This document shows positions 1 to 64,000 of a DNA stretch of 64,000 nucleotides, one piece after another (the first letter of the stretch is position 1; each line of letters starts with the position of its first letter). The notes beneath the pieces are model-generated. The model was given only the letters and a program-made list of their open reading frames with translations, had not been told where the DNA came from and searched no databases. Both the position numbers and the translations under genes were made by a program. The stretch is from contig JAKSUL010000002.1 of the NCBI GenBank assembly GCA_024409055.1, positions 20,217 through 84,216 of the forward strand, in the 5' to 3' direction. The stretch comes from Bacilli bacterium. GTDB lineage: Bacteria > Bacillota_I > Bacilli_A > RFN20 > CAG-826.

Positions 1-282
1 TTTAATCGGAAGAGTGAAGTAATAATCCTCATCGCGATACACCATCGATAGATAACCGCGTTGAAGAAGGAGCCTCGTCTGGATTTTCAATCTTTTAGAA
101 CTCATGGAGAGCAGCGATCCGAATAAAGCCTCATTCGCAAAAAACGTGGTTTCTTCGTCCTCTTCGCCATGAAAGATTTTAAGAAGGCCATCTCCGTTAG
201 CGGCCTTCCCTTTTTCTTCTAGAAGATAGATAACCGCCAAGATTTTGCGGTGCATTGTTCTAATCTCGAATCCCGAAGACAT
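1..282 (-). CDS. Hypothetical protein, possibly RQC-like winged-helix; partial, runs off the window edge
   Basis: Manual translation from ATG at 282: MSSGFEIRTMHRKILAVIYLLEEKGKAANGDGLLKIFHGEEDEET...LLQRGYL, no stop before position 1. Not in the ORF track. Family guess from memory only. Confidence 0.45.
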   Translation of the reverse strand, partial: MSSGFEIRTMHRKILAVIYLLEEKGKAANGDGLLKIFHGEEDEETTFFANEALFGSLLSMSSKRLKIQTRLLLQRGYLSMVYRDEDYYFTLPIK

Positions 283-393
283 GGCAACATTATATTGACG
301 AACATTTCTTCGTCTACAAAAACTATAAGTTTTTCGGACATAATTATCGCTTTTGTTGTTTTTACAGAAACACATCATTAGAATAGCGGCGTT

Positions 394-681
394 ATGGATA
401 ATGAACTAATTGAAAAACAAATCGAGGCCACCCTCGATAAAATCCGCCCCTTCCTCCAACGTGATGGGGGCGATATCACTTATATCGGCTTTAAAGACGG
501 CATCGTCTACGTAAAAATGAACGGAGCCTGCGAAGGCTGCGCATATGCCGGGGCTGATATTTCTTCCGGCGTTGAGATCATCCTCATGGAAGAAGTCCCT
601 GGAGTAGTCAAAGTCGAATGCGAGACAATCCCAGCCGACGTCTATCTCGCCTACGAAGAAAGAATCAAAAACAAGAAATAA
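394..681 (+). CDS. NifU/NfuA C-terminal domain Fe-S carrier protein
   Basis: IRPFLQRDGGDI...GACEGC (CxxC) NifU_C signature. Confidence 0.9.
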   Translation: MDNELIEKQIEATLDKIRPFLQRDGGDITYIGFKDGIVYVKMNGACEGCAYAGADISSGVEIILMEEVPGVVKVECETIPADVYLAYEERIKNKK

Positions 682-713
682 AAAAGCCCGCCGAATTGGC
701 GGGTTTTCTTTTT
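682..713. terminator. Bidirectional intrinsic terminator
   Basis: AAAAAGCCCGCC-GAATT-GGCGGGTTTT between convergent genes. Confidence 0.8.
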
Positions 714-719
714 CTCGAA

Positions 720-956
720 TTAGTCGAGGAACCAAACAGACGGCCTTCCGTTCTTGATGACGCAGATAAGGTCAAGAATGAATCCGACCGGCCAAGAAAG
801 AATGAAGAGGATGATGGTGTAAACAAAGTTTCTGCCGAAATCCTTGGCTAAGATGCACTTGAACACACGGTAGACGGTGTAGATGGGATCAATGATGCAG
901 AAGATGATTTTGAGGACGAGGCTAGTTTCGTCCATCCACTTGGTGAAACCTTCCAT
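720..956 (-). CDS. Small integral membrane protein
   Basis: Two hydrophobic stretches; start reassigned to MEGFTKWMDE (ATG at 956). Confidence 0.65.
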   Translation of the reverse strand: MEGFTKWMDETSLVLKIIFCIIDPIYTVYRVFKCILAKDFGRNFVYTIILFILSWPVGFILDLICVIKNGRPSVWFLD

Positions 957-1000
957 TTTAAGCAAATTTCCTTTCCGGTTATTAAGATACACTATTTTTA

Positions 1001-1780
1001 CTAAAATAAGAAATTTTCTTTTCGATTCGCGAGAATATATCCTTCGCGGTTATACGGGTCCTCGCGGTTATAGGAATATGGGGTTCCGTCGGGCTTAAGC
1101 ATAATCCCACCCGCCTCGGTTAAAATGACGTCTCCGGCAGCAACATCCCACTCCTTCGTGGAAGAGGACATACGGTATGAGATCTCCGCACTTCCGTCGG
1201 CGATTTTGCAGAATTTTATCGCGGCTCCTCTTGTCTCTTGGTGCTTTATGACGTCGCTATGCTTTTCGATTAAGGTTACCTCCTTCGGATTTAGGAAGCT
1301 CCTAGACTTCAAAACAGTTAGATCTTCAAGTTTATCGTTGGTATGAATCGGTGTACGTATCCCGTCTTTTTCCAAAACGAAGGCGCCTTGGCCTTTGATA
1401 GCGCAATAAGTGACACCCCATGTCGGGATGTTAATGACGCCGACGACAACTACATGGTCGACCGCCAAAGCGATGTTCGTGGTGAATTCCCCATTTTTGG
1501 AAACGAATTCTTTCGTTCCATCGACCGGGTCGACAATGAAGATGGCTTTTTTGGAGAGTCTTTCTTTTGTGTCGGTGCTTTCTTCCGTCAAAAAACCATA
1601 TTCAGGGAAGGCTTTGCTCAATATATCGACGATCATGGCATCGGCCGCTTTGTCGGCGGCTGTAACCGGAGAATTATCCGATTTGATCTCGACCGGAAAG
1701 TCTGTGTTGTAGATTTCCAATATCTTTTTTTCGGCCTCTTTAGCGGCCTTAATCATCATTTCTAATTCTTTTTCGTACAT
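1001..1780 (-). CDS. cysQ: 3'(2'),5'-bisphosphate nucleotidase CysQ / inositol monophosphatase family
   Basis: SPVTAAD, TEE, IVDPVDGTKEF and EWDVAAG motifs. Confidence 0.85.
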   Translation of the reverse strand: MYEKELEMMIKAAKEAEKKILEIYNTDFPVEIKSDNSPVTAADKAADAMIVDILSKAFPEYGFLTEESTDTKERLSKKAIFIVDPVDGTKEFVSKNGEFTTNIALAVDHVVVVGVINIPTWGVTYCAIKGQGAFVLEKDGIRTPIHTNDKLEDLTVLKSRSFLNPKEVTLIEKHSDVIKHQETRGAAIKFCKIADGSAEISYRMSSSTKEWDVAAGDVILTEAGGIMLKPDGTPYSYNREDPYNREGYILANRKENFLF

Positions 1781-2733
1781 AGAGTGTCCTCAACCTTCGC
1801 GTGTTCGTTCATATCATCGACTATCTTTTGATAGTCGTCCACATTTTTCGAACATTGGCATCCGGCTGCATGGGCGTGTCCACCACCATGATATTTAGCG
1901 GCAATGGGCTGAACGTAATATCCATCAACGGAACGAAGTTCAACCCTCATGGTTCCATCAGGCATCTCGGCGAAAAGAATATGCATTGGAGCCAACCCCA
2001 TTAAGGCGTTCACTTTGCTGGAGCCAACATCGTAAGTTATCCCAAACTTTTCGTAGTCCTCCATCGTCACGACGCTATAAGCGACCTCGCGATCGATAAT
2101 CGCATTCTTACGCAACCACTTTAAATATTTTTCCATCACCGGATCTCTTGGATAAAGGATGGCGTTCATCTCTTTTTCGCTACATCCGTATTTCTTCAAA
2201 AGGCGGCGAATCTTATATGTATGGTCGGTGACTCCCGAAAATTTGAATCTTCCGGAATCGGTCACTATTCCGGCATAAATGGCTTCAGCGGCTTTCTTAT
2301 TGATGGGCCATTTATTTTCTATCGCCATATCGGCAATCATTTCAGCACAGGCGATTTTAGAAGGGTCGACCCAGTTATCCCAATCGAAATCTTCGCCTTC
2401 ATTAGCCTCGTGATGATCAATCTTGACCCAGGCCTTGCAGAGGAAGACGCGAGGATCCTCCACTCTTCTCAAACAAGAAACATCGACAAGAATGCCAAGG
2501 GATTCTTTGATGGTTTCTTCATCGATTTCGTCCATGTGGCCAATTCTATCGAGAGCCTTTTTATATCCGCTTCCTATCGCGTATACCTTTTTATTAGGAA
2601 AAGCGTCGGAAATGATGTTTTTCAAAGCCATTTGGCAACCATAGCAGTCACCATCGGGCATAGTGTGGCCCCAGACGGTAATGACATCGTGTTTTCTGAT
2701 GAGCTCGGTGATTTTTTTCGCTTCTTCGTTCAT
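1762..2733 (-). CDS. nrnA: DHH/DHHA1 phosphoesterase (NrnA-like oligoribonuclease/pAp phosphatase)
   Basis: HTMPDGDC, IDHH, GIVTDSGRF and GGGHAHAAG motifs. Confidence 0.85.
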   Translation of the reverse strand: MNEEAKKITELIRKHDVITVWGHTMPDGDCYGCQMALKNIISDAFPNKKVYAIGSGYKKALDRIGHMDEIDEETIKESLGILVDVSCLRRVEDPRVFLCKAWVKIDHHEANEGEDFDWDNWVDPSKIACAEMIADMAIENKWPINKKAAEAIYAGIVTDSGRFKFSGVTDHTYKIRRLLKKYGCSEKEMNAILYPRDPVMEKYLKWLRKNAIIDREVAYSVVTMEDYEKFGITYDVGSSKVNALMGLAPMHILFAEMPDGTMRVELRSVDGYYVQPIAAKYHGGGHAHAAGCQCSKNVDDYQKIVDDMNEHAKVEDTLCTKKN

Positions 2734-2817
2734 AAAGTCGATTACTATACCACCTTTTTGGAAAAAACAAAAAGAGGCACGTTTATAAACGGCCTCTTTA
2801 GTTGGAAATGTCTTGGA

Positions 2818-3237
2818 TTAATATCCGTTGTTCTCGTTCTTGAGACCAAGGATGGAGGAGACGTCTTCTCCCTTTTCTTCTTCGGAGACGTCTTCGCCTT
2901 CTTCGGAAGTTTTTTCTTCGCCTTCTTCTTCGTCGTCGTACTCTTCGTCGGCTTCGGAGATGGATTCGTTGGTGTAAGCGCCATTGATCTGCTGAACGGC
3001 TTCGATTTCCTCACGGGTGTGTCTCTTGCGAAGATCCCAGACGGAATCCTTGACGGAGACGAAGCGACCATCGAGGGTGAGGTCGGTGTAAAGCTGTCCA
3101 ATTCTGGAAGCGGCTTCCTCGTCGGTGATTTCGAGCTCGGCTTTAACAGCGGCCCAAAGTTCGGCATAGGAGAGACCGTTGGTGGCTTTTTCGACGATCT
3201 CGTAGGCGACGTCGATCATACTTTTTTTGGTATTCAT
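2818..3237 (-). CDS. rpoE: RNA polymerase delta subunit
   Basis: SMIDVAY, LYTDLTLDGRF..W.LR, acidic C-terminal tail. Confidence 0.9.
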   Translation of the reverse strand: MNTKKSMIDVAYEIVEKATNGLSYAELWAAVKAELEITDEEAASRIGQLYTDLTLDGRFVSVKDSVWDLRKRHTREEIEAVQQINGAYTNESISEADEEYDDEEEGEEKTSEEGEDVSEEEKGEDVSSILGLKNENNGY

Positions 3238-3252
3238 GGTTTGTTTCCTTTC

Positions 3253-4875
3253 TTACATCTTTTCCGGAGCGCTGACGCCAAGGAGCCTCAAACCGTTCTT
3301 GATGACGATTTTGCAGGCTTTGACGAGGGCGAGCCTCGATGATGTTACTTCGATATTGTTGCGATCGATAATGCGGCAGCTGGCATAGAACTCATGGATG
3401 AGTCCAGCGAGTTTTTGAATGTAGGCAGCCACTTTATATGGAGCCCGGCTTGTAGCCGCGCCCTCTATCATACTCGGAAATTCGGCTAGATGCTTGAGGA
3501 TTTGCATTTCGCTCTCTTCTTTTAAGGCCGTTGCCTTCGGATCAAGGGCAATATCATCGGCCAAATTAAGGAGTGAACAGCATCTTGCATGAGCGTATTG
3601 AGCGTAGTAGACAGGGTTCTGTGAGCTTTGCTCAGTTGCCAAATTGAAGTTGAAGTCCAAGTGAGCGGAGGCGCTTCTTTCAACGAAGAAGTATCTGACC
3701 GCGTCGATTCCAACGTCTTCGACAAGTTCACGGTGAGTGATGGATTTACCGGTTCTCTTCGACATCCTGACTTCCTCGCCATCTTTGAAGACTCTGACGA
3801 TTTGGACAAGTTCGACGGCAAGAGAGTCTGCGCTGTAGCCCTTCATCATAAGGGCCGACTTCATACGATTGATGTATCCGTGGTGATCGGCGCCAAGAAC
3901 ATCGATCAATTCGTCGAATCCACGGCTCATCTTATCGTAGTGATAGCAGATGTCCGGCATGAAGTATGTGTATTGACCGTTGCTCTTTACGATTGGACGG
4001 TCTTTGTCGTCCAAGAAGTCACTAGTTTTCAAATAGGTGGCGCCTTCTTGAACGTAGGTATGCGGTTTTAAGAACTCAAGGGTTGATTCGATGGTCCCAC
4101 CTTTACGAATGTCGGATTCGTAGGAGAACTTATCGAAGCGGACGCGGAAGGCATCCATGTCAGCCCTTATCTTGGCAAGCTCAGCATCAATGCCAAACCT
4201 TTTGAAGAAAGCGGCGGATTCCTCGTTATCGACGAGGTACTTGTCACCATACTTCTCTTTGATTTGCTCGGCAAGCGCGATAAGGTCGCGGCCATGGTAA
4301 TCGTCTTCTCCAAGAACAAGAGGTTCTCCAAAGGCTTCGTGGTAACGGGCTCTAAGAGATGTTCCTAAATGCTCGATTTGGTTTCCGCAGTCGTTGACAT
4401 AATATTCGCGGCAGACATCATAACCAGCCGCTTCGTATAGATTGCAGATGGAATCTCCAACCGCGGCGATTCTAGTGTGTCCTAAATGGAGATCGCCGGT
4501 CGGGTTTGCCGAGACGAATTCAACGTTGATTTTCTTTCCTTTTGGAGATCCTTTTCCGAACGCGTCGCCTTCATTAATGACTCTTTCGACGATTCCAGTG
4601 AGTTTTTCCTGGGTGAGGAAGAAGTTAATGAATCCAGGACCAGCGATTTCGATTTTCTCAATATGCTCGTTCTTGATGTTATCGGACAAATATTGGGCCA
4701 CTTCGCGCGGATTCTTTCCTAGACGCTTGGCGTTTTTTAGAGCCACGTTGGTGGCGTAATCGCCGTGAGCCGGGTCCTTGCTGTGCTCGATGACAACATC
4801 GTTTTCAACGAGTTCTAAGCCTAAACCCTTGGCGGCTTCGATGATGGCCAATTTGAGGATTTTCTCATTTTCCAT
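3253..4875 (-). CDS. argS: Arginine--tRNA ligase
   Basis: VEFVSANPTGDLHLGH (HIGH-like), MSKRTG, YAQYAHAR. Confidence 0.97.
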   Translation of the reverse strand: MENEKILKLAIIEAAKGLGLELVENDVVIEHSKDPAHGDYATNVALKNAKRLGKNPREVAQYLSDNIKNEHIEKIEIAGPGFINFFLTQEKLTGIVERVINEGDAFGKGSPKGKKINVEFVSANPTGDLHLGHTRIAAVGDSICNLYEAAGYDVCREYYVNDCGNQIEHLGTSLRARYHEAFGEPLVLGEDDYHGRDLIALAEQIKEKYGDKYLVDNEESAAFFKRFGIDAELAKIRADMDAFRVRFDKFSYESDIRKGGTIESTLEFLKPHTYVQEGATYLKTSDFLDDKDRPIVKSNGQYTYFMPDICYHYDKMSRGFDELIDVLGADHHGYINRMKSALMMKGYSADSLAVELVQIVRVFKDGEEVRMSKRTGKSITHRELVEDVGIDAVRYFFVERSASAHLDFNFNLATEQSSQNPVYYAQYAHARCCSLLNLADDIALDPKATALKEESEMQILKHLAEFPSMIEGAATSRAPYKVAAYIQKLAGLIHEFYASCRIIDRNNIEVTSSRLALVKACKIVIKNGLRLLGVSAPEKM

Positions 4876-4879
4876 GCAA

Positions 4880-5359
4880 TCACTCCTTTGTAACGACCGC
4901 CACGGCGATCGCTTTAATAGCTTTTCCTTCCCCTATTTCACCAAGGCCTTCGTTGGTCATGGCTTTAACCGAGACGTCTTCGACACCGCATTCCAATGTC
5001 TTTGCGATGTTTTCCCTCATTGCGGGGATGTGTTTCATGAGGTGAGGTTTTTCACAGATTATCGAGACATCGATGTTCGATAAACGATATCCGTGTTCTT
5101 TAACTTTGTTAATGGCGAATTTGGCGATGATGGACGAATCCATGCCTTCGCATTTAGGATCATCGGTCCTGAAATGAACCCCGATGTCTCCTTCCGCCAC
5201 GCTTCCTAATAGGCAGTCGGCGATAGCGTGATAAACAACGTCGGCATCGCTATGTCCTAATAATCCTTTCTCAAACGGCAATTTCACGCCGGCAAGAATC
5301 AAGTCGCGGCCCTCCACTAGCAAGTGGATGTCTTCGCCATATCCTATGCGGACGCTCAT
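4880..5359 (-). CDS. ispF: 2-C-methyl-D-erythritol 2,4-cyclodiphosphate synthase
   Basis: RIGYGEDIH, GHSDADVVYHAIAD, KAMTNEGLG; ends in TGA. Confidence 0.95.
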   Translation of the reverse strand: MSVRIGYGEDIHLLVEGRDLILAGVKLPFEKGLLGHSDADVVYHAIADCLLGSVAEGDIGVHFRTDDPKCEGMDSSIIAKFAINKVKEHGYRLSNIDVSIICEKPHLMKHIPAMRENIAKTLECGVEDVSVKAMTNEGLGEIGEGKAIKAIAVAVVTKE

Positions 5360-6465
5360 ACGTTGAACCTGAAGAAGACGACGTCCCCGTCTTTCATCAA
5401 GTAATCCTTTCCTTCCATACGAAGTTTTCCGGCTTCTTTAACGGCGACTTCAGAACCAAGGCGTCTTAATTCTTCAAAGTCGTAGACTTCGGCTTTGATG
5501 AAGCCTTTTTGGAAATCGGTGTGAATAACGCCCGCGCATTCAGGGGCGGTCATGCCGTTGCTGAAGGTCCAGGCACGGCATTCATCGGTTCCGCAGGTGA
5601 AGAAGGTTGAGAGGTTAAGAAGACGGTAGGCCGCCTTAACAAGCTTATCCAACCCGGATTCAGTGGCGCCGAGTTCAGACAAGAACTCTTGTCTATCTTC
5701 TTTGCCGAGTTCAGAGAGCTGATATTCGATTTCGCAGGAAACCGGAATGCACTGAGCTCCTTCGCTCTCGGCGATTTTCTTAACGGTCTGGTAATGAGCG
5801 CAGCCATCCAAATTCATGTAGTCGGTATCAGCGACGTTAGCGACATAGATGATTGGCTTCATCGTGAGAAGGAAGAAGTTCTTCCTGGCGTATTCGATTT
5901 GTTCGCCAGTCAATCCCTTGACCAAACGGGCCGGAAGGCCTTGATCGAGAATTTCTTTTAACGGCTTAAGAATCGCCATTTCATACATGGCGACTTTATC
6001 TTTGGCAACACGGGCTTTGACCTCTTGTTTTCCGATGCGGTTATTGACCGAATCAAGATCGCTCATCGCAAGCTCAAGGTTGATGGTCTCGATGTCGCGG
6101 GCCGGATCGACCGTGTTATCGACGTGAACGATTTCGTTGGATTCGAAGCAACGGACGACTTCGCAAATGGCGTCGCATTCCCTGATGGCGGCCAAGAATT
6201 GGTTTCCTAAGCCTTCGCCTTTGGATGCCCCTCTAACTAGACCTGCGATATCGTAGAACTCAAAAGTTGCATTAATGGTCTTTCCTGGATGGAACATGTT
6301 GGTGAGGAAATCGAGTCTCTCATCCGGAACGATAACGATGCCCGTATTGGGCTTAATGGTAGCGAAGGGGTAGTTGGCCGCTTCGACATGGCTATTCGTG
6401 ATAGCGTTGAACAACGTGGACTTTCCAACGTTTGGAAGTCCGACAATACCTGCTTTTAATGACAT
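5356..6465 (-). CDS. ychF: Redox-regulated ATPase YchF
   Basis: [33 protein letters not shown]; start reassigned to MSLKAG. Confidence 0.97.
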
Positions 6466-6572
6466 AAACAATTCTTTCTCTATGAAATGCATTGAGATTT
6501 TATCTCAAAGAGAAGATTAATTAAACAAAAGAAAAAGCCTCACGTTTAGGCGAGGCTAGAAGCTCCTGACAA

Positions 6573-6773
6573 TTAGTCGATCTTCTTGATGTTCATGGCA
6601 CGCGGACCACGCTCGGACTTCTCAATTTCGAATTCGACATGTTCGCCGGCTTCGGCAGACTTGTATCCGTCCATGAGAAGAGCAGAATAATGGAAAAAGT
6701 AGTCAGTTCCGTCTTCACCATGGATGAAGCCGTAGCCTTTTTCCTTATTGAACATTTTGATTGTTCCCTTCAT
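6573..6773 (-). CDS. Cold-shock protein
   Basis: KMFNKEKGYGFI (RNP1), FFHYSAL (RNP2). Confidence 0.95.
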   Translation of the reverse strand: MKGTIKMFNKEKGYGFIHGEDGTDYFFHYSALLMDGYKSAEAGEHVEFEIEKSERGPRAMNIKKID

Positions 6774-6870
6774 TGACTCCTAACCTTCCTAGTTCGCCAC
6801 CATAAACAGATTGGCTTACTGCGATTACTATAAATCATGATTAAGTTTTGGAAAATATTTTTTTCATTAC

Positions 6871-9654
6871 TTACAAAATTGTTTTTCTATTACATAGCCA
6901 TATGAAAATTGTTGTTATCAAGAACGAAGACAAAGCAAAAATTGACATTACGGCAAAAGGTGGCCACGAAATCGTAAATGCCGACGTGGACAAAAAGCTA
7001 GCACCTATATATAGGTGAATTACATATTCGGAAAGGATCATAGCCAAGCAAGATTCAGTGAAAGCCAAGAAGATAAACAAGAAGGCTTGCGAACAATAAC
7101 TGCGGATTATGTCTTTTCTAGAAATTCCAACAACATAGAGCAAAGAAGCCTCTTTTTTGTTCTCGGATATGAAAACAATGACAACAACTATGAAAAGAAG
7201 GACGCTAATTGAAAGTGCAATGAAAGAAAACGACGACAAAATTACAGAAACATATCCAATTGTCGACTCAATAGAAGAAGAGACCGATTCGCTTGGATCG
7301 CTAAAGCGAAACTGAGGAAAATCCTGGCTCAAATGTCTGATTATTTGTTCCTTGTTCACCCCGTCAAACAAAGTAACCAATCCGCCCGTCGGTTCCAACG
7401 TAAAGGCCGACATTCCTAGTCCGAGCAAAAAGAAATCGACGCTCCAATAATCATCAACCTCCAAGCCAAGGCGATCGTTATCAACAACCCCCACCACTTT
7501 TACTTTCGTCGTCGAAAAAGACCTCTCTAAATAATGGCCCACCATCTTTTCGCTGACTTGGCCCGCTATTGAAAGTTCTTTGATCGGCCCTATTTTATCC
7601 GCCAAGCCTTTGGTTATGGCCACTTCGTCAATACCAGAAGGATATCGACCTTCCAAAACTTTATGAGCGGAAGGATAAATCTTTAGCCCACCACTTGAGG
7701 CCTTTATGTAATTGGCGTCAAAGCAATCGGGAGGAATTTCAAATTCTAAAGAAGCGTCTTCTTCCTTAACCCTGGAATATGAGTCTATTACCGTGCTGAT
7801 CGATTCCTCGTTCGGGGAGACGAAAAACTTTAAAGCGGTTCCGCTTAATAAAGAAGAAGGCATCGAAATATAGGATGACGTTGTTAAAGGCATGACTTTC
7901 CCATATTTTTCTAGCGAAGACGAAACCTGGTCGATATTTTTGAAAGGGACCGTGTATTTGTCGGCGATATAGGCATATAGCCTCTTCGAATCGCAGCTTT
8001 CTCCTAAAGGGCATGAGGTATTGTTGAACTCATAAGAATCGCAAAGAAAAACCATATTGATCGTTGATTCATCTTTTCTCAGGGTTTGGAGAAGATCTCT
8101 TCTGTCGCTTCGAGAAGATAAATAATGGACTTTGTTCATCACCCAAGGAAGAGAAGTCTCTTTATGGTCGGAGGCCGGGAAACGCATCTGCTCCTCGAAC
8201 ATATATGTAGTCCAATGATGGTTGAGGTGATAAAAGCATGGTGACGTCGAGGCAGTCACGGCGACGATGTTTAACATCTGTTCATCCTCATACCCCCATG
8301 AATAGTTAGCTAAAGAGAAAACTCCCTTTAGGCCGTGTTGAACAATGTAATTTCCTAGCGACTCATAATTCCTGAGTATCTGAAGTCCGAAGCAAAGATT
8401 GAACATCGCCGAATAGGGAAGGCCTAAAACAACTTGATCATCCTCCATCACTTTCGGACGAGAAGGAAAATAGGTGAGATTCTCGTAATCATCTAACCAC
8501 AGATAATCGTTGATGCTCCTAATCGAAAATGAAGGAAGCACGATTTTTGAGACGCCACGCATCACGAAAAATTCATTTGAATCGACATAGTATTCCTCGA
8601 AATTAACGGGGTATGAGGTTCCGTAATCTTCGACCAAATCTTTATGGGCGAAGGCAAGGTCACTGACCGATTCCAAGGGTGCACTATAAATATGATCTAT
8701 GGGATTCGTCGATGGATTTGGTTTGGAAAAATGAATCTGATTGGTCTCGACAATAGAAGAAAAGGCGCTCGACATTTCACTAGAAATAGAATTGGAGACG
8801 TATGTTGATAGACCTAACCCAAGTATTCCGATCGCGATGGATGTTTCCGAAATGGCGGTTCTAATCTTCTTGGCTCGCATAAGTCTCCAGGCGTGCCCTA
8901 ATAAGAAAAACGAAGATAGACGTGGCGTCTCTTTGTTTCTATTCGGTGAGACCGTTTGCACGTCGGCGTTTTCTTTTTCTTGCTCGACTTGTTCGACTTC
9001 GGCTTTCCCGTCTTTGATTCTTATCAAGCAGTCTGCAAAACGAGAAACCAAAGGCTCATCGTGAGACACGACGATAACGAGTTTTCTTTTCGAAAGAGAT
9101 TTTAGAAGGCGAAAAACCAAATCGCCGTTTTTCTCATCCAAAGCCCCGCTGGGCTCATCGGCCAAAATGACGTTTGGGTCATTAATCAACGCCCTGCACA
9201 AAGCCACTCTCTGCTTCTCACCGCCTGATAAAAGAGACACTTTGGCATTGGCTTTATCTTTTAATCCGACAAAAGTTAATAAATCTAGAGCTCTTTTTCT
9301 TTTCAAATAGGAGGATCCGCTCACTAGCGCATCACAAGGAAAACAAACATTGGCCAATACGGTTTCTAGTTCCAAAAGGCGAAAATCCTGAAACACGTAT
9401 CCGATGTGCTTTAAGCGAAACTCCAACCGTTTCTTCTCTTTTTGCTCCTTTAAACATTTGGAGCCTATCGTGCATTTTCCTTCATACGAAACGTCTAAAC
9501 CGGCCAAGATATTGAGCAAAGTGCTTTTGCCTGAGCCAGAATGCCCCACAATGGCAAAAAGCCCGTTCCGAGGGAAAGATAGATTGACGTTATCTAGGAC
9601 TTTTTGAGAGGCAAAACGCCTCGAAACGGAAGAAATCTTTATCAAATCATTCAT
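6871..9654 (-). CDS. ABC transporter, fused ATPase-permease (MacB/FtsX type)
   Basis: GHSGSGKS Walker A, LSGGEKQR, ILADEP, one TM, large extramembrane domain, C-terminal TM bundle. Confidence 0.85.
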   Translation of the reverse strand: MNDLIKISSVSRRFASQKVLDNVNLSFPRNGLFAIVGHSGSGKSTLLNILAGLDVSYEGKCTIGSKCLKEQKEKKRLEFRLKHIGYVFQDFRLLELETVLANVCFPCDALVSGSSYLKRKRALDLLTFVGLKDKANAKVSLLSGGEKQRVALCRALINDPNVILADEPSGALDEKNGDLVFRLLKSLSKRKLVIVVSHDEPLVSRFADCLIRIKDGKAEVEQVEQEKENADVQTVSPNRNKETPRLSSFFLLGHAWRLMRAKKIRTAISETSIAIGILGLGLSTYVSNSISSEMSSAFSSIVETNQIHFSKPNPSTNPIDHIYSAPLESVSDLAFAHKDLVEDYGTSYPVNFEEYYVDSNEFFVMRGVSKIVLPSFSIRSINDYLWLDDYENLTYFPSRPKVMEDDQVVLGLPYSAMFNLCFGLQILRNYESLGNYIVQHGLKGVFSLANYSWGYEDEQMLNIVAVTASTSPCFYHLNHHWTTYMFEEQMRFPASDHKETSLPWVMNKVHYLSSRSDRRDLLQTLRKDESTINMVFLCDSYEFNNTSCPLGESCDSKRLYAYIADKYTVPFKNIDQVSSSLEKYGKVMPLTTSSYISMPSSLLSGTALKFFVSPNEESISTVIDSYSRVKEEDASLEFEIPPDCFDANYIKASSGGLKIYPSAHKVLEGRYPSGIDEVAITKGLADKIGPIKELSIAGQVSEKMVGHYLERSFSTTKVKVVGVVDNDRLGLEVDDYWSVDFFLLGLGMSAFTLEPTGGLVTLFDGVNKEQIIRHLSQDFPQFRFSDPSESVSSSIESTIGYVSVILSSFSFIALSISVLLFIVVVIVFISENKKEASLLYVVGISRKDIIRSYCSQAFLFIFLAFTESCLAMILSEYVIHLYIGASFLSTSAFTISWPPFAVMSIFALSSFLITTIFIWLCNRKTIL

Positions 9655-11701
9655 CTTTTAGCTCCTGACATAGAGATTTTGTTTTGACGCTTTTGGCGGC
9701 AAAAGAGGTCCCGGCATAGGCGACAAGCATCGAAAAGAGGGAGAGTAAAACAAGAAGAAAGGCCGGAATATTCAAAAAGGAGAGAAACGGAATCGCTATC
9801 AAACCATTTAACGAAAACCGGGTTGCGATGAAAGAATTGACCGCCCTTTCTAGTAGAGGACAAAGCGCGAATGAAATCACGCCCGAAAGAAGAGAGACAG
9901 TTACCGATTCATTCACAAAAATCGAATTGATCTGATCTTTATTGCCGCCGATAGACAAGATGATGGCGGCTTCTTTCTTTTTCGATATGAAATTTGAGTA
10001 TCCGGTCATGCCTTCAATGACTGCTATGCCCACTATCGCAAGCGCCACAAATAGAACCAAAGCCATCGAAAAAGCATCGGTCAAAGACGAAAAAGCGGTC
10101 TTTATTTCATAACAAGACGATTCGATAGAAAGGAACGATCCTTTTTCCTTCAATCTTTCCAATCGTTGATGAAGAAGAGGGACGGATGATTGTCTTTTGG
10201 CGAAAAGCAGATAATCGAGCCCCGTGAAATTTTCTTTATCATCGCCTTCGACCACCGCTTTCTTAAGTGAGGAAGTTTCACTTATCATCGTCTCATCCAA
10301 ATACGAGTCTAGCGATAAATAGGAATAATAGACTTTTGGGGAGTTGAGGAATGAGAATTCAGACACCACTCCTTTGATCAAAAAAGAAAAGGATAGTCTC
10401 CCCTCTATTTGTTTTCCTTCGAAGGGAAAGGAATATTCGGATTGAAAATATATGTTTTTGCCGATGCAATCTCCGAAAGCGGAAACAAATTCTTCATTTA
10501 CCACCACTTCATCCAAATTGCTTCCTGTTGGTGCTTCCCCCATTTTCAAAAACGAGGAATCATAAGACTTCATCGAAAGATCGTAGACAGGGAAAAACGA
10601 GGTCCCTTCCTTCTTCTCACCGTCAAGTTCAAATGCCGAATATTGAGGCAAGAAAAAAGAATAGTCGGGCGCTATAACGACTCCGTCGATCCCTTCTATC
10701 GAATCCTTCGCGCTCTCAATGGTCGGTCTTTTCCTTCTCACCATTCGCAAAGGCGAATTCTCAATATCGATATACGTCTTTTCACTAACGCTGCACTTCA
10801 TATATTCCAATGAACGTGTCTGCTCTTTTTCGATACACGTATTGCTGCCTAAATAAAAGCCTAAGGAAAGCAAAAGGGATGAATACCCGATTAATCCCGA
10901 AAGAAAACAGATACTGTTCTTTAGTTTGTGGTTCTTAAAATGAGAAGCCGTAAAGCGTCTAATCCAGGACGATTTATAGCCATGCGGTTTTTCGATGTCC
11001 TCTTCAACTTCGTTAATCTCCTCTTTGAGCTTTTTGGGGAACAGATGGCCGCCATCTATTTCAAAAATCTCATCACTATATCGTTCAATCATCTCATCGT
11101 TATGCGAAACGTAGATGACTAGCTTTTCCTTCGAAATATCTTTTAATAAAGACATTATTGAGTGTCCATTCGAAGAATCTAAAGCTCCAGTCGGTTCATC
11201 AGCGATAATGACCGATGGATCGTTCGCCAAAGATCTAGCGATTGCTACCCTTTGTCTTTCTCCGCCAGAAAGGAGAGATATGTCTTTTTTGGCGAACCGA
11301 GATAAGCCAACTAAGGAAAGGAGAGTCTCTCCCCTTTCTTTTGCCTCTTTCTTTTTCATTCCTTTCATTGTCATCGGAAGCATAACGTTATCGATCACGT
11401 TCATTCCCGAGATGAGGTTATAGTGCTGAAAAACGATGCCTATCGTATGGAGTCTCCACAAAGAAAGTTTCTTCTCGCTCCATGATGAAATGGGGCGGCC
11501 ATTGAAAATCAGTTTTCCCTCGGTTGGTTTTAGTAATGAAGAAATTACGTTTAGGAGCGTGCTTTTCCCAGAACCGGACTTACCTTTTATCGCAATCAAA
11601 CCTCTATACGGAAAAGAGACATTTATATGCCTTATTGGATAAATTGAGCCCGAAGGGGTGTCGAATTTGACCCCCACATCGGATAGACGAATAAGTGGCA
11701 A
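9647..11701 (-). CDS. ABC transporter, fused ATPase-permease (MacB/FtsX type)
   Basis: GKSGSGKS, LSGGERQR, IIADEPTGALD, FtsX-like C-terminal TMs. Confidence 0.85.
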   Translation of the reverse strand: MPLIRLSDVGVKFDTPSGSIYPIRHINVSFPYRGLIAIKGKSGSGKSTLLNVISSLLKPTEGKLIFNGRPISSWSEKKLSLWRLHTIGIVFQHYNLISGMNVIDNVMLPMTMKGMKKKEAKERGETLLSLVGLSRFAKKDISLLSGGERQRVAIARSLANDPSVIIADEPTGALDSSNGHSIMSLLKDISKEKLVIYVSHNDEMIERYSDEIFEIDGGHLFPKKLKEEINEVEEDIEKPHGYKSSWIRRFTASHFKNHKLKNSICFLSGLIGYSSLLLSLGFYLGSNTCIEKEQTRSLEYMKCSVSEKTYIDIENSPLRMVRRKRPTIESAKDSIEGIDGVVIAPDYSFFLPQYSAFELDGEKKEGTSFFPVYDLSMKSYDSSFLKMGEAPTGSNLDEVVVNEEFVSAFGDCIGKNIYFQSEYSFPFEGKQIEGRLSFSFLIKGVVSEFSFLNSPKVYYSYLSLDSYLDETMISETSSLKKAVVEGDDKENFTGLDYLLFAKRQSSVPLLHQRLERLKEKGSFLSIESSCYEIKTAFSSLTDAFSMALVLFVALAIVGIAVIEGMTGYSNFISKKKEAAIILSIGGNKDQINSIFVNESVTVSLLSGVISFALCPLLERAVNSFIATRFSLNGLIAIPFLSFLNIPAFLLVLLSLFSMLVAYAGTSFAAKSVKTKSLCQELKDE

Positions 11702-11750
11702 AAGAAAACCTCCTACTATTCAATAGGAGGAAATCTTCAAAAAAGGGCAA

Positions 11751-11966
11751 TTAACCTAACGGTCCTTCTTTATGTTCGATAACTTTTTTGATGCGGCTAT
11801 TGAAGGCGTCCCTGTCGAGCATGATGACATTTCCACATCCAAGGCATTTGATTTTGATATCAGCGCCGACGCGGACTATTTGGAATTGTTTGCTCTTAGC
11901 AAAGCAAGGATGAGGCTTTTTCATCTCCACCACATCGAAGAGGTCATAATGCGGTATTTCTACCAC
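11751..11966 (-). CDS. DUF951 family protein
   Basis: DVVEMKKPHPC...RVGADIKIKCLGCG. Confidence 0.85.
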   Translation of the reverse strand: MVEIPHYDLFDVVEMKKPHPCFAKSKQFQIVRVGADIKIKCLGCGNVIMLDRDAFNSRIKKVIEHKEGPLG

Positions 11967-13579
11967 GGCATGTCCTCCATCTTGACGGCAGCCGGAACTT
12001 TTGGAAGCCCTGGCATCGTCATGATTTTGCCAGTGAGCGGGACAATGAAGCCGGCTCCGGCGGACAAATTCACTTCACGGATAGTGATGGTGAATCCTTT
12101 TGGAGCACCGAGAACTTTTGGATCATCGGATAAGGACTGTGGAGTCTTGGCCATACAGATGAAGGAATCTCCGTATCCCATTTCGGTATAGAGTTTGATC
12201 TGCTCTTCGGCCTTTTCGGTGTAAACGACGTCTTTGGCGCCGTAGATGTTCTTGCAGATGGTTTCGATCTTTTCCTTAACCGGGAGCTTAAGATCGTAAA
12301 TCGGATGGTAATTGGATTGTTCTTCGTCGAGGGTTTTCTTGACGAGTTCGGCAAGCTCAATGGATCCTTCACCACCTTTGATGAAGCCATCGAGGAAGGC
12401 CACTTTGTATCCTTTTTCTTCGCACCACTTCCTAAGGCAGGCGACTTCTTTTTCTGAATCGCTTCCGAAGTGATTGATGGCGACGACAACCGGCAAGCCG
12501 TATTTCTTGATGTTCTCCAAATGGACTTCGAGGTTCGGAAGTCCTTTTTCCAAAGCTTCGACATCTTCTTTGGCCAAATCTTCAAAAGCGAGGCCTCCGT
12601 GCATCTTTAAAGCCCTGATGGTGGCAACCATGACGACAAGGTTCGGCTTGATACCAGCGGCGCGGCACTTGATATCGAGGAATTTTTCGGCGCCTAAATC
12701 GGCGGCGAATCCGGCTTCGGTAATGGTAATCGGGGCAAGTTTTAAGGCGAGTTTTGTGGCGATGATGGAATTGCAGCCGTGGGCGATATTAGCGAAAGGT
12801 CCGCCATGGACGAGAACCGGATTGTTCTCAAGAGTCTGAACGAGGTTTGGCTTCAAAGCTTCCCTCATGAGTTTCATGATGGCGTGGCTGATATTCAATT
12901 CGTTGACAGTAACCGGTTTGCCATCTTTGGTATAGGCAACAATTATGCGACGGACTCTATTAACGAAGTCGTTCTCGTCTTTGGCTAAGCAAAGAATAGC
13001 CATCATTTCAGAGGCGACGGTGATGACGAATTCATCGTGACGTGGCTCTCCTTTTGGATCATCTTGCCCAACGGTGATGGAACGAAGAGCCCTATCGTTC
13101 ATATCCATGGCCCTTTTCCAAACGATTCTATTAGGATCGATGTTTAGGGGATTTCCTTGGTAAATAGAGTTATCGATAATGGCGGAGATAAGATTGATTG
13201 AGGAGGTCAAGGCGTGCATGTCTCCGGTGAAGTGGAGATTGATGTCTTCAGACGGCCCGATAGAGGCAAGTCCTCCGCCTGTGGCGCCACCTTTAATTCC
13301 GAAAACCGGTCCAAGGGAGGGTTCTCTCAAAGCGAGCATGGCTTTAACGCCAATGCGTCCGAACCCTTCGGCAAGAGCGATAGAGGTCGTGGTTTTTCCT
13401 TCTCCGGCTTTCGTCGGGGTAATCGCGGTAACCAAAACAAGCTTTCCGTTTTCTTTATCCTTGAGGGTTTCCATCAAAGGGGCGACGTCGATTTTGGCTT
13501 TTAATTTGCCATATGGTTCGACGAACTCTGGGGCAATGCCGGCTTTTTCGGCGATTTTATTAATTTCTATTAGGGCCAT
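11960..13579 (-). CDS. fhs: Formate--tetrahydrofolate ligase
   Basis: TAITPTKAGEGKTTT, KGGATGGG, HGGPFANIAHG, TMPGLPK. Confidence 0.97.
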   Translation of the reverse strand: MALIEINKIAEKAGIAPEFVEPYGKLKAKIDVAPLMETLKDKENGKLVLVTAITPTKAGEGKTTTSIALAEGFGRIGVKAMLALREPSLGPVFGIKGGATGGGLASIGPSEDINLHFTGDMHALTSSINLISAIIDNSIYQGNPLNIDPNRIVWKRAMDMNDRALRSITVGQDDPKGEPRHDEFVITVASEMMAILCLAKDENDFVNRVRRIIVAYTKDGKPVTVNELNISHAIMKLMREALKPNLVQTLENNPVLVHGGPFANIAHGCNSIIATKLALKLAPITITEAGFAADLGAEKFLDIKCRAAGIKPNLVVMVATIRALKMHGGLAFEDLAKEDVEALEKGLPNLEVHLENIKKYGLPVVVAINHFGSDSEKEVACLRKWCEEKGYKVAFLDGFIKGGEGSIELAELVKKTLDEEQSNYHPIYDLKLPVKEKIETICKNIYGAKDVVYTEKAEEQIKLYTEMGYGDSFICMAKTPQSLSDDPKVLGAPKGFTITIREVNLSAGAGFIVPLTGKIMTMPGLPKVPAAVKMEDMPW

Positions 13580-13610
13580 ATTGATTCTCCTTAAACTCTA
13601 TAAGTTTATT

Positions 13611-14303
13611 TTACCTATATTTATCTTTTAGTGTATTGATAACTACCGAAGCCATTGTCAATCCAGCGGCGCTTGGAACCATCATCATCGACGAAGGCAC
13701 CATTCCTTTTTTAACAGGAAGTTCGGTTGAGCAAACAACTTTTATCGAAGCTAAGCTCAATCCGTTTTTTCTGAAGACACTCCTTATCTTTTTAGCAAGA
13801 GGGTCATTTTCCGTTTTGGACAAAGGCATAACGGCGATCTTTGTCGGGTCAAGCCTATTGGCCATTCCAAGCGACATGATGAGCGGGATGCCGTTTTCGG
13901 TGCAGTGTTTGGCTAAAGCCAATTTCCCTTCGACATCATCGATCGCATCCACGACATAGTCACAATCTTTAAGGTGGAATTCTTCGAAGAACTCAGGGCT
14001 GATGCGGGCAAAGACTTTCTCAATATCGGTTTTCTTATTTATCGTTTTCAGCCTCTTGGCGGCAACATCCGTTTTTCTTTTTCCAACATCTTTGGAGGTA
14101 TAAAGAATCTGTCGGTTGAGGTTGGTGACATCGACTTTGTCACAGTCGATTATTTTCAAGGAACGAACGCCAGACCTAAGAAGACATTCAGCAGCCGTTC
14201 CGCCCACTCCGCCTAAACCGATGACGGCGACTTTGCAGTTGAACAAGGATTTAACCTCATCGTTTCCTATTAATAGAGCGGATCTCTCGAACATATCACT
14301 CAT
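13611..14303 (-). CDS. tcdA: tRNA threonylcarbamoyladenosine dehydratase (ThiF/E1-like)
   Basis: IGLGGVGG, TNLNRQ, DYVVDAID, DPLAKKIR, VPSAAGL. Confidence 0.85.
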   Translation of the reverse strand: MSDMFERSALLIGNDEVKSLFNCKVAVIGLGGVGGTAAECLLRSGVRSLKIIDCDKVDVTNLNRQILYTSKDVGKRKTDVAAKRLKTINKKTDIEKVFARISPEFFEEFHLKDCDYVVDAIDDVEGKLALAKHCTENGIPLIMSLGMANRLDPTKIAVMPLSKTENDPLAKKIRSVFRKNGLSLASIKVVCSTELPVKKGMVPSSMMMVPSAAGLTMASVVINTLKDKYR

Positions 14304-15168
14304 GGTTTAAGTCCTCCATTATCTCTTCTATCGAAGACACGTTTTTGGCGTTGAATTGGTGGCGGAAGAACGTTTCCTGCCTCTTTATGTAATGCCTCGT
14401 CGCATCTTTGATTGTTTGTTTTGCTTCGTCCAAAGTAATTTCCTTATCGAAGTAAGGGAAGAATTCCTTCACTCCAATCGCTCTAAAAGCATGTGGTTCA
14501 CGCCCATACTTATTCACAAGGGTCGTTACTTCGTTTTCGATTCCGATCTCAAACATTTTATCGACTCTAGCTTCAACGCGTTCGTATAGAGGCTTCCTCT
14601 CCATCGATAAGGCATAAAATCTCGTTTCGAAGATCGGCTCATGGTTTTGTTCATCAATCAATTCGCTTTTAGGTTTGCCATTAGCCAGGCATATCTCAAT
14701 AGCCCTTTTAACCCTAATGCGATTATTCATGTGAATCTTCTTGGCCTCAAGAGGATCAAGTTTCTCGAGTTCCTTATGAAGATCTTCGTTGGTTAGAAGC
14801 TCATATTTGCTCATATCCACCGAAACGGATGGCTTGAACTCATAGTCGTATAAACCGGCCCTGATATATAAACCGGTTCCTCCCGCGATTATCGGCGTCT
14901 TCCCACGAGATAAGACATCCTTGATCGTTCTTCTAAGGTCTTCTTGGTACTGACTGACGTCATAATCCTTCGTCAGAGGAACGAAAGAGAAGAGATGATG
15001 AGAGACTTCTTTCATCATTTGCTCAGTCGGTTTTGCCGTAGCAATCGATAGTTCTTCATACACCTGAAAAGCATCGGCGTTGATTATTTCGCCATCGATT
15101 CGTTTCGCTAATTCAATGGCGAGGTCACTTTTTCCAGATCCGGTTGCGCCGGTGATAACAATGATCAT
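14296..15168 (-). CDS. miaA: tRNA dimethylallyltransferase
   Basis: GATGSGKS, NADAFQVY, GGTGLY, TRHYIKRQ. Confidence 0.95.
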   Translation of the reverse strand: MIIVITGATGSGKSDLAIELAKRIDGEIINADAFQVYEELSIATAKPTEQMMKEVSHHLFSFVPLTKDYDVSQYQEDLRRTIKDVLSRGKTPIIAGGTGLYIRAGLYDYEFKPSVSVDMSKYELLTNEDLHKELEKLDPLEAKKIHMNNRIRVKRAIEICLANGKPKSELIDEQNHEPIFETRFYALSMERKPLYERVEARVDKMFEIGIENEVTTLVNKYGREPHAFRAIGVKEFFPYFDKEITLDEAKQTIKDATRHYIKRQETFFRHQFNAKNVSSIEEIMEDLNHE

Positions 15169-16907
15169 TTAAGGCCTTCCGTAATTTCTTTTAAAAGAGA
15201 TTCAACGTCGTCGTGTAAAGCGGCGTAGTTATGAATCAAAGGATGCTCCTCATACTCTTTCATGAGGGACGCATACTTTTCTTTTGCAATTTTATGTGCT
15301 TCGTCATCAACAACCTTTGAAGCCAAATCCCTTTGGGCGGCTTCGATATCTTTTCTTAAAGCGATTAGGCTTTCATCTTCGTCGATTGCCTTGCTAACGC
15401 TCAAAAACTCTTTGATGAGAGGGTCTTTAAGAAGGTTTTCTTTAAAGGCCTTAGCCTTGATGATAAGAGGGTCTTCAACCAATTCTCCAATCATAGAGAA
15501 AGCGTGGTCTTCGATGATTTTGACATCCACTATTTCGCCCTTCAAATACGACGGGCCTCTAAAGTTGATCAATTTGCTGTTCTCGGTATATCCAGATAAC
15601 ATCGTTTCATCTTTTTTAGAAGGTCCATCAACCAAAACTTTATACGTCTTTCCGACCATGGTTTTACTATGGGACATTACGCCCGATTCAATAACCTTCA
15701 AAAGGCGATTGAACCTTTCGTGTTTATCTTCGTCGGAAACGTTATCCGCGATCGCCGCGGCCGGCGTTCCTTTTCTCGGAGAGTAGATGAACGTGAAAGC
15801 GGCGTCGTATTTAACTTCTTCACACAAAGTGAGGGTGTCTTCGAATTGCTCGGCGGTCTCGTTCGGAAAGCCGACGATGATATCGGTCGTTAAAGCGACG
15901 TCCGGAATTCTTTCCCTGATGTTTTTAACAAGGGCCAAGTATTCTTCCCTTGTGTATCTACGGCCCATGAGGCGAAGCATCTCGGTTGATCCAGACTGAA
16001 CCGGGAGATGAATGCATTTCATGATATTTGGGTATTTGGCGATGATATCGATCATCTCCAAAGAGAAATCCCAAGGATGAGAGGTCATGAAACGGAGACG
16101 GGCAATTCCGAGTTTAGCGACTTCTTCCAAAACTGTCGCGAAGCTCGTCCCGTCTTTGAAGTCTTTGCCGTAACTATTTACGTTTTGCCCTAATAGGGTG
16201 ATTTCCTTGTATCCAGCTTCAATCAGTTCTTTGCATTCTTTGAGAATATCCTCCAAAGGACGGCTTCTTTCGCGACCTCTTGTATATGGAACGATGCAAT
16301 ATGTGCAGAACTTATCGCAGCCATACGAAATATTGACAAAAGCCTTATACGGATCGTTTCTTTTCGCCGGCAAATCTTCGATGATGTCTCCCGCAAAAGA
16401 ATGGATATCCACGATGGTTTTATGTCTTTCGACCGACTCGGCTAATAAATCAAGGAGATCGGGAACGTTATGGGTTCCGAAAATCAAAGTGATATGAGGA
16501 TAAGAGGCCAATAACTTTTGGGCCACTCCTTCCTCTTGCATCATGCATCCGCAGACGGCGAGCATGAAATCTTTGTTGGCTTTTTTGTTGGCTTTGAATT
16601 TGCCGATTTCACCATAGACTTTATCTTCGGCGTTTTCCCTGACGGCGCACGTATTGATGATGACTAGATCGGCTTCTTTCTCAACTGTGGTTTTTGTAAA
16701 ACCAGCAAGTTCAAGAAGGCCCGCCATCGTCTCTTCATCACGCACGTTGCCCTGGCAGCCAAATGTTTTGATTAGGTATTTCTTTCCTTTTGCGAACGAA
16801 GAAAGAGACGGAGCGACTGTTTTCTCTCCACGAATGAGTTTGGCTTTTTCGACGCGGCTCCTGGCGAGTTTCATCTCGGGGAGCGACTTTATTACGCAAC
16901 GACCCAT
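15165..16907 (-). CDS. miaB: tRNA-2-methylthio-N6-dimethylallyladenosine synthase with a C-terminal YlbF/YmcA(RicA)-like extension
   Basis: TFGCQGN, NTCAVRENAE, GCDKFCTYC radical SAM motif, TRAM domain ending GELVE, then ~100 aa helical domain ending EHPLIHNY...LLKEIT. Confidence 0.93.
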   Translation of the reverse strand: MGRCVIKSLPEMKLARSRVEKAKLIRGEKTVAPSLSSFAKGKKYLIKTFGCQGNVRDEETMAGLLELAGFTKTTVEKEADLVIINTCAVRENAEDKVYGEIGKFKANKKANKDFMLAVCGCMMQEEGVAQKLLASYPHITLIFGTHNVPDLLDLLAESVERHKTIVDIHSFAGDIIEDLPAKRNDPYKAFVNISYGCDKFCTYCIVPYTRGRERSRPLEDILKECKELIEAGYKEITLLGQNVNSYGKDFKDGTSFATVLEEVAKLGIARLRFMTSHPWDFSLEMIDIIAKYPNIMKCIHLPVQSGSTEMLRLMGRRYTREEYLALVKNIRERIPDVALTTDIIVGFPNETAEQFEDTLTLCEEVKYDAAFTFIYSPRKGTPAAAIADNVSDEDKHERFNRLLKVIESGVMSHSKTMVGKTYKVLVDGPSKKDETMLSGYTENSKLINFRGPSYLKGEIVDVKIIEDHAFSMIGELVEDPLIIKAKAFKENLLKDPLIKEFLSVSKAIDEDESLIALRKDIEAAQRDLASKVVDDEAHKIAKEKYASLMKEYEEHPLIHNYAALHDDVESLLKEITEGLK

Positions 16908-16909
16908 AG

Positions 16910-17701
16910 TTATTTTCCTTTCTCCGATCTGATGTTGATTGGCTCAATATGAATGGCCAATCCGGTTTCTTCATCGATTTCGATGAAAGCTCCGCAAATG
17001 ATAGTATCAGCCTCTTCCTCAATTTGGAAACGACTATTCTCATTTCCGTAGACAACTTTGTCTACGACCGACTTCTTTTCGAAGCCAATAACCGAATCAT
17101 ACGATCCGCACATTCCGACGTCACACATGAAGGCGGTTCCTCCAGGGAGAATCCTGGCGTCATTAGTTTGAACGTGGGTATGAGTTCCCAAAAACGCAGA
17201 CACCTTCCCATCGAAAGCATAAGCAAGTGATTGCTTTTCCGAGGTTGAATCGGCATGGAAATCAACGATATGGATAGCGACGTGCTCTTCTTTATCGATG
17301 TTGGTTAGAGCCGCTAGAGGACTTTCGACCTGCTCTTTCATAAAAGCTTGGCCCAAAACATTAGTGACCCTGACCTCATAGCCGTTCACGTCATATATCG
17401 CCGAACCAACCCCATGATAATAGTTGAGGATGTTTACGGGGCGGATCAATTGGTCATAGTCGTCTATATAGTCGTCAATCTGCTGTTTGTCGTGCCAATG
17501 GTTTCCCAAAGTAACGACATCGATTCCAGCATCGAGGAGATCGTTTAAATCCTTTTCGGTTAAGCCGCGACCTTTTGATACGTTTTCGCCGTTAGCTATC
17601 ACTAAATCGGGTTCGTATTTTCTCCTCAAAGTAGGCAAAAGGGAGGACACGGCCGTTAAGCCGATCCTCCCAACAATGTCTCCAAAAAATAGGATGTTCA
17701 T
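16910..17701 (-). CDS. ymdB: YmdB family 2',3'-cyclic phosphodiesterase (TIGR00282)
   Basis: GDIVG, NGEN, TLGNH, DFHADSTSEK, GTHTHVQT. Confidence 0.93.
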   Translation of the reverse strand: MNILFFGDIVGRIGLTAVSSLLPTLRRKYEPDLVIANGENVSKGRGLTEKDLNDLLDAGIDVVTLGNHWHDKQQIDDYIDDYDQLIRPVNILNYYHGVGSAIYDVNGYEVRVTNVLGQAFMKEQVESPLAALTNIDKEEHVAIHIVDFHADSTSEKQSLAYAFDGKVSAFLGTHTHVQTNDARILPGGTAFMCDVGMCGSYDSVIGFEKKSVVDKVVYGNENSRFQIEEEADTIICGAFIEIDEETGLAIHIEPINIRSEKGK

Positions 17702-17728
17702 GGGGGCGTTCCCCCTTTCTAGCCGAGA

Positions 17729-19294
17729 TTATTTAGCGGTCTCGACGGCCCTGTATTCGCGAATGACGGAAACTTTGATTTGTCCCGGATAAGTCATCTC
17801 GCTCTCAATCTTGTCTTTAACTTGCTGGGCAAGGACGACAGCCTGAGAGTCGTTGATCTTTTCCGGAATGACCATGATGCGGATTTCGCGGCCGGCCTGG
17901 AGGCTATAAGCCTGCTGGACGCCGTCGAATTCCTTGGCGATCGTTTCAAGCTGCTCGATTCTCTTGATGTAGGTCTCAAGGGTTTCGCTTCTGGCACCCG
18001 GACGGGCGGCAGAAAGGGTATCAGCGGCGTGAACAAGGTTAGAGATGATGTACTTGGCCGGATAGTCTCCGTGGTGGCTTTCGATGGCGTTGATGACAAC
18101 GTCCGGTTCGCCATATTTACGAGCAAGCTTAGAGCCAAGCTCAACGTGGCTTCCTTCCATCTCGAAGTCGATGGCTTTTCCGATATCGTGGAGCAATCCT
18201 GCTCTCTTGGCTAAAGACTGGTCTAAGCCAAGTTCAGCCGCCATGATTCCGGTGAGATAAGCAACTTCCATAGAGTGGTCGAGACCATTTTGTCCATAGG
18301 AGGTTCTGTAGTGAAGGCGTCCGATGTAGTTGACGAGTTCGCGATTGATGCGCGGAAGGCCAAGTTTGAAGCAGGCTTCTTCACCATACTTCTGAGTGGA
18401 TTCTTCGACTTCTTTTTTGCATTTAGCGACGACTTCCTCAATGCGTCCTGGCTGGATGCGTCCATCTTTAACCAAGTGTTCAAGGGTGCGTCTGGCGATT
18501 TCGCGGCGGATCGGATCAAAGCAGGAAACGGTGATGACTTCTGGAGTGTCATCGACGACGAGGTCAACGCCAAGCTGAGTTTCCAAAGCGTGGATGTTGC
18601 GACCTTCACGTCCGATGATGCGTCCCTTCATCTCATCGCTTGGAAGAGCGACGACGGAGACGGTTCTTTCAGTGGTGACGTCTTGCGCGTATTTGGCACA
18701 GGCAAGAGATAAGAGATCGGTGGCTTTGGCCTCGGCAGTAGCCTTGGCTTCGTCTTCCTGGTTCTTGATGTAAGCAGCGATTTCGACGGCCATCTTGGAC
18801 TCGACGCGAGCCATGATTTCGTCGTGGGCTTCTTTAACGGAAAGGCCGGAGACCTTTTCGAGTTCGGCGATGATAGAATCGATTTTCTTGTCGAGTTCCT
18901 CTTCCTTGACTTCGTAGCTATGAATCCTAGCGTCGAGAGATTCGCTCTTGCGGTCGAGGGTGTTCTCCTTTTGGGAAAGGGCGGCTTCCCTTTGAGCAAA
19001 GGCTTTTTCCTTCAACGAGAGGTTCTGTTCAAGAGCGGCGATTTCACCCTTGCGGACTCTGACATCGTTGTCGGCTTGCTGCCTAGCTTCGAAAGCGGCT
19101 TGCTTGGCGTCGATTTCGGCGTTTTTGACAATCCTTTCGGCTTTGATTTCGGCATCTTTAATAATGCCTTTGGCACTCTTTTGAGCGCTCGTGGTCTTAT
19201 TCTTGTTCAACAAGAACATGACGAGAATGGCAACTCCTGCGCCAACAGCGAGAGTGATTATGGCGAGGATCCATTCGAACGGTTGTTCAAACAT
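17729..19294 (-). CDS. rny: Ribonuclease Y
   Basis: N-terminal TM, coiled coil, KH motif KGRIIGREGRNI, HD motif LLHDIGK. Confidence 0.97.
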   Translation of the reverse strand: MFEQPFEWILAIITLAVGAGVAILVMFLLNKNKTTSAQKSAKGIIKDAEIKAERIVKNAEIDAKQAAFEARQQADNDVRVRKGEIAALEQNLSLKEKAFAQREAALSQKENTLDRKSESLDARIHSYEVKEEELDKKIDSIIAELEKVSGLSVKEAHDEIMARVESKMAVEIAAYIKNQEDEAKATAEAKATDLLSLACAKYAQDVTTERTVSVVALPSDEMKGRIIGREGRNIHALETQLGVDLVVDDTPEVITVSCFDPIRREIARRTLEHLVKDGRIQPGRIEEVVAKCKKEVEESTQKYGEEACFKLGLPRINRELVNYIGRLHYRTSYGQNGLDHSMEVAYLTGIMAAELGLDQSLAKRAGLLHDIGKAIDFEMEGSHVELGSKLARKYGEPDVVINAIESHHGDYPAKYIISNLVHAADTLSAARPGARSETLETYIKRIEQLETIAKEFDGVQQAYSLQAGREIRIMVIPEKINDSQAVVLAQQVKDKIESEMTYPGQIKVSVIREYRAVETAK

Positions 19295-19325
19295 TTTTTA
19301 CTCCTTAGTTTGTATAGTCCAAAAA

Positions 19326-19440
19326 GCGCACTATGCCACCTAGGCTGAAAATGATTGCTTCTATGGTTTTTTATATAAAGGCCTAAGCCAATAACAGGGA
19401 CCAATCCAATCTATGGGTGGCAAGTGCCCCACTGGGCACG
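19326..19440 (-). ncRNA. Candidate structured RNA upstream of rny (6S-like or rny leader)
   Basis: Minus-strand GCAC-U-UGCCACC...GGUGGCA-UA-GUGC closing stem around an AU-rich interior; competing GUGCCC-AGUG-GGGCAC hairpin; no ORF. Confidence 0.4.
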
Positions 19441-19463
19441 TGGTTATTTTACCAAGACGAAGT

Positions 19464-19934
19464 CTAGAAAGATATAGGAGAAACTTCGGCAAGAGAAAAG
19501 ACGAAGTACGTGGATGCGAAACTCGTTTGATTTATTCCAAAATCGATATGATATTCGGTGTTTTGCAATAACTTAGAGTACCCGAAAAAGTAGACTTTAT
19601 AGTCTGTGTAGTATATTCCGCCGCCAGGATAAAATGCCGAGCTGTTGTTTTTGTTCGTGGCCTCAAGGTCGAAGCGGCAATATTCGACTTCTTGAATCTG
19701 ATAATGGAAAGCGACGTAATCGCCTTTGTTGCAGTGGAGGTCGGCATTAATGATCAAATAATCGCCATCACAAGACAAAGAATTAACCTTAACCGTGTTT
19801 TCGTCTTTGTCAGTGATGGTCTCCCCCACTCTAAATTCACTATGTGGATCGATCATCGAAAAACTCGTCTGGTTTCCGCAAGAAACTAGAAGTAGGCACG
19901 ATGATAAAGCTAAGAGCAGAGAACGTTTATTCAT
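19464..19934 (-). CDS. Hypothetical lipoprotein
   Basis: Signal peptide with lipobox LVS-C; no recognised domain. Confidence 0.7.
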   Translation of the reverse strand: MNKRSLLLALSSCLLLVSCGNQTSFSMIDPHSEFRVGETITDKDENTVKVNSLSCDGDYLIINADLHCNKGDYVAFHYQIQEVEYCRFDLEATNKNNSSAFYPGGGIYYTDYKVYFFGYSKLLQNTEYHIDFGINQTSFASTYFVFSLAEVSPISF

Positions 19935-19994
19935 AGCTAACGATTATAGAGCAAAAAGAAAGCCCCGACACTAGGAAGGGGCTTGTTTAACGAA

Positions 19995-21020
19995 TTAGTC
20001 TTCGTCAGAGCTGGCGGCTCCGCTTTCTTTTAAGGCGGCGCGGATATGGGTCATGACATCTTCCATGACCTCAGGATGCTCCTTGAGGTACATCTTGGAA
20101 GCCTCGCGGCCATTTCCGATCTTATCGCCGGCGATCTCGTACCAGTTGCCGGTCTTATGGATGAATCCGAGTTCTTCGCCGAGAGCGAGAACTTCGCCTT
20201 CCTTCGAGATGCCTTTACCATAGATGATTTCGATGACGGCACTCTTAAACGGAGCGGCGACCTTGTTTTTAACGAGTTTGACTTTGACGGTGTTTCCGAC
20301 AATCTCAGAACCGTTTTTGATAGCTTCAGCGCGGCGAATGTCGATACGGATAGAGGCGTAGAACTTCAAAGCGCGTCCACCGGTCGTGGTCTCTGGGTTG
20401 CCATAAACAACGCCGACCTTTTCACGAATCTGGTTGATGAAGATAACGACGCATCCGGTCTTATTGAGAATACCGGCAATCTTTCTCATGGCTTTGGACA
20501 TAAGTCTAGCCTGCAAGCCAACTTGGTTATCGGCCATGGTTCCATCGAGTTCGGCTTGTGGGACCAAAGCGGCGACAGAGTCGACGACGATGATATCGAT
20601 CGCTCCGCTTTGGGCGAGCATCTCGGTGATTTCCAAAGCCTGTTCGCCGGAATCAGGTTGAGAGAGAATAAGCTCATCAATATCGACGCCTAACTTAGCG
20701 GCATACTCCGGATCGATGGCGTGCTCAGCATCAACAAAGGCGGCACGTCCGTTCTTTTTTTGGCATTCGGCAATAGCGTGTAACGCCAAAGTGGTCTTAC
20801 CTGAAGATTCAGGTCCATAGATTTCGATGATTCTTCCTTTTGGATAACCGCCCACTCCTAAAGCCTGGTCGAGCAACATGGATCCGCTGGGGATAACATC
20901 CACATCGACGTGTTGCCTATCGCCAAGGCGCATAACCGAGCCCTTACCATAAGCCTTCTCGATGCTTTTGATCGCGTCATCGAGAGCTTTCTGCTTAACG
21001 TTGTCAATTTTTTCAGTCAT
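19995..21020 (-). CDS. recA: Recombinase RecA
   Basis: [36 protein letters not shown]; start reassigned to MTEKID. Confidence 0.99.
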
Positions 21021-21079
21021 TCTTTGTGACCTCCTACTATTCAATTGCCCGTTTTTCACGAAAAGGGGCGAACAAGTTT

Positions 21080-21553
21080 TTAAATATTAGCCAAAGTTCC
21101 GATTATGGCTTCAGCCATCTGCTCGACAACTTTTTCTCTAATTTCGTTTCTTGATCCTTTGAGAGAAAGTTTAATGCACGTTTCATCTTTTGGCGAGGAG
21201 ATAGCAACATAGACGTCTCCGACTTCTCCATAACCCGGGCACGTGGTCGGGCCTGCGTTACCCGTACACGATACGCACACATCGACGTTCAATTTGTTTT
21301 TCCCGCCTCTAGCCATCTCTCGAGCGACTTGCTCGGACACGACGCCAAGTTCATCAATACTTTCTTTTTTGACGTTGGCGAGAGCTATTTTTTCGCGAGG
21401 ATCATACGTGACCAAAGAACCCATAAATACATGAGAGGCACCGGGAATCGAGCAAACAGTTGCGGCGAATAAGCCGCCCGTGAGCGATTCAACGGACCCA
21501 AGGCTCAAGCCTTTGGCCTCCATTGTTTTCAATAGTTCTTCGAAAGACGTCAT
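21080..21553 (-). CDS. CinA C-terminal domain protein (NMN deamidase PncC-like)
   Basis: [29 protein letters not shown]. Confidence 0.88.
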
Positions 21554-22194
21554 TTTGCTTTCTCTTCCTTAAGGACGTAAGCGTTCTGGACAATGTAGAC
21601 AACGCCGGAAATGATGCTCATCAACGTGGCAAGATAGACAAGGATCATAGACGGTTTGGCGTAAACCGGCCAGCTTGAGGAGAAATAAGAGAAAGGCCAA
21701 TCGTTAAGAAGAACAGCCGGAATAGCAATCATTTGGAAGATGGTTTTGAGCTTGCCGAAGATGTTGGCGGCTAAGACAACGTTCTTTGTCGCGGCAATCT
21801 GCCTAATCGCATCGATGATCAAATCGCGGATGATCATAACGATGACGCAGGCAACAGGAATCGTCTCTTGATTCGAGCTCCAAATGCAGGGAACCGAGAG
21901 GAGGATAAGCATGGAATTAACGAGCATCTTGTCGGCGATCGGATCTAAGAACTTTCCGAGGTTGGTGACCTCGTTGCGGCTCCTAGCGAGATATCCGTCG
22001 AGGGCATCGGTAGATGCGGCGATAACGAAGACGATAAGAGTGGCTAAATAAACCCAGTTTATCGGGGTAGATCCGACATACGCGCCAACCAATAGGCCGT
22101 TGTTGTTGGCGATGATCCCTAAAACGCCCAAAGCGATCAAAGTGAATGTGATGAGGACGATTCTAGCTGTCGTGATTTTCGTTGGAAGGTTCAT
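21550..22194 (-). CDS. pgsA: CDP-diacylglycerol--glycerol-3-phosphate 3-phosphatidyltransferase
   Basis: MNLPTKIT, TDALDGYLAR...GKFLDPIADK; start reassigned to 22194. Confidence 0.93.
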   Translation of the reverse strand: MNLPTKITTARIVLITFTLIALGVLGIIANNNGLLVGAYVGSTPINWVYLATLIVFVIAASTDALDGYLARSRNEVTNLGKFLDPIADKMLVNSMLILLSVPCIWSSNQETIPVACVIVMIIRDLIIDAIRQIAATKNVVLAANIFGKLKTIFQMIAIPAVLLNDWPFSYFSSSWPVYAKPSMILVYLATLMSIISGVVYIVQNAYVLKEEKAK

Positions 22195-22214
22195 GTTGTT
22201 CTCCTTTAATGAGT

Positions 22215-22545
22215 ATCCGACCCTGTAAGCCATGTTATGTCGAGGGCGACTATTTATCTCAGATTGCTCTGGCGTCTTTAGCTTCAATTCGCCTCGGACG
22301 CTTCCCCTACCAAATTTGGGTTTCTCGCTTGCGGGGTTTGCCTCGTTTCATCTTAACGTCGCCGTTAAGCTCGTCTCTGTGGCACCTTAGGGATTCCCGA
22401 CTCAAGAGTCGTTCCTCCGCCGTTACGCTCTCCAGCGTACCTAGGGTTATTTATTGCCCTAGCACAATCACTACGGCCATCGCAGGCCGTGCGAGCATGG
22501 ACTTTCCTCTACCTAACAAGTAGGCAGCGGTCGCCTGGGTCGGAT
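22215..22545 (-). ncRNA. rnpB: RNase P RNA (B-type)
   Basis: Minus strand carries GAGGAAAGTCCATGCT, AAACCCAAATTTGGTAGGGGAA and ACATAACATGGCTTAC; terminal ATCCGACCC/GGGTCGGAT P1 stem; follows gpsB/divIVA as in Bacillus. Confidence 0.95.
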
Positions 22546-22546
22546 G

Positions 22547-22915
22547 CTATTTGATTTTTGTTGGATCGACGCCGGTTAAATAGATGTAATGCTCGAGAAC
22601 GTTGATCCTTTGGATGTATTCCATATTCTCTTCATTAAGCTTGTCGCCGGGCTTGATTCCGCTCAGGCGCTTTTTCATCCTGGCGTTATCGATCTCCAAC
22701 TCTTGTTTCGAGTCTTGAACGCGTTTCAATTCTTCTTCAAGTCTCCTCACGTAATTCTTGGCTTCAGCAAGCTTCGAATCATAAGCCATATAATCGGCGC
22801 GAACTAAGTCGAGGAATTCGTCGACTTCGTCTGGATCATATCCTTTGACGTTCTTAGTGAACTGTTTTTCAAGGATCTTTTGGCTTGTTAAAGATAATTT
22901 GCTGTCCATAATCAC
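22547..22915 (-). CDS. DivIVA/GpsB family protein
   Basis: KQFTKNVKGYDPDEVDEFLD N-terminal motif followed by a coiled coil. Confidence 0.88.
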   Translation of the reverse strand: MIMDSKLSLTSQKILEKQFTKNVKGYDPDEVDEFLDLVRADYMAYDSKLAEAKNYVRRLEEELKRVQDSKQELEIDNARMKKRLSGIKPGDKLNEENMEYIQRINVLEHYIYLTGVDPTKIK

Positions 22916-23007
22916 GTGCCTTCAATTATATTGAAGTGACTTTCTTTATACAACGAAAGAACAAATCAAATCCCACTTAACGTCATAAAGGTGGGATAAT
23001 TTACCGC

Positions 23008-23733
23008 GTGAAAGAACTAGAAAAAGAATTAAGAGGCTACAAAATCTTGGTCTTCGTGGATCTTGAGGGAACTCAGTTTACCCACGAGATGATTGAGATT
23101 GGAGCCCACAAAGTCGTCATCAAAGACGATGGATCCATTAAACGTATTTGCCGTGGATATAAGGCATACGTAAAGCCGAAATCAAGAATAGGAAAGGTCG
23201 TAACCGACTTAACCGGCATAACCGAAGACTTGATCAAAAAGGAAGGCGTTCCTTATCGAGTCGCTCTCCAAGGTTTGCAAAAATATTTAGGCAAAGACTG
23301 GAATAAATGCCTCTTTGTTGTTTTTGGCAATTTTGACGCCAAAATCTTCCAAGCTTCTTCAGAACACAATATGGACGCTTCCAAAGAAGATACTAGATAC
23401 GTCGTCCACCACATTTTCGATTACAGCAGTTTCATTTCTAGATACGTTAAGGACGAACATGGAAATCCATATTCCCTTAGCAACTATCTCACCCTATTTA
23501 ACGTCAAATTCAAAGGGCAGAAACACGACGCTTTAGCGGACGCCTATAACCTTGCCCTCTTATACAAAGCCTTCCTTGAAAACAAAGACATAGTCGCCAA
23601 CGAATACAAGAAAGTTTTGTATAGAAATAGCCACACGGCCTCGCCAGTTCAAAACGTAATCCGCCAGCTTTCCGAAGGCAAAACGGTTACTCCGGAAAGC
23701 TTTGATAAAGCTATAAGGGAATCGCTTGAATGA
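23008..23733 (+). CDS. DEDDh 3'-5' exonuclease (KapD/DnaQ-like)
   Basis: VDLEGT, EIGA, LTGIT, HDALADA. Confidence 0.8.
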   Translation: MKELEKELRGYKILVFVDLEGTQFTHEMIEIGAHKVVIKDDGSIKRICRGYKAYVKPKSRIGKVVTDLTGITEDLIKKEGVPYRVALQGLQKYLGKDWNKCLFVVFGNFDAKIFQASSEHNMDASKEDTRYVVHHIFDYSSFISRYVKDEHGNPYSLSNYLTLFNVKFKGQKHDALADAYNLALLYKAFLENKDIVANEYKKVLYRNSHTASPVQNVIRQLSEGKTVTPESFDKAIRESLE

Positions 23734-24317
23734 CCTTTAATTACCCCAAAGGAATAAAGAAGATAGAGGGACCAAAAAAGAGAAAGGCCCCCACTCTTTC
23801 GACATCCGCCGCGAACCGTGGCATGGGTTTTGAGCAGGACATCAACGACACGAACTCTTACTATCTCGAAAAAGGGATGGCTCTTATATACAAAAGGCCG
23901 ACCCCAATCAACGTCGTCAAGGTGGATTACACCAAAGGCGCCAAGATCACACACGCTTATTACGAACAGCAAAGTACAACCGACTATAACGGCGTATACA
24001 AGGGACGTTACGTTGATTTTGAAGCTAAATCATCTAAGAACAAAACGTCTTTCCCTATGGGTAATATCGCCCCTCAGCAAATCGTTCATCTCAAAAGAGT
24101 TATCGAACATGGCGGCATCGCTTTTTTCCTGATCAATATGTACGCCGCCGAAGAAACCTATCTTCTAAAGGCGGACTTCATCATTGATTTCTATGAGCAT
24201 GGAGACAGGAAAAGCATCCCGCTAGAAGACATAAGAAAAAACGGATACCTCGTCAAAGAAGGCATCCGTCCTCGTTTCGATTATCTACCTTTGCTAGACG
24301 AGATCTTTTTGAAGTAA
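23730..24317 (+). CDS. recU: Holliday junction resolvase RecU
   Basis: NRGMGFE, KRPTPI, STTDYNGVY.G.YVDFEAK. Confidence 0.95.
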   Translation: MTFNYPKGIKKIEGPKKRKAPTLSTSAANRGMGFEQDINDTNSYYLEKGMALIYKRPTPINVVKVDYTKGAKITHAYYEQQSTTDYNGVYKGRYVDFEAKSSKNKTSFPMGNIAPQQIVHLKRVIEHGGIAFFLINMYAAEETYLLKADFIIDFYEHGDRKSIPLEDIRKNGYLVKEGIRPRFDYLPLLDEIFLK

Positions 24318-24925
24318 GGACAATCTTTCTTCAAAGAGCATCCATCGCATTCAGGGTTCTTAGCATGGCATACTAAACGGCCAAACCATATCATTTGATG
24401 ATGGAATTTGATCTGACGGTCCTTCGGGACCTTTTTTTCTAATTTCTTCTCGATTTCAATCGGTTCATCGTTAGCTTTTGCTAAACCCAATCTTTTCGAG
24501 ACGCGAGAAACATGGGTGTCTACCGCGATGGCGGGTCTATTGGCACATTCGGCCAAAACGACATTGGCTGTTTTTATGCCAACGCCAGGAAGGGCTGTTA
24601 ATTTTTTTATATCAAGAGGGACTTCTCCTCCATATTTATCAGTTATTTCCTTGGCCAAAGCGATGAGATTCTTCGCCTTGTTCCTGTATAAGCCTATTGA
24701 ACGTATTACGTCTCCAACTTCCTCAAATGAGGCTTCGGCCATCTCCGTTGGAGTCGGATATTTTGAAAAGAGAGTAGGCGTGACTAAGTTTACGGCCTTA
24801 TCCGTTGTTTGCGCGCTGAGCATAACGGCACACAAACATTCAAAGGGCGAAGAAAAAACCAAAGCGCATTTCGCATCGGGCATGAATTCATCTAAAGATG
24901 TAAGAAGTTTATCTATCTGGATCAT
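24281..24925 (-). CDS. nth: Endonuclease III
   Basis: LSAQTTD, LPGVGIKTA HhH, VDTHV, C-x6-C-x2-C-x5-C Fe-S motif; start reassigned to MIQIDK. Confidence 0.95.
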   Translation of the reverse strand: MIQIDKLLTSLDEFMPDAKCALVFSSPFECLCAVMLSAQTTDKAVNLVTPTLFSKYPTPTEMAEASFEEVGDVIRSIGLYRNKAKNLIALAKEITDKYGGEVPLDIKKLTALPGVGIKTANVVLAECANRPAIAVDTHVSRVSKRLGLAKANDEPIEIEKKLEKKVPKDRQIKFHHQMIWFGRLVCHAKNPECDGCSLKKDCPYFKKISSSKGR

Positions 24926-25583
24926 CGTCGACCCAACGAATTTTCGCCAAAGCGATCGTTTCCTCGATATTTTTGTTCCAGTCCTCGTCGGTGACGCCAG
25001 TGACACCGGCCTTGCGGACATCTTCTCTAGCCCTATTCGAGCGAAGGACTTTATCCACGGATTTTAGGCTCTTCTTATTAGCAGCTAAGCAGTCTTCCAA
25101 AGCGTCTTTTATCTGGGTGGTTGTATAACCGTCATCGAGCCAAGTCGAAATAAGATCCATCTCAATTGGAGAAAGGGTTCTGTTCCTTCTTTTCTCGAAA
25201 ATCGCATATAGGGTATTAAGGTTTTGGTTTCTTTCGGCGCTCTGGAGGTTCGCTCTATCCTTCGCCAAATCAGCGGCAAACTGCTCACGTAGTTTGTTTT
25301 TGAGAGGTTCTAGCGATGTCCTCATTCCGCCAATGGCGAGTTCTTCGTATTCGATGAAGCCCTTCTTCAAAAGCGAAACAAGAATCTTATCTATCTGGGC
25401 GGTTTTATAATTCATCTTCAAAGCCAAAAGATCAGCGGTAACCAAGTCGTTATCCTGCCTTAAAAGATGGTCAACCATCATGATGACGGATAACTCTTCT
25501 TCGCTGATTTTTAGTTTTTTATAGTCGTCGAGAAGAATGTAACGGAAATCGACGTTTTCCAAAGCTTTTGTCGCGTAGCTCAT
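24909..25583 (-). CDS. dnaD: DnaD family replication protein
   Basis: N-terminal wHTH, FEKRRNRTLSPIE DnaB_2-like domain; dnaD-nth synteny. Confidence 0.8.
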   Translation of the reverse strand: MSYATKALENVDFRYILLDDYKKLKISEEELSVIMMVDHLLRQDNDLVTADLLALKMNYKTAQIDKILVSLLKKGFIEYEELAIGGMRTSLEPLKNKLREQFAADLAKDRANLQSAERNQNLNTLYAIFEKRRNRTLSPIEMDLISTWLDDGYTTTQIKDALEDCLAANKKSLKSVDKVLRSNRAREDVRKAGVTGVTDEDWNKNIEETIALAKIRWVDDDPDR

Positions 25584-25602
25584 ATCTTTATTTTACCTCT
25601 CC

Positions 25603-26202
25603 TCATTCTTTTAGAAGTTCCATCTTCACTTTATCAGGGTTTAATTTCTCAAGAAGACCTCTTTTTTCTTCTATCGCTTTTTCCGTTTCCTTTTCCATTT
25701 GGAAACCTAGACGTTTTGCGAATCTTTCGGCCCTAATGATTCTTAGTGGGTCTTCCTCGATTCTTTTATAGGGATCGCCGATGAAGCGAATAACTTTTTT
25801 GTTTAAGTCTTCGATCCCATTTACGAGGTCATAAACCTTGCCCTCAATATCGATATATAGAGCATTGACCGTAAAGTCTCTTCTGACTACGTCTTTGCTC
25901 ATATCCTTAACGAAACGAATATATCCAGGGTGGCGGAAATCTTTATAATCCCCTTCTTCGCGGAAAGTGGTTATATCCACCTCTACCCCATCGTTAAACA
26001 CTTTAACGGATCCAAATTTAGCAAACGTATAATCGGCATCTTTCAAAAAGGCTTTTTCTTCCTCTGGCGTCGCATCGGTCACAAAGTCGAAATCGGAAGG
26101 TTCGATGCTTAAAAGATAATCCCTGGAAGTTCCGCCAATCATATATAAGTGATATCCGTTGGCGGCGAACAAAGATGCATACTCTTTGAAAATGCGATAC
26201 AT
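25603..26202 (-). CDS. cca: Short class II tRNA nucleotidyltransferase (CCA-adding family), head/neck only
   Basis: GGTSRD, DFD, ITTFR, RRDFTVNAL and EDPLR motifs; only 199 aa. Confidence 0.8.
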   Translation of the reverse strand: MYRIFKEYASLFAANGYHLYMIGGTSRDYLLSIEPSDFDFVTDATPEEEKAFLKDADYTFAKFGSVKVFNDGVEVDITTFREEGDYKDFRHPGYIRFVKDMSKDVVRRDFTVNALYIDIEGKVYDLVNGIEDLNKKVIRFIGDPYKRIEEDPLRIIRAERFAKRLGFQMEKETEKAIEEKRGLLEKLNPDKVKMELLKE

Positions 26203-26277
26203 GGCTCTAGTGTATCACTAGAAACGACAAGGAAAAAGAAAAGCCCTGGAATACCAGGGCATCACTTGGCAATTGAA

Positions 26278-26550
26278 TTAGCCGAGTTTTTCTTTGAGGT
26301 TCTTAGAAGGTTTGAAGGTGACGGTGCTAGCGGCCGGGATAACGATCTCTTCCTGAGTGGAAGGATTGGTTCCTTTGCGGGCGGCGCGCTCCTTCTTGTT
26401 GAAGATTCCGAAACCGGAGATTTTGACTTCTTCCCCTTTGACGAGGCATTTCTCCATCTCCTCGAAAACGGCGTTCACAAGGAGTTCGGCTTCTTTTTTG
26501 GCGAAACCAGCTTTTTCACCAACGGCGACAATAAGTTCGGCTTTGTTCAT
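26278..26550 (-). CDS. hup: DNA-binding protein HU
   Basis: MNKAELI, ISGFGIF, RKGTNPST; start reassigned to 26550. Confidence 0.95.
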   Translation of the reverse strand: MNKAELIVAVGEKAGFAKKEAELLVNAVFEEMEKCLVKGEEVKISGFGIFNKKERAARKGTNPSTQEEIVIPAASTVTFKPSKNLKEKLG

Positions 26551-26654
26551 ATTATGTCCTCTCAATATTTCCAAAAAATTAACATAAAAGGGCTTTCATT
26601 ATCAAGTTTTATTTAAAAATCGTTATAAATTTTGGGAATAATGTAAAACTAGGT

Positions 26655-27959
26655 TTATTTTCTTTCTCTGTAGATTATTTGAATAGGAGACCCTGCAAAA
26701 TCGAAGGTTTCACGGAGCCTATTCTCCAAATAACGAGTATAAGAGAAGTGGGCGAATTCCGGATTATTGCAGAAAATAACGAATGAAGGCGGGTTCACAG
26801 CGACCTGAGAAGCAAAGTAGATTTTCAAGCGTCCATGGTTGAATTCAGGCGTCGGGTTCATGGACTGAGCATCCAAAATAACCTTATTCAAAACGGAAGT
26901 CGGAACGCGGCGATTGTAAGAATCATACGCTTCGGCAATAGCCGGGAACAAACCGTCGATGTTTTTACCATCTTTTGCCGAGACGAAGACGATCGTCGCA
27001 TAGTCCAAGAACTTGAACTTCTCTTTGATTTTCTTAACGAAGGATTCTTGGGTTTCGCCTTTTTCGTGAAGATCCCATTTATTGACGACAATGACGACGG
27101 CTTTATGCGAATCCATGGCATAGCCAACGACGTGCCTGTCCTGATCGATTATGCCTTGTCCAGCGTCGATTACCAAAATAGCAACTTGGCTTCTATCAAT
27201 GGCGGCCAAGGCCCTTAAAGCGGCGTATTTATCAATAGCTTCGTAAATACGTCCTTTTTTGACCAATCCGGCCGTATCGATGATGACATAGTTTCTATCG
27301 TCTTTGGTGAAGGAAGTATCGATGGAGTCACGGGTTGTTCCGGCGATATCGCTGACGATGACGCGATCATCGCCAAGTATCCTGTTCGTAATAGAAGATT
27401 TTCCGACATTCGGACGGCCGATCAAACAGAAGGTTGTGGCAGCGCCGTAAACGTTATCTTCCTTTTCAGGAAGCATGGAGATGATTTTGTCGAGAAGGTC
27501 ACCGATTCCGATACCGTGCGATCCAGAAACCGCCATCGGTTCGCCTAATCCAAGGGCGTAGAAATCGCTGATGTTTGAGATTTCTTCGATATTGTCGATT
27601 TTGTTAACGGCCAACAAAACAGGCTTATTGGACTTATAAAGAATTTTCGCCACTTGCTGGTCGTCGCCAGAAAGACCGGTTTTGCCATCCACAACGAAAA
27701 CAATGACATCAGCCTCATCTATAGCGAGCTGAGCCTGGGCCCTGATTTGGGTTTGGAACGGTTTGTTAAGTATTTCAATACCGCCAGTATCGACAAGGCG
27801 GAATTTCTTCGTGAGCCACTCGGCATCCCCGTAGATTCTATCTCTGGTGACGCCTGGGGTATCTTCGACGATGGAACGGCGCGAGCCGACCATACGGTTA
27901 AAGATCGTGGATTTGCCAACATTAGGGGCTCCGACAAGAGCGACTAATCCTAGCGACAT
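26655..27959 (-). CDS. der: Ribosome biogenesis GTPase Der (EngA)
   Basis: Two G domains: GAPNVGKS and GRPNVGKS. Confidence 0.97.
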   Translation of the reverse strand: MSLGLVALVGAPNVGKSTIFNRMVGSRRSIVEDTPGVTRDRIYGDAEWLTKKFRLVDTGGIEILNKPFQTQIRAQAQLAIDEADVIVFVVDGKTGLSGDDQQVAKILYKSNKPVLLAVNKIDNIEEISNISDFYALGLGEPMAVSGSHGIGIGDLLDKIISMLPEKEDNVYGAATTFCLIGRPNVGKSSITNRILGDDRVIVSDIAGTTRDSIDTSFTKDDRNYVIIDTAGLVKKGRIYEAIDKYAALRALAAIDRSQVAILVIDAGQGIIDQDRHVVGYAMDSHKAVVIVVNKWDLHEKGETQESFVKKIKEKFKFLDYATIVFVSAKDGKNIDGLFPAIAEAYDSYNRRVPTSVLNKVILDAQSMNPTPEFNHGRLKIYFASQVAVNPPSFVIFCNNPEFAHFSYTRYLENRLRETFDFAGSPIQIIYRERK

Positions 27960-28636
27960 AAAGGTTTGACCCCCGTTTTTTCTTCAATTGTTTTTAAAAC
28001 CGCATCGACAACTTCCTGAACAGTCATGTCAGAAGTATCGAGTTGAACACTGTCCTCGGCCGGTTTTAGCGGGGCGAAAGCGCGGTGTGAGTCGATGTAG
28101 TCTCTTTTCTTAAGATCGGCTACGACATCTTCATAAGAAGTCGGGATTCCTTTTGAAACATTCTCGTCATAACGTCTTTGGGCACGAGTTTCGACGGAGG
28201 CGATTTGGTAAATTTTGACCTCGGCATTCGGAAGAACATAAGTTCCGATGTCACGTCCATCCATAACGACCGATTTGGTTCCGGCCATCTTGCGCTGAAG
28301 GTCGACAAGAGCAAGCCTGATTTCCTTATAGGAAGCGATATAGGAAACGTTTCCAGAGACAAGAGGCTCACGGATAGGGCGCGTGACATCTTCGCCATTT
28401 ACGAAGACTTTGCCATCTTTTTCCAAAACGATATCAACTTCCGGGATGAGGGAGCAGCTAGCGGCTTCGTCTTTTGGATCAACGCCTTTTTTGATGACGT
28501 AGTATGTGAAGGCACGGTACATAGCGCCGGTATCGATGTAGGTGAAATCCAAATCCTTAGCGACGATTTTGGCGACGGTGGATTTTCCAGCGGCGGCAGG
28601 TCCGTCGATTGCGACAGATACGATCTTCTTTTCCAT
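27950..28636 (-). CDS. cmk: Cytidylate kinase
   Basis: AIDGPAAAGKST, DTGAMYR, MDGRDIGT. Confidence 0.96.
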   Translation of the reverse strand: MEKKIVSVAIDGPAAAGKSTVAKIVAKDLDFTYIDTGAMYRAFTYYVIKKGVDPKDEAASCSLIPEVDIVLEKDGKVFVNGEDVTRPIREPLVSGNVSYIASYKEIRLALVDLQRKMAGTKSVVMDGRDIGTYVLPNAEVKIYQIASVETRAQRRYDENVSKGIPTSYEDVVADLKKRDYIDSHRAFAPLKPAEDSVQLDTSDMTVQEVVDAVLKTIEEKTGVKPLCR

Positions 28637-28639
28637 TTT

Positions 28640-28972
28640 TTATCTCCCTCTTTGAATGAGCACGAACCAAACAACCAAAGCCGCCACAACAACTAAGAAA
28701 CTAGCGATCTTGACGATGAAGATGCGACGTTTTCTCGACACATACCTTTCGTATGGGGTTTTAGAGTCTTCGACTTGTTCCTTCGCGGTTTCAAGTGGCG
28801 CAAGAATCGAGCCATAAGATATTGCTTTCGAGGAAGATTCAACGTTTTTGAGGACATCCTTATCTTCCTTGGTGGAATACCATTGGGTCTGTTCGGAGGA
28901 GGAGAAGGCAGAATCCGGGGTAAGTTTAATTTCTTCCCTGTATTTTCTAAATTTCTCTTTCCTAGTTTCCAT
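28640..28972 (-). CDS. Hypothetical protein with a C-terminal membrane anchor
   Basis: METRKEKFRKYREEI start; single C-terminal TM; coupled to cmk. Confidence 0.6.
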   Translation of the reverse strand: METRKEKFRKYREEIKLTPDSAFSSSEQTQWYSTKEDKDVLKNVESSSKAISYGSILAPLETAKEQVEDSKTPYERYVSRKRRIFIVKIASFLVVVAALVVWFVLIQRGR

Positions 28973-29107
28973 GCTGACCGCTCAATATGATAACTAAAAG
29001 GAACCCTTTTGAGAATTGCCTAAGGCAAAAGATTATGATTTTCAGTTTTATGGTTGTTTGAAATAAATATCAAACTTATAATCGATTGCGATAAGGAGGA
29101 TCTACCT

Positions 29108-29293
29108 ATGGCCAAGAAACTCAAAGTCAACGAAGAAGCCTGCATCGGATGCGGTCTCTGCGTTGGAACTCTCCCGGATGTCTTCGCTTTCAACGATGAT
29201 GGCAAAGCCACCGCCGTTGCTGCCGCTGAGGATGATGGCGCCGCTGCTGAAGCCGTTGCCAACTGCCCGGTCGGTGCTATCGAAGAGGAATAA
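29108..29293 (+). CDS. Ferredoxin (single-cluster type)
   Basis: CIGCGLC...CP; SD AAGGAGG before ATG at 29108. Confidence 0.9.
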   Translation: MAKKLKVNEEACIGCGLCVGTLPDVFAFNDDGKATAVAAAEDDGAAAEAVANCPVGAIEEE

Positions 29294-29341
29294 TCTAGGT
29301 TCTTCCAGAAAAAAAGAAAAGCGGCTTAACGGCCGCTTTTT

Positions 29342-30037
29342 TTATGATTTTTTGAAGCGTAGGACCACGTGGAGGGAACGATAGATCAAGAACACGAAGA
29401 TGAAGACTACGAAATCTTTTAACGCGTTGAACGGAAGGACGCACAAAAGGGCATACGACCACTGAATGTCGCTGATGGCGGGTATCGCTTTTTGCATCAT
29501 CGACAAAAGGGCGGAAATCGGATACCCCATAACGTTTGAATAAAATGGGATCATCACGTAAACATTGAGGAACATCGCCACCACTATTTGAACAGCCGAG
29601 GAGATCAAAAAGCCAACTACCGCCCCTTTAAGAGTGCGGTGTTTTTTATAAATCAGGCACGACGTAACAACGAAAACGCTCGAAAGAATGAGATCAGTCC
29701 ATTCGCCTACTGTCAATGTGGATGTAAACGGAAGCTTGATAAAAGTCTTTACCAACAAGACGGCAATCGCAGCGACAGGGCCATATGCATAGCCGCAGAT
29801 GAAAGCTGGAACTTCATCAAAATGAATGGACAAAAACGAGGGGAATATCGGCAGTTTGATATTGAATATCGGGACGACATAAAGAATCGTGGAGATCGCT
29901 CCGAATACGGCGACTCTAGCCATAAATCTAATTGGATTAAAATCGCTCTCTTTCTTATTAAAACGACCATAAACCTTAATTGTTAAAACTATCAAAAGGA
30001 TGAATCCGATAATGGTTAGAATCGACGTCAAATCCAT
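29342..30037 (-). CDS. ribU: ECF transporter S component for riboflavin
   Basis: LSIHFDEVPAFI, multi-TM profile, FNALK; directly under an FMN riboswitch. Confidence 0.85.
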   Translation of the reverse strand: MDLTSILTIIGFILLIVLTIKVYGRFNKKESDFNPIRFMARVAVFGAISTILYVVPIFNIKLPIFPSFLSIHFDEVPAFICGYAYGPVAAIAVLLVKTFIKLPFTSTLTVGEWTDLILSSVFVVTSCLIYKKHRTLKGAVVGFLISSAVQIVVAMFLNVYVMIPFYSNVMGYPISALLSMMQKAIPAISDIQWSYALLCVLPFNALKDFVVFIFVFLIYRSLHVVLRFKKS

Positions 30038-30070
30038 AAAAGAAAAACCCCACTGCTACGCAAACAGGGG
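30038..30070 (-). terminator. Expression-platform terminator of the FMN riboswitch
   Basis: Minus strand CCCCCTG-TTTGCGTAG-CAGTGGGG followed by TTTTTCTTTT before the ribU start. Confidence 0.65.
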
Positions 30071-30082
30071 GACCAATAACGC

Positions 30083-30206
30083 ATTCTTTAATTCCGGACT
30101 TTACCGTTGGCCCCGGAATTTCACCGGATCATGCCATCTCTTTTTTTGAGACAGCTCGCGGGCTTTACCGCCAGTCGACGTAATTCTCGTCGCCCTGAAG
30201 CATCTT
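30083..30206 (-). promoter_or_regulatory. FMN riboswitch (RFN element)
   Basis: CTTCAGGGCG...ACTGGCGGTAAAGCCCGCGA...GATCCGGTGAAATTCCGGGGCCAACGGTAAAGTCCGGAATTAAAGAA. Confidence 0.93.
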
Positions 30207-30270
30207 CATTATAGACTTGTTCAGGTAGTTGCAAAGAAAAATAAAACCCGCTTTTCGGCGGGTCTATTTC

Positions 30271-30972
30271 TTATAGAGGCTTGCTAACGATTTCCGCCCA
30301 GCTTCTTGGGAAGTGTTTAGCGGTCTTCTGACATTTTTTGATGAAGATATTAATCCTTAAATCATGGTCTGTCGGAAGAGTTTCCCTTTGAAGTTTTTCA
30401 ACTTTGGATTCCATTTTCCTAAGAGCGGTTTTGCATTCGGCAATTTCTTCTTCCGCTTTAGCGGATTTCATAGCAAGGACATACCCACCAACTTTAACTA
30501 GAGGCGTAACGACCTCAAGGATTGTGCTCAAGGAGGAGAAAGCCCTAGCGGTTCCAACGTCAAATTTCTCGCGGAAAGATTTTAAGACCTCAACACGCGA
30601 ATTAACGGGATTGAGATTATCCAAACCAAGTTTTTCCTTTAAGCCGCAGATGAAGTCATATTTTTTCTTAGTGGCATCAATGCAGGTGACTTGAAGAGTC
30701 GGGTACATAATGGCGAGCACAACGCCAGGGAAGCCGGCTCCAGAGCCGACATCGACAAGAGTTTTCCCTTCGAAGTCGTACGCTTTGCACGGAAGAAGAC
30801 AATCAAGGAAGTGCTTTTCAATGATTCCCGGCTCATCTTTTATGGCCGTTAAGTTCATGACCTTGTTCGTTTCCACGAGGGTCGTAGCGTAGATTTTGAG
30901 TTTGGAAAGCTTGTCCTCATCAAGAGGAATGTTGTTTTCTTGGCAGTACGTGAATAGTTCTTCGTAGGTCAT
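30271..30972 (-). CDS. rsmG: 16S rRNA m7G527 methyltransferase
   Basis: MNLTAI, KHFLD, DVGSGAGFPG, TARA. Confidence 0.95.
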   Translation of the reverse strand: MTYEELFTYCQENNIPLDEDKLSKLKIYATTLVETNKVMNLTAIKDEPGIIEKHFLDCLLPCKAYDFEGKTLVDVGSGAGFPGVVLAIMYPTLQVTCIDATKKKYDFICGLKEKLGLDNLNPVNSRVEVLKSFREKFDVGTARAFSSLSTILEVVTPLVKVGGYVLAMKSAKAEEEIAECKTALRKMESKVEKLQRETLPTDHDLRINIFIKKCQKTAKHFPRSWAEIVSKPL

Positions 30973-32846
30973 AGTTTGCCATCCCTTTTCATTGTAAGAA
31001 TCAAAATAGAAATATCGGCTGGATTAACGCCAGGGATCCTTGAAGCTTGGGCGATGGTCTTTGGTTGGACGACGTTAAGCTTCTGTCTGGCCTCTAATCT
31101 TAAGCCCTCGACTTTAAGATAATCGGTAGGGGTCGGCAATTCCATATCTTCTTGACGAAGAATTTCGGACGCCTCTCTTTCTTCTTTCTTGATATAGCCT
31201 TCGTATTTAACCCTAGCTTCCAAAGCCAAAATGGATTCGTCATCAAGCGGAAGAGGATCCAATTCTCTCATAAGAGGCGCTATTTCCTTATAGGAATAAT
31301 GAGGACGTTTAAGGACTTCATATCCTTTTAGTCCTTCATTGGTCGTAGGCGATCCCTTCTTTTCAAAGAGGGCATTAAGCCCTACTTTATCTCCAACATT
31401 TGTTGTCGACAAAACGCGGATAACCTCTTCTATCCTTTGATATTTAGCTTCGAACGCAGCGAAATCTTCATCGCTAATAAGGCCTAAATCATGGCCGTAT
31501 TTCGTCAAACGCAAATCGGCATTGTCGTGGCGGAGCAAAAGACGATATTCCGCTCTAGAAGAAAGAAGACGATATGGCTCATCGGTTCCTTTGGTGACCA
31601 AATCGTCGATCATGACGCCGATATAGGATTCGTTTCTTTTCAAGACGAAAGGTTTCTTTCCTTTGACGAACAAAGCGGCATTTATACCAGCCATAAGGCC
31701 AAGTCCGGCCGCTTCTTCGTAACCGGAAGTTCCGCAAATTTGTCCGGCACCATATAGTCCTTTTTTGGATTTCACGGCCAACGTGTTATCAAATTGGAGC
31801 GGTTCTATCGCATCGTATTCGATTTGATAAGCGTATTTAAGAAGGACGGCATTTTCTAATCCCGGTAGAGAGTGGACCATCTCGACTTGGACCTCGTGAG
31901 GCATAGCGGTCGAGAATCCTTGAAGATAAATCGAATTTCCGTTTTCGGTTTCAGGCTCTAAGAAAAGCTGATGACGCTCTTTGTCGGCGAAGCGAACGAC
32001 CTTGCTTTCTATGGACGGGCAATAACGAGGCCCGGCCGAATTGATAACGCCATTAAACAATGCACTGTTCGGAAGGTTATCAGTGATGATTTTGTGAGTT
32101 TCTGCGGTTGTGTAAATTAAGTAACACGGGAGTTGTTTTTCTAAAGGCGTGTATTCTTTTGTTCTAAAAGAAAATGCGTATTTTGCATCGGTGCCCGGTT
32201 CAATTTCCGCTTTAGAAAAATCAATGGAAGCTTTATCTAAACGAGGCGGGGTGCCTGTTTTAAGCCTCCAGGTTTTTACGCCGATTTTATTTAGGCTTTT
32301 GGTTAGACCGAGTGAAGCTTTTTCTCCATCAGGTCCACCATCGTGAACATCTCTTCCTGAGATGATACGACCATTCAAATATGTGCCGGTCGTGACGATT
32401 ACGGCCTTCGAAGCGATTCTTTCACCAGTAGATGTGATGACGCCTTTAACTGTGTCTCCATCCATTATGAAATCAACGACCTCGCACTCTTTGATGTCGA
32501 GATTCGGAGTCGCTTTCAGTAGGGTTTGAACATAAGCCGGATAGCCGTACTTATCTTGCTGGGTGCGAAGACATTGAACGCCAGGTCCTTTGCCCGTGTT
32601 TAACATCTTTACCTGTAGAGGATGATGATCAGCCGCTAAGCCCATCAAACCACCCAACGCATCAATTTCACGGACAACGACGCCTTTGGCGCTTCCGCCA
32701 ATATGGGGATTGCACGGCATATTGCCGATCATTTTTTCATTTAGGGTGCACAAAAGAACCTTAAGTCCCATCAGTGCGGGGGCGTGACTGGCCTCAACGC
32801 CAGCGTGTCCACCGCCGATTACGATTACATCGTATTCGACGTTCAT
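30969..32846 (-). CDS. mnmG: tRNA uridine-5-carboxymethylaminomethyl modification enzyme MnmG
   Basis: IGGGHAG, MPCNPHIGG, RLKTGTPPR, GPRYCPSIE, SRAEYRL. Confidence 0.97.
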   Translation of the reverse strand: MNVEYDVIVIGGGHAGVEASHAPALMGLKVLLCTLNEKMIGNMPCNPHIGGSAKGVVVREIDALGGLMGLAADHHPLQVKMLNTGKGPGVQCLRTQQDKYGYPAYVQTLLKATPNLDIKECEVVDFIMDGDTVKGVITSTGERIASKAVIVTTGTYLNGRIISGRDVHDGGPDGEKASLGLTKSLNKIGVKTWRLKTGTPPRLDKASIDFSKAEIEPGTDAKYAFSFRTKEYTPLEKQLPCYLIYTTAETHKIITDNLPNSALFNGVINSAGPRYCPSIESKVVRFADKERHQLFLEPETENGNSIYLQGFSTAMPHEVQVEMVHSLPGLENAVLLKYAYQIEYDAIEPLQFDNTLAVKSKKGLYGAGQICGTSGYEEAAGLGLMAGINAALFVKGKKPFVLKRNESYIGVMIDDLVTKGTDEPYRLLSSRAEYRLLLRHDNADLRLTKYGHDLGLISDEDFAAFEAKYQRIEEVIRVLSTTNVGDKVGLNALFEKKGSPTTNEGLKGYEVLKRPHYSYKEIAPLMRELDPLPLDDESILALEARVKYEGYIKKEEREASEILRQEDMELPTPTDYLKVEGLRLEARQKLNVVQPKTIAQASRIPGVNPADISILILTMKRDGKL

Positions 32847-32851
32847 TTCGT

Positions 32852-34249
32852 CTAACCTACCGATCCAGCCATATCGAGTTTAATGAGTTGGTTAAGCTCG
32901 ACGGCATATTCCATAGGGAGTTCTTTCGAGAACGGCTCGATGAATCCCATGACTATCATCTGGGTGGCATCTTTTTCATTTAAGCCACGGCTCATTAAAT
33001 AGAAGAGCTGCTCTTCACTGATTTTCGAAACGGTGGCTTCGTGTTCAATGAAAGAGGTCGCGTTTTTGATTTCGTTTGTTGGGATAGTATCTGATTTAGA
33101 GATGTCATCGAGAATCAAAGTGTCACATTCGACGTGAGCCTTCGAGTTTTCGGCACCCTTTTCTAAACGCACGGTACCCCTATAATTGGCAACTCCACCG
33201 CCTCTTACGATGGATTTGGAAATAATCGTGCTCGAGGTATTCTTGCCTTGGTGAATCATTCTAGCCCCGGCGTCCTGGAACTGTCCCTTGCCTGCGACGG
33301 CAATTGAAATGCAAATTCCTTTGGCCCTATCGCCATGGAGAATGCAAGCCGGATACTTCATGTTGAGCATGGATCCAACGTTTCCGTCGATCCATTCCAT
33401 TAGACCATCTTCTTCGACATAAGCCCTCTTAGTAACGAGGTTTACAATGTTATTGCTCCAGTTTTGGACTGTGCTATAGCGGACGTGAGCTCCTTTTCCG
33501 ACATAGATCTCAACGACTGCGGCGTGAAGAGATTCTTTGGAATATATCGGGGCCGTGCATCCTTCGACGTAATGGACGTCGGCGCCGTCATCGGCGATGA
33601 TCAACGTTCTTTCGAACTGACCGGACTTCTCGTTGTTAATACGGAAATAGGATTGAAGCGGTTTTTCAAGCTTCACTCCTTTTGGAACGTAGATAAAAGA
33701 CCCGCCCGACCAAACCGCTCCATTCAAAGCGGTGTATTTGTTGTCGGCGAACGGAACAATCGTGCCGAAGTATTTCTTAAAAATCTCCGGATATAGTTTT
33801 AAAGCCATATCGGTCGAGAGGAAAATAACGCCTTTATCTTCGACTTCCTTAAGCATGTTGTGATAGACAACTTCCGACTCATATTGAGTCGAAACGCCGG
33901 CCAAATACTTTTGCTCGGCTTCAGGAATGCCCAGCTTTTGGAATGTATTCTTGATGGTTTCAGGAACTTTGTCCCAGCTCTTTTCTTCTTTATTTGATGG
34001 ACGAGTGAAATATGTGTATGAATCGTAATCAAGTCCAGAAAGATCGGGTCCGTATTTCGGAAGAGGCATCTTCACGAAAGCGCGATACGCCTTGAGGCGG
34101 AACTCGGTCATCCATTCAGGTTCTCCCTTCAAGGAAGAGATTTCGCGAACAATGTCTTCGTTAAGGCCTTTGCCCGTATTCAAAACGGTGGTGTCTTTGT
34201 CTTTGAACCCGTATTTGTAGTCTTTTTCCAAGAAATCGGTGTCTGCCAT
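32852..34249 (-). CDS. sufB: Fe-S cluster assembly protein SufB
   Basis: [29 protein letters not shown]; start reassigned to MADTDF. Confidence 0.96.
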
Positions 34250-34686
34250 TATTCGCCTTTCTTGACCAAACTCTGAAGAGCGTCCCATCCGATGGTCGCG
34301 CAGTGGATTCTCGCCGGCTGTTTAGAAGTGTTCATAAACGCTAGCGCCTCATCCAAAACGGAGTCATCGTAAGGCTCTTCGTGGATCATGTGATTGTATT
34401 GTTCGATGATGTAATCGGCTTGTTCTTTCGTGTTTCCGATCAAAAGATCACACACGATATCGGTGGAAGCGGTCGAAATGGCGCAAGCGACGCCATCCCA
34501 AAGAGCATCCACGACCTTGCCGTTTTCTTCTTTGATATAAACATCGATGTCGTCGATGCAGTTGACGGTGGAAGAGTGAGTGGAAATATAGCCTTCGCCC
34601 GTCGGCTTGGCTTGATGCCTCGGAGAGGAATAATGGGACATGAGGAGTTCCCTCATCATCTGGGGTGTTAACTCAAAAATAGGCAT
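34249..34686 (-). CDS. sufU: SUF system sulfur-transfer/scaffold protein SufU
   Basis: [19 protein letters not shown]; operon position. Confidence 0.9.
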
Positions 34687-35902
34687 CGAGATAATTACCT
34701 CCGTTCTTTACGGCATCGGCCAAAACGTCGATGTCTTCTTTGCTGGTATAGAAATAGAAACTAGCCCTTACGGTGGCCGGAGTCTTTAAGAAACCGGTCA
34801 ATATCTTGGCACAGTGAAGGCCAGATCTAACGGCTATTCCTTTGCTATTTAAATAAGTAGCGGCATCCTGAGCGAATACGCCGTCGATATTGAACGTGAC
34901 GATTCCGGATTCGCTGTTCTCGTTATAGATAGTTACATTGCCACACTCTTTAAGCTTTTTGACCGCGTATTGCTTTAATTCTTTTTCGTAGGATTCGATG
35001 TTATCCATCCCGACTTGTTCAAGATATTCGATCGCGGCTTTTAGACCAAAGATGCCCTCAAGGTTTTGGGTTCCGGCTTCAAAACGAGCCGGAGGTTCTA
35101 AAAGGGTGACGTCCCCGCACATACCGAACTTAGCGTTATTGCCGCCTCCGGTGATATACGCATCCGTTTTGCAAAGCAAATCGTATTTCCCATAAAGGAT
35201 GCCAATGCCAGTCGGGCCGCACATTTTGTGACCGCTGAAGCAAAGGAAATCACAATCCAAATCCACGACATCCGTCTTAACATGAGGAACAGATTGGGCA
35301 CCATCAACAACAATTATGGCACCATGCTTATGGGCGACTTCCGCAAGTTTTTTAACGGGGGCGTGATAGCCTAAAACGTTTCCAATAGCGGCAATAGAGA
35401 CAATTTTTGTCTTGCTTGAAATAACCTTCTCGAGGTTTTCGGGAGTTATTCTTCCTTCTTCATCAAGCGGAATGAATCCGACTTTGCAGCCGATCATCTT
35501 CGCGACTTGATACCACGGAAGAACGTTTGAGGCATGCTCGGCCTCCGTAATCAAAATCTCATCTTCGGAGGTGAGATTGTTTGTTGCATATCCGAAGGCG
35601 ATTAGGTTCATCGAGGCGGTGTCGCCGGCGGTGAAAACCACTTCTTTCTCTTGAGCGTTGATGAATTTGGCGACGGTCTTTCTTGTCTCGGCGACCATTT
35701 GGTCGACCGCGTAGCAAAGGTCGTAATCCCCACGGTGGGAATTCGCGTTCATCTTCGTGTAATACATAGAGACGGCTTCAAGAACTGAATCGGGTTTGAA
35801 CGTCGTAGAGGAACTATCGAGCCAAACCAAAGGTTTGCCTTGCATCAAAATATTATTTCGATACATCGGGAAATCTTCTCTGATTTTCTTGACGTCAATC
35901 AT
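34673..35902 (-). CDS. sufS: Cysteine desulfurase SufS
   Basis: DGAQSVPH, FSGHKMCGPTG, RSGLHCA. Confidence 0.93.
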   Translation of the reverse strand: MIDVKKIREDFPMYRNNILMQGKPLVWLDSSSTTFKPDSVLEAVSMYYTKMNANSHRGDYDLCYAVDQMVAETRKTVAKFINAQEKEVVFTAGDTASMNLIAFGYATNNLTSEDEILITEAEHASNVLPWYQVAKMIGCKVGFIPLDEEGRITPENLEKVISSKTKIVSIAAIGNVLGYHAPVKKLAEVAHKHGAIIVVDGAQSVPHVKTDVVDLDCDFLCFSGHKMCGPTGIGILYGKYDLLCKTDAYITGGGNNAKFGMCGDVTLLEPPARFEAGTQNLEGIFGLKAAIEYLEQVGMDNIESYEKELKQYAVKKLKECGNVTIYNENSESGIVTFNIDGVFAQDAATYLNSKGIAVRSGLHCAKILTGFLKTPATVRASFYFYTSKEDIDVLADAVKNGGNYLDAYF

Positions 35903-36579
35903 CAGATTCCCTCCTCAATGGCGTTATCAATCCTCTTTAAAAGATCTTCGTCTTTGAAGTACTGTTCAATCGGTTTTAGATATCCCAAAGTAATTAAACG
36001 CTTGGCGTTTTCTTCGGAAATTCCCCTACTTTGGAGATAGAACAAATGGTTTTCGTTAAGCCTTCCGACAATAGCGGCGTGGCTAGCCTGAACATCGTTT
36101 TCGTCGATGCATAAAGAAGGGCTGCAGCGTCCATCAGAATTAGGATCGAAAACAATGATTTTAGCGGACTGCCTAGTGCTAGATGACTTAGCTCCGTTAT
36201 TGATGCGGGAAACGCCGGTGAAAACAAGGCGGCTTTGATCACGTGTAATACCGTAATTGTTCATTTCCGCAGTGGTGTGTTTGGCGACATGGAGGACGCT
36301 TGCGTCAACGACTTTGTCGTCGTTTTCTCTTGCCAAAGACGAAAGGTTCCAATTGCATTCGGCACCTTCCTCTAAGAGTTCAACATCGATTACAAATTTA
36401 CCTTTTCCTCTGGAGAAATCGGCAAAAGAAGCGTTCACGTGTCCGTCTTTTTCGACAAGAATACGTATTTTTGCGGTCGGGAATGTATCAAAGGCGGCCA
36501 AATTCAAAACCAAAGAATCACCGGCTTTGACGGTGAGTTCCATGTCTTTGATTTCTTTATCAACAAGTGAGATGTTCAT
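35902..36579 (-). CDS. sufD: SufD-like protein, short (225 aa)
   Basis: PSLCIDENDVQASHAA...LFYLQSRGI; operon position. Confidence 0.85.
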   Translation of the reverse strand: MNISLVDKEIKDMELTVKAGDSLVLNLAAFDTFPTAKIRILVEKDGHVNASFADFSRGKGKFVIDVELLEEGAECNWNLSSLARENDDKVVDASVLHVAKHTTAEMNNYGITRDQSRLVFTGVSRINNGAKSSSTRQSAKIIVFDPNSDGRCSPSLCIDENDVQASHAAIVGRLNENHLFYLQSRGISEENAKRLITLGYLKPIEQYFKDEDLLKRIDNAIEEGI

Positions 36580-36582
36580 CTC

Positions 36583-37407
36583 TTATTTTCCTTTTGTGGC
36601 CTCGTGGGTAGCGCAGATTCCAATGGACTGTTGGCTCATCGGCTTCTCGTCTTTTTCGATTTCGATTCCGAGTTCTTCCTTGATCCATTCATATCCCTTG
36701 GTATCGATTTTTGTAATGATTTCCGGTCCGCCCTCAACAGCGATTTTTCCATTGACCATAACAGCGGATCTTGTCGGGGAGATCATGTCATAAAGACGGG
36801 CATAGTGTGAAATGACAAGGAATCCGCGACCGGCGGCTTGTTCTTCACGGATGGCCTGGGCGACGATTTGCATGGCATCGACGTCAAGTCCGGAATCTAT
36901 TTCGTCAAGAAGGGCGAACTTCGGTTTAAGAAGTTTCATCTGGAGAATTTCGTTTCTCTTCTTTTCTCCACCGGAGAAACCTTCATTGAGGTTGCGGGTG
37001 CTCATCTCGAAAGGAATGCCCATATCTTTGTAGGCTTTTTCGACAGAACGATAGAACTCAAATAAGCTCATCGGCTTTTCGCGATGGGCATTCATGGAGG
37101 CTTTGAGGAAGTCTGCGCTGTTGACGCCTGGGATTTCGGCCGGATATTGCATGGCGAGGAATAGACCGGCTTTCGATCTCTTATCGACGCTCATGGCCAA
37201 AACATCTTCTCCATCGAGAGTGATGCTTCCGTCCGTGACGGTATAGTTCGGGTTGCCCATGATGGCGGCCAAAAGGGTCGATTTTCCGTGACCATTCGGG
37301 CCTAAAAGAGCCAATGTTTCATTGTCGTTAATTGTGAGGTTAACCCCTTTGAGGATTTCCTTGGATCCGACGGAAACGTGGAGATTTTTTATTACTAATG
37401 TGGACAT
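36583..37407 (-). CDS. sufC: Fe-S cluster assembly ATPase SufC
   Basis: GPNGHGKST, FSGGEKKRNE, LDEIDSGLD. Confidence 0.96.
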   Translation of the reverse strand: MSTLVIKNLHVSVGSKEILKGVNLTINDNETLALLGPNGHGKSTLLAAIMGNPNYTVTDGSITLDGEDVLAMSVDKRSKAGLFLAMQYPAEIPGVNSADFLKASMNAHREKPMSLFEFYRSVEKAYKDMGIPFEMSTRNLNEGFSGGEKKRNEILQMKLLKPKFALLDEIDSGLDVDAMQIVAQAIREEQAAGRGFLVISHYARLYDMISPTRSAVMVNGKIAVEGGPEIITKIDTKGYEWIKEELGIEIEKDEKPMSQQSIGICATHEATKGK

Positions 37408-37644
37408 ATGCGCTTATCTCCTCCTTAAAGCGTTCACTATTCTAATGAATGAAAATCGAGCATACAACAAATGTAGTAAGTATTTTTTCATAAAGCGCAA
37501 AGATTCATCTTTGAAGAGAAAACGTCAAAGGATTAGCAAATCCAAACGGCATGATAAAAGTTTCGTCGAAAATATCCGTATTGTAATAACAATACAACAC
37601 TAGTAGAATTATCGCGCTATGTCCAAAGGAGGGAGTAACCCTAT

Positions 37645-39672
37645 ATGAAGAAAGCAAAACTCACCCTCGCTCTTGTGGCTGGCCTCGTTGGAACGATTGG
37701 TCTATCGTCCTGTAACGAAGTCACTTACAACGAAGGGGTCGTGCTGACATATGTGGACGCTTCTGGAAACCGCCAGAACTACACCGCCAAGGAACTTCTC
37801 GGGGAGTACGAGAAAGGATCCGGCGCCGCCAGCACCAGTTTCGACAAAGTGTATGAGCTTCTCATCCGTAACTACTATAACGGAACGAAGAAAGACGAGC
37901 TTAACTCGATCAACAAAGAAGCCAACAACCAAGTCAACGGTTTAAAGAACCAGGCCGATGAAAATGCCAACTCCAACGGCACCACCTATCAGGAAGAATT
38001 CGAAAAGATTCTTTCCTCCAATGGTGTCGATACCGAGAGCGAGCTCTTCAGCCTTAAACAGTACGAGATCGAAAAAGAACGTTTCGAAGCCGATTTCTAC
38101 TACAACAACCTTGAGACCATGAGAGATGGTTCCGTCCTCGAAACCGCCACCGCTGCCGAAGAGGCTATCTGGGGCAAGAACGATGAAGGATACCTTCTCA
38201 GCAAGATGCCTTACCACGTCAGGCACATCTTGGTCAAAGTCAGCGCCGCCAACGGTGCCCTCACTCAAGGCAAGATCACCGAAAGCGAAGCCAAGAACCT
38301 CGCCACCGTCATCAAGCTCTTAGCCGGTGAAGGAGCCAGCGAAACCAATCCTCGTCAGACCTTTGGTGCCATCGCTGCCACCTATTCCGAAGACGGTTCC
38401 AACAAGATCTACGGTGACCTTAAGATCATGGACAAAGACACCTCGTTCGTTAACGAGTTCAAACTCGGTGTCTTCGCTTACGACGCTCTTTACAACAAAA
38501 CCACCACTGAATACAGAACCGCGAACAAAGATCGCCTTCTCCCGACCGACACAGAAAACACTGTTCTCGTCGGTGGAGTCGAGACCCCTGTCAAAGACGT
38601 ATTCACTGATGGCGAAGAAGATGACGACGGAAACCGCACTGGTATCGGACAAATCCCGTACGGAGCCGCCATCGCCTTGTTAGACGCTGCCGAAGAAACC
38701 GGAAGCAAACTTGCCTACAAGGTTAACGACGGAAACGAAGTCTTCTATCCGCGTAACGTTTTATTCAATAAGTATTTCAACAAGCACAACGTCTGCGTTA
38801 TCACTCCCCGCGACGTTGACTACAACCTCAGGGATGGATCTTCCGGAACAGTCGCCGGAACCGAAGTCCATGACGAGAAATACAACGGCGTTCCTAGCGC
38901 CACCTATGCCGCTCTCCCGGGATTCCAGCGCGATACCACCGGAATCGTTGAACTCCACACCGGTGAGAACGTCTTAACCAACAGCGAAGGACAAATCGTC
39001 CTCGCCGTCAGGGCCGGATCTTCCGGATCCTACGAAGGCGTCCACTTCATCGTCGTCGATCGTTCCGCTCTTGACCTATACGGAAGCAAACTCGAAGACG
39101 GCAAAGCCTTAACCGAAGTCACCACCACCGCTAAAGAAGCCTCCGGCGTTTACACCGAAAACAGGGCCAACCTCAGCGATTACTACAACACCTACGATCC
39201 GAGCAACGCCAAATATCCGTCATACGCTATTCCGGACGGACTCGAAAAGCTCACCACCTTCGTCAACCGTTGGAAACAGCAGTCGACCGAATGGAAGTCC
39301 AGGGCTAACGAAGTTGTCTCCGCCATCAAGGGATACAATTCCAACATGAGCAGCTACATCTTCGAGAAACTCGTCCTTGGCGAGTACGGAGACGGCGCCA
39401 AGATCACCTTCAAAGACGAGAACGTCCAGAAATTGGTCGAATCCTACGTCAAAGAGAAGAGGGTCAAGACCGCTAGCGACAGCGAGAATTCTTGGGAAGA
39501 AACCTGGAAGACCTACGCTGAATACCTCATCCACCAGGAAGAAATCCGTAAAGGAAACGGCAAAGGAACCGGAGAATTGATCTCCGAAACCTGCGCTATC
39601 GGATACCTCACCGCCGACGCTCAGAACGAGACCGGTGTTTGGGCCAAAGGAGGTGCCTGCTATGGCAAATAA
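37645..39672 (+). CDS. Large lipoprotein with a parvulin/PrsA-like PPIase motif
   Basis: Lipobox LSS-C; YHVRHILVK...FGAIAATYSEDGS...GDL...FVNEF rotamase-like motifs; next to hit and yhaM as prsA is in Bacillus. Confidence 0.7.
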   Translation: MKKAKLTLALVAGLVGTIGLSSCNEVTYNEGVVLTYVDASGNRQNYTAKELLGEYEKGSGAASTSFDKVYELLIRNYYNGTKKDELNSINKEANNQVNGLKNQADENANSNGTTYQEEFEKILSSNGVDTESELFSLKQYEIEKERFEADFYYNNLETMRDGSVLETATAAEEAIWGKNDEGYLLSKMPYHVRHILVKVSAANGALTQGKITESEAKNLATVIKLLAGEGASETNPRQTFGAIAATYSEDGSNKIYGDLKIMDKDTSFVNEFKLGVFAYDALYNKTTTEYRTANKDRLLPTDTENTVLVGGVETPVKDVFTDGEEDDDGNRTGIGQIPYGAAIALLDAAEETGSKLAYKVNDGNEVFYPRNVLFNKYFNKHNVCVITPRDVDYNLRDGSSGTVAGTEVHDEKYNGVPSATYAALPGFQRDTTGIVELHTGENVLTNSEGQIVLAVRAGSSGSYEGVHFIVVDRSALDLYGSKLEDGKALTEVTTTAKEASGVYTENRANLSDYYNTYDPSNAKYPSYAIPDGLEKLTTFVNRWKQQSTEWKSRANEVVSAIKGYNSNMSSYIFEKLVLGEYGDGAKITFKDENVQKLVESYVKEKRVKTASDSENSWEETWKTYAEYLIHQEEIRKGNGKGTGELISETCAIGYLTADAQNETGVWAKGGACYGK

Positions 39673-41266
39673 AAAGAATAAAGGCTTATTAGTCGCCATT
39701 GCTGCCCTCTCCATGGGCACCATCCTCGCTTCTTGTAACGTCGATGCCGGACTCAAGCCGGAAGAAAAGAACGAACAGATCATCAATCTCGAAGGCGTTG
39801 TCAATAACACCCAGGAATACATCTATGATGCCTTGGTCAAAGCTGGCGACTCCAACTCCGAGAAAGTTCTCCAACAGATCTTAGGCAAAATCGCCGAAGA
39901 CCAGTTCGGTGAATTCTACGAGCTCAAAGAAGTCATTGGTGATGACACTGCTCTTGGACAATACGCCCGTAACCACGCCGCTTACGTCAATGCCGCCGAT
40001 CCGGCCGCCAAAGCCAAGATCTTCTACAACTCCTTGTTGACCCAGATCCAGAAAGCTTTCTTCGACGTTGCCAACAACTCCTCTTACATCACAAGATCGA
40101 CGTTTGAGGAAGAAAAGTTCGCCAAAGCCCAGAAGGCCGATCTCTACGACATCAAAATCGATGCCACTTTCAAGAAAGTTAAGAAAGACGGCTCTGACAC
40201 CTACAAAGATGTCGACAAATACTTCCACACCGGTTGGCTCGATGACTACAAAGACTACATCGTCAGAAGCATCTTGCCGAACCAGATGAGAAAGCAACTC
40301 ATCGTCGAATATCTCCACAACAACAACTACGGCACATTAGGCCGCAGCTATGCCCGTAAGGTTCAATACATCTCCCTTCCGCAGAACGGAACTTACAAAG
40401 ATAAGGTCCTCCGTCTTGCCAGGGAATATGCCAAGCAGGTCATGGCCGCCAACGAAGCCACCTATGCCACTCTTCCGGATTCCGTCAAAGATCTCAGCTT
40501 CCTCGATAAGCTCTACAAAGGCTACACCGCCGATTTAGACACCGTGGAAATGACCATTGCCAACAGCATCTATGATGCCGCCGGCTTTGCCTCTAAGACC
40601 TTCGGAACCATCAACTATCGCGTCGAAACCCTTTACGGCGAGAAACTTGATGAGTATCAAAAGATCACCGACGACCGCTTCACCAATGATTCCAGCGCTT
40701 ACAGCACCTTCACCGGTTCCGGCGCCTACACCAAAGAAGTCGGTCTTCAGATCCAGACCAACGAAATCGTTTCCAAGACCGAAGTCAAGGAAGGCTGGTA
40801 CACCTCCAGCGGATTAAGCGACCTCCCGTCCACCGCTAAGACCAACCTCTTCAAGATTGCCGTCGCTAACGAAGTTGACCACCCGGAAAAAGTCAAAGAC
40901 GCCACCTACACTGAATATCTCAACGGTAAATACTACCTCAACAAGAACGTCAGTGACCCGAGCGACCCAGAAGACCTTCCGTACGTCATCAACGACATCG
41001 ATAGCGGAACCACCTACATCGTCCGCATCGAAGAAGCCGTCAACAGCTCCAAGCTTGTCGACGCCGACAGAGACACCTCTTACAACAAGATCCACGATTC
41101 CAACTATCGTGAACAGATCGCGTATGATGTTGCCTACCTCTTGGCCGACAACGAGACCTATAAGAAGTCCGCTAACCAGTACTACATCGAAAAAGCTGCT
41201 CTCAGCTATCACGATGACGCTGTCTATAGCTACTTCAAGACGACCTTCCCGGATCTCTTCGACTAA
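39662..41266 (+). CDS. Large hypothetical lipoprotein
   Basis: SD AGGAGG before ATG at 39662; lipobox LAS-C; start overlaps the end of the upstream gene. Confidence 0.75.
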   Translation: MANKKNKGLLVAIAALSMGTILASCNVDAGLKPEEKNEQIINLEGVVNNTQEYIYDALVKAGDSNSEKVLQQILGKIAEDQFGEFYELKEVIGDDTALGQYARNHAAYVNAADPAAKAKIFYNSLLTQIQKAFFDVANNSSYITRSTFEEEKFAKAQKADLYDIKIDATFKKVKKDGSDTYKDVDKYFHTGWLDDYKDYIVRSILPNQMRKQLIVEYLHNNNYGTLGRSYARKVQYISLPQNGTYKDKVLRLAREYAKQVMAANEATYATLPDSVKDLSFLDKLYKGYTADLDTVEMTIANSIYDAAGFASKTFGTINYRVETLYGEKLDEYQKITDDRFTNDSSAYSTFTGSGAYTKEVGLQIQTNEIVSKTEVKEGWYTSSGLSDLPSTAKTNLFKIAVANEVDHPEKVKDATYTEYLNGKYYLNKNVSDPSDPEDLPYVINDIDSGTTYIVRIEEAVNSSKLVDADRDTSYNKIHDSNYREQIAYDVAYLLADNETYKKSANQYYIEKAALSYHDDAVYSYFKTTFPDLFD

Positions 41267-41342
41267 TCAAATAGTCAAAACCAATCTATAATATTGGGGC
41301 AAGGAAACTTGCCCCTTTATTTATTAACAAGGACACACGCAC

Positions 41343-41759
41343 ATGAAAGACATATTCTGCCGCATCATTGATGGGGAAATCCCATGCACCAAGGTCTACG
41401 AAGACGATGACGTCCTCGCCTTCCTCGACATCTCCCAAACCACCAAAGGACACACTCTCGTCATCCCGAAGAAACACTACGAGAATTTCTTGGCCACACC
41501 AGCTGAAACGATGGAGAAGGTCATGAAAGTGGCTCAGCGAATCGGACAGGCTGAAGTTTCCGTCTTAGGCGCTAAAGGGGTCAACATCTTAACCAACGTT
41601 GGCGAATGCGCCGGGCAAACCGTCATGCACTTCCACGTTCACGTCATCCCAAGATATGTGGGCGGAGAAGGCGGATTCCAGATCACCATGCAAGGGCAAG
41701 ACACATCCACTATGGACTTGCCGCGTCTAGCCATGGACATCGGAAAAGCCATTAAATAA
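41343..41759 (+). CDS. hit: HIT family hydrolase
   Basis: DIFCRII, GHTLVIPK, HFHVH triad. Confidence 0.95.
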   Translation: MKDIFCRIIDGEIPCTKVYEDDDVLAFLDISQTTKGHTLVIPKKHYENFLATPAETMEKVMKVAQRIGQAEVSVLGAKGVNILTNVGECAGQTVMHFHVHVIPRYVGGEGGFQITMQGQDTSTMDLPRLAMDIGKAIK

Positions 41760-41766
41760 AAAAGAA

Positions 41767-41791
41767 ACGCGCATACGCATACGTACACGCG
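41767..41791. repeat. Perfect purine-pyrimidine alternating tract (25 nt)
   Basis: ACGCGCATACGCATACGTACACGCG, next to the hit/yhaM terminator hairpin. Confidence 0.7.
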
Positions 41792-41823
41792 AAAAAAGAC
41801 CAGGCATCGACCTGGTCTTTCTT

Positions 41824-42768
41824 TTATTTGTTTTGGGTATATAGAGGAAGGTAGAAGTATCTTTCGTCCATCGTGTTGAGCCTAGCGGTGAAATCCCCGG
41901 GCTTAACATCTTTATAGGCTTTATCAAGAATCGTCATCTTCGCATCCATATCATCGATCATCGCCAAGACCAAAGCTTCGCGAGTTAACGGAGGAACCGG
42001 GCTTCCGTATTCCGGTTTGGTGTGATGGGCAAGGATCATGTGTTCGAAGACAACAGGGATCTCTCCGCTCATGCCGAGTTCTTTGGCGGCTTCCCTTATT
42101 TCACCCTGCATGATTGAGATGTGGCCAAGGAGTTTTCCTTCAAGCGTGAACTTAGTGGCAACAGGGCCAGATAATTCAATCGTCTTTCCTAAGTCATGTA
42201 TGATCGCGCCGGCAATAAGGACGTCCCTATTGATGGATGGGTATATCTCACAAACCTTCTCAGCCATATCGGCCATGGTTATTGAGTGATGGAGAAGGCC
42301 CAATACGTAATTATGGTGATTCTTAACCGCAGCCGGCCACTCCATGATTTGTTTCCTAAATTTATTCACCAAATGGTTGGCAAGACGAGAAACGTCTTCG
42401 TTTTTGATCGAGGAAAGATAAGCGTCGAGTTTTGCTTCCAAAACCTCTTTGGCAACCGGGGCGCTAGGAACGAATCTAGCCGCATCAACCAGCTCACTAG
42501 AAACGCGTTCGGCAGAGAAAATCTTCATCTGAAGGTTATCTTTATAAGATAAGACTTCGCCTTGAATGAGGACGACGTTGCCGGCGGCAAGCGTCTCGGC
42601 ATCGCTAGGAAGGACTTCCCATTTCTTCGCTTCAATGGTGCCCGTGGCATCTTGAAGGGTGACGTTCATGTATGTCTTGGACTGATTGGTAGTCCCTTTG
42701 CTAGAAGTGTTGACCAAGAACTGTCCGTAGATGGAATCACCATCTTTAAGTTCGCTGATGGTTTTCAT
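41824..42768 (-). CDS. yhaM: 3'-5' exoribonuclease YhaM family (OB fold + HD)
   Basis: N-terminal OB fold, AVKNHH..GLLHH, IIHDLGK, HMILAHH. Confidence 0.9.
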   Translation of the reverse strand: MKTISELKDGDSIYGQFLVNTSSKGTTNQSKTYMNVTLQDATGTIEAKKWEVLPSDAETLAAGNVVLIQGEVLSYKDNLQMKIFSAERVSSELVDAARFVPSAPVAKEVLEAKLDAYLSSIKNEDVSRLANHLVNKFRKQIMEWPAAVKNHHNYVLGLLHHSITMADMAEKVCEIYPSINRDVLIAGAIIHDLGKTIELSGPVATKFTLEGKLLGHISIMQGEIREAAKELGMSGEIPVVFEHMILAHHTKPEYGSPVPPLTREALVLAMIDDMDAKMTILDKAYKDVKPGDFTARLNTMDERYFYLPLYTQNK

Positions 42769-43568
42769 TATTCAAAATCCTCCTCAATTAATTCTCTAAC
42801 GTCTTCATATCGATAGCCTTTTTGGCCTAAATAAGCGTATATGCGACGCGTGAGGTCATATCCCTCGTACTTCTTCGAATATTTGGCTTTGCACGCCTCA
42901 TAGGCCTTTTTAAGCTCTTTTTTCTCGGTGTCCGTATCGGTTGGGGTCAATGTTTCGGCGGCCTCCGCGGATATGTGATGAGAGAAGCCTCTTTCCATGC
43001 ATGCCTTTATGGCTTTTTGGCGTTTGGCATTATTGGCAGTTTTGCCATATTTCCTATCTAGAATCTGGCAGTAGGCCTTCGCTCTTTCGAGTTCTCTTTC
43101 TTCGCTAAACTCCAACTCTTCGATGATGTGTTCAGGGATTCCATGGAATTCTAAGTTGTATATAACCCTTTTCTTGCCATAGTGACGAAGGTCGGCCAAC
43201 TCGTTGGCGTATCCTTTGGCGAATGTAACGTCATCGATGAATTTATATTCTTTGAGTTTGGCAATTATCTTTTTGATCGTTGGTTGATCGGCGCCTTTAT
43301 CGATGAGCTTAAGGCGGATATCGTGCTCACTGTATAAATCTTTAGAAACAAGCTTTAAGGCATAATTCATGAGCTTGTCGATAGAGACGCTGTCGATGAT
43401 TTTGCCCATTTCGTTTGAGGACATCTCTTTGCCGACATATAAAGCGAAATCGGTAAAAGAATTCTCCGACATGGTAACTTTTTTGTGCTCGTCAAAAGAG
43501 ACTACAACCTGTCCCTTCTTATAGGTAATCTTACTGACCCTATCTTCACCAATTTTTCTTTTCGGCAC
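42768..43568 (-). CDS. recX: RecX family regulator (start uncertain)
   Basis: SEHDIRLKL, FIDDVTFA, YGKKRV, ERGFS and QKGY RecX repeats. Confidence 0.8.
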   Translation of the reverse strand: MPKRKIGEDRVSKITYKKGQVVVSFDEHKKVTMSENSFTDFALYVGKEMSSNEMGKIIDSVSIDKLMNYALKLVSKDLYSEHDIRLKLIDKGADQPTIKKIIAKLKEYKFIDDVTFAKGYANELADLRHYGKKRVIYNLEFHGIPEHIIEELEFSEERELERAKAYCQILDRKYGKTANNAKRQKAIKACMERGFSHHISAEAAETLTPTDTDTEKKELKKAYEACKAKYSKKYEGYDLTRRIYAYLGQKGYRYEDVRELIEEDFE

Positions 43569-44721
43569 GTTGATACACCTCGTATGCGTTTTGGTAGAAC
43601 TTCTCCATCGAATAGATGTCGATGGCTTCCACTGCGTTTTTAATGATGGACTGTTTCTTTTCTTCGTCCAGTTCTATTATCCTCTCTAATTTTTGCTTGA
43701 AGTCGCTTTCGTCAAAGAAGAAATATCCGGTCTCCCCGTCGGCAATAGTGCCTTCAAGGTTATCGTCGTATCTAGCAAGGACGACAAGTTCGCTCGCCAT
43801 GGCTTCCATGAAGGTAAGGCCTTGCGTTTCGGTGACGGAAGCCGAAACGAAACAATCTCCGAGATGGTAATAGCGCTGCGTCTCAGAGGGCTTGCATGGG
43901 CCGGAGAATAAAACCTTGTCGGCGATTCCTAAGGACGCCGCCAATTCCTTTAATTCGTCTAAAGCGGGGCCTCCACCAACGACAAGCATCTTTGTCTTAT
44001 GCTTTGGATTTGTCATTAGGTAGTCGTAATACCCTCTAATACAAACATCGATGCTCTTTTCTTTAGCAACACGTCCAAGGGACAAGATGACGTAATCATC
44101 TGGCTCTATGCCGAGTTCTTTTTTCAATATGGCGACATCGTTTGGATCTTTGTGCTTTGGGGAGAACTTCTCGAATTCAATGCCGGTTGGAACGACAGAA
44201 ATGTGACTATCGATACCGATGGAGCGAAGATAGTTTTTGATCTTATCGCTAGGGGCGATGAACTCGTCGGCCGTGAACGCCTTGAAATGGAGGTAATAAC
44301 GGACAACGTTTTTGGCAAAGCGGTCAAACCTTCCCTTTGTGGCGTAATAGGTGTAATCCTCATACATCGTGTGATAGGTGTACACCATCGGGACATTAAG
44401 CCTAGAAGAAAGCAAAAAGCCGAATTGGCCCACGCTTAAATCGGTTTGAAGGTGAAAGACATCGGGTTTGAATTTTTTGATTATCTCAAAAACTTCGCTG
44501 TTAAAGATTTTGGTGAAACGATATCCGTATAAGTTTTTAAGAACAATTCCAGGGATACGAACAATTCCTTCTTCGACCATCAATTTGTCATTGAAGGGGT
44601 TAGTGGCAATAACCAAAACATCATGGCCATGGGTGACCATCGTCTTTTGGAGATTATAAGTCGAAGTCGCGACTCCATTTATCTCCGGCGGGTAGGTATC
44701 CGTGAAAAGGACGACTCTCAT
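43546..44721 (-). CDS. Glycosyltransferase family 4 (diacylglycerol glucosyltransferase-like)
   Basis: FTDTYPPEINGVATS, TYHTMYEDY, SVTETQGLTFMEAMA. Confidence 0.9.
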   Translation of the reverse strand: MRVVLFTDTYPPEINGVATSTYNLQKTMVTHGHDVLVIATNPFNDKLMVEEGIVRIPGIVLKNLYGYRFTKIFNSEVFEIIKKFKPDVFHLQTDLSVGQFGFLLSSRLNVPMVYTYHTMYEDYTYYATKGRFDRFAKNVVRYYLHFKAFTADEFIAPSDKIKNYLRSIGIDSHISVVPTGIEFEKFSPKHKDPNDVAILKKELGIEPDDYVILSLGRVAKEKSIDVCIRGYYDYLMTNPKHKTKMLVVGGGPALDELKELAASLGIADKVLFSGPCKPSETQRYYHLGDCFVSASVTETQGLTFMEAMASELVVLARYDDNLEGTIADGETGYFFFDESDFKQKLERIIELDEEKKQSIIKNAVEAIDIYSMEKFYQNAYEVYQRAEKKNW

Positions 44722-44723
44722 AA

Positions 44724-46100
44724 CTAGCTATCGATGTCGATGGTGTCCCATTCGTCATCGTTTTCCTTTTTGTTTTTCTTTTTCGGGGATTCCGTTTTCT
44801 TTGTCTTGCGGGCGTTCATCTTTTCGTTGAGTTTCCTTTGAATCTCTTTTCGAGAAAGCTGAGATGTCTCGTACAAAGTGTCAGAGCTTAACTTACGTTC
44901 GGTAAAGGTTTCGAACTGAAGATTGACGAATGTTTCTCTGTTGGCGTAAGTGATGTCTTCTTTTGGACGGTGACGGTAGAAGGCACAAACGAGGCCGGAA
45001 ACCAAAAGAACAAGGTGGAACGTCGCGGTTCTCCAAATGATCTGAGCGGCGTAAATCTTATTTCCATCGATAAGGAAGTCGTGGAACATGTAGTAGAAGA
45101 AAAGCTCGGAAACGCCAGCGGATCCAGGAATCGGGATAAGACCGGTGACCATCTGGTGGAAAGAGGTACGGAAGGCGGCGTGGAACATATCGCCAAGGTT
45201 AAAGGCGGCGTTTATGCCGGTATTAGGATCCATGAATCCACCGACTGCGTAGCAAGAGAAATAAGGGATTGAGTAACGGCTAATAAGAACCCCAAAGAAT
45301 AGGATGATAATCAAAATGGTGACTGGGACGTTAGATTGAAGACGGCGAAGTTCGATCTTGAAGTTTTCGACTTGGACACGGAGGTTTTCCCTCGTCTTAT
45401 CGGGATTCTTCAAAATGCGGATCTTCCCGAGGAAGCCAACCACGTGATGAAGGATGAAGTTATGGATCCTATGGGAGAAGCTCATGAGGTAAAGCATCAA
45501 AATGACGGAGATGTTGAGAATGAATCCGATCGTAATAAGAATCCAAGTCGGAATAGAGAAAGAAGCCCCGTTGATGGTGAAGGCGATTGATTCGATACCA
45601 CCGATGACATTCCATTCAACGATGAGGGCCACGATATCAAATAAGCAAAGGCTAGTCTGATACAAAATGAACCACATGACCATGATGGAGGCGGCGTTAG
45701 AAACCTGAATGCCTTGCTTCTTTAAGGTATAGGCTTGCATAACTTGGCCGCCAGTCGAAGCCGGAGTGACGTCGTTATAGAAGGCGCCGATTAAAGAGTT
45801 GGCCAAGCCTTGATGGAACTTGTAGTCCCTGGTGTAGAGTTTGGCGAATACCATGATGATCAAGCCTTCAAAGACATAAGAAAGAGTTTCGATGCCGATG
45901 ATAAGGGCGACGAATTTCCAGTCAGCGGATCCGATAGCGTTCGTGGTGACGGTCCAGTTATCTTTTAAGGAAATGAACAAAGAAAGACCAGTTGCCACCA
46001 AAACGACAACTAAATAAAGAACGTACTTCAAAGCTTCATGACTTTTCTTCTTCGGCTTCTCGGTTTCGGGTTGCTCTATTTGCTCTTTCTTTGGTTCCAT
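44724..46100 (-). CDS. Lysylphosphatidylglycerol synthase TM / flippase-like membrane protein
   Basis: FYNDVTPASTGGQ, IPIPGSAGVSE, IWRTATF; multi-TM profile. Confidence 0.8.
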   Translation of the reverse strand: MEPKKEQIEQPETEKPKKKSHEALKYVLYLVVVLVATGLSLFISLKDNWTVTTNAIGSADWKFVALIIGIETLSYVFEGLIIMVFAKLYTRDYKFHQGLANSLIGAFYNDVTPASTGGQVMQAYTLKKQGIQVSNAASIMVMWFILYQTSLCLFDIVALIVEWNVIGGIESIAFTINGASFSIPTWILITIGFILNISVILMLYLMSFSHRIHNFILHHVVGFLGKIRILKNPDKTRENLRVQVENFKIELRRLQSNVPVTILIIILFFGVLISRYSIPYFSCYAVGGFMDPNTGINAAFNLGDMFHAAFRTSFHQMVTGLIPIPGSAGVSELFFYYMFHDFLIDGNKIYAAQIIWRTATFHLVLLVSGLVCAFYRHRPKEDITYANRETFVNLQFETFTERKLSSDTLYETSQLSRKEIQRKLNEKMNARKTKKTESPKKKNKKENDDEWDTIDIDS

Positions 46101-46145
46101 AAATGCGACAGGGCTATTTTAGCCCATGTCGCACGCAATGGGAAA

Positions 46146-46166
46146 GCGTATATGCGCATATACGCG
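46146..46166. repeat. Perfect 20-bp palindrome made of alternating purine-pyrimidine
   Basis: GCGTATATGCGCATATACGC(G) in the upstream region of the glycolipid operon. Confidence 0.75.
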
Positions 46167-46238
46167 AGAACTTTGACAAAAAGAAACACAAAGCACAAAA
46201 GAAAAACGGCTTATCACTCCTCTTCCATTCTTCGATAT

Positions 46239-46955
46239 TTATTGAATGTCGACGACTGGTTTATCGCCGTATAAAGCGTCTTTGCTTAAAAGATTATCAA
46301 GAACATACATCGCCACGATATCAAAAACTGGGATCCATAAGCATACAAGCCAAATGATAGATACCTTACTTTTGAGTTTCCTGTTTCTGACTATCCTCTG
46401 ATTCAATAGATAGCAAAAGACGCATAAAGAATCATTTAAGATGGTCAAGAAAGTGACGGCATAGAAAAACGCGTTAGACAAAAACGACGTTAGGGAAACA
46501 AGCAAGGACGCGGCGGCCAAAAAACCGAGAACAACGACCCCTGCAAACGGGAAAAACACAGCGCTTATTAAAGCGAAAGCAGAGCCGGCAGTTAGCGAAA
46601 TAGCTGCTTCGACAAAGAAAATAATTTCCAACGGGATAGAGGCAAATTTCATAGCCCTCGAAAACCTGATTGGGTTTTTATCACCGTAACGACCATAGAG
46701 CAAAGACATCATCGTTTTTAAAATAGAGATGCCAAAAATTACAGCGAACAAAATGTAGAAAAGGTTTATCTTTATCCATTCGCCTTTCTTCGCGAGCATA
46801 AGAACGAGCAAAACAAGCAAGAATAGTGAAATGGAATAAAGAAGAATTAACGAAACAATCGACCAGGCTTTATAGAAAGAAAAACTAAAGTGCCTCTTTT
46901 TTGAATTCCACTTATTTATTCTTTTGATTAGTTTCGCTTTTCTCTCGTTTGACAT
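46239..46955 (-). CDS. Hypothetical multi-pass membrane protein
   Basis: AT-rich ORF with about five hydrophobic segments; no family recognised. Confidence 0.65.
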   Translation of the reverse strand: MSNERKAKLIKRINKWNSKKRHFSFSFYKAWSIVSLILLYSISLFLLVLLVLMLAKKGEWIKINLFYILFAVIFGISILKTMMSLLYGRYGDKNPIRFSRAMKFASIPLEIIFFVEAAISLTAGSAFALISAVFFPFAGVVVLGFLAAASLLVSLTSFLSNAFFYAVTFLTILNDSLCVFCYLLNQRIVRNRKLKSKVSIIWLVCLWIPVFDIVAMYVLDNLLSKDALYGDKPVVDIQ

Positions 46956-47148
46956 ATGAAGCTTTTATTACAAGACTAAATAACATATTTATTATGAAAC
47001 GAAACAATTGATACAGGCATCGTTTTTTGTTTAGGGAATGCAAACGAAAACGTCGAACTAGGTGTTAACGTTTCTACTAAAGAAGAAACGGTTTCGTTAA
47101 CAAAATGGCAAACACTCACTATTTCTTGGCGGTTTATCTTATAATTAA

Positions 47149-47476
47149 GGGGCTAGTTTGAAGCAAATCACCCGGGATGTGCGGAACGAAGTTCTCGCCG
47201 ACCGATAGAGACAAATAGGGATCAATCTCAAATTAGCATAGCGCGATGGATGTGTTAGGTCGCGCTAATGCGGACAGTATCGCCCAAGCCAAAAGAGGAT
47301 GCCTTCAGGAACGTTCCGTAAATCCGGGGCCTGAATTAATCGATGGTGACGCTCCGCACAAGATGTAGATCTTGAGCATGTGGCCATCCCAAGGAGGATG
47401 AAACACCAGTAGCCATGGTTCGCCTAAGTGCGAGCAGTTGGCTGCAAAAGGTGTTTTCGTTGTGGGATGGTTTTTC
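47149..47476 (+). ncRNA. Candidate large structured RNA or cis-regulatory leader of unknown family
   Basis: TATAAT at 47140-47145; stems 47178-85/47353-60, 47236-46/47260-71, 47304-09/47330-35; 87-nt rod 47384-47470 followed by a T tract; no convincing ORF. Confidence 0.65.
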
Positions 47477-47523
47477 TTTCCTTTCGTGAACGCCTAATTA
47501 GTTCAAAGGAAGGAGAAATATAC

Positions 47524-48441
47524 ATGCAAAATCTTGAATTAATTAAATTTGTAAATGGTGGCACTGAACTTGAAGTAAATGTCTCACCGGAAGAAAACAC
47601 GGTTTGGCTCTCAAGAGATCAAATGGCGGCACTTTTTAATAGAGACAGAACCGTAATTTCAAGGCACATAAAATCGGTTTTAACCGAAGAAGAACTCGAG
47701 GAAAAAAGCAACGTGCATTTTTTGCACATTCCAAATTCCGACAAATCGGTAGCATTTTTCAGTCTAGACGTAATTCTCTTGGTAGGATACCGCGTCAAAT
47801 CCAAAAACGGCATCCTTTTCAGAAAATGGGCGAGCAATATCCTCAAAGATTACATGATCAAGGGGTATGTGGCTAATGAGAGGCGCCTTTCTGCTCTCAA
47901 TAAAACGATCGAATTGCAATCAAAAATCATCGCCACTGCTTATGAGATTGATTCCAACGACGTCAAGAAGGTCGTCGATTCTTATATCGATGCCCTAACG
48001 CTTTTGGACAGTTACGATCATCAATGTGTTCCAGAACTCAAAAAAGATGAGAACTATGTTCAGCTAACATCAAGCGACATAAGAACCATCATCAAAAACA
48101 TGGAGTACTATGGCAAAAGCGATGTCTTCGGTGTAGAAAAAGAAAAAGGAAAAATCGATGGAATTCTCGGGGCAGTTTATCAAAACGTCTTTGGCCAAGA
48201 GGTTTATCCGTCAATTAAAGAAAAGGCTGCGCATCTACTCTATTTCATGGTTAAGGATCATCCCTTCGCTGACGGATGCAAAAGGATTGCGGCCGCTTCG
48301 TTTTTAACATTCTTGGCAAAAAACAAAGCATTGAATCCAAAACTATCTTCACCTGTTCTAGTTGCCGTTACCTTGCTTACGGCAGAGTCAAACCCAAAGG
48401 ATTTCAAATCAATCATAAAAGTGATTGCAAACATCATTTAA
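47524..48441 (+). CDS. RhuM-like N-terminal domain + Fic/Doc domain protein
   Basis: TVWLSRDQMAALF...SVAFFSLDVILLVGYRVKS...FRKWA; HPFADGCKRIAA Doc-type motif; SD AAGGAG before ATG at 47524. Confidence 0.85.
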   Translation: MQNLELIKFVNGGTELEVNVSPEENTVWLSRDQMAALFNRDRTVISRHIKSVLTEEELEEKSNVHFLHIPNSDKSVAFFSLDVILLVGYRVKSKNGILFRKWASNILKDYMIKGYVANERRLSALNKTIELQSKIIATAYEIDSNDVKKVVDSYIDALTLLDSYDHQCVPELKKDENYVQLTSSDIRTIIKNMEYYGKSDVFGVEKEKGKIDGILGAVYQNVFGQEVYPSIKEKAAHLLYFMVKDHPFADGCKRIAAASFLTFLAKNKALNPKLSSPVLVAVTLLTAESNPKDFKSIIKVIANII

Positions 48442-48489
48442 ATGAGCAAATAAAAATCCCCGGTTACCCGAGGATTCACATGATAATTT

Positions 48490-48519
48490 TGGTGGACCTA
48501 TAGGAACAGTAAACGAACC
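48490..48519 (-). repeat. Degenerate tRNA 3'-end copy (att-like island boundary)
   Basis: Minus strand GGTTCG-TTTACTG-TTCCTATAGGTCCACCA vs tRNA-Leu GGTTCG-A-TTCCTGTTGGGCCCACCA; followed by a hairpin at 48452-48478. Confidence 0.45.
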
Positions 48520-48529
48520 GCTTTCCACA

Positions 48530-48889
48530 TCAATATTTAAATGTCGGGGCGATGTGAAATAAACACGAGTTTGCTTCGAGCGTCTTCTTTTTTTCAAGAA
48601 TCTCCGTGGCTGACCCTCGAAAGAGAATTCCCCCTGATTTCAGAAAGGTTTTGCTCGCAGCAAAATTCATGCCGGTGCTTTTTGATATGACTTTGATCTG
48701 CTCCATCGTGGGATTCTCAAAAGGCTCAATACAAATCGAATACACCGTATCGTCGAGATCGATTTCTTCCCATTTTGTAGTGGCAATTTTGCATCCACAC
48801 TTGGGGCATGAAAGATTCAATGCTGGCTTCTCGTATTCTTGAAGCATTTCGGCACCGCAATCGGGGCAAATGTATTTATTGCTTTCCAT
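48530..48889 (-). CDS. Zn-ribbon + L7/L12-CTD-like small protein (immunity-like)
   Basis: CPDCG...CPKCG, then IKVISKSTGMNFAASKTFL; start MESNKY. Confidence 0.55.
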   Translation of the reverse strand: MESNKYICPDCGAEMLQEYEKPALNLSCPKCGCKIATTKWEEIDLDDTVYSICIEPFENPTMEQIKVISKSTGMNFAASKTFLKSGGILFRGSATEILEKKKTLEANSCLFHIAPTFKY

Positions 48890-49625
48890 CTTGGTTCCTT
48901 TCAATTTCTTGAAGGCTCTTAACAGTTTTTAATTCTTCGATCGTGTGATAAGAATATGCGTATCTTTCCACTTCGTAGCCATCTAATGTGGTGTATCGAT
49001 CTTCACTGATACTTTTAACACTTATGGAATCTGCGATTATCCCCTGCAGGTACTGAGGTTTGCTTCTGCTGTAGCAAGAAGCCAAAACAAGAGAATTCCT
49101 GAAATATTTGGAGTGTTTTGATATGAAATCGGAATTGACACGAAGCCCAATCTTTTTAAGCAAGAAGTACATAAACACACCAATGCTTCTCGTGTTTCCC
49201 TCCCTAAAGCAGTGTATCTGCCATAACTGCTGAATAATACTTGAGGCTTTCAATACTTTTTCCTTGGCAGAAAGGGAATCCCACTTAATCGCCAGGAACT
49301 CCTTTTCCAAATCGCCCATCTCTTTTTCTATATAAGAAGCAGGCGTGTAGTCAACCGAAGCTCCCTCTAAAATGGGCTCACTCTTATAAATGGTTATGCT
49401 TCTGAATTCTCCAGCCCATTCAAAGATCGGAGAAAATAAAAACGCATGTATTTTCTTTATATCGTAGACGGAATTGATCTCGAATCCATTCTTTCTTAGA
49501 GCGATGATTCTAGCCGGCACAATATCACTCTCGAATCGTTCTAGCACAGACCGATTATCAATTCCCAATTTGTTTTTCAAAACCCCGGTTTGTTCATCAA
49601 CATATGGATCGTGAGCCTTAGACAT
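48876..49625 (-). CDS. Fic family AMPylase toxin
   Basis: DPYVDEQTGVLKNKL, WAGEFR, HCFREGNTRS Fic motif; start MSKAHD. Confidence 0.9.
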   Translation of the reverse strand: MSKAHDPYVDEQTGVLKNKLGIDNRSVLERFESDIVPARIIALRKNGFEINSVYDIKKIHAFLFSPIFEWAGEFRSITIYKSEPILEGASVDYTPASYIEKEMGDLEKEFLAIKWDSLSAKEKVLKASSIIQQLWQIHCFREGNTRSIGVFMYFLLKKIGLRVNSDFISKHSKYFRNSLVLASCYSRSKPQYLQGIIADSISVKSISEDRYTTLDGYEVERYAYSYHTIEELKTVKSLQEIERNQDGKQ

Positions 49626-49938
49626 TTTGGTACATCCTCCTGATCGCGAATTCATAAGTCTCTAGATCTATTACGCCCTCTTGAAAGAGCCCAAGAAGTT
49701 TTTTCGCCTTATCAGATGGAGCCTTGGAATCAACAGTGCTGATGCCGATTGCAAAATCCACAAGATTATCAGAATCTGGTAACGATATCTCAAAGGGAAT
49801 CCCCTTCCTCAGGGACACTTGGTTCAGGAACAAAGAAATCGCGTAGCTAGTCGTAATACCCAACTTATCGAAAATAACTTCGCATTCTTTTTTGACATCC
49901 GGCGACACTCTGGTGTGCACAATTGAACTTTTTTCCAT
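49618..49938 (-). CDS. RelB/DinJ-type RHH antitoxin fused to a VbhA/FicA-like helical domain
   Basis: VHTRVSPDVK..CEVIFDKLGIT.S.AI.LFL.QV....GIPFEI, then FAIGISTVDSKAPS...FQEGVIDLE. Confidence 0.75.
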   Translation of the reverse strand: MEKSSIVHTRVSPDVKKECEVIFDKLGITTSYAISLFLNQVSLRKGIPFEISLPDSDNLVDFAIGISTVDSKAPSDKAKKLLGLFQEGVIDLETYEFAIRRMYQNV

Positions 49939-49956
49939 ATCGTTTACCTCGCAGAT

Positions 49957-49985
49957 ATTGTATCACTTTTGTTATACACGTTCAA
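49957..49985 (-). promoter_or_regulatory. Sigma-A promoter with a palindromic operator for the antitoxin-Fic operon
   Basis: Minus strand TTGAAC-17 bp-TACAAT; overlapping inverted repeat TGTATCAC-TTTT-GTTATACA (49959-49978). Confidence 0.7.
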
Positions 49986-50098
49986 TGAACTCAATTGAAA
50001 AAGCCTCAGATCTCTCCGAGGCTATTGCCCTATGTGATGGGCCAAGCGACTCAGAATACGAACCGCTCAGATTTGTTGTCGAGATTACGCTTAAAAGA

Positions 50099-50560
50099 TT
50101 AATAAAATATTTCGTTATCGGATACGGAGGAAACAATGTCCTCAATCGTCTTGTCGATAATTACGAACGATCGGATCGAGTCGAGGGATTCAAAATCAGC
50201 AGTAAACACGTTATCCGATCCAAGACCATATTTTTTATCTCCATCTCGTTCATCAATTGCGGAGATTGTATAGAAGACATCTTTGTAATTGAATGAAACA
50301 TCAAATCCTTGAGATATCAGTTTTAAGAAAACATCAATGTGCTGAGATCTGGCTCCTTTCGTTCTATCGATTATCTCACCTATTTCGATAATGTGAGTAT
50401 GCGGGACTTTATGCGTATCCGGCCTACCATGATCCGTATAATCTACATCTTTATACGCGTTCCCGTTTTCATCGTAATGCCTAATTCGAATCACTTTCCC
50501 TTGTTCATCAACCTGCTCAATCGTTGAATTTGGGGTCGATGCGCCTCGGCACAGTCGCAA
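50099..50560 (-). pseudogene. Polymorphic-toxin tip (Ntox24-like) read in frame with an immunity-like ORF; 5'-truncated
   Basis: PNS...RHYDENG.AYKDVDYTDHGRPDTHKVPHTH; internal SD AAAGGAG before the second half; in-frame TGA immediately upstream. Confidence 0.55.
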
Positions 50561-50596
50561 TCAAAACTGCTGCAATGAATACGGTTTTTGTTTTTG

Positions 50597-50956
50597 CTAT
50601 TTTTGCGCGGAGTTGACAACCAGAAGGTAAGATTCCTTGCTCTTTGGCAATAGCATTAACGACAATTCGTCCCTAATATCATATGAATAAATGTTTTCAA
50701 TGACGCCGACCTCGATTACGTCTTTGCAATACTGGTCAGAAGAGGTGACACACTCTTCTATAAAAGAATAGATATCGCTGAGTTCTTCACTGATTTTTTT
50801 CTCGAAACAAGCTAGGAAATACGGCATGAAGACATCTTCTAAGACGACAATCGAGCCGGTATCGATTCCGTCTTGCCATGAGGTCTCCTTATCAAAAGAA
50901 CCTTTGATGTTTGGAAATCTGTTTAAAAGCATGGAGTTAAATTCTCTTGAATCCAT
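50597..50956 (-). CDS. Small acidic immunity-like protein (DUF7674-like, tentative)
   Basis: Stop/start overlap with the upstream toxin-like ORF; RFP...SWQDG..TG..VV.EDVFMPY. Confidence 0.55.
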   Translation of the reverse strand: MDSREFNSMLLNRFPNIKGSFDKETSWQDGIDTGSIVVLEDVFMPYFLACFEKKISEELSDIYSFIEECVTSSDQYCKDVIEVGVIENIYSYDIRDELSLMLLPKSKESYLLVVNSAQK

Positions 50957-51342
50957 TAGTATTCTCCTTTCAATGATTTTTCCATTTTCGATAAAAGTCT
51001 TTCTCCAAAAGCGCGATCTGTAGGGCTTAATTCTTCTTTCGCTAATATCCTCTGCAAATTGACAATACGCTGCTCGATTTTGATGATGTGATTCCTACCC
51101 CCGACAAGTTCACCAGTTTTTACCTGTTTGCTTGCGGCTGCCATCGCACTTCCATCACCAACTTCCGCTCCTTCCCGGTAGAGCTCGCCGACGAGATTTT
51201 TCAATCTTTGATTGTTTACGGACTCTTGGATCGCAATGCCTCTGTCCGATACCCTTTTTGCCGCAAAGGTTTGAATATCGAGAATTAATCGGAATTTTTT
51301 GGCTGCTCCAACGAAAGAAAAGAGGGTGGTTTTACCTTTCAT
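50956..51342 (-). CDS. Stand-alone polymorphic-toxin-like domain with an N-terminal Prp-type cleavage motif
   Basis: SD GGAGGTG; LILDIQTFA-AK motif; LYREGAEVGDGS...TGELVGGRNH. Confidence 0.55.
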   Translation of the reverse strand: MKGKTTLFSFVGAAKKFRLILDIQTFAAKRVSDRGIAIQESVNNQRLKNLVGELYREGAEVGDGSAMAAASKQVKTGELVGGRNHIIKIEQRIVNLQRILAKEELSPTDRAFGERLLSKMEKSLKGEY

Positions 51343-52036
51343 CGGTTTTCACCTCCGAAAGTCTTCTTTCCCTGTCTTTCTTATTCTCCTTCATCGTATA
51401 GGAGTCATATTGGTAGACCGGAATATCCTTGAGTCTTGCAATGCCGAAGATATCGTCAGAGGCCGGTCCATAGACAATAATGCCCGTTGGTTCCAGCTCA
51501 CCGATTATTTTATCGACCTGCTCAGCGAATATCCACCTATTGTCCAGACGATGCGTGAATCCATGGGTTCCAATGGCGATAAGCGTATGCTTGGGGAATG
51601 CCTCCAGGCACGACAAGGTTCTGTCGTCCCCGATCCTGACGTTTGGAATCACCTTCATGCCGCGGGAGCCGTAATAATAGGTGATGGCGAGATTTAGATA
51701 GATCTGGCTCTTTTGGACCACAAGTGGCATGTTGTCGTATGGGCTTGGGTCAACCCCAACGATGCACGCGTACTTCGATAGTTTCTCAACATATCTTTTG
51801 GGATTATTGAGAATCGGGGTGAATCCCTCGTCGTTGCAATAGAAGCACATGCCGGTAGTCGAAGGATCGACGACGTCTTTTCTTCTGTCCCACTGAATTA
51901 TTTCTTTGGGTGGCTCGGTGGCGACCATCCATCTTTCTCTGACCGGGTAGTTGTCGGTCGGAGTGCGGTTTGCCCCGTCAATCAGGTACGCAAGATAAAG
52001 ATCCCTGACGTAAGGCGTCTTTGATTTCTTAATCAT
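51332..52036 (-). CDS. DUF4417 family protein
   Basis: FYCND, PDPS-like DPSPY, GMKVIPNVRIGD...PKHTLIAIGTHG, IIVYG; start MIKKSK. Confidence 0.75.
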   Translation of the reverse strand: MIKKSKTPYVRDLYLAYLIDGANRTPTDNYPVRERWMVATEPPKEIIQWDRRKDVVDPSTTGMCFYCNDEGFTPILNNPKRYVEKLSKYACIVGVDPSPYDNMPLVVQKSQIYLNLAITYYYGSRGMKVIPNVRIGDDRTLSCLEAFPKHTLIAIGTHGFTHRLDNRWIFAEQVDKIIGELEPTGIIVYGPASDDIFGIARLKDIPVYQYDSYTMKENKKDRERRLSEVKTDER

Positions 52037-52157
52037 ATGAATAATAACTTTCCGGCACATTTTGCGTGCCTAAAATGGTTGGATATGCTACTATTCACCT
52101 GCTATCGATGTGCTTCAGCATATCCGCAACCGTATCCACTGCAATGGATGCGGTTTT

Positions 52158-52736
52158 TTAGTTCTTTAGGTATTTCTTTATATCTTCGCCGATAAATTCA
52201 CCTCCAAGTTTTTCGTGACGGCATTCCGCGCATCCTCTTGAGACACAATAGGTCTTTCTGATCTGTTCGGCGGTCATGCCCCTGGCGACGGCTGCCGGCA
52301 TAAGGAATTCCGATGCAAACCTATCGGCCTGCCATTCGGGATCTTCGAATACACGCGGCTTTCTTTCGCTCGTCGACCTTGCGAGGCTCACGCCTCCAAG
52401 CATCCTGTGAAGGGCGAAATGCCCTATCTCGTGGCAAATCGTGAACGGGGCCCTCTTGTATTTATGACGGCAGGCCTCGTGCATCACGGATTCCTTGATG
52501 TAAATCATCCCTGACGAGATGTCGGTTTTTGCCTCTTCCCCTTTTTCGAAAACGGGGTCATCGTCAGGCATTACCATGTATTGGAATCCATAGTCTTCCC
52601 AGAGAACGCAAAGAGCATCCAAAAGCTTGGGGGCATTGATTCTCTCATTGTCACTAAGCTTTAGGAATCGCCTTACATCTTGGGCGATGTTCCTAATCTC
52701 GACAATCTTTAAAGGTTTTGCGTAAACATAGCCCAT
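52158..52736 (-). CDS. ImmA/IrrE family metallo-endopeptidase
   Basis: FTICHEIGH (HExxH), PEWQADRFASEFLMP; start MGYVYA. Confidence 0.88.
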   Translation of the reverse strand: MGYVYAKPLKIVEIRNIAQDVRRFLKLSDNERINAPKLLDALCVLWEDYGFQYMVMPDDDPVFEKGEEAKTDISSGMIYIKESVMHEACRHKYKRAPFTICHEIGHFALHRMLGGVSLARSTSERKPRVFEDPEWQADRFASEFLMPAAVARGMTAEQIRKTYCVSRGCAECRHEKLGGEFIGEDIKKYLKN

Positions 52737-53092
52737 CAATCGCCCTCCTTCAGGATAGACAGAACCTTTTCGCACTCTTCCTCGCTCATGCCGGGAAGTT
52801 TTCTCGCAAGCATGACTGCAAGATCCCTTTGGAGCGGCAAAGCGCTGGCAAGAGATATGTCAATCGAGGAAACGGAATGGTCCAAAGCGACCAGGAGTTC
52901 ATCGGTTGTTTTTTTGCTGAGCCTGTATTTGTGAGAGAGTTTCTCGATGAAGCCCTCCGGAACGGCTCTCGTGCCGGTCTCGATTGCAGAAAGATAAGAC
53001 AGGGAGATCTCCATCTTCTTAGCCATGGCGGCCATGTTCTCGTCCTTCTCGATTCTCAGCTTTCTGAGCGCCTTTCCAAATTCAGTTGTCAT
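52736..53092 (-). CDS. XRE family HTH transcriptional regulator
   Basis: FGKALRKLR...MAKKMEISLSYLSAIETG; stop overlaps the ImmA/IrrE start. Confidence 0.88.
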   Translation of the reverse strand: MTTEFGKALRKLRIEKDENMAAMAKKMEISLSYLSAIETGTRAVPEGFIEKLSHKYRLSKKTTDELLVALDHSVSSIDISLASALPLQRDLAVMLARKLPGMSEEECEKVLSILKEGD

Positions 53093-53242
53093 AATTCCTC
53101 CTATGCGAAGCGATTTTACTTCGCTGAAGATATTATTCCACAGTTTTTGTAGAATGCAACTACATTTGTGTGAAAAAGAAAAAACGCGATTGTCTCGCGT
53201 CTTTCGGATGTATATCAGAACGATTCCGTTCCAGATGTCTAC

Positions 53243-53327
53243 TGGTGGGCCCAACAGGAATCGAACCTGCACGGATCGCTCCACTAGATCCTAAGTCTAG
53301 CGCGTCTACCAGTTCCGCCATAGGCCC
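53243..53327 (-). tRNA. tRNA-Leu (anticodon TAG)
   Basis: GGGCCTA acceptor stem, CTTAGGA anticodon loop, long variable arm, GGTTCGATTCC, encoded CCA. Confidence 0.95.
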
Positions 53328-53390
53328 AGCGGGAAGATTATAAATTCCTGGCGCGATTAATTAAAGAAAGAAATATAGATACGTGTTCCC

Positions 53391-54662
53391 TTATTTTGGA
53401 GCCTTCGTTTTCTTCAAAGACCTAAGGTCACTGCTTCTTCCTTGTTTCAGCAATCGGCGATAATTTTCATTTAGGGCCTGCTCGTATTTGGAGTTATCAC
53501 TCGGAACATAGAATTTCATGTTCTTAATCATTTCGGGCAGATATTGGATCTTCTCCCAAAGGTCTGGGCGATCATATGGGTACTTATCCTCTTCTTGGAC
53601 GTTAATTGGCGTTAGCTTTAGATAATCCTGGACAATGAATGGCTTTGATGAGGCATATTCCATTGCTTTTTGGATGGATAGGTCGCCCGCTTTTGATTTC
53701 GGAGAAAGGCATAGGTCCACCACCGCATCCCCCAACGGGATAACTGCTTCTGGAAAGCCAACCTTTTCAGCCGCCTCAATGGCCATCTGACATCTCAAGA
53801 CAGCGTTGGGGTTTGCCAATCCAATATCTTCGTAGGCCGTTACCAAAAGTCTTCTTTTGATCGAATCCAAATCCTGAGCGATGCAAAGGCGGGCCAAATA
53901 ATATAATGCGGCGTCGACATCTGATCCGCGGATTGATTTTTGCAGAGCCGAAACCGAGTCATAATGCTCTTCTTCGTCTTTATCCATCGCGTAATTGGGG
54001 ACGCGTTCAATCGTTTGAACCATCTCTTTGGTGATGGTTTCACCTTCGTATTGGACAGAGGCTTCTTCCAAGATGTTTAGAGCAAACCTCATGTCTCCGC
54101 CCGAAAGTTTAGCGATGAAGGCGTAAGCGCCATCGTCGAACGAACATTCGTTATTCAATCCTTTAGGATTAGCCGTGGCGCGTTTTAAACCTTCCACCAC
54201 TTCGTTTTCCTCAAGAGGTTTTACTTCAAGTAAACGGCATCTAGAACGAATGGCCCTATTCAAAGAGACATACGGGTTAGCGGTTGTCGCCCCAATCAAG
54301 AAGAAGGTCCCGTTTTCAACGTAAGGCAATAAAAGGTCTTGCTTGGTTTTATCCAAACGATGAACTTCGTCCATGATCAAAATACACGGATGAAAGATCT
54401 TGGCCTCTTCAATTGCCTGCATCATTTCTTGTTTGGAAGTCGTGACAGCGTTCAAAGAGACGAAATGGACTTTTAGCGTTTTGGCATAAGCCTCGGCAAT
54501 CGTGGTTTTTCCAGTTCCTGGAGGGCCGAAAAGAATAATTGAGAAAAGAGCCTTCTTCTCCGCGCTTTTACGAAGGAAACCATTTGGGCCTACGATGTGC
54601 TCTTGGCCAAGGATGTCATCTAAGCAAGCGGGTCTAATACGAAACGGAAGTGGCTCTTTCAT
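53391..54662 (-). CDS. rarA: Replication-associated recombination protein A (MgsA/RarA)
   Basis: GPPGTGKTT, DEVHR, GATTANPY, KSIRGSD, EDIGLA. Confidence 0.95.
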   Translation of the reverse strand: MKEPLPFRIRPACLDDILGQEHIVGPNGFLRKSAEKKALFSIILFGPPGTGKTTIAEAYAKTLKVHFVSLNAVTTSKQEMMQAIEEAKIFHPCILIMDEVHRLDKTKQDLLLPYVENGTFFLIGATTANPYVSLNRAIRSRCRLLEVKPLEENEVVEGLKRATANPKGLNNECSFDDGAYAFIAKLSGGDMRFALNILEEASVQYEGETITKEMVQTIERVPNYAMDKDEEEHYDSVSALQKSIRGSDVDAALYYLARLCIAQDLDSIKRRLLVTAYEDIGLANPNAVLRCQMAIEAAEKVGFPEAVIPLGDAVVDLCLSPKSKAGDLSIQKAMEYASSKPFIVQDYLKLTPINVQEEDKYPYDRPDLWEKIQYLPEMIKNMKFYVPSDNSKYEQALNENYRRLLKQGRSSDLRSLKKTKAPK

Positions 54663-54717
54663 AACATTATTTTAAACGCACATTGCGAGTTTCGCACGTA
54701 TACGTAATATAAGAAAT

Positions 54718-55206
54718 ATGAAAGTCATAAGAAAACAAACCAATTCCAAAGATTGCATCGTCTGCGGAGTAAACAACAAAGCCGGGATCAACGCCTCTTT
54801 CTATGAAATGGAAGACGGCACAATCAACGCTTTATTCTCCTTTGGATTCATCCATCAAAGTTACCCAGAAAGAACGCATGGCGGACTTATATCCGCGGTT
54901 TTAGATGAACTAATCGGAAGAGCCATTTGGATAAACGAACCAGATCAATGGGGCGTCACGATGAAACTAACCGTCGAATACCATAAACCAGTCCCATACG
55001 GCGTGCCCTTAAAAGGAATGGGAAAAATCACAAAATCCACCAAGCTCACTTTCGAAGGAATGGGAGAAATATATGACGAGGAAGGCCACATGCTCGCAAG
55101 GGGATACGCGACCTACTTCAAACTGCCTCTAGAAAAGATTGCCACATCCGCCCACGCCGAAGAAGTTAACGTCATGATTCCAGACGACGTCAAAGAAATC
55201 GCTTAA
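54718..55206 (+). CDS. PaaI/hot-dog fold thioesterase
   Basis: CIVCG..N..G, HGGLISAVLDE. Confidence 0.85.
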   Translation: MKVIRKQTNSKDCIVCGVNNKAGINASFYEMEDGTINALFSFGFIHQSYPERTHGGLISAVLDELIGRAIWINEPDQWGVTMKLTVEYHKPVPYGVPLKGMGKITKSTKLTFEGMGEIYDEEGHMLARGYATYFKLPLEKIATSAHAEEVNVMIPDDVKEIA

Positions 55207-55256
55207 TGAAGGAAAAGCGCTGGAGAGTTTCCAACGCTTTTTGTTTTACGTTCTTA

Positions 55257-56246
55257 TTAATCGCCAATTGCGTTTCTAATAAAGCTCTCGATTTTTTCAA
55301 ACGGAATAACGTCGAGATTATCGTATAAATCGGTATGAACCGCTCCCTCGATTGCCAAGAATTCTTTATTGGATGCATACAAAGAATCTTTGACCATTTT
55401 TTCATAAGCGTCTTTTCCGAAATAATAAGAATGGGCCTTTGTTCCGTGGACAATTAACACGGCGCTTCTAATTTCATTCGCGTAACGAAGAATGGGCTGA
55501 TTCAAAAAGGAAACGCATCCAATAACGTTCCACCCCTCATTGGAATTGAGACTCCTTGGGTGGTACGCTCTTCCTTTGTAGTACTCGCTATAGTCTTTGA
55601 CGAAGAAAGGAGCATCACTCGGGACCGGTAGAGGTAAACATCCACCCGCCCTTTTGTAACAGCCGGTTCTAAATGCTTCGGTTCTTTCCTTATTTAATGC
55701 AACTCTTTTATTGTATCTAGCTTCTTCGGAGTCTTCAGAATCGAAATATCCGTTGGAGTTTACTCTCGACATATCGTACATCGTCATAGCGACCGTCGCT
55801 TTAATTCTTGTATCAATAGAGGCCGTATTTAAAGCAAGCCCACCCCATCCGCAAACGCCGATAATAGAAATCTTGTCCGGATCGACATCGCCTCTATTGG
55901 ATAAATAATCAATCGAAGCCTGAAAATCCTCCGTGTTGATATCTGGCGAAGCCATATATCTAGGTTCTCCTTTTGATTCACCAGTGAAAGAAGGGTCGAA
56001 AGCAATTGTCAAAAAGCCTCTTTCCGCCATCGTTTGAGCATATAATCCTGAGCATTGCTCCTTCACCGCGCCAAAAGGCCCAGATACAGAAATTGCGGGA
56101 AGTTTCCCTTTGGCGTTTTTCGGTTTGTATAAATCGGCAATCAATTCGATTCCATATCTATTCTTGAATGAGATTTTTTCGTGATCGACCAACTCTGATT
56201 GAGGGAATGTCTTATCCCATTCCTGCTGAATACTTTGTTTTTTCAT
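55257..56246 (-). CDS. Alpha/beta hydrolase (YcjY-like)
   Basis: GPFGAVKEQ, FDPSFTGES.GEPR, GVCGWGG, HTDLYD; start MKKQSI. Confidence 0.85.
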   Translation of the reverse strand: MKKQSIQQEWDKTFPQSELVDHEKISFKNRYGIELIADLYKPKNAKGKLPAISVSGPFGAVKEQCSGLYAQTMAERGFLTIAFDPSFTGESKGEPRYMASPDINTEDFQASIDYLSNRGDVDPDKISIIGVCGWGGLALNTASIDTRIKATVAMTMYDMSRVNSNGYFDSEDSEEARYNKRVALNKERTEAFRTGCYKRAGGCLPLPVPSDAPFFVKDYSEYYKGRAYHPRSLNSNEGWNVIGCVSFLNQPILRYANEIRSAVLIVHGTKAHSYYFGKDAYEKMVKDSLYASNKEFLAIEGAVHTDLYDNLDVIPFEKIESFIRNAIGD

Positions 56247-56292
56247 GATAATGCCTTCCTTGATTTCGCTATTACGCGACCATATATTAATA

Positions 56293-56323
56293 TTTGTAAT
56301 ACCTGAACCTAACTTTAGGTCAA
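56293..56323 (-). promoter_or_regulatory. MerR-type promoter/operator
   Basis: Minus strand TTGACC-19 bp-TACAAA with dyad ACCTAA-AG-TTAGGT in the spacer; divergent merR-family gene. Confidence 0.7.
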
Positions 56324-56343
56324 GCATTAAAAGAGGATCTTCT

Positions 56344-56781
56344 ATGTATTCAATCGGACAAGTTTCAAAAATGTTTAATCTGCCTATCTCGACGTTGCGT
56401 TACTACGACAAAGAAGGGTTTTTCCCTTACATGGAAAGGAAGGGCGGAATAAGGGTCTTCACCGATAAAGAAATCGAGTCGATAAGAGTAATCGAATGCC
56501 TAAAAGAATCCGGCCTAGAAATCAAAGACATAAAGCTTTTCTTCAAATGGGTTGGCGAAGGCAGCTCCTCATACGGCAAAAGGAAAGAATTATTCGAAAA
56601 TAGGAAAAAAGCCTTGGAAGAAGAGTTGAGGAAACTAAGTAGAATCCATGCAATGTTGGAATTCAAATGCTGGTACTATGAAACCGCCGTCAAAGACGGA
56701 AACGAAGATAGAATCAACAAGATGCTCCCGAATAGTCTTCCAGATGATATCCAAAAGTTATACGACGAGGCCCATAAATAA
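56344..56781 (+). CDS. MerR family regulator (AdhR-like)
   Basis: MYSIGQV...STLRYYDKEG, CL..SGLEIKDIK; start at 56344. Confidence 0.9.
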   Translation: MYSIGQVSKMFNLPISTLRYYDKEGFFPYMERKGGIRVFTDKEIESIRVIECLKESGLEIKDIKLFFKWVGEGSSSYGKRKELFENRKKALEEELRKLSRIHAMLEFKCWYYETAVKDGNEDRINKMLPNSLPDDIQKLYDEAHK

Positions 56782-56842
56782 CGTCGAGATTAGCAAAACA
56801 CCGCCCGAAATGGACGGTGTTTTCATTAAGAGGTTTCTGCAA

Positions 56843-57289
56843 TTAGTCTTCTACGGCAACCGTGCCATCTTCTTTAACGGTGATCGTCATATCGTCCTTA
56901 ACATAGTTGAGGAATTCTTCGCCTAGAGAATCGACGACCGGCATCTTGACGTCTTTTAGCCACACGTCCGCCAAGATCGCGCCGGCAGCGGCAAGCGAAT
57001 CGATCGGTTCGGAGAATAGCATCATCGCCGGTTGGCGCTTCATTTGGCAGGCACAATAGAGGACTAAACCTCCAGTCGTCGAACCAATAGTCCTAGGAAG
57101 GCAAAGAGCCTTTCCCGCCATTTGTTTTCCGTATAGATCCGGGTTGTTTTGATCACCGCAAGTGGCTTTTTTATCACCGAACTGGAGAGCCTTTTGGAAC
57201 GAGGCCAATGTGTTTAAACCGGCATGGGACACAACGGCTTTGGCCGTCATGGTTCCACCAGCAACAACTCTACCTTTGAATTCTTTCAT
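56843..57289 (-). CDS. Aconitase X swivel domain protein (DUF126)
   Basis: GKALCLP..IGST.G; adjacent to DUF521. Confidence 0.8.
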   Translation of the reverse strand: MKEFKGRVVAGGTMTAKAVVSHAGLNTLASFQKALQFGDKKATCGDQNNPDLYGKQMAGKALCLPRTIGSTTGGLVLYCACQMKRQPAMMLFSEPIDSLAAAGAILADVWLKDVKMPVVDSLGEEFLNYVKDDMTITVKEDGTVAVED

Positions 57290-58572
57290 TATTTGTTACC
57301 TCCGGTGATTTCGACCAAGATTTCATCTTCCGTGTAGTACTTAGCGGTTGTATAAGTCCTTAACTTGTTAGAACAGGTGATTGTCGGCACTTTTCCGGCA
57401 AGTGGGTTGTTCATATACATAAGCGGGCAAATATAAGACAAGATTACGCCCGTATTCTTAAGTCTTTCGTAATTTGGGGTCGACTTGAACTTCTCTATTA
57501 CATCAGGCGCGGCGGTGAAGACGGTAGGAATGCTAACTTTCTTCAATCCTTTTTCTTTTAAACGAGCCTCGACGCGGTCGGTCCAGGAGTTAAGCTGAGC
57601 AAGAGACAAGTGCGGGCATCCGATGAAGCAAAGCTTAGGGGTCGCGTCTTTCTTTTTCCAAACAACGGGATAGTTCTTGTAGACCCTTTCAAGCTCAGCG
57701 TCGTCGATGACGTAAACCTGAGCGTTCTCCAAGATCAAATCTCTACCATATTTAACGGCTTCCGGCGTGATGTTTTCGATGTGGTATAAACCAACCGCAC
57801 CATTGCTGGCCGTCGCGGCGCCGAAGTCTTTTAAGTAGGCTTTCGCGTTATCGTCCAATTGGCCCAAATACTTGTCTAAGCCGATGACATAAGGAACATC
57901 CTCGACGACCTTCATGCCGATGGCGGAGCCCAAAAGCTGAGCTTCCGGTTTTTTGCTCGTCTTAATTTCGACGATCCACTTCGCTTTGCGGCCTTCGTCT
58001 TTTAGTAGTCCAAAGGAAGGAACGTAACCAACGATGGAACCCATGATGTCGATGATGCCGGAGTTGCGGTTACATCTAGCGCCTAAAACGGAGTTGGCGT
58101 AAACGACGGCACTGCTTTCGCTCCAAGACAAGACATCGCCGAATTTCGGAGTGTTTCCGACTTCGTCCATATAACAAGTGCACGTGAATGCGTTTTTGTT
58201 CAACAAACCTAATTTTTCAAGTTGGGCTTCATACTGCTCTTGCTTTGAATACATGAAGTTTTTGAAGATGAATTTTTCCAAAAGGTTCGCTGGAACATTC
58301 GGATCTAATGGGCGCGGATCACAAGTGAACTTTTGTTCGCTTAAAGCACCGGCTTCGATCAGTTCGTCCAAAAGGTCATAAACCGCAGTTAAAGCCTTTA
58401 GGCCGAAGGATGTGACAAGGTGATTGTAGGATGAGGTGATTTTTTCCATAGAATCAGCCCCAAAGAGTTCACCGTATCTGATCATGGTCTCCATGACCTT
58501 GGCCTTGGTTTCGCCCTGTTTACCTTCAAGAATCTCTTTTTGTTCTTGGGTCAATTTCATTTTGTATTCCAT
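57289..58572 (-). CDS. Aconitase X catalytic domain protein (DUF521)
   Basis: TCTCY, WSESSAVVYANSVLGARCNR, IGCPH, CP. Confidence 0.85.
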   Translation of the reverse strand: MEYKMKLTQEQKEILEGKQGETKAKVMETMIRYGELFGADSMEKITSSYNHLVTSFGLKALTAVYDLLDELIEAGALSEQKFTCDPRPLDPNVPANLLEKFIFKNFMYSKQEQYEAQLEKLGLLNKNAFTCTCYMDEVGNTPKFGDVLSWSESSAVVYANSVLGARCNRNSGIIDIMGSIVGYVPSFGLLKDEGRKAKWIVEIKTSKKPEAQLLGSAIGMKVVEDVPYVIGLDKYLGQLDDNAKAYLKDFGAATASNGAVGLYHIENITPEAVKYGRDLILENAQVYVIDDAELERVYKNYPVVWKKKDATPKLCFIGCPHLSLAQLNSWTDRVEARLKEKGLKKVSIPTVFTAAPDVIEKFKSTPNYERLKNTGVILSYICPLMYMNNPLAGKVPTITCSNKLRTYTTAKYYTEDEILVEITGGNK

Positions 58573-58582
58573 ATTTTTTCCT

Positions 58583-60640
58583 TTAAATCTTCATTGCGAC
58601 TTCGTAGGCTCTCCAAATAACCGTCCTTAAGTTGCCGACGCTTAAACAGTCGCCAACCAAATAGACATTCTTTCCTTTTTCAACAAGTGGCGTTGGAATG
58701 TATCCAGCGGAGGAGATGACTGAATCGCAAGGAACTTCGAACGTCTTACCTTCTTTATTGGCGCAGACGATCTTACCGTCTTGGACTTCTTTCAAGGATG
58801 TCTCCAAATAGACCGGTACTTTTTTCCAAGCAAACCATTCTCTTAAATAAGAGGAGTTAGCCAAGCAAACGCCTTTTTGAGCCACCAAATCATCTTTCAT
58901 CTCGACAATTGAAACATCATGTCCTTTCAAAGCGAGTTCATAAGCGACTTCGCAACCCGTGAGGCCACCACCGATAACGGCGACGTTTTTACCCACTTCT
59001 TTTTCTCCGAGGAGATATTCGCAGGCCTCAACCATCTTTTCGTTTCCGGGGACATTCTTAAGGACGCGAGCCTTGCTGCCCGTCGCGACGATGACGGGGT
59101 AACCTTTGAATTCGTCTAAAGACGTGACTGTTGTATTGAGTCTAACTTCAATGCCGAGCTTTTCGATTTCCCTGATATACCAGGCTAATAGCTCCCTTAA
59201 TCTGCCTTTATAAGATTCACTCGAAGCGGCGATGAATGTGCCGCCTAATCTATCGCCCTTTTCAAGGATAACCGGCTTATGGCCTCTTAGCGCCAATACA
59301 CGAGCGGCTTCCATACCGCCGATGCCACCGCCGACGACATAAACGGTCTTTGCCTTTTTGGCTTTCTTGATGTTGTGTTTGTTCCACTGCATCATTTCGG
59401 CGTTGACCGCGCATCTAGACAAATGGAGCGAATCGCTTAGCTCTTGATCGTTCGGCACGCCTTTGTAGTGACACATATTGAAGCATCCGCTATGGCAAAG
59501 AATGCATGGCCTGATGTCTTCTTTTCTATCTTCCAATACTTTGGTGAACCACTCTGGGTCGGCCAGCCAATTACGAGCGAACCCAACGCCGTCAAGTTCG
59601 CCATTTTTAATGGCTTCGGCACCAGCTTCAAGAGTCATGCGACCAGCGCACACAACCGGTATGTCGACGAATTTCTTGATATGCTTTACATCTTCCAAGT
59701 TGCAGTTTTCCGGCATATAGACCGGCGGGTGAGCCCAGTACCAGGCATCGTAAGTGCCGTTATCGCAGTTAAGCATGTCGTAGCCGGCTTCTTGCAAATA
59801 TTTGGCTGCGATTTCACTTTCGGCCATGTCTCTTCCGACTTCGACGAATTCTTCGCCCGGAAGAGCGCCTTCTCTCATGCCTTTTGTTTTGGAAACGACC
59901 GAATACCTTAGCGAGACCGGGAATTCTTTTCCACAGGCTTTCTTGATCGCTTTGACAATCTCGGCCGCGAACCTATATCTGTTTTCCAAAGATCCGCCAT
60001 ATTCATCAGTTCTCTTATTAACGTATTTAAGGGTGAACTGGTCTAACAGATAGCCTTCGTGAACGGCGTGAACTTCAACGCCATCGACTCCAGCGTCTTT
60101 TAACTGTTTTGCCGTTTTAGCAAAGCTATCGATGAAATATTGAATTTCTTTTTTGGTCATTTCCCTAGAAGGAAGTTTGTCTGACCACCTATTCGGAGCC
60201 GGGCTAGCCGAGGCTGTGATTTTGTCGAAATTCATAACGGGTTTCGACAAGACTCGGAGGACTTTGTTGTTATGGAGTTTCTCCATCATCTCGCTAACCG
60301 TGAACGAACGCCCGAATCCAGCAGTCAATTGAACGAACAACTTGGCTCCTGTCTTGTGAAATTCTGGCATCCACTTGGCAAGATCCTTGTACATCTTTTT
60401 CTTCCTATGGAGCCACTGCCCGAGCATTGGGTTATAAACGGGTTGGCAGCCAGGAAGCACTAAACCGCAGTTGTTCTTAGCAACCTCCATGATGAACTTG
60501 GCCCCATCTTTATCGAAATGGTTGATTTCCATCCAACCGAAAAGATTGGTGCCACCCATAGACGTCAAGACGATGCGATTCTTAATTTCGACATCGCCGA
60601 TCTTCCATGGGGTTAATAAAATTTCTAAGTTTTTCTCCAT
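58583..60640 (-). CDS. Fe-S/FAD-containing Old Yellow Enzyme (2-enoate reductase-like)
   Basis: HAVHEGYLLDQF, CILCHSGC...C Fe-S motif, two Rossmann motifs; start MEKNLE. Confidence 0.88.
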   Translation of the reverse strand: MEKNLEILLTPWKIGDVEIKNRIVLTSMGGTNLFGWMEINHFDKDGAKFIMEVAKNNCGLVLPGCQPVYNPMLGQWLHRKKKMYKDLAKWMPEFHKTGAKLFVQLTAGFGRSFTVSEMMEKLHNNKVLRVLSKPVMNFDKITASASPAPNRWSDKLPSREMTKKEIQYFIDSFAKTAKQLKDAGVDGVEVHAVHEGYLLDQFTLKYVNKRTDEYGGSLENRYRFAAEIVKAIKKACGKEFPVSLRYSVVSKTKGMREGALPGEEFVEVGRDMAESEIAAKYLQEAGYDMLNCDNGTYDAWYWAHPPVYMPENCNLEDVKHIKKFVDIPVVCAGRMTLEAGAEAIKNGELDGVGFARNWLADPEWFTKVLEDRKEDIRPCILCHSGCFNMCHYKGVPNDQELSDSLHLSRCAVNAEMMQWNKHNIKKAKKAKTVYVVGGGIGGMEAARVLALRGHKPVILEKGDRLGGTFIAASSESYKGRLRELLAWYIREIEKLGIEVRLNTTVTSLDEFKGYPVIVATGSKARVLKNVPGNEKMVEACEYLLGEKEVGKNVAVIGGGLTGCEVAYELALKGHDVSIVEMKDDLVAQKGVCLANSSYLREWFAWKKVPVYLETSLKEVQDGKIVCANKEGKTFEVPCDSVISSAGYIPTPLVEKGKNVYLVGDCLSVGNLRTVIWRAYEVAMKI

Positions 60641-60793
60641 ACACGCTCCTTTCAACGCGTTAAAAAGTTAAAACCATGATTTTATGTTTTTTCCTTGATC
60701 CTTAATTTATCACAACGCGCGCATATATGTTAGGTTTTATCGATTTTTGCTAGTCACAAACGAAGAGAAAAATCTTTAAGCGTATAAAAGAAA

Positions 60794-60823
60794 AAAGCTT
60801 CGACGTTTATTTGTCGAAGCTTT
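60794..60823. terminator. Intrinsic terminator after tRNA-Thr
   Basis: AAAGCTTCGAC-8 nt-GTCGAAGCTTT perfect 11-bp stem. Confidence 0.8.
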
Positions 60824-60832
60824 GCTTTCAGG

Positions 60833-60908
60833 TGGTGCCTTCTGTCGGACTCGAACCAACCACCTACGCATTACAAGTGCGTTGCTCTACCGGATGAGCT
60901 AAGAAGGC
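60833..60908 (-). tRNA. tRNA-Thr (anticodon TGT)
   Basis: GCCTTCT acceptor stem, CTTGTAA loop, GGTTCGAGTCC, encoded CCA. Confidence 0.95.
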
Positions 60909-60912
60909 GTCA

Positions 60913-60987
60913 TGGTGGGTGCTAGGGGTTTCGAACCCTTGACCTCTTCCGTGTGAAGGAAGCGCTCTCCCACTGAGCTAAGCACCC
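60913..60987 (-). tRNA. tRNA-Val (anticodon CAC)
   Basis: GGGTGCT acceptor stem, TTCACAC loop, GGTTCGAAACC, encoded CCA. Confidence 0.93.
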
Positions 60988-61073
60988 TCACGGGCTGTGA
61001 TATTCTAACGCTTATTTAAGCAATTGAGAAGAAAAGAAAACCCCACTTTTTTCGTGGGGTATCTTTTTCGATT

Positions 61074-61150
61074 TGGTGGGCCTTAATGGGCTTGAACCAT
61101 CGACCTTGCGCTTATCAAGCGCACGCTCTAACCAACTGAGCTAAAGGCCC
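61074..61150 (-). tRNA. tRNA-Ile (anticodon GAT)
   Basis: GGGCCTT acceptor stem, TTGATAA loop, GGTTCAAGCCC, encoded CCA. Confidence 0.95.
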
Positions 61151-61262
61151 ATTGCCTAAATCGGCTTACATAATATATACCTATCCCGTCAAGGGTGCAA
61201 CAACCAAAAAAAGAAAAACCCAGAGGCATAACCTCTGGGCTTGTTGACATTCCAACAAACGA

Positions 61263-61652
61263 TTAACGTTTGGAGAACTGCGGAGCGCGACGAGCGGCTT
61301 TGAGACCGTATTTCTTACGCTCTTTGACGCGGGCATTGCGGGTGAGCATGCCAGCAACTTTGAGGGCCTTGCGATCTTCGCCAGCTTCGAGAAGGGCGCG
61401 GGCAAGTCCAAGACGGATGGCACCGGCTTGTCCGGTGAATCCACCACCTTTGACCTCGGCGGTGACGTCGTATTTCTTTTCGGCGGCAACGAGGGCTAAA
61501 GGTTGGGCAAGGTCGGTGACGAGGGTGGTGTACGGCATGTATTCGTTGACGGGACGTCCGTTAACGACGATGTTGCCTTTACCAGCTTTGATGTAGACAC
61601 GGGCGACGGAGGATTTTCTCCTACCAGTTCCGTAATACTGTTCTTTGGCCAT
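61263..61652 (-). CDS. rpsI: 30S ribosomal protein S9
   Basis: [29 protein letters not shown]. Confidence 0.99.
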
Positions 61653-61663
61653 TGTGATTCTCC

Positions 61664-62104
61664 TTATTTGCTGAGATCGAGCGGAGCCGGCTTCTGGGCT
61701 TCCTGCTCATACTTTTCGTCGGCGTAGACGAAGAGTTTGGCAACGATGTCGCGGCCAAGAGGTCCCTTTGGAACCATTCCCCAGACGGCCCTCTGGACCA
61801 TTTCTTCGGGGAATTCTCTCTTCATGACACCAGCGGAACGGGTACGAAGTCCGCCATTGTATTGGCTGACGTTGTAGTAGTTCTTCTTGTGTTCGGCGTC
61901 TCCGGTGAGTTTCACCTTGGAGGCGTTGATGACGACCACATAGTCTCCGCAATCAACGTTGGGGGTATAGGTCGGTTTGTTTTTTCCCATGAGGATGACC
62001 GCGATTTTGCTGGCGAGTCTTCCAAGCGGGATATCAGTGGCGTCCACCAAGTACCAATTGCGTTTGAGCTCGGCGGGTTTAGCCATCGTCGTTTGACGCT
62101 GCAT
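61664..62104 (-). CDS. rplM: 50S ribosomal protein L13
   Basis: WYLVDA...[21 protein letters not shown]. Confidence 0.99.
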
Positions 62105-62191
62105 AATTTTCTCCTTTTGTCGTTTTTTAGCGACTTTTTTGTCTTAATAAACTTTACCGGGGTTTACTAGTTCAAAGTAGTGCCGAGCGAT

Positions 62192-62220
62192 ATTATGCTA
62201 ATGCATAGGGTCGATGTCAA
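62192..62220 (-). promoter_or_regulatory. Sigma-A promoter of rplM-rpsI
   Basis: Minus strand TTGACA-17 bp-CATAAT. Confidence 0.75.
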
Positions 62221-62290
62221 AGAAAATCGTTTCCTTAAGGAAATATAGATAAAAGAAAAAGCCGGATTCCTTTCGATTCCGGCTCACTTT

Positions 62291-62536
62291 TTATCGATCG
62301 GATTCTTCGTCTGAAGAATGGCTATGTTCGAACTCGCGATTGGCGATCCAGAGCTCGATTTGGGCGCGATTATAAGTTCCGTGCCTCTTATCGTCCCAAA
62401 GGACTTTGTATTTCATCTTGCCAAAGAGGCCTTTCTTGATTTCGGTTATCTCGCCCTTGATACGACGATGACCATAGGTCTCATCTTCGAAATAGCGATA
62501 CAGCCTTTGACCAACTTCAATTTTGATTTCTTCCAT
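62291..62536 (-). CDS. Small hypothetical protein (possibly SH3/Tudor-like)
   Basis: 81-aa ORF with its own flanking hairpins; beta-rich pattern with KYKVLWDD. Confidence 0.55.
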   Translation of the reverse strand: MEEIKIEVGQRLYRYFEDETYGHRRIKGEITEIKKGLFGKMKYKVLWDDKRHGTYNRAQIELWIANREFEHSHSSDEESDR

Positions 62537-62629
62537 GTTTTGCAGTCCTTTTTGCTATTCCAATTTTACTTGTCTAACAAACGTTAGTCCACAAGAAAAC
62601 CCTCGTGGTTAGCGAGGGCTTCTTGCTAA

Positions 62630-63337
62630 TTAGATATTCTCGACGTTGTGATAGACGGCCTGGACGTCTTCGACTTCATCAAGTTCGGCCAACATGGCTT
62701 TGAATTTGACGACGTCTTCGTCCGGGATAGTGACCCATTCGTTCGGGACCATCGTGGTCTCGGCGGTGTCGAAATCGGTGATTCCCATTTCTTTGAGGGC
62801 GTCTTTGGCTTTCTCAAGATCGTTCGGGGCAACGGTGACTTCGGTGTATCCGTCTTCGACGTTGACGCTCTGGACGTCGACGTCAGCAAGGATCAAAGCT
62901 TCTTCGATGGCTTCTTTATCTCCGCCTTCGAATCCGATGAGGCCAAGGAAATTGAAATTGTAAGCGACGGTGCCCATCTTGCCACCCTTGCGGGTAACAG
63001 CGGTACGGACGCCGACTAAAGCGCGGTTGACGTTGTCGGTGAGAGTATCGACGATGACATAGCTTCCGCCTGGGCCGAAGAATTCATAGCGGCCGGACTG
63101 CAAGTTGACGGCATCTCCGCTTCCCTTAGCCTTCTCAATGGCTCTTTCGATAACGTCCTTCGGGCAGGTCTTGCGGTATTTTTCGATCGCGCTCCTAAGA
63201 GCAAGGTTGCTAGCCGGATCCGGGGTTCCGGATTTGGCGGCGGCGTAAATTTCTTTACTCGCCCTCATGTAAGCCGCGGATTTAGCTTTGGCGCTGGCGG
63301 CCATGGCGGCGGCTCTAACTTCAAAATGTCTTCCCAT
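62630..63337 (-). CDS. YebC/PmpR family protein
   Basis: DPASNLALR, YEFFGPGG..VIVDTLTDNVNR, DVQAVYHN. Confidence 0.93.
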   Translation of the reverse strand: MGRHFEVRAAAMAASAKAKSAAYMRASKEIYAAAKSGTPDPASNLALRSAIEKYRKTCPKDVIERAIEKAKGSGDAVNLQSGRYEFFGPGGSYVIVDTLTDNVNRALVGVRTAVTRKGGKMGTVAYNFNFLGLIGFEGGDKEAIEEALILADVDVQSVNVEDGYTEVTVAPNDLEKAKDALKEMGITDFDTAETTMVPNEWVTIPDEDVVKFKAMLAELDEVEDVQAVYHNVENI

Positions 63338-63416
63338 TTGAATTGTCTCCTGTTTTTGCGTGTCCTATTCTACGCTCGATAATATCGAGAAGAAATATTT
63401 AGTTTCTATTTTTTGT

Positions 63417-64000
63417 TTATAAATCAAGTTTTTCGACGATTTTGAGGCCAAAATCCTTAGCCATTTGGTACATATCGTCATAATTCATTTCGTCCAAATG
63501 GACGGGGTTATGAGCATCCATTCCGAAGATGACTTCACACCCGTATTCAGCCGCTATTTTCCAAAACGGAGGATATGGATAGCTGGGGATCATTTTGCCT
63601 TCATATGGCATATTGGCGCTGCCGGGTCTATGACGGCCGCCGTTTATCTCAAGGGGGACGTGATATTCGGAAGCTGCTTTGCAGATCATCCTCGCGGCTT
63701 CGATAGCAGTGTCATCCCACTTCTTCCACCACTCCATAAACATGTCGGGGTGGCACACGTATTTGAATAGACCGGTTTTTATGCCTTTGACCATATCTTG
63801 CGCGCTTTCAAGAAGCCCGCCTCTACCGCCTGGAACATGGACGTAAAAGTAAATTTTCCCATCGATCATGTGGCAGTGTTGTCCCATGATGAGGTATTCG
63901 ACCTTTTTCGTTTCAAGAAGATATTTGTAATAATCGAGATATTCGGGCATATATTCACATTCAAAACCGATATGGATCTCGATTTGATCCTTATATTTCT
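63417..64000 (-). CDS. PHP family (histidinol-phosphatase-like) hydrolase; 5'-partial
   Basis: Frame stays open to the window edge (KYKDQIEIHIGFECEY); GQH, CHPD, EIN and GMDAH motifs. Confidence 0.8.
   Translation of the reverse strand, partial: KYKDQIEIHIGFECEYMPEYLDYYKYLLETKKVEYLIMGQHCHMIDGKIYFYVHVPGGRGGLLESAQDMVKGIKTGLFKYVCHPDMFMEWWKKWDDTAIEAARMICKAASEYHVPLEINGGRHRPGSANMPYEGKMIPSYPYPPFWKIAAEYGCEVIFGMDAHNPVHLDEMNYDDMYQMAKDFGLKIVEKLDL

Follow-up and report, generated by a model that had tools for sequence, protein, structure and literature searches.

An operon pairing aconitase X with an enoate reductase-type OYE: a candidate CoA-independent dehydration–reduction pathway of gut bacteria

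The window analysed here, a 64,000-nucleotide stretch of DNA from a Bacilli bacterium, contains a minus-strand operon of three genes that encode an Fe–S/FMN/FAD OYE and the large and small subunits of aconitase X (AcnX; Table 1). The OYE gene begins with ATG at 60640, has the ribosome site GAAAGGAG and ends with TAA at 58583; a gap of 10 bp separates it from the gene for the AcnX large subunit, which overlaps that for the small subunit by 1 bp (TAATG). These coordinates bear out the operon described in an earlier, sequence-only reading of this DNA. The operon is real, and its arrangement is not a product of chance, because it recurs at 70 of the 80 closest loci. A hairpin between the small-subunit gene and a convergent MerR gene is likely to be a bidirectional terminator that closes the operon, and a terminator-like hairpin at the other end sets tRNA genes apart from it. 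Beyond this second hairpin, no regulator gene adjoins the operon in the source genome. A functional tie to the flanking MerR/hydrolase pair was considered and rejected, as the pair is missing at other AcnX loci. All three operon genes are single-copy in this 1.78 Mb genome, which is 97% complete, and the operon's OYE is the only one that it encodes.

Table 1 Features of the operon and its borders (positions in the window)
Feature	Position	Strand	Evidence
Fe–S/FMN/FAD OYE, 685 aa	58583..60640	-	Pfam Oxidored_FMN + Pyr_redox_2; motifs; conservation
AcnX large subunit (domains 1-2-3), 427 aa	57289..58572	-	Pfam; 7CNR/7CNQ alignment; model; Foldseek
AcnX small subunit (swivel, domain 4), 148 aa	56843..57289	-	Pfam AcnX_swivel; PDB 7cnr_B match
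Hairpin flanked by A/T runs	56795..56823	.	Read from sequence; absent from pattern-scan list
Terminator-like hairpin 3' of tRNA-Thr / tRNA cluster	60794..60823	-	Pattern scan

By its motifs, the OYE is of the clostridial 2-enoate-reductase type, and we predict a corresponding activity. The HAVHEGY signature noted earlier is present at residues 191–197 (H191-A-V-H194-E-G-Y197), followed by YDAWYWAHPP from residue 297, the Fe–S cysteines Cys379, Cys382, Cys386 and Cys410 and two GxGxxG motifs (437 and 557), consistent with the published description of Fe–S enoate reductase motifs (PMC11759058). These motifs match those of Clostridium sporogenes FldZ and of C. tyrobutyricum and C. kluyveri Enr in a published alignment, in which HEGY is the motif of free-acid enoate reductases (PMC5882074 supplement). 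With the clostridial 2-enoate reductases as a group (FldZ and the Enr proteins of C. tyrobutyricum, C. kluyveri and M. thermoacetica), the OYE shares HAVHEGYLLDQF and YDxWYWxHPP, a TIM barrel followed by FAD and NADH domains, four Fe–S cysteines and a size of about 75 kDa. However, it forms a clade of its own, apart from FldZ and Enr, and the likeness is judged by motifs; it also carries insertions, with 23 rather than 11 residues before the fourth cysteine, and, unlike those enzymes, shares an operon with a dehydratase. Identification as BilR (348 bits, NCBIfam cut-off 750) or BaiCD (340 bits, cut-off 825) was rejected.

The DUF521 and DUF126 assignments of the other two genes were upheld by matches to Pfam AcnX (PF04412, 302 bits, cut-off 31.5) and AcnX_swivel (PF01989, 46.8 bits, cut-off 27), and the small subunit also matched PDB 7cnr_B (E = 1.6e-8). 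Alignment with 7CNR/7CNQ, using residue roles mapped from PMC8184944, placed the cluster ligands of the large subunit at C131, C319 and C382 and its catalytic residues at E152, S153, K403 and Y407, whereas the general base S70 lies in the small subunit within T-I-G-S70-T-T-G-G. The large-subunit core is invariant across 130 aligned sequences, as is S70 across 119 aligned small subunits. Separate subunits with the AcnX fold and with these Ser, Glu, Lys, Tyr and Fe–S cysteine residues, all invariant in the core clade, place the protein in AcnX type II. The large-subunit model (pLDDT 94.9) had 7cnr_A as its top Foldseek match (TM 0.80/0.88, E = 5e-32). A model of the heterodimer scored 0.85, compared with 0.00 for the best control, although this pass probably reflects resemblance to the solved 7CNR; the pass mark was reached by 58 of 80 solved pairs and by 2 of 110 mismatched pairs, and the runs agreed in at least 96% of contacts with a partner pLDDT of at least 91. 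An ESM Atlas search returned generic names only.

Judged from its residues, this AcnX keeps the [4Fe–4S] dehydratase core and is without the substrate residues of both characterized activities. The pocket loop of the large subunit reads H51-L-V53-T-S-F56-G, with D84-P-R86. Relative to the hydroxyproline enzymes, D203, I206, W35 and C510 (the last part of a [2Fe–2S] set) are replaced by V53, F56, the L29 region of the small subunit and L384, and of D203, I206, W35 and T72 only T72 is kept. Relative to the phosphomevalonate dehydratases, the three-cysteine set C110/C283/C342 is retained as C131/C319/C382, but the phosphate loop GVSYKN and N79 of the Thermococcus kodakarensis enzyme (TkAcnX) have become TSFGLK and D84, with G48-V49-S50, N53 and N79 aligning to T54-S55-F56, about K59 and D84. 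The HIDGC motif of loci L179 and L181–L185 reads HLVTS in the query. Identity to hydroxyproline-type AcnX proteins is 21–26% (26% to the AcnX of a Paracoccus hydroxyproline cluster), and the corresponding NCBIfam model, whose cut-off is 700, scores the query at 138.9 bits. An AU test that forced the query together with hydroxyproline-type sequences did not discriminate (p = 0.16, on a tree with a long outgroup branch). Neither proline racemase nor an OCD-family pyrroline-2-carboxylate reductase (PF05544, PF02423; for the reductase, the search covered the OCD family) was found in the genome, and no hydroxyproline cluster is present. HMG-CoA reductase and UbiD (PF00368, PF01977) were likewise not found, whereas the ispF mentioned in the earlier reading is present at about 4892–5353 of the window. 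It is therefore very improbable that this AcnX is a cis-3-hydroxy-L-proline or phosphomevalonate dehydratase of the usual kind, placed beside the OYE by coincidence, even though the fold and catalytic core are common to both, T72 is retained and the closest solved structure is TkAcnX. The earlier view that a mevalonate role is unlikely thus holds, and the case that it had named as a refutation, an AcnX that groups with and works as either known dehydratase independently of the OYE, was not borne out: the determinants and partner genes of both were not found.

At least 595 GTDB species-level genomes encode an AcnX of the query clade, mostly from gut or other anaerobic, plant-fed habitats. Because the clade is this widespread and is retained even in genomes of 0.9–1.4 Mb, the cassette probably handles a common compound. 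The 70 loci with an OYE directly upstream of AcnX span Bacillota, Collinsella, Sphaerochaeta and Bacteroidales, and the small subunit adjoins the large one at all 80. The remaining 10 loci lack an adjacent OYE; both genomes checked among these carry one elsewhere. Clustering of the 80 neighbourhoods revealed no conserved fourth gene, and no transporter accompanies the cassette there. Among 399 Clostridia genomes, 23 (one of them the chosen centre of the sample) have a full-length core AcnX, defined as 57% or more, and every one of these has a HEGY-type reductase. The query's OYE clade is present in 14 (9 adjacent and 5 elsewhere, against a chance expectation of 1.2); the remaining 9 carry, directly upstream, a non-orthologous OYE of 753–765 aa that is 27–31% identical. 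Similarly, in 299 genomes of the query's own phylum, 11 of 14 genomes with AcnX contain a member of the OYE clade, in six cases on a different contig, and a substitute OYE adjoins AcnX in a further 2. The sampled genomes are interrelated, and these co-occurrence statistics are therefore overstated. At least four OYE subclades (55–79%, 42%, 34% and 27–31% to the query), all with HEGY, pair with AcnX or its sister; an unlinked OYE at locus L168 has HAAHGY instead. In 7 of 21 and 4 of 15 genomes, a member of the OYE clade is present but AcnX is not. Cultured carriers of cassette genes include C. carboxidivorans P7, Waltera intestinalis, Bariatricus massiliensis, Collinsella massiliensis and R. 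opacus PD630.

The conserved operon, the co-occurrence of unlinked copies and the repeated pairing with non-orthologous HEGY enzymes support the coupling first suggested by the sequence-only reading, in which AcnX dehydrates and the OYE then reduces. We consider a CoA-independent, two-step reductive dehydroxylation the most probable function (about 0.65). Judging by the retained catalytic residues, the AcnX heterodimer would bind a free 3-hydroxy-carboxylate; the iron of the [4Fe–4S] cluster held by C131, C319 and C382 would accept the 3-OH while S70 abstracts the C2 proton, helped by K403 and E152, to give an (E)-2-enoate. The OYE would then saturate the C=C bond of the enoate, with electrons predicted from family motifs to pass from NADH through FAD and [4Fe–4S] to FMN, and the saturated acid would probably be excreted. 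The cell may thereby gain an NADH sink and perhaps detoxification, and AcnX would give the reductase, which can also occur alone, a wider range of acceptors. Enoyl-CoA hydratase, acyl-CoA dehydrogenase, family III CoA-transferase and aconitase were not found in the source genome; it encodes two AMP-binding ligases, so acyl-CoA formation is possible.

The FldBC and HadBC enzymes of the reductive Stickland branch combine a 2-hydroxyacyl-CoA dehydratase with a reductase. The pathway proposed here resembles them in using dehydration followed by reduction as an electron sink; however, their substrates are 2-hydroxy CoA esters and their chemistry is radical, with an ATP-driven activator, whereas the pathway proposed here is predicted to eliminate water from a free 3-hydroxy acid by a polar route. 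The type IIb phosphomevalonate dehydratases (T. kodakarensis 7CNR/7CNS and Aeropyrum pernix PMDh) also bear comparison: they likewise have two subunits and three-cysteine [4Fe–4S] ligands, and they convert an acyclic substrate to an E-enoate. TkAcnX, at 29% identity, further shares the serine base and the Glu/Ser/Lys/Tyr core. In contrast to type IIb, the query is bacterial, has a reductase partner and comes from a host in which neither UbiD nor a mevalonate pathway was found. It also resembles AcnX types IIc–IIf, which are bacterial, have two subunits and lack the landmark residues of either known activity; these types have no assigned function (PMC8184944, PMC10040528), and Watanabe et al. 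(2021) described them without a partner enzyme or substrate. Papers outside paywalls, searched in full text, yielded none that links AcnX/DUF521 with enoate reductase, the gut, cinnamates or coumarin.

A lead to the substrate comes from Rhodococcus. The AcnX proteins of R. opacus PD630 and of locus L081 (49% and 46% identical to the query, and 60% to each other, so that the two loci are related) are encoded inside hydroxyphenylpropionate-degradation clusters, beside an FAD monooxygenase, a meta-cleavage hydrolase and a 3-carboxyethylcatechol dioxygenase. In a quick tree this clade branches next to the gut clade, and its pocket is nearly identical to that of the query, with HxVTSxG, DPR and CPxxxM kept. 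A Bacillus member of this sister group has a LysR gene as its sole neighbour, and no further Rhodococcus-type copy was found among 331 sampled Actinomycetota genomes, which leaves the aromatic context at these two loci; nothing proposed here draws on the unpublished genome G825. Of the substrates that the sequence-only reading had put forward, a plant phenylpropanoid is favoured because of the Rhodococcus context and the non-polar pocket loop, and the same loop would make a tricarboxylate less likely. We tentatively propose 3-aryl-3-hydroxypropionates, converted through cinnamates to arylpropionates, as the likeliest substrate class, with about half of the probability given to the two-step pathway, although an identity of 46–49% leaves room in which the substrate may have changed, and we know of no plentiful supply of these acids in free form in the gut. 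Other clostridial enoate reductases are broad in range, but FldZ accepts cinnamate and p-coumarate and leaves aliphatic enoates unreduced (PMC5882074). Taking AcnX as either a CoA-free dehydratase of such acids or a cis–trans cinnamate isomerase, feeding the enoate reductase in a widespread and horizontally moving gut pathway, is plausible, if short of an even chance. The Rhodococcus context narrows the candidate substrates to a short panel for testing.

The same two steps could also act on a non-aromatic 3-hydroxy acid, either aliphatic (3-hydroxy fatty acid, 3-hydroxybutyrate or isovalerate type) or amine-bearing (carnitine-like), a possibility that accounts for the other part of the probability of the two-step pathway and that we regard as doubtful. 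T72 of the small subunit, the residue that binds the ring nitrogen in AtAcnX, does not vary, and D84 and R86 near the site are conserved. One sister AcnX lies with an OYE among MttB/MtbB methylamine methyltransferases, and a fused sister adjoins a beta-keto-acid cleavage enzyme, a 3-hydroxyacyl dehydrogenase-like gene and an amino-acid permease; however, the pocket loops of these sisters differ (HFVIAHA and HFSISGS), whereas the Rhodococcus clade keeps that of the query. Downstream DUF5058, membrane protein and M20 amidohydrolase genes, which could free N-acyl groups, occur at seven loci, but this module is present at fewer than 10% of loci.

Two further readings change the role of AcnX itself. 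It could be a Z-to-E enoate isomerase that hydrates, rotates and dehydrates cis-cinnamates, from ring-opened coumarins or formed by light from hydroxycinnamates, for an E-specific reductase or monooxygenase. This would account for its position before both an aerobic ring hydroxylase and an anaerobic reductase, does not depend on a dietary supply of free 3-hydroxy acid and fits a reported conversion of coumarin through o-coumarate to melilotate (PMC7913881). We nevertheless consider it unlikely: characterized AcnX enzymes perform one stereospecific elimination, a fixed site geometry would yield opposite enantiomers from Z and E enoates and so require an extra flip, gut coumarin metabolism is reported to proceed by NemA lactone reduction (PMC13200227), and no paper on a bacterial cis–trans enoate isomerase of this kind was found in full-text searches outside paywalls. 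It is also improbable that AcnX hydrates and the OYE reduces one inhibitory enoate in parallel, as co-regulated detoxification. AcnX reactions are reversible and PMDh was assayed as a hydratase (PMC10040528), and TetR, MarR or LysR regulators adjoin some copies, with a TetR gene beside the operon of C. carboxidivorans P7. However, parallel action leaves unexplained why core AcnX is almost constantly accompanied by a HEGY OYE when the OYE is often alone, and for aryl enoates the equilibrium lies on the side of the conjugated enoate.

If dehydration of 3-aryl-3-hydroxypropionates ahead of the OYE is correct, it would give aconitase X a third activity and gut polyphenol metabolism a new step, in which an enoate reductase fed by AcnX makes arylpropionates from plant phenolics. 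The same AcnX would also serve the aerobic degradation of hydroxyphenylpropionate in Rhodococcus. An unrecognized route to phenylpropionates, gut metabolites that are active in the host, would matter for work on diet and the microbiome.

The three genes lie on the minus strand where the sequence-only reading had placed them, with ORF coordinates and Pfam in agreement. An Old Yellow Enzyme-type enoate reductase (OYE) gene is separated by 10 bp from the aconitase X (AcnX) large-subunit gene, which overlaps the small (swivel) subunit gene via TAATG. Each is single-copy in the 1.78-Mb host genome (97% complete; family members are mostly 0.8–1.4 Mb), in which our search found no OYE besides the operon copy. 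The flanking thioesterase, hydrolase and MerR genes did not recur beside other AcnX loci, and GC3 was 0.42 for the S15-like hydrolase versus 0.53–0.56 for the operon. Adjoining tRNA-Leu (53243–53327), the ORF list contains a gene run with mobile-looking motifs (47428–53327) that encodes two Fic-like proteins, a RelB-like antitoxin, short toxin/immunity-like ORFs and an HExxH peptidase with an HTH repressor; by its gene content, it is possibly an integrated island.

Features of the AcnX–OYE operon and its flanks
Feature	Position	Strand	Evidence or role
OYE gene, 685 aa	60640–58583	minus	ORF; Pfam Oxidored_FMN + Pyr_redox_2 above cut-off
AcnX large subunit, 427 aa	58572–57289	minus	ORF; Pfam AcnX above cut-off
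AcnX small subunit, 148 aa	57289–56843	minus	ORF; Pfam AcnX_swivel above cut-off
Hairpin	56795–56823		one boundary of operon
Terminator-like site	3' of tRNA genes		other boundary of operon
Hot-dog thioesterase	within 54718–56781	plus	flanks operon
Alpha/beta hydrolase, S15-like family	within 54718–56781	minus	flanks operon
MerR regulator, divergent	within 54718–56781		flanks operon

The large-subunit model (pLDDT 94.9) best matched Thermococcus kodakarensis AcnX (TkAcnX; TM 0.80/0.88, 29% identity). Mapping residue roles from PMC8184944 by alignment, we found the small-subunit general base S70, the large-subunit residues E152, S153, K403 and Y407, and the type-IIb cluster ligands C131/C319/C382 in the window's AcnX (the query); catalytic residues and ligands were invariant across 119–130 relatives. 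With this set kept, the expected chemistry is removal of a carboxylate's 3-hydroxyl by [4Fe-4S] elimination. The alignment showed the specificity residues of neither known AcnX activity. Hydroxyproline dehydratase was rejected, as D203, I206 and W35 are replaced by V53, F56 and the L29 region, and neither proline racemase nor an OCD-family reductase was found in the host genome. Phosphomevalonate dehydratase was also rejected: GVSYKN and N79 of TkAcnX, the former being the mevalonate-phosphate loop, become TSFGLK and D84, and the ispF gene that had been cited against a mevalonate role is indeed in the window, with HMG-CoA reductase and UbiD not found in the genome search. In TkAcnX, the GVSYKN loop contacts the group lying trans to the substrate's carboxylate, and its query counterpart would be non-polar. 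Bacterial AcnX types IIc–IIf lack the landmark residues and a known function (PMC8184944, PMC10040528). A large–small heterodimer model scored 0.85 (best control 0.00), where the pass mark is reached by 58 of 80 solved and 2 of 110 mismatched pairs, although the score may reflect memory of the solved complex; contact agreement was at least 96% and pLDDT at least 91, with large-subunit residues 53–54, 151–153 and 407 meeting small-subunit residues 70–76.

In the query reductase, HAVHEGYLLDQF and YDAWYWAHPP agree with a published alignment (PMC5882074 supplement) of C. sporogenes FldZ and the 2-enoate reductases from M. thermoacetica, C. tyrobutyricum and C. kluyveri, and the four Fe-S cysteines are conserved. 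BilR and BaiCD were rejected as identities, the score being far under both cut-offs. Cinnamate and p-coumarate are substrates of FldZ and aliphatic enoates are not, and other members of its family have a broader range (PMC5882074). Searching the host genome, we found no enoyl-CoA hydratase, acyl-CoA dehydrogenase, family III CoA-transferase or aconitase. The lack of hits to CoA-ester enzymes favours free-acid substrates and an excreted end product for a putative AcnX–OYE route, although the genome does encode two AMP-binding ligases.

We next consider linkage. AcnX large-subunit relatives occur in at least 595 GTDB genomes, and neighbourhoods were counted for the best 80 of these (71–76% identical to the query; Clostridia, Bacilli, Collinsella, Sphaerochaeta and Bacteroidales). 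Among these best 80, the small subunit adjoined the large in 80/80 and an OYE lay directly upstream in 70, within 200 bp in 69 and at 294 bp in one; clustering of the 80 loci showed no conserved fourth gene. Two genomes without an adjacent OYE carry a 55–57% identical copy elsewhere. Among 399 Clostridia genomes, full-length core AcnX was present in 23 and the close OYE clade in 21, and the two co-occurred in 14 versus 1.2 expected, an excess inflated by kinship. The remaining 9 have a different OYE of 753–765 aa directly upstream (28–30% to the query), and thus all 23 hold a reductase as well as AcnX. In 299 genomes of the host's phylum, 11 of 14 AcnX genomes carried the close OYE, six of them on a different contig from AcnX; two further genomes had the long OYE adjacent, and the sole genome without a reductase pairing carries a divergent AcnX copy (49–50%). 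The partners of C. carboxidivorans AcnX and of a sister AcnX are a third and a fourth OYE type (42% and 34% to the query), and all partner reductases compared contain the active-site motif HEGY. The close OYE clade also occurs without AcnX (7/21 Clostridia and 4/15 own-phylum genomes). Pairing with non-orthologous OYEs of the same chemistry, together with this asymmetry, is the pattern that a feeder-and-sink relation predicts. Linkage persists through gene reordering, with OYE after both AcnX genes at homologous loci L093 and L098 and divergent from AcnX at L125. We consider it probable, at roughly two in three, that AcnX and OYE form a two-step dehydration–reduction pathway, the earlier proposal being that AcnX dehydrates a hydroxy acid to an enoate that OYE then reduces.

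Seven loci (L002, L004, L013, L019, L023, L034 and L041) encode a DUF5058-type and a second membrane protein 3' of the small subunit, and most also have an M20 amidohydrolase 3' of the cassette (Pfam analysis covered the copies at L041 and L019).

A substrate lead came from the best plasmid match, Rhodococcus opacus PD630 AcnX (49% to the query), which neighbours an FAD monooxygenase, meta-cleavage hydrolases, 3-carboxyethylcatechol 2,3-dioxygenase, MFS transporters and lower meta-pathway genes. A metagenomic locus has these same parts in a different order, with AcnX then transporter, monooxygenase, hydrolase and dioxygenase on the same strand. Such monooxygenase, hydrolase and dioxygenase genes act in hydroxyphenylpropionate and hydroxycinnamate degradation (PMC6222606). 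The AcnX copies at these two loci have almost the same pocket residues as the query, sharing the large-subunit segments DPRP, ESSAV and KLRTYT and the small-subunit segments DQNN and IGSTTGG; their pocket loop is HVVTSMG versus HLVTSFG in the query, and the loops of AcnX sisters in methylamine-methyltransferase or beta-keto-acid-cleavage contexts differ from the query. A quick tree places the Rhodococcus-type group as sister to the gut clade (SH-aLRT 95). On the simplest reading, AcnX would convert 3-aryl-3-hydroxypropionate to E-cinnamate, which would be oxidized in aerobes and reduced in anaerobes. We hold an aromatic substrate for the cassette only tentatively, at odds clearly below even; the aromatic-degradation context comes from two related loci at less than 50% identity to the query, and the neighbours of a Bacillus member of the group are uninformative. 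Because we know of no rich gut source of 3-aryl-3-hydroxypropionate, there is room for AcnX to act instead as a Z-to-E isomerase, for example on ring-opened coumarins, or on a non-aromatic substrate. In an older PD630 plasmid record (L173:12001–13728), AcnX is annotated as one fused 575-aa gene, whereas the newer assembly splits it in two; the sequences of the two assemblies may differ here.

More divergent relatives were also observed. At loci L084 (1–16482) and L085, a sister AcnX (43%) and an HEGY OYE are surrounded by genes for MttB and dimethylamine methyltransferases, several of which are called as two consecutive pieces, likely owing to pyrrolysine amber codons; a candidate substrate is a hydroxy acid bearing a methylated amine, such as carnitine. 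The neighbourhood of another sister AcnX (P0258, 43%) contains SDR, acetoacetate-decarboxylase-like, aldehyde:ferredoxin oxidoreductase, 3-hydroxyacyl dehydrogenase-like and short OYE genes. At L086 (8001–9812) and L087, AcnX is a fusion that begins with the large domain and ends with the swivel domain, the reverse of the order in type I AcnX, and adjoins a beta-keto-acid cleavage enzyme, a 3-hydroxyacyl dehydrogenase-like gene and an amino-acid permease. Long N-terminal leaders with twin-arginine-like motifs in the large subunits P0263 (L088:275–1861) and P0264 suggest an exported aconitase X. At L161–L163 and L082, the genes of AcnX-like pairs are intact although the encoded proteins have lost their catalytic Glu, Lys and Ser, as well as two cysteines at L163; they may be pseudo-enzymes or have a new function.

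Identity of the query AcnX is 60% with the copy in a same-genus genome versus 75–76% with copies from Clostridia and Sphaerochaeta, and a test of monophyly rejected grouping the query with the same-genus copy (p-AU 8e-60). Because distant copies are closer than the same-genus one and this monophyly fails, the cassette is, by sequence comparison, mobile between lineages. Our literature search found no description of an AcnX–OYE pairing. Since both enzyme families are already known and the dehydrate-then-reduce logic is familiar from CoA-dependent systems, what is new is the AcnX–OYE pairing, as a variant rather than a new category.
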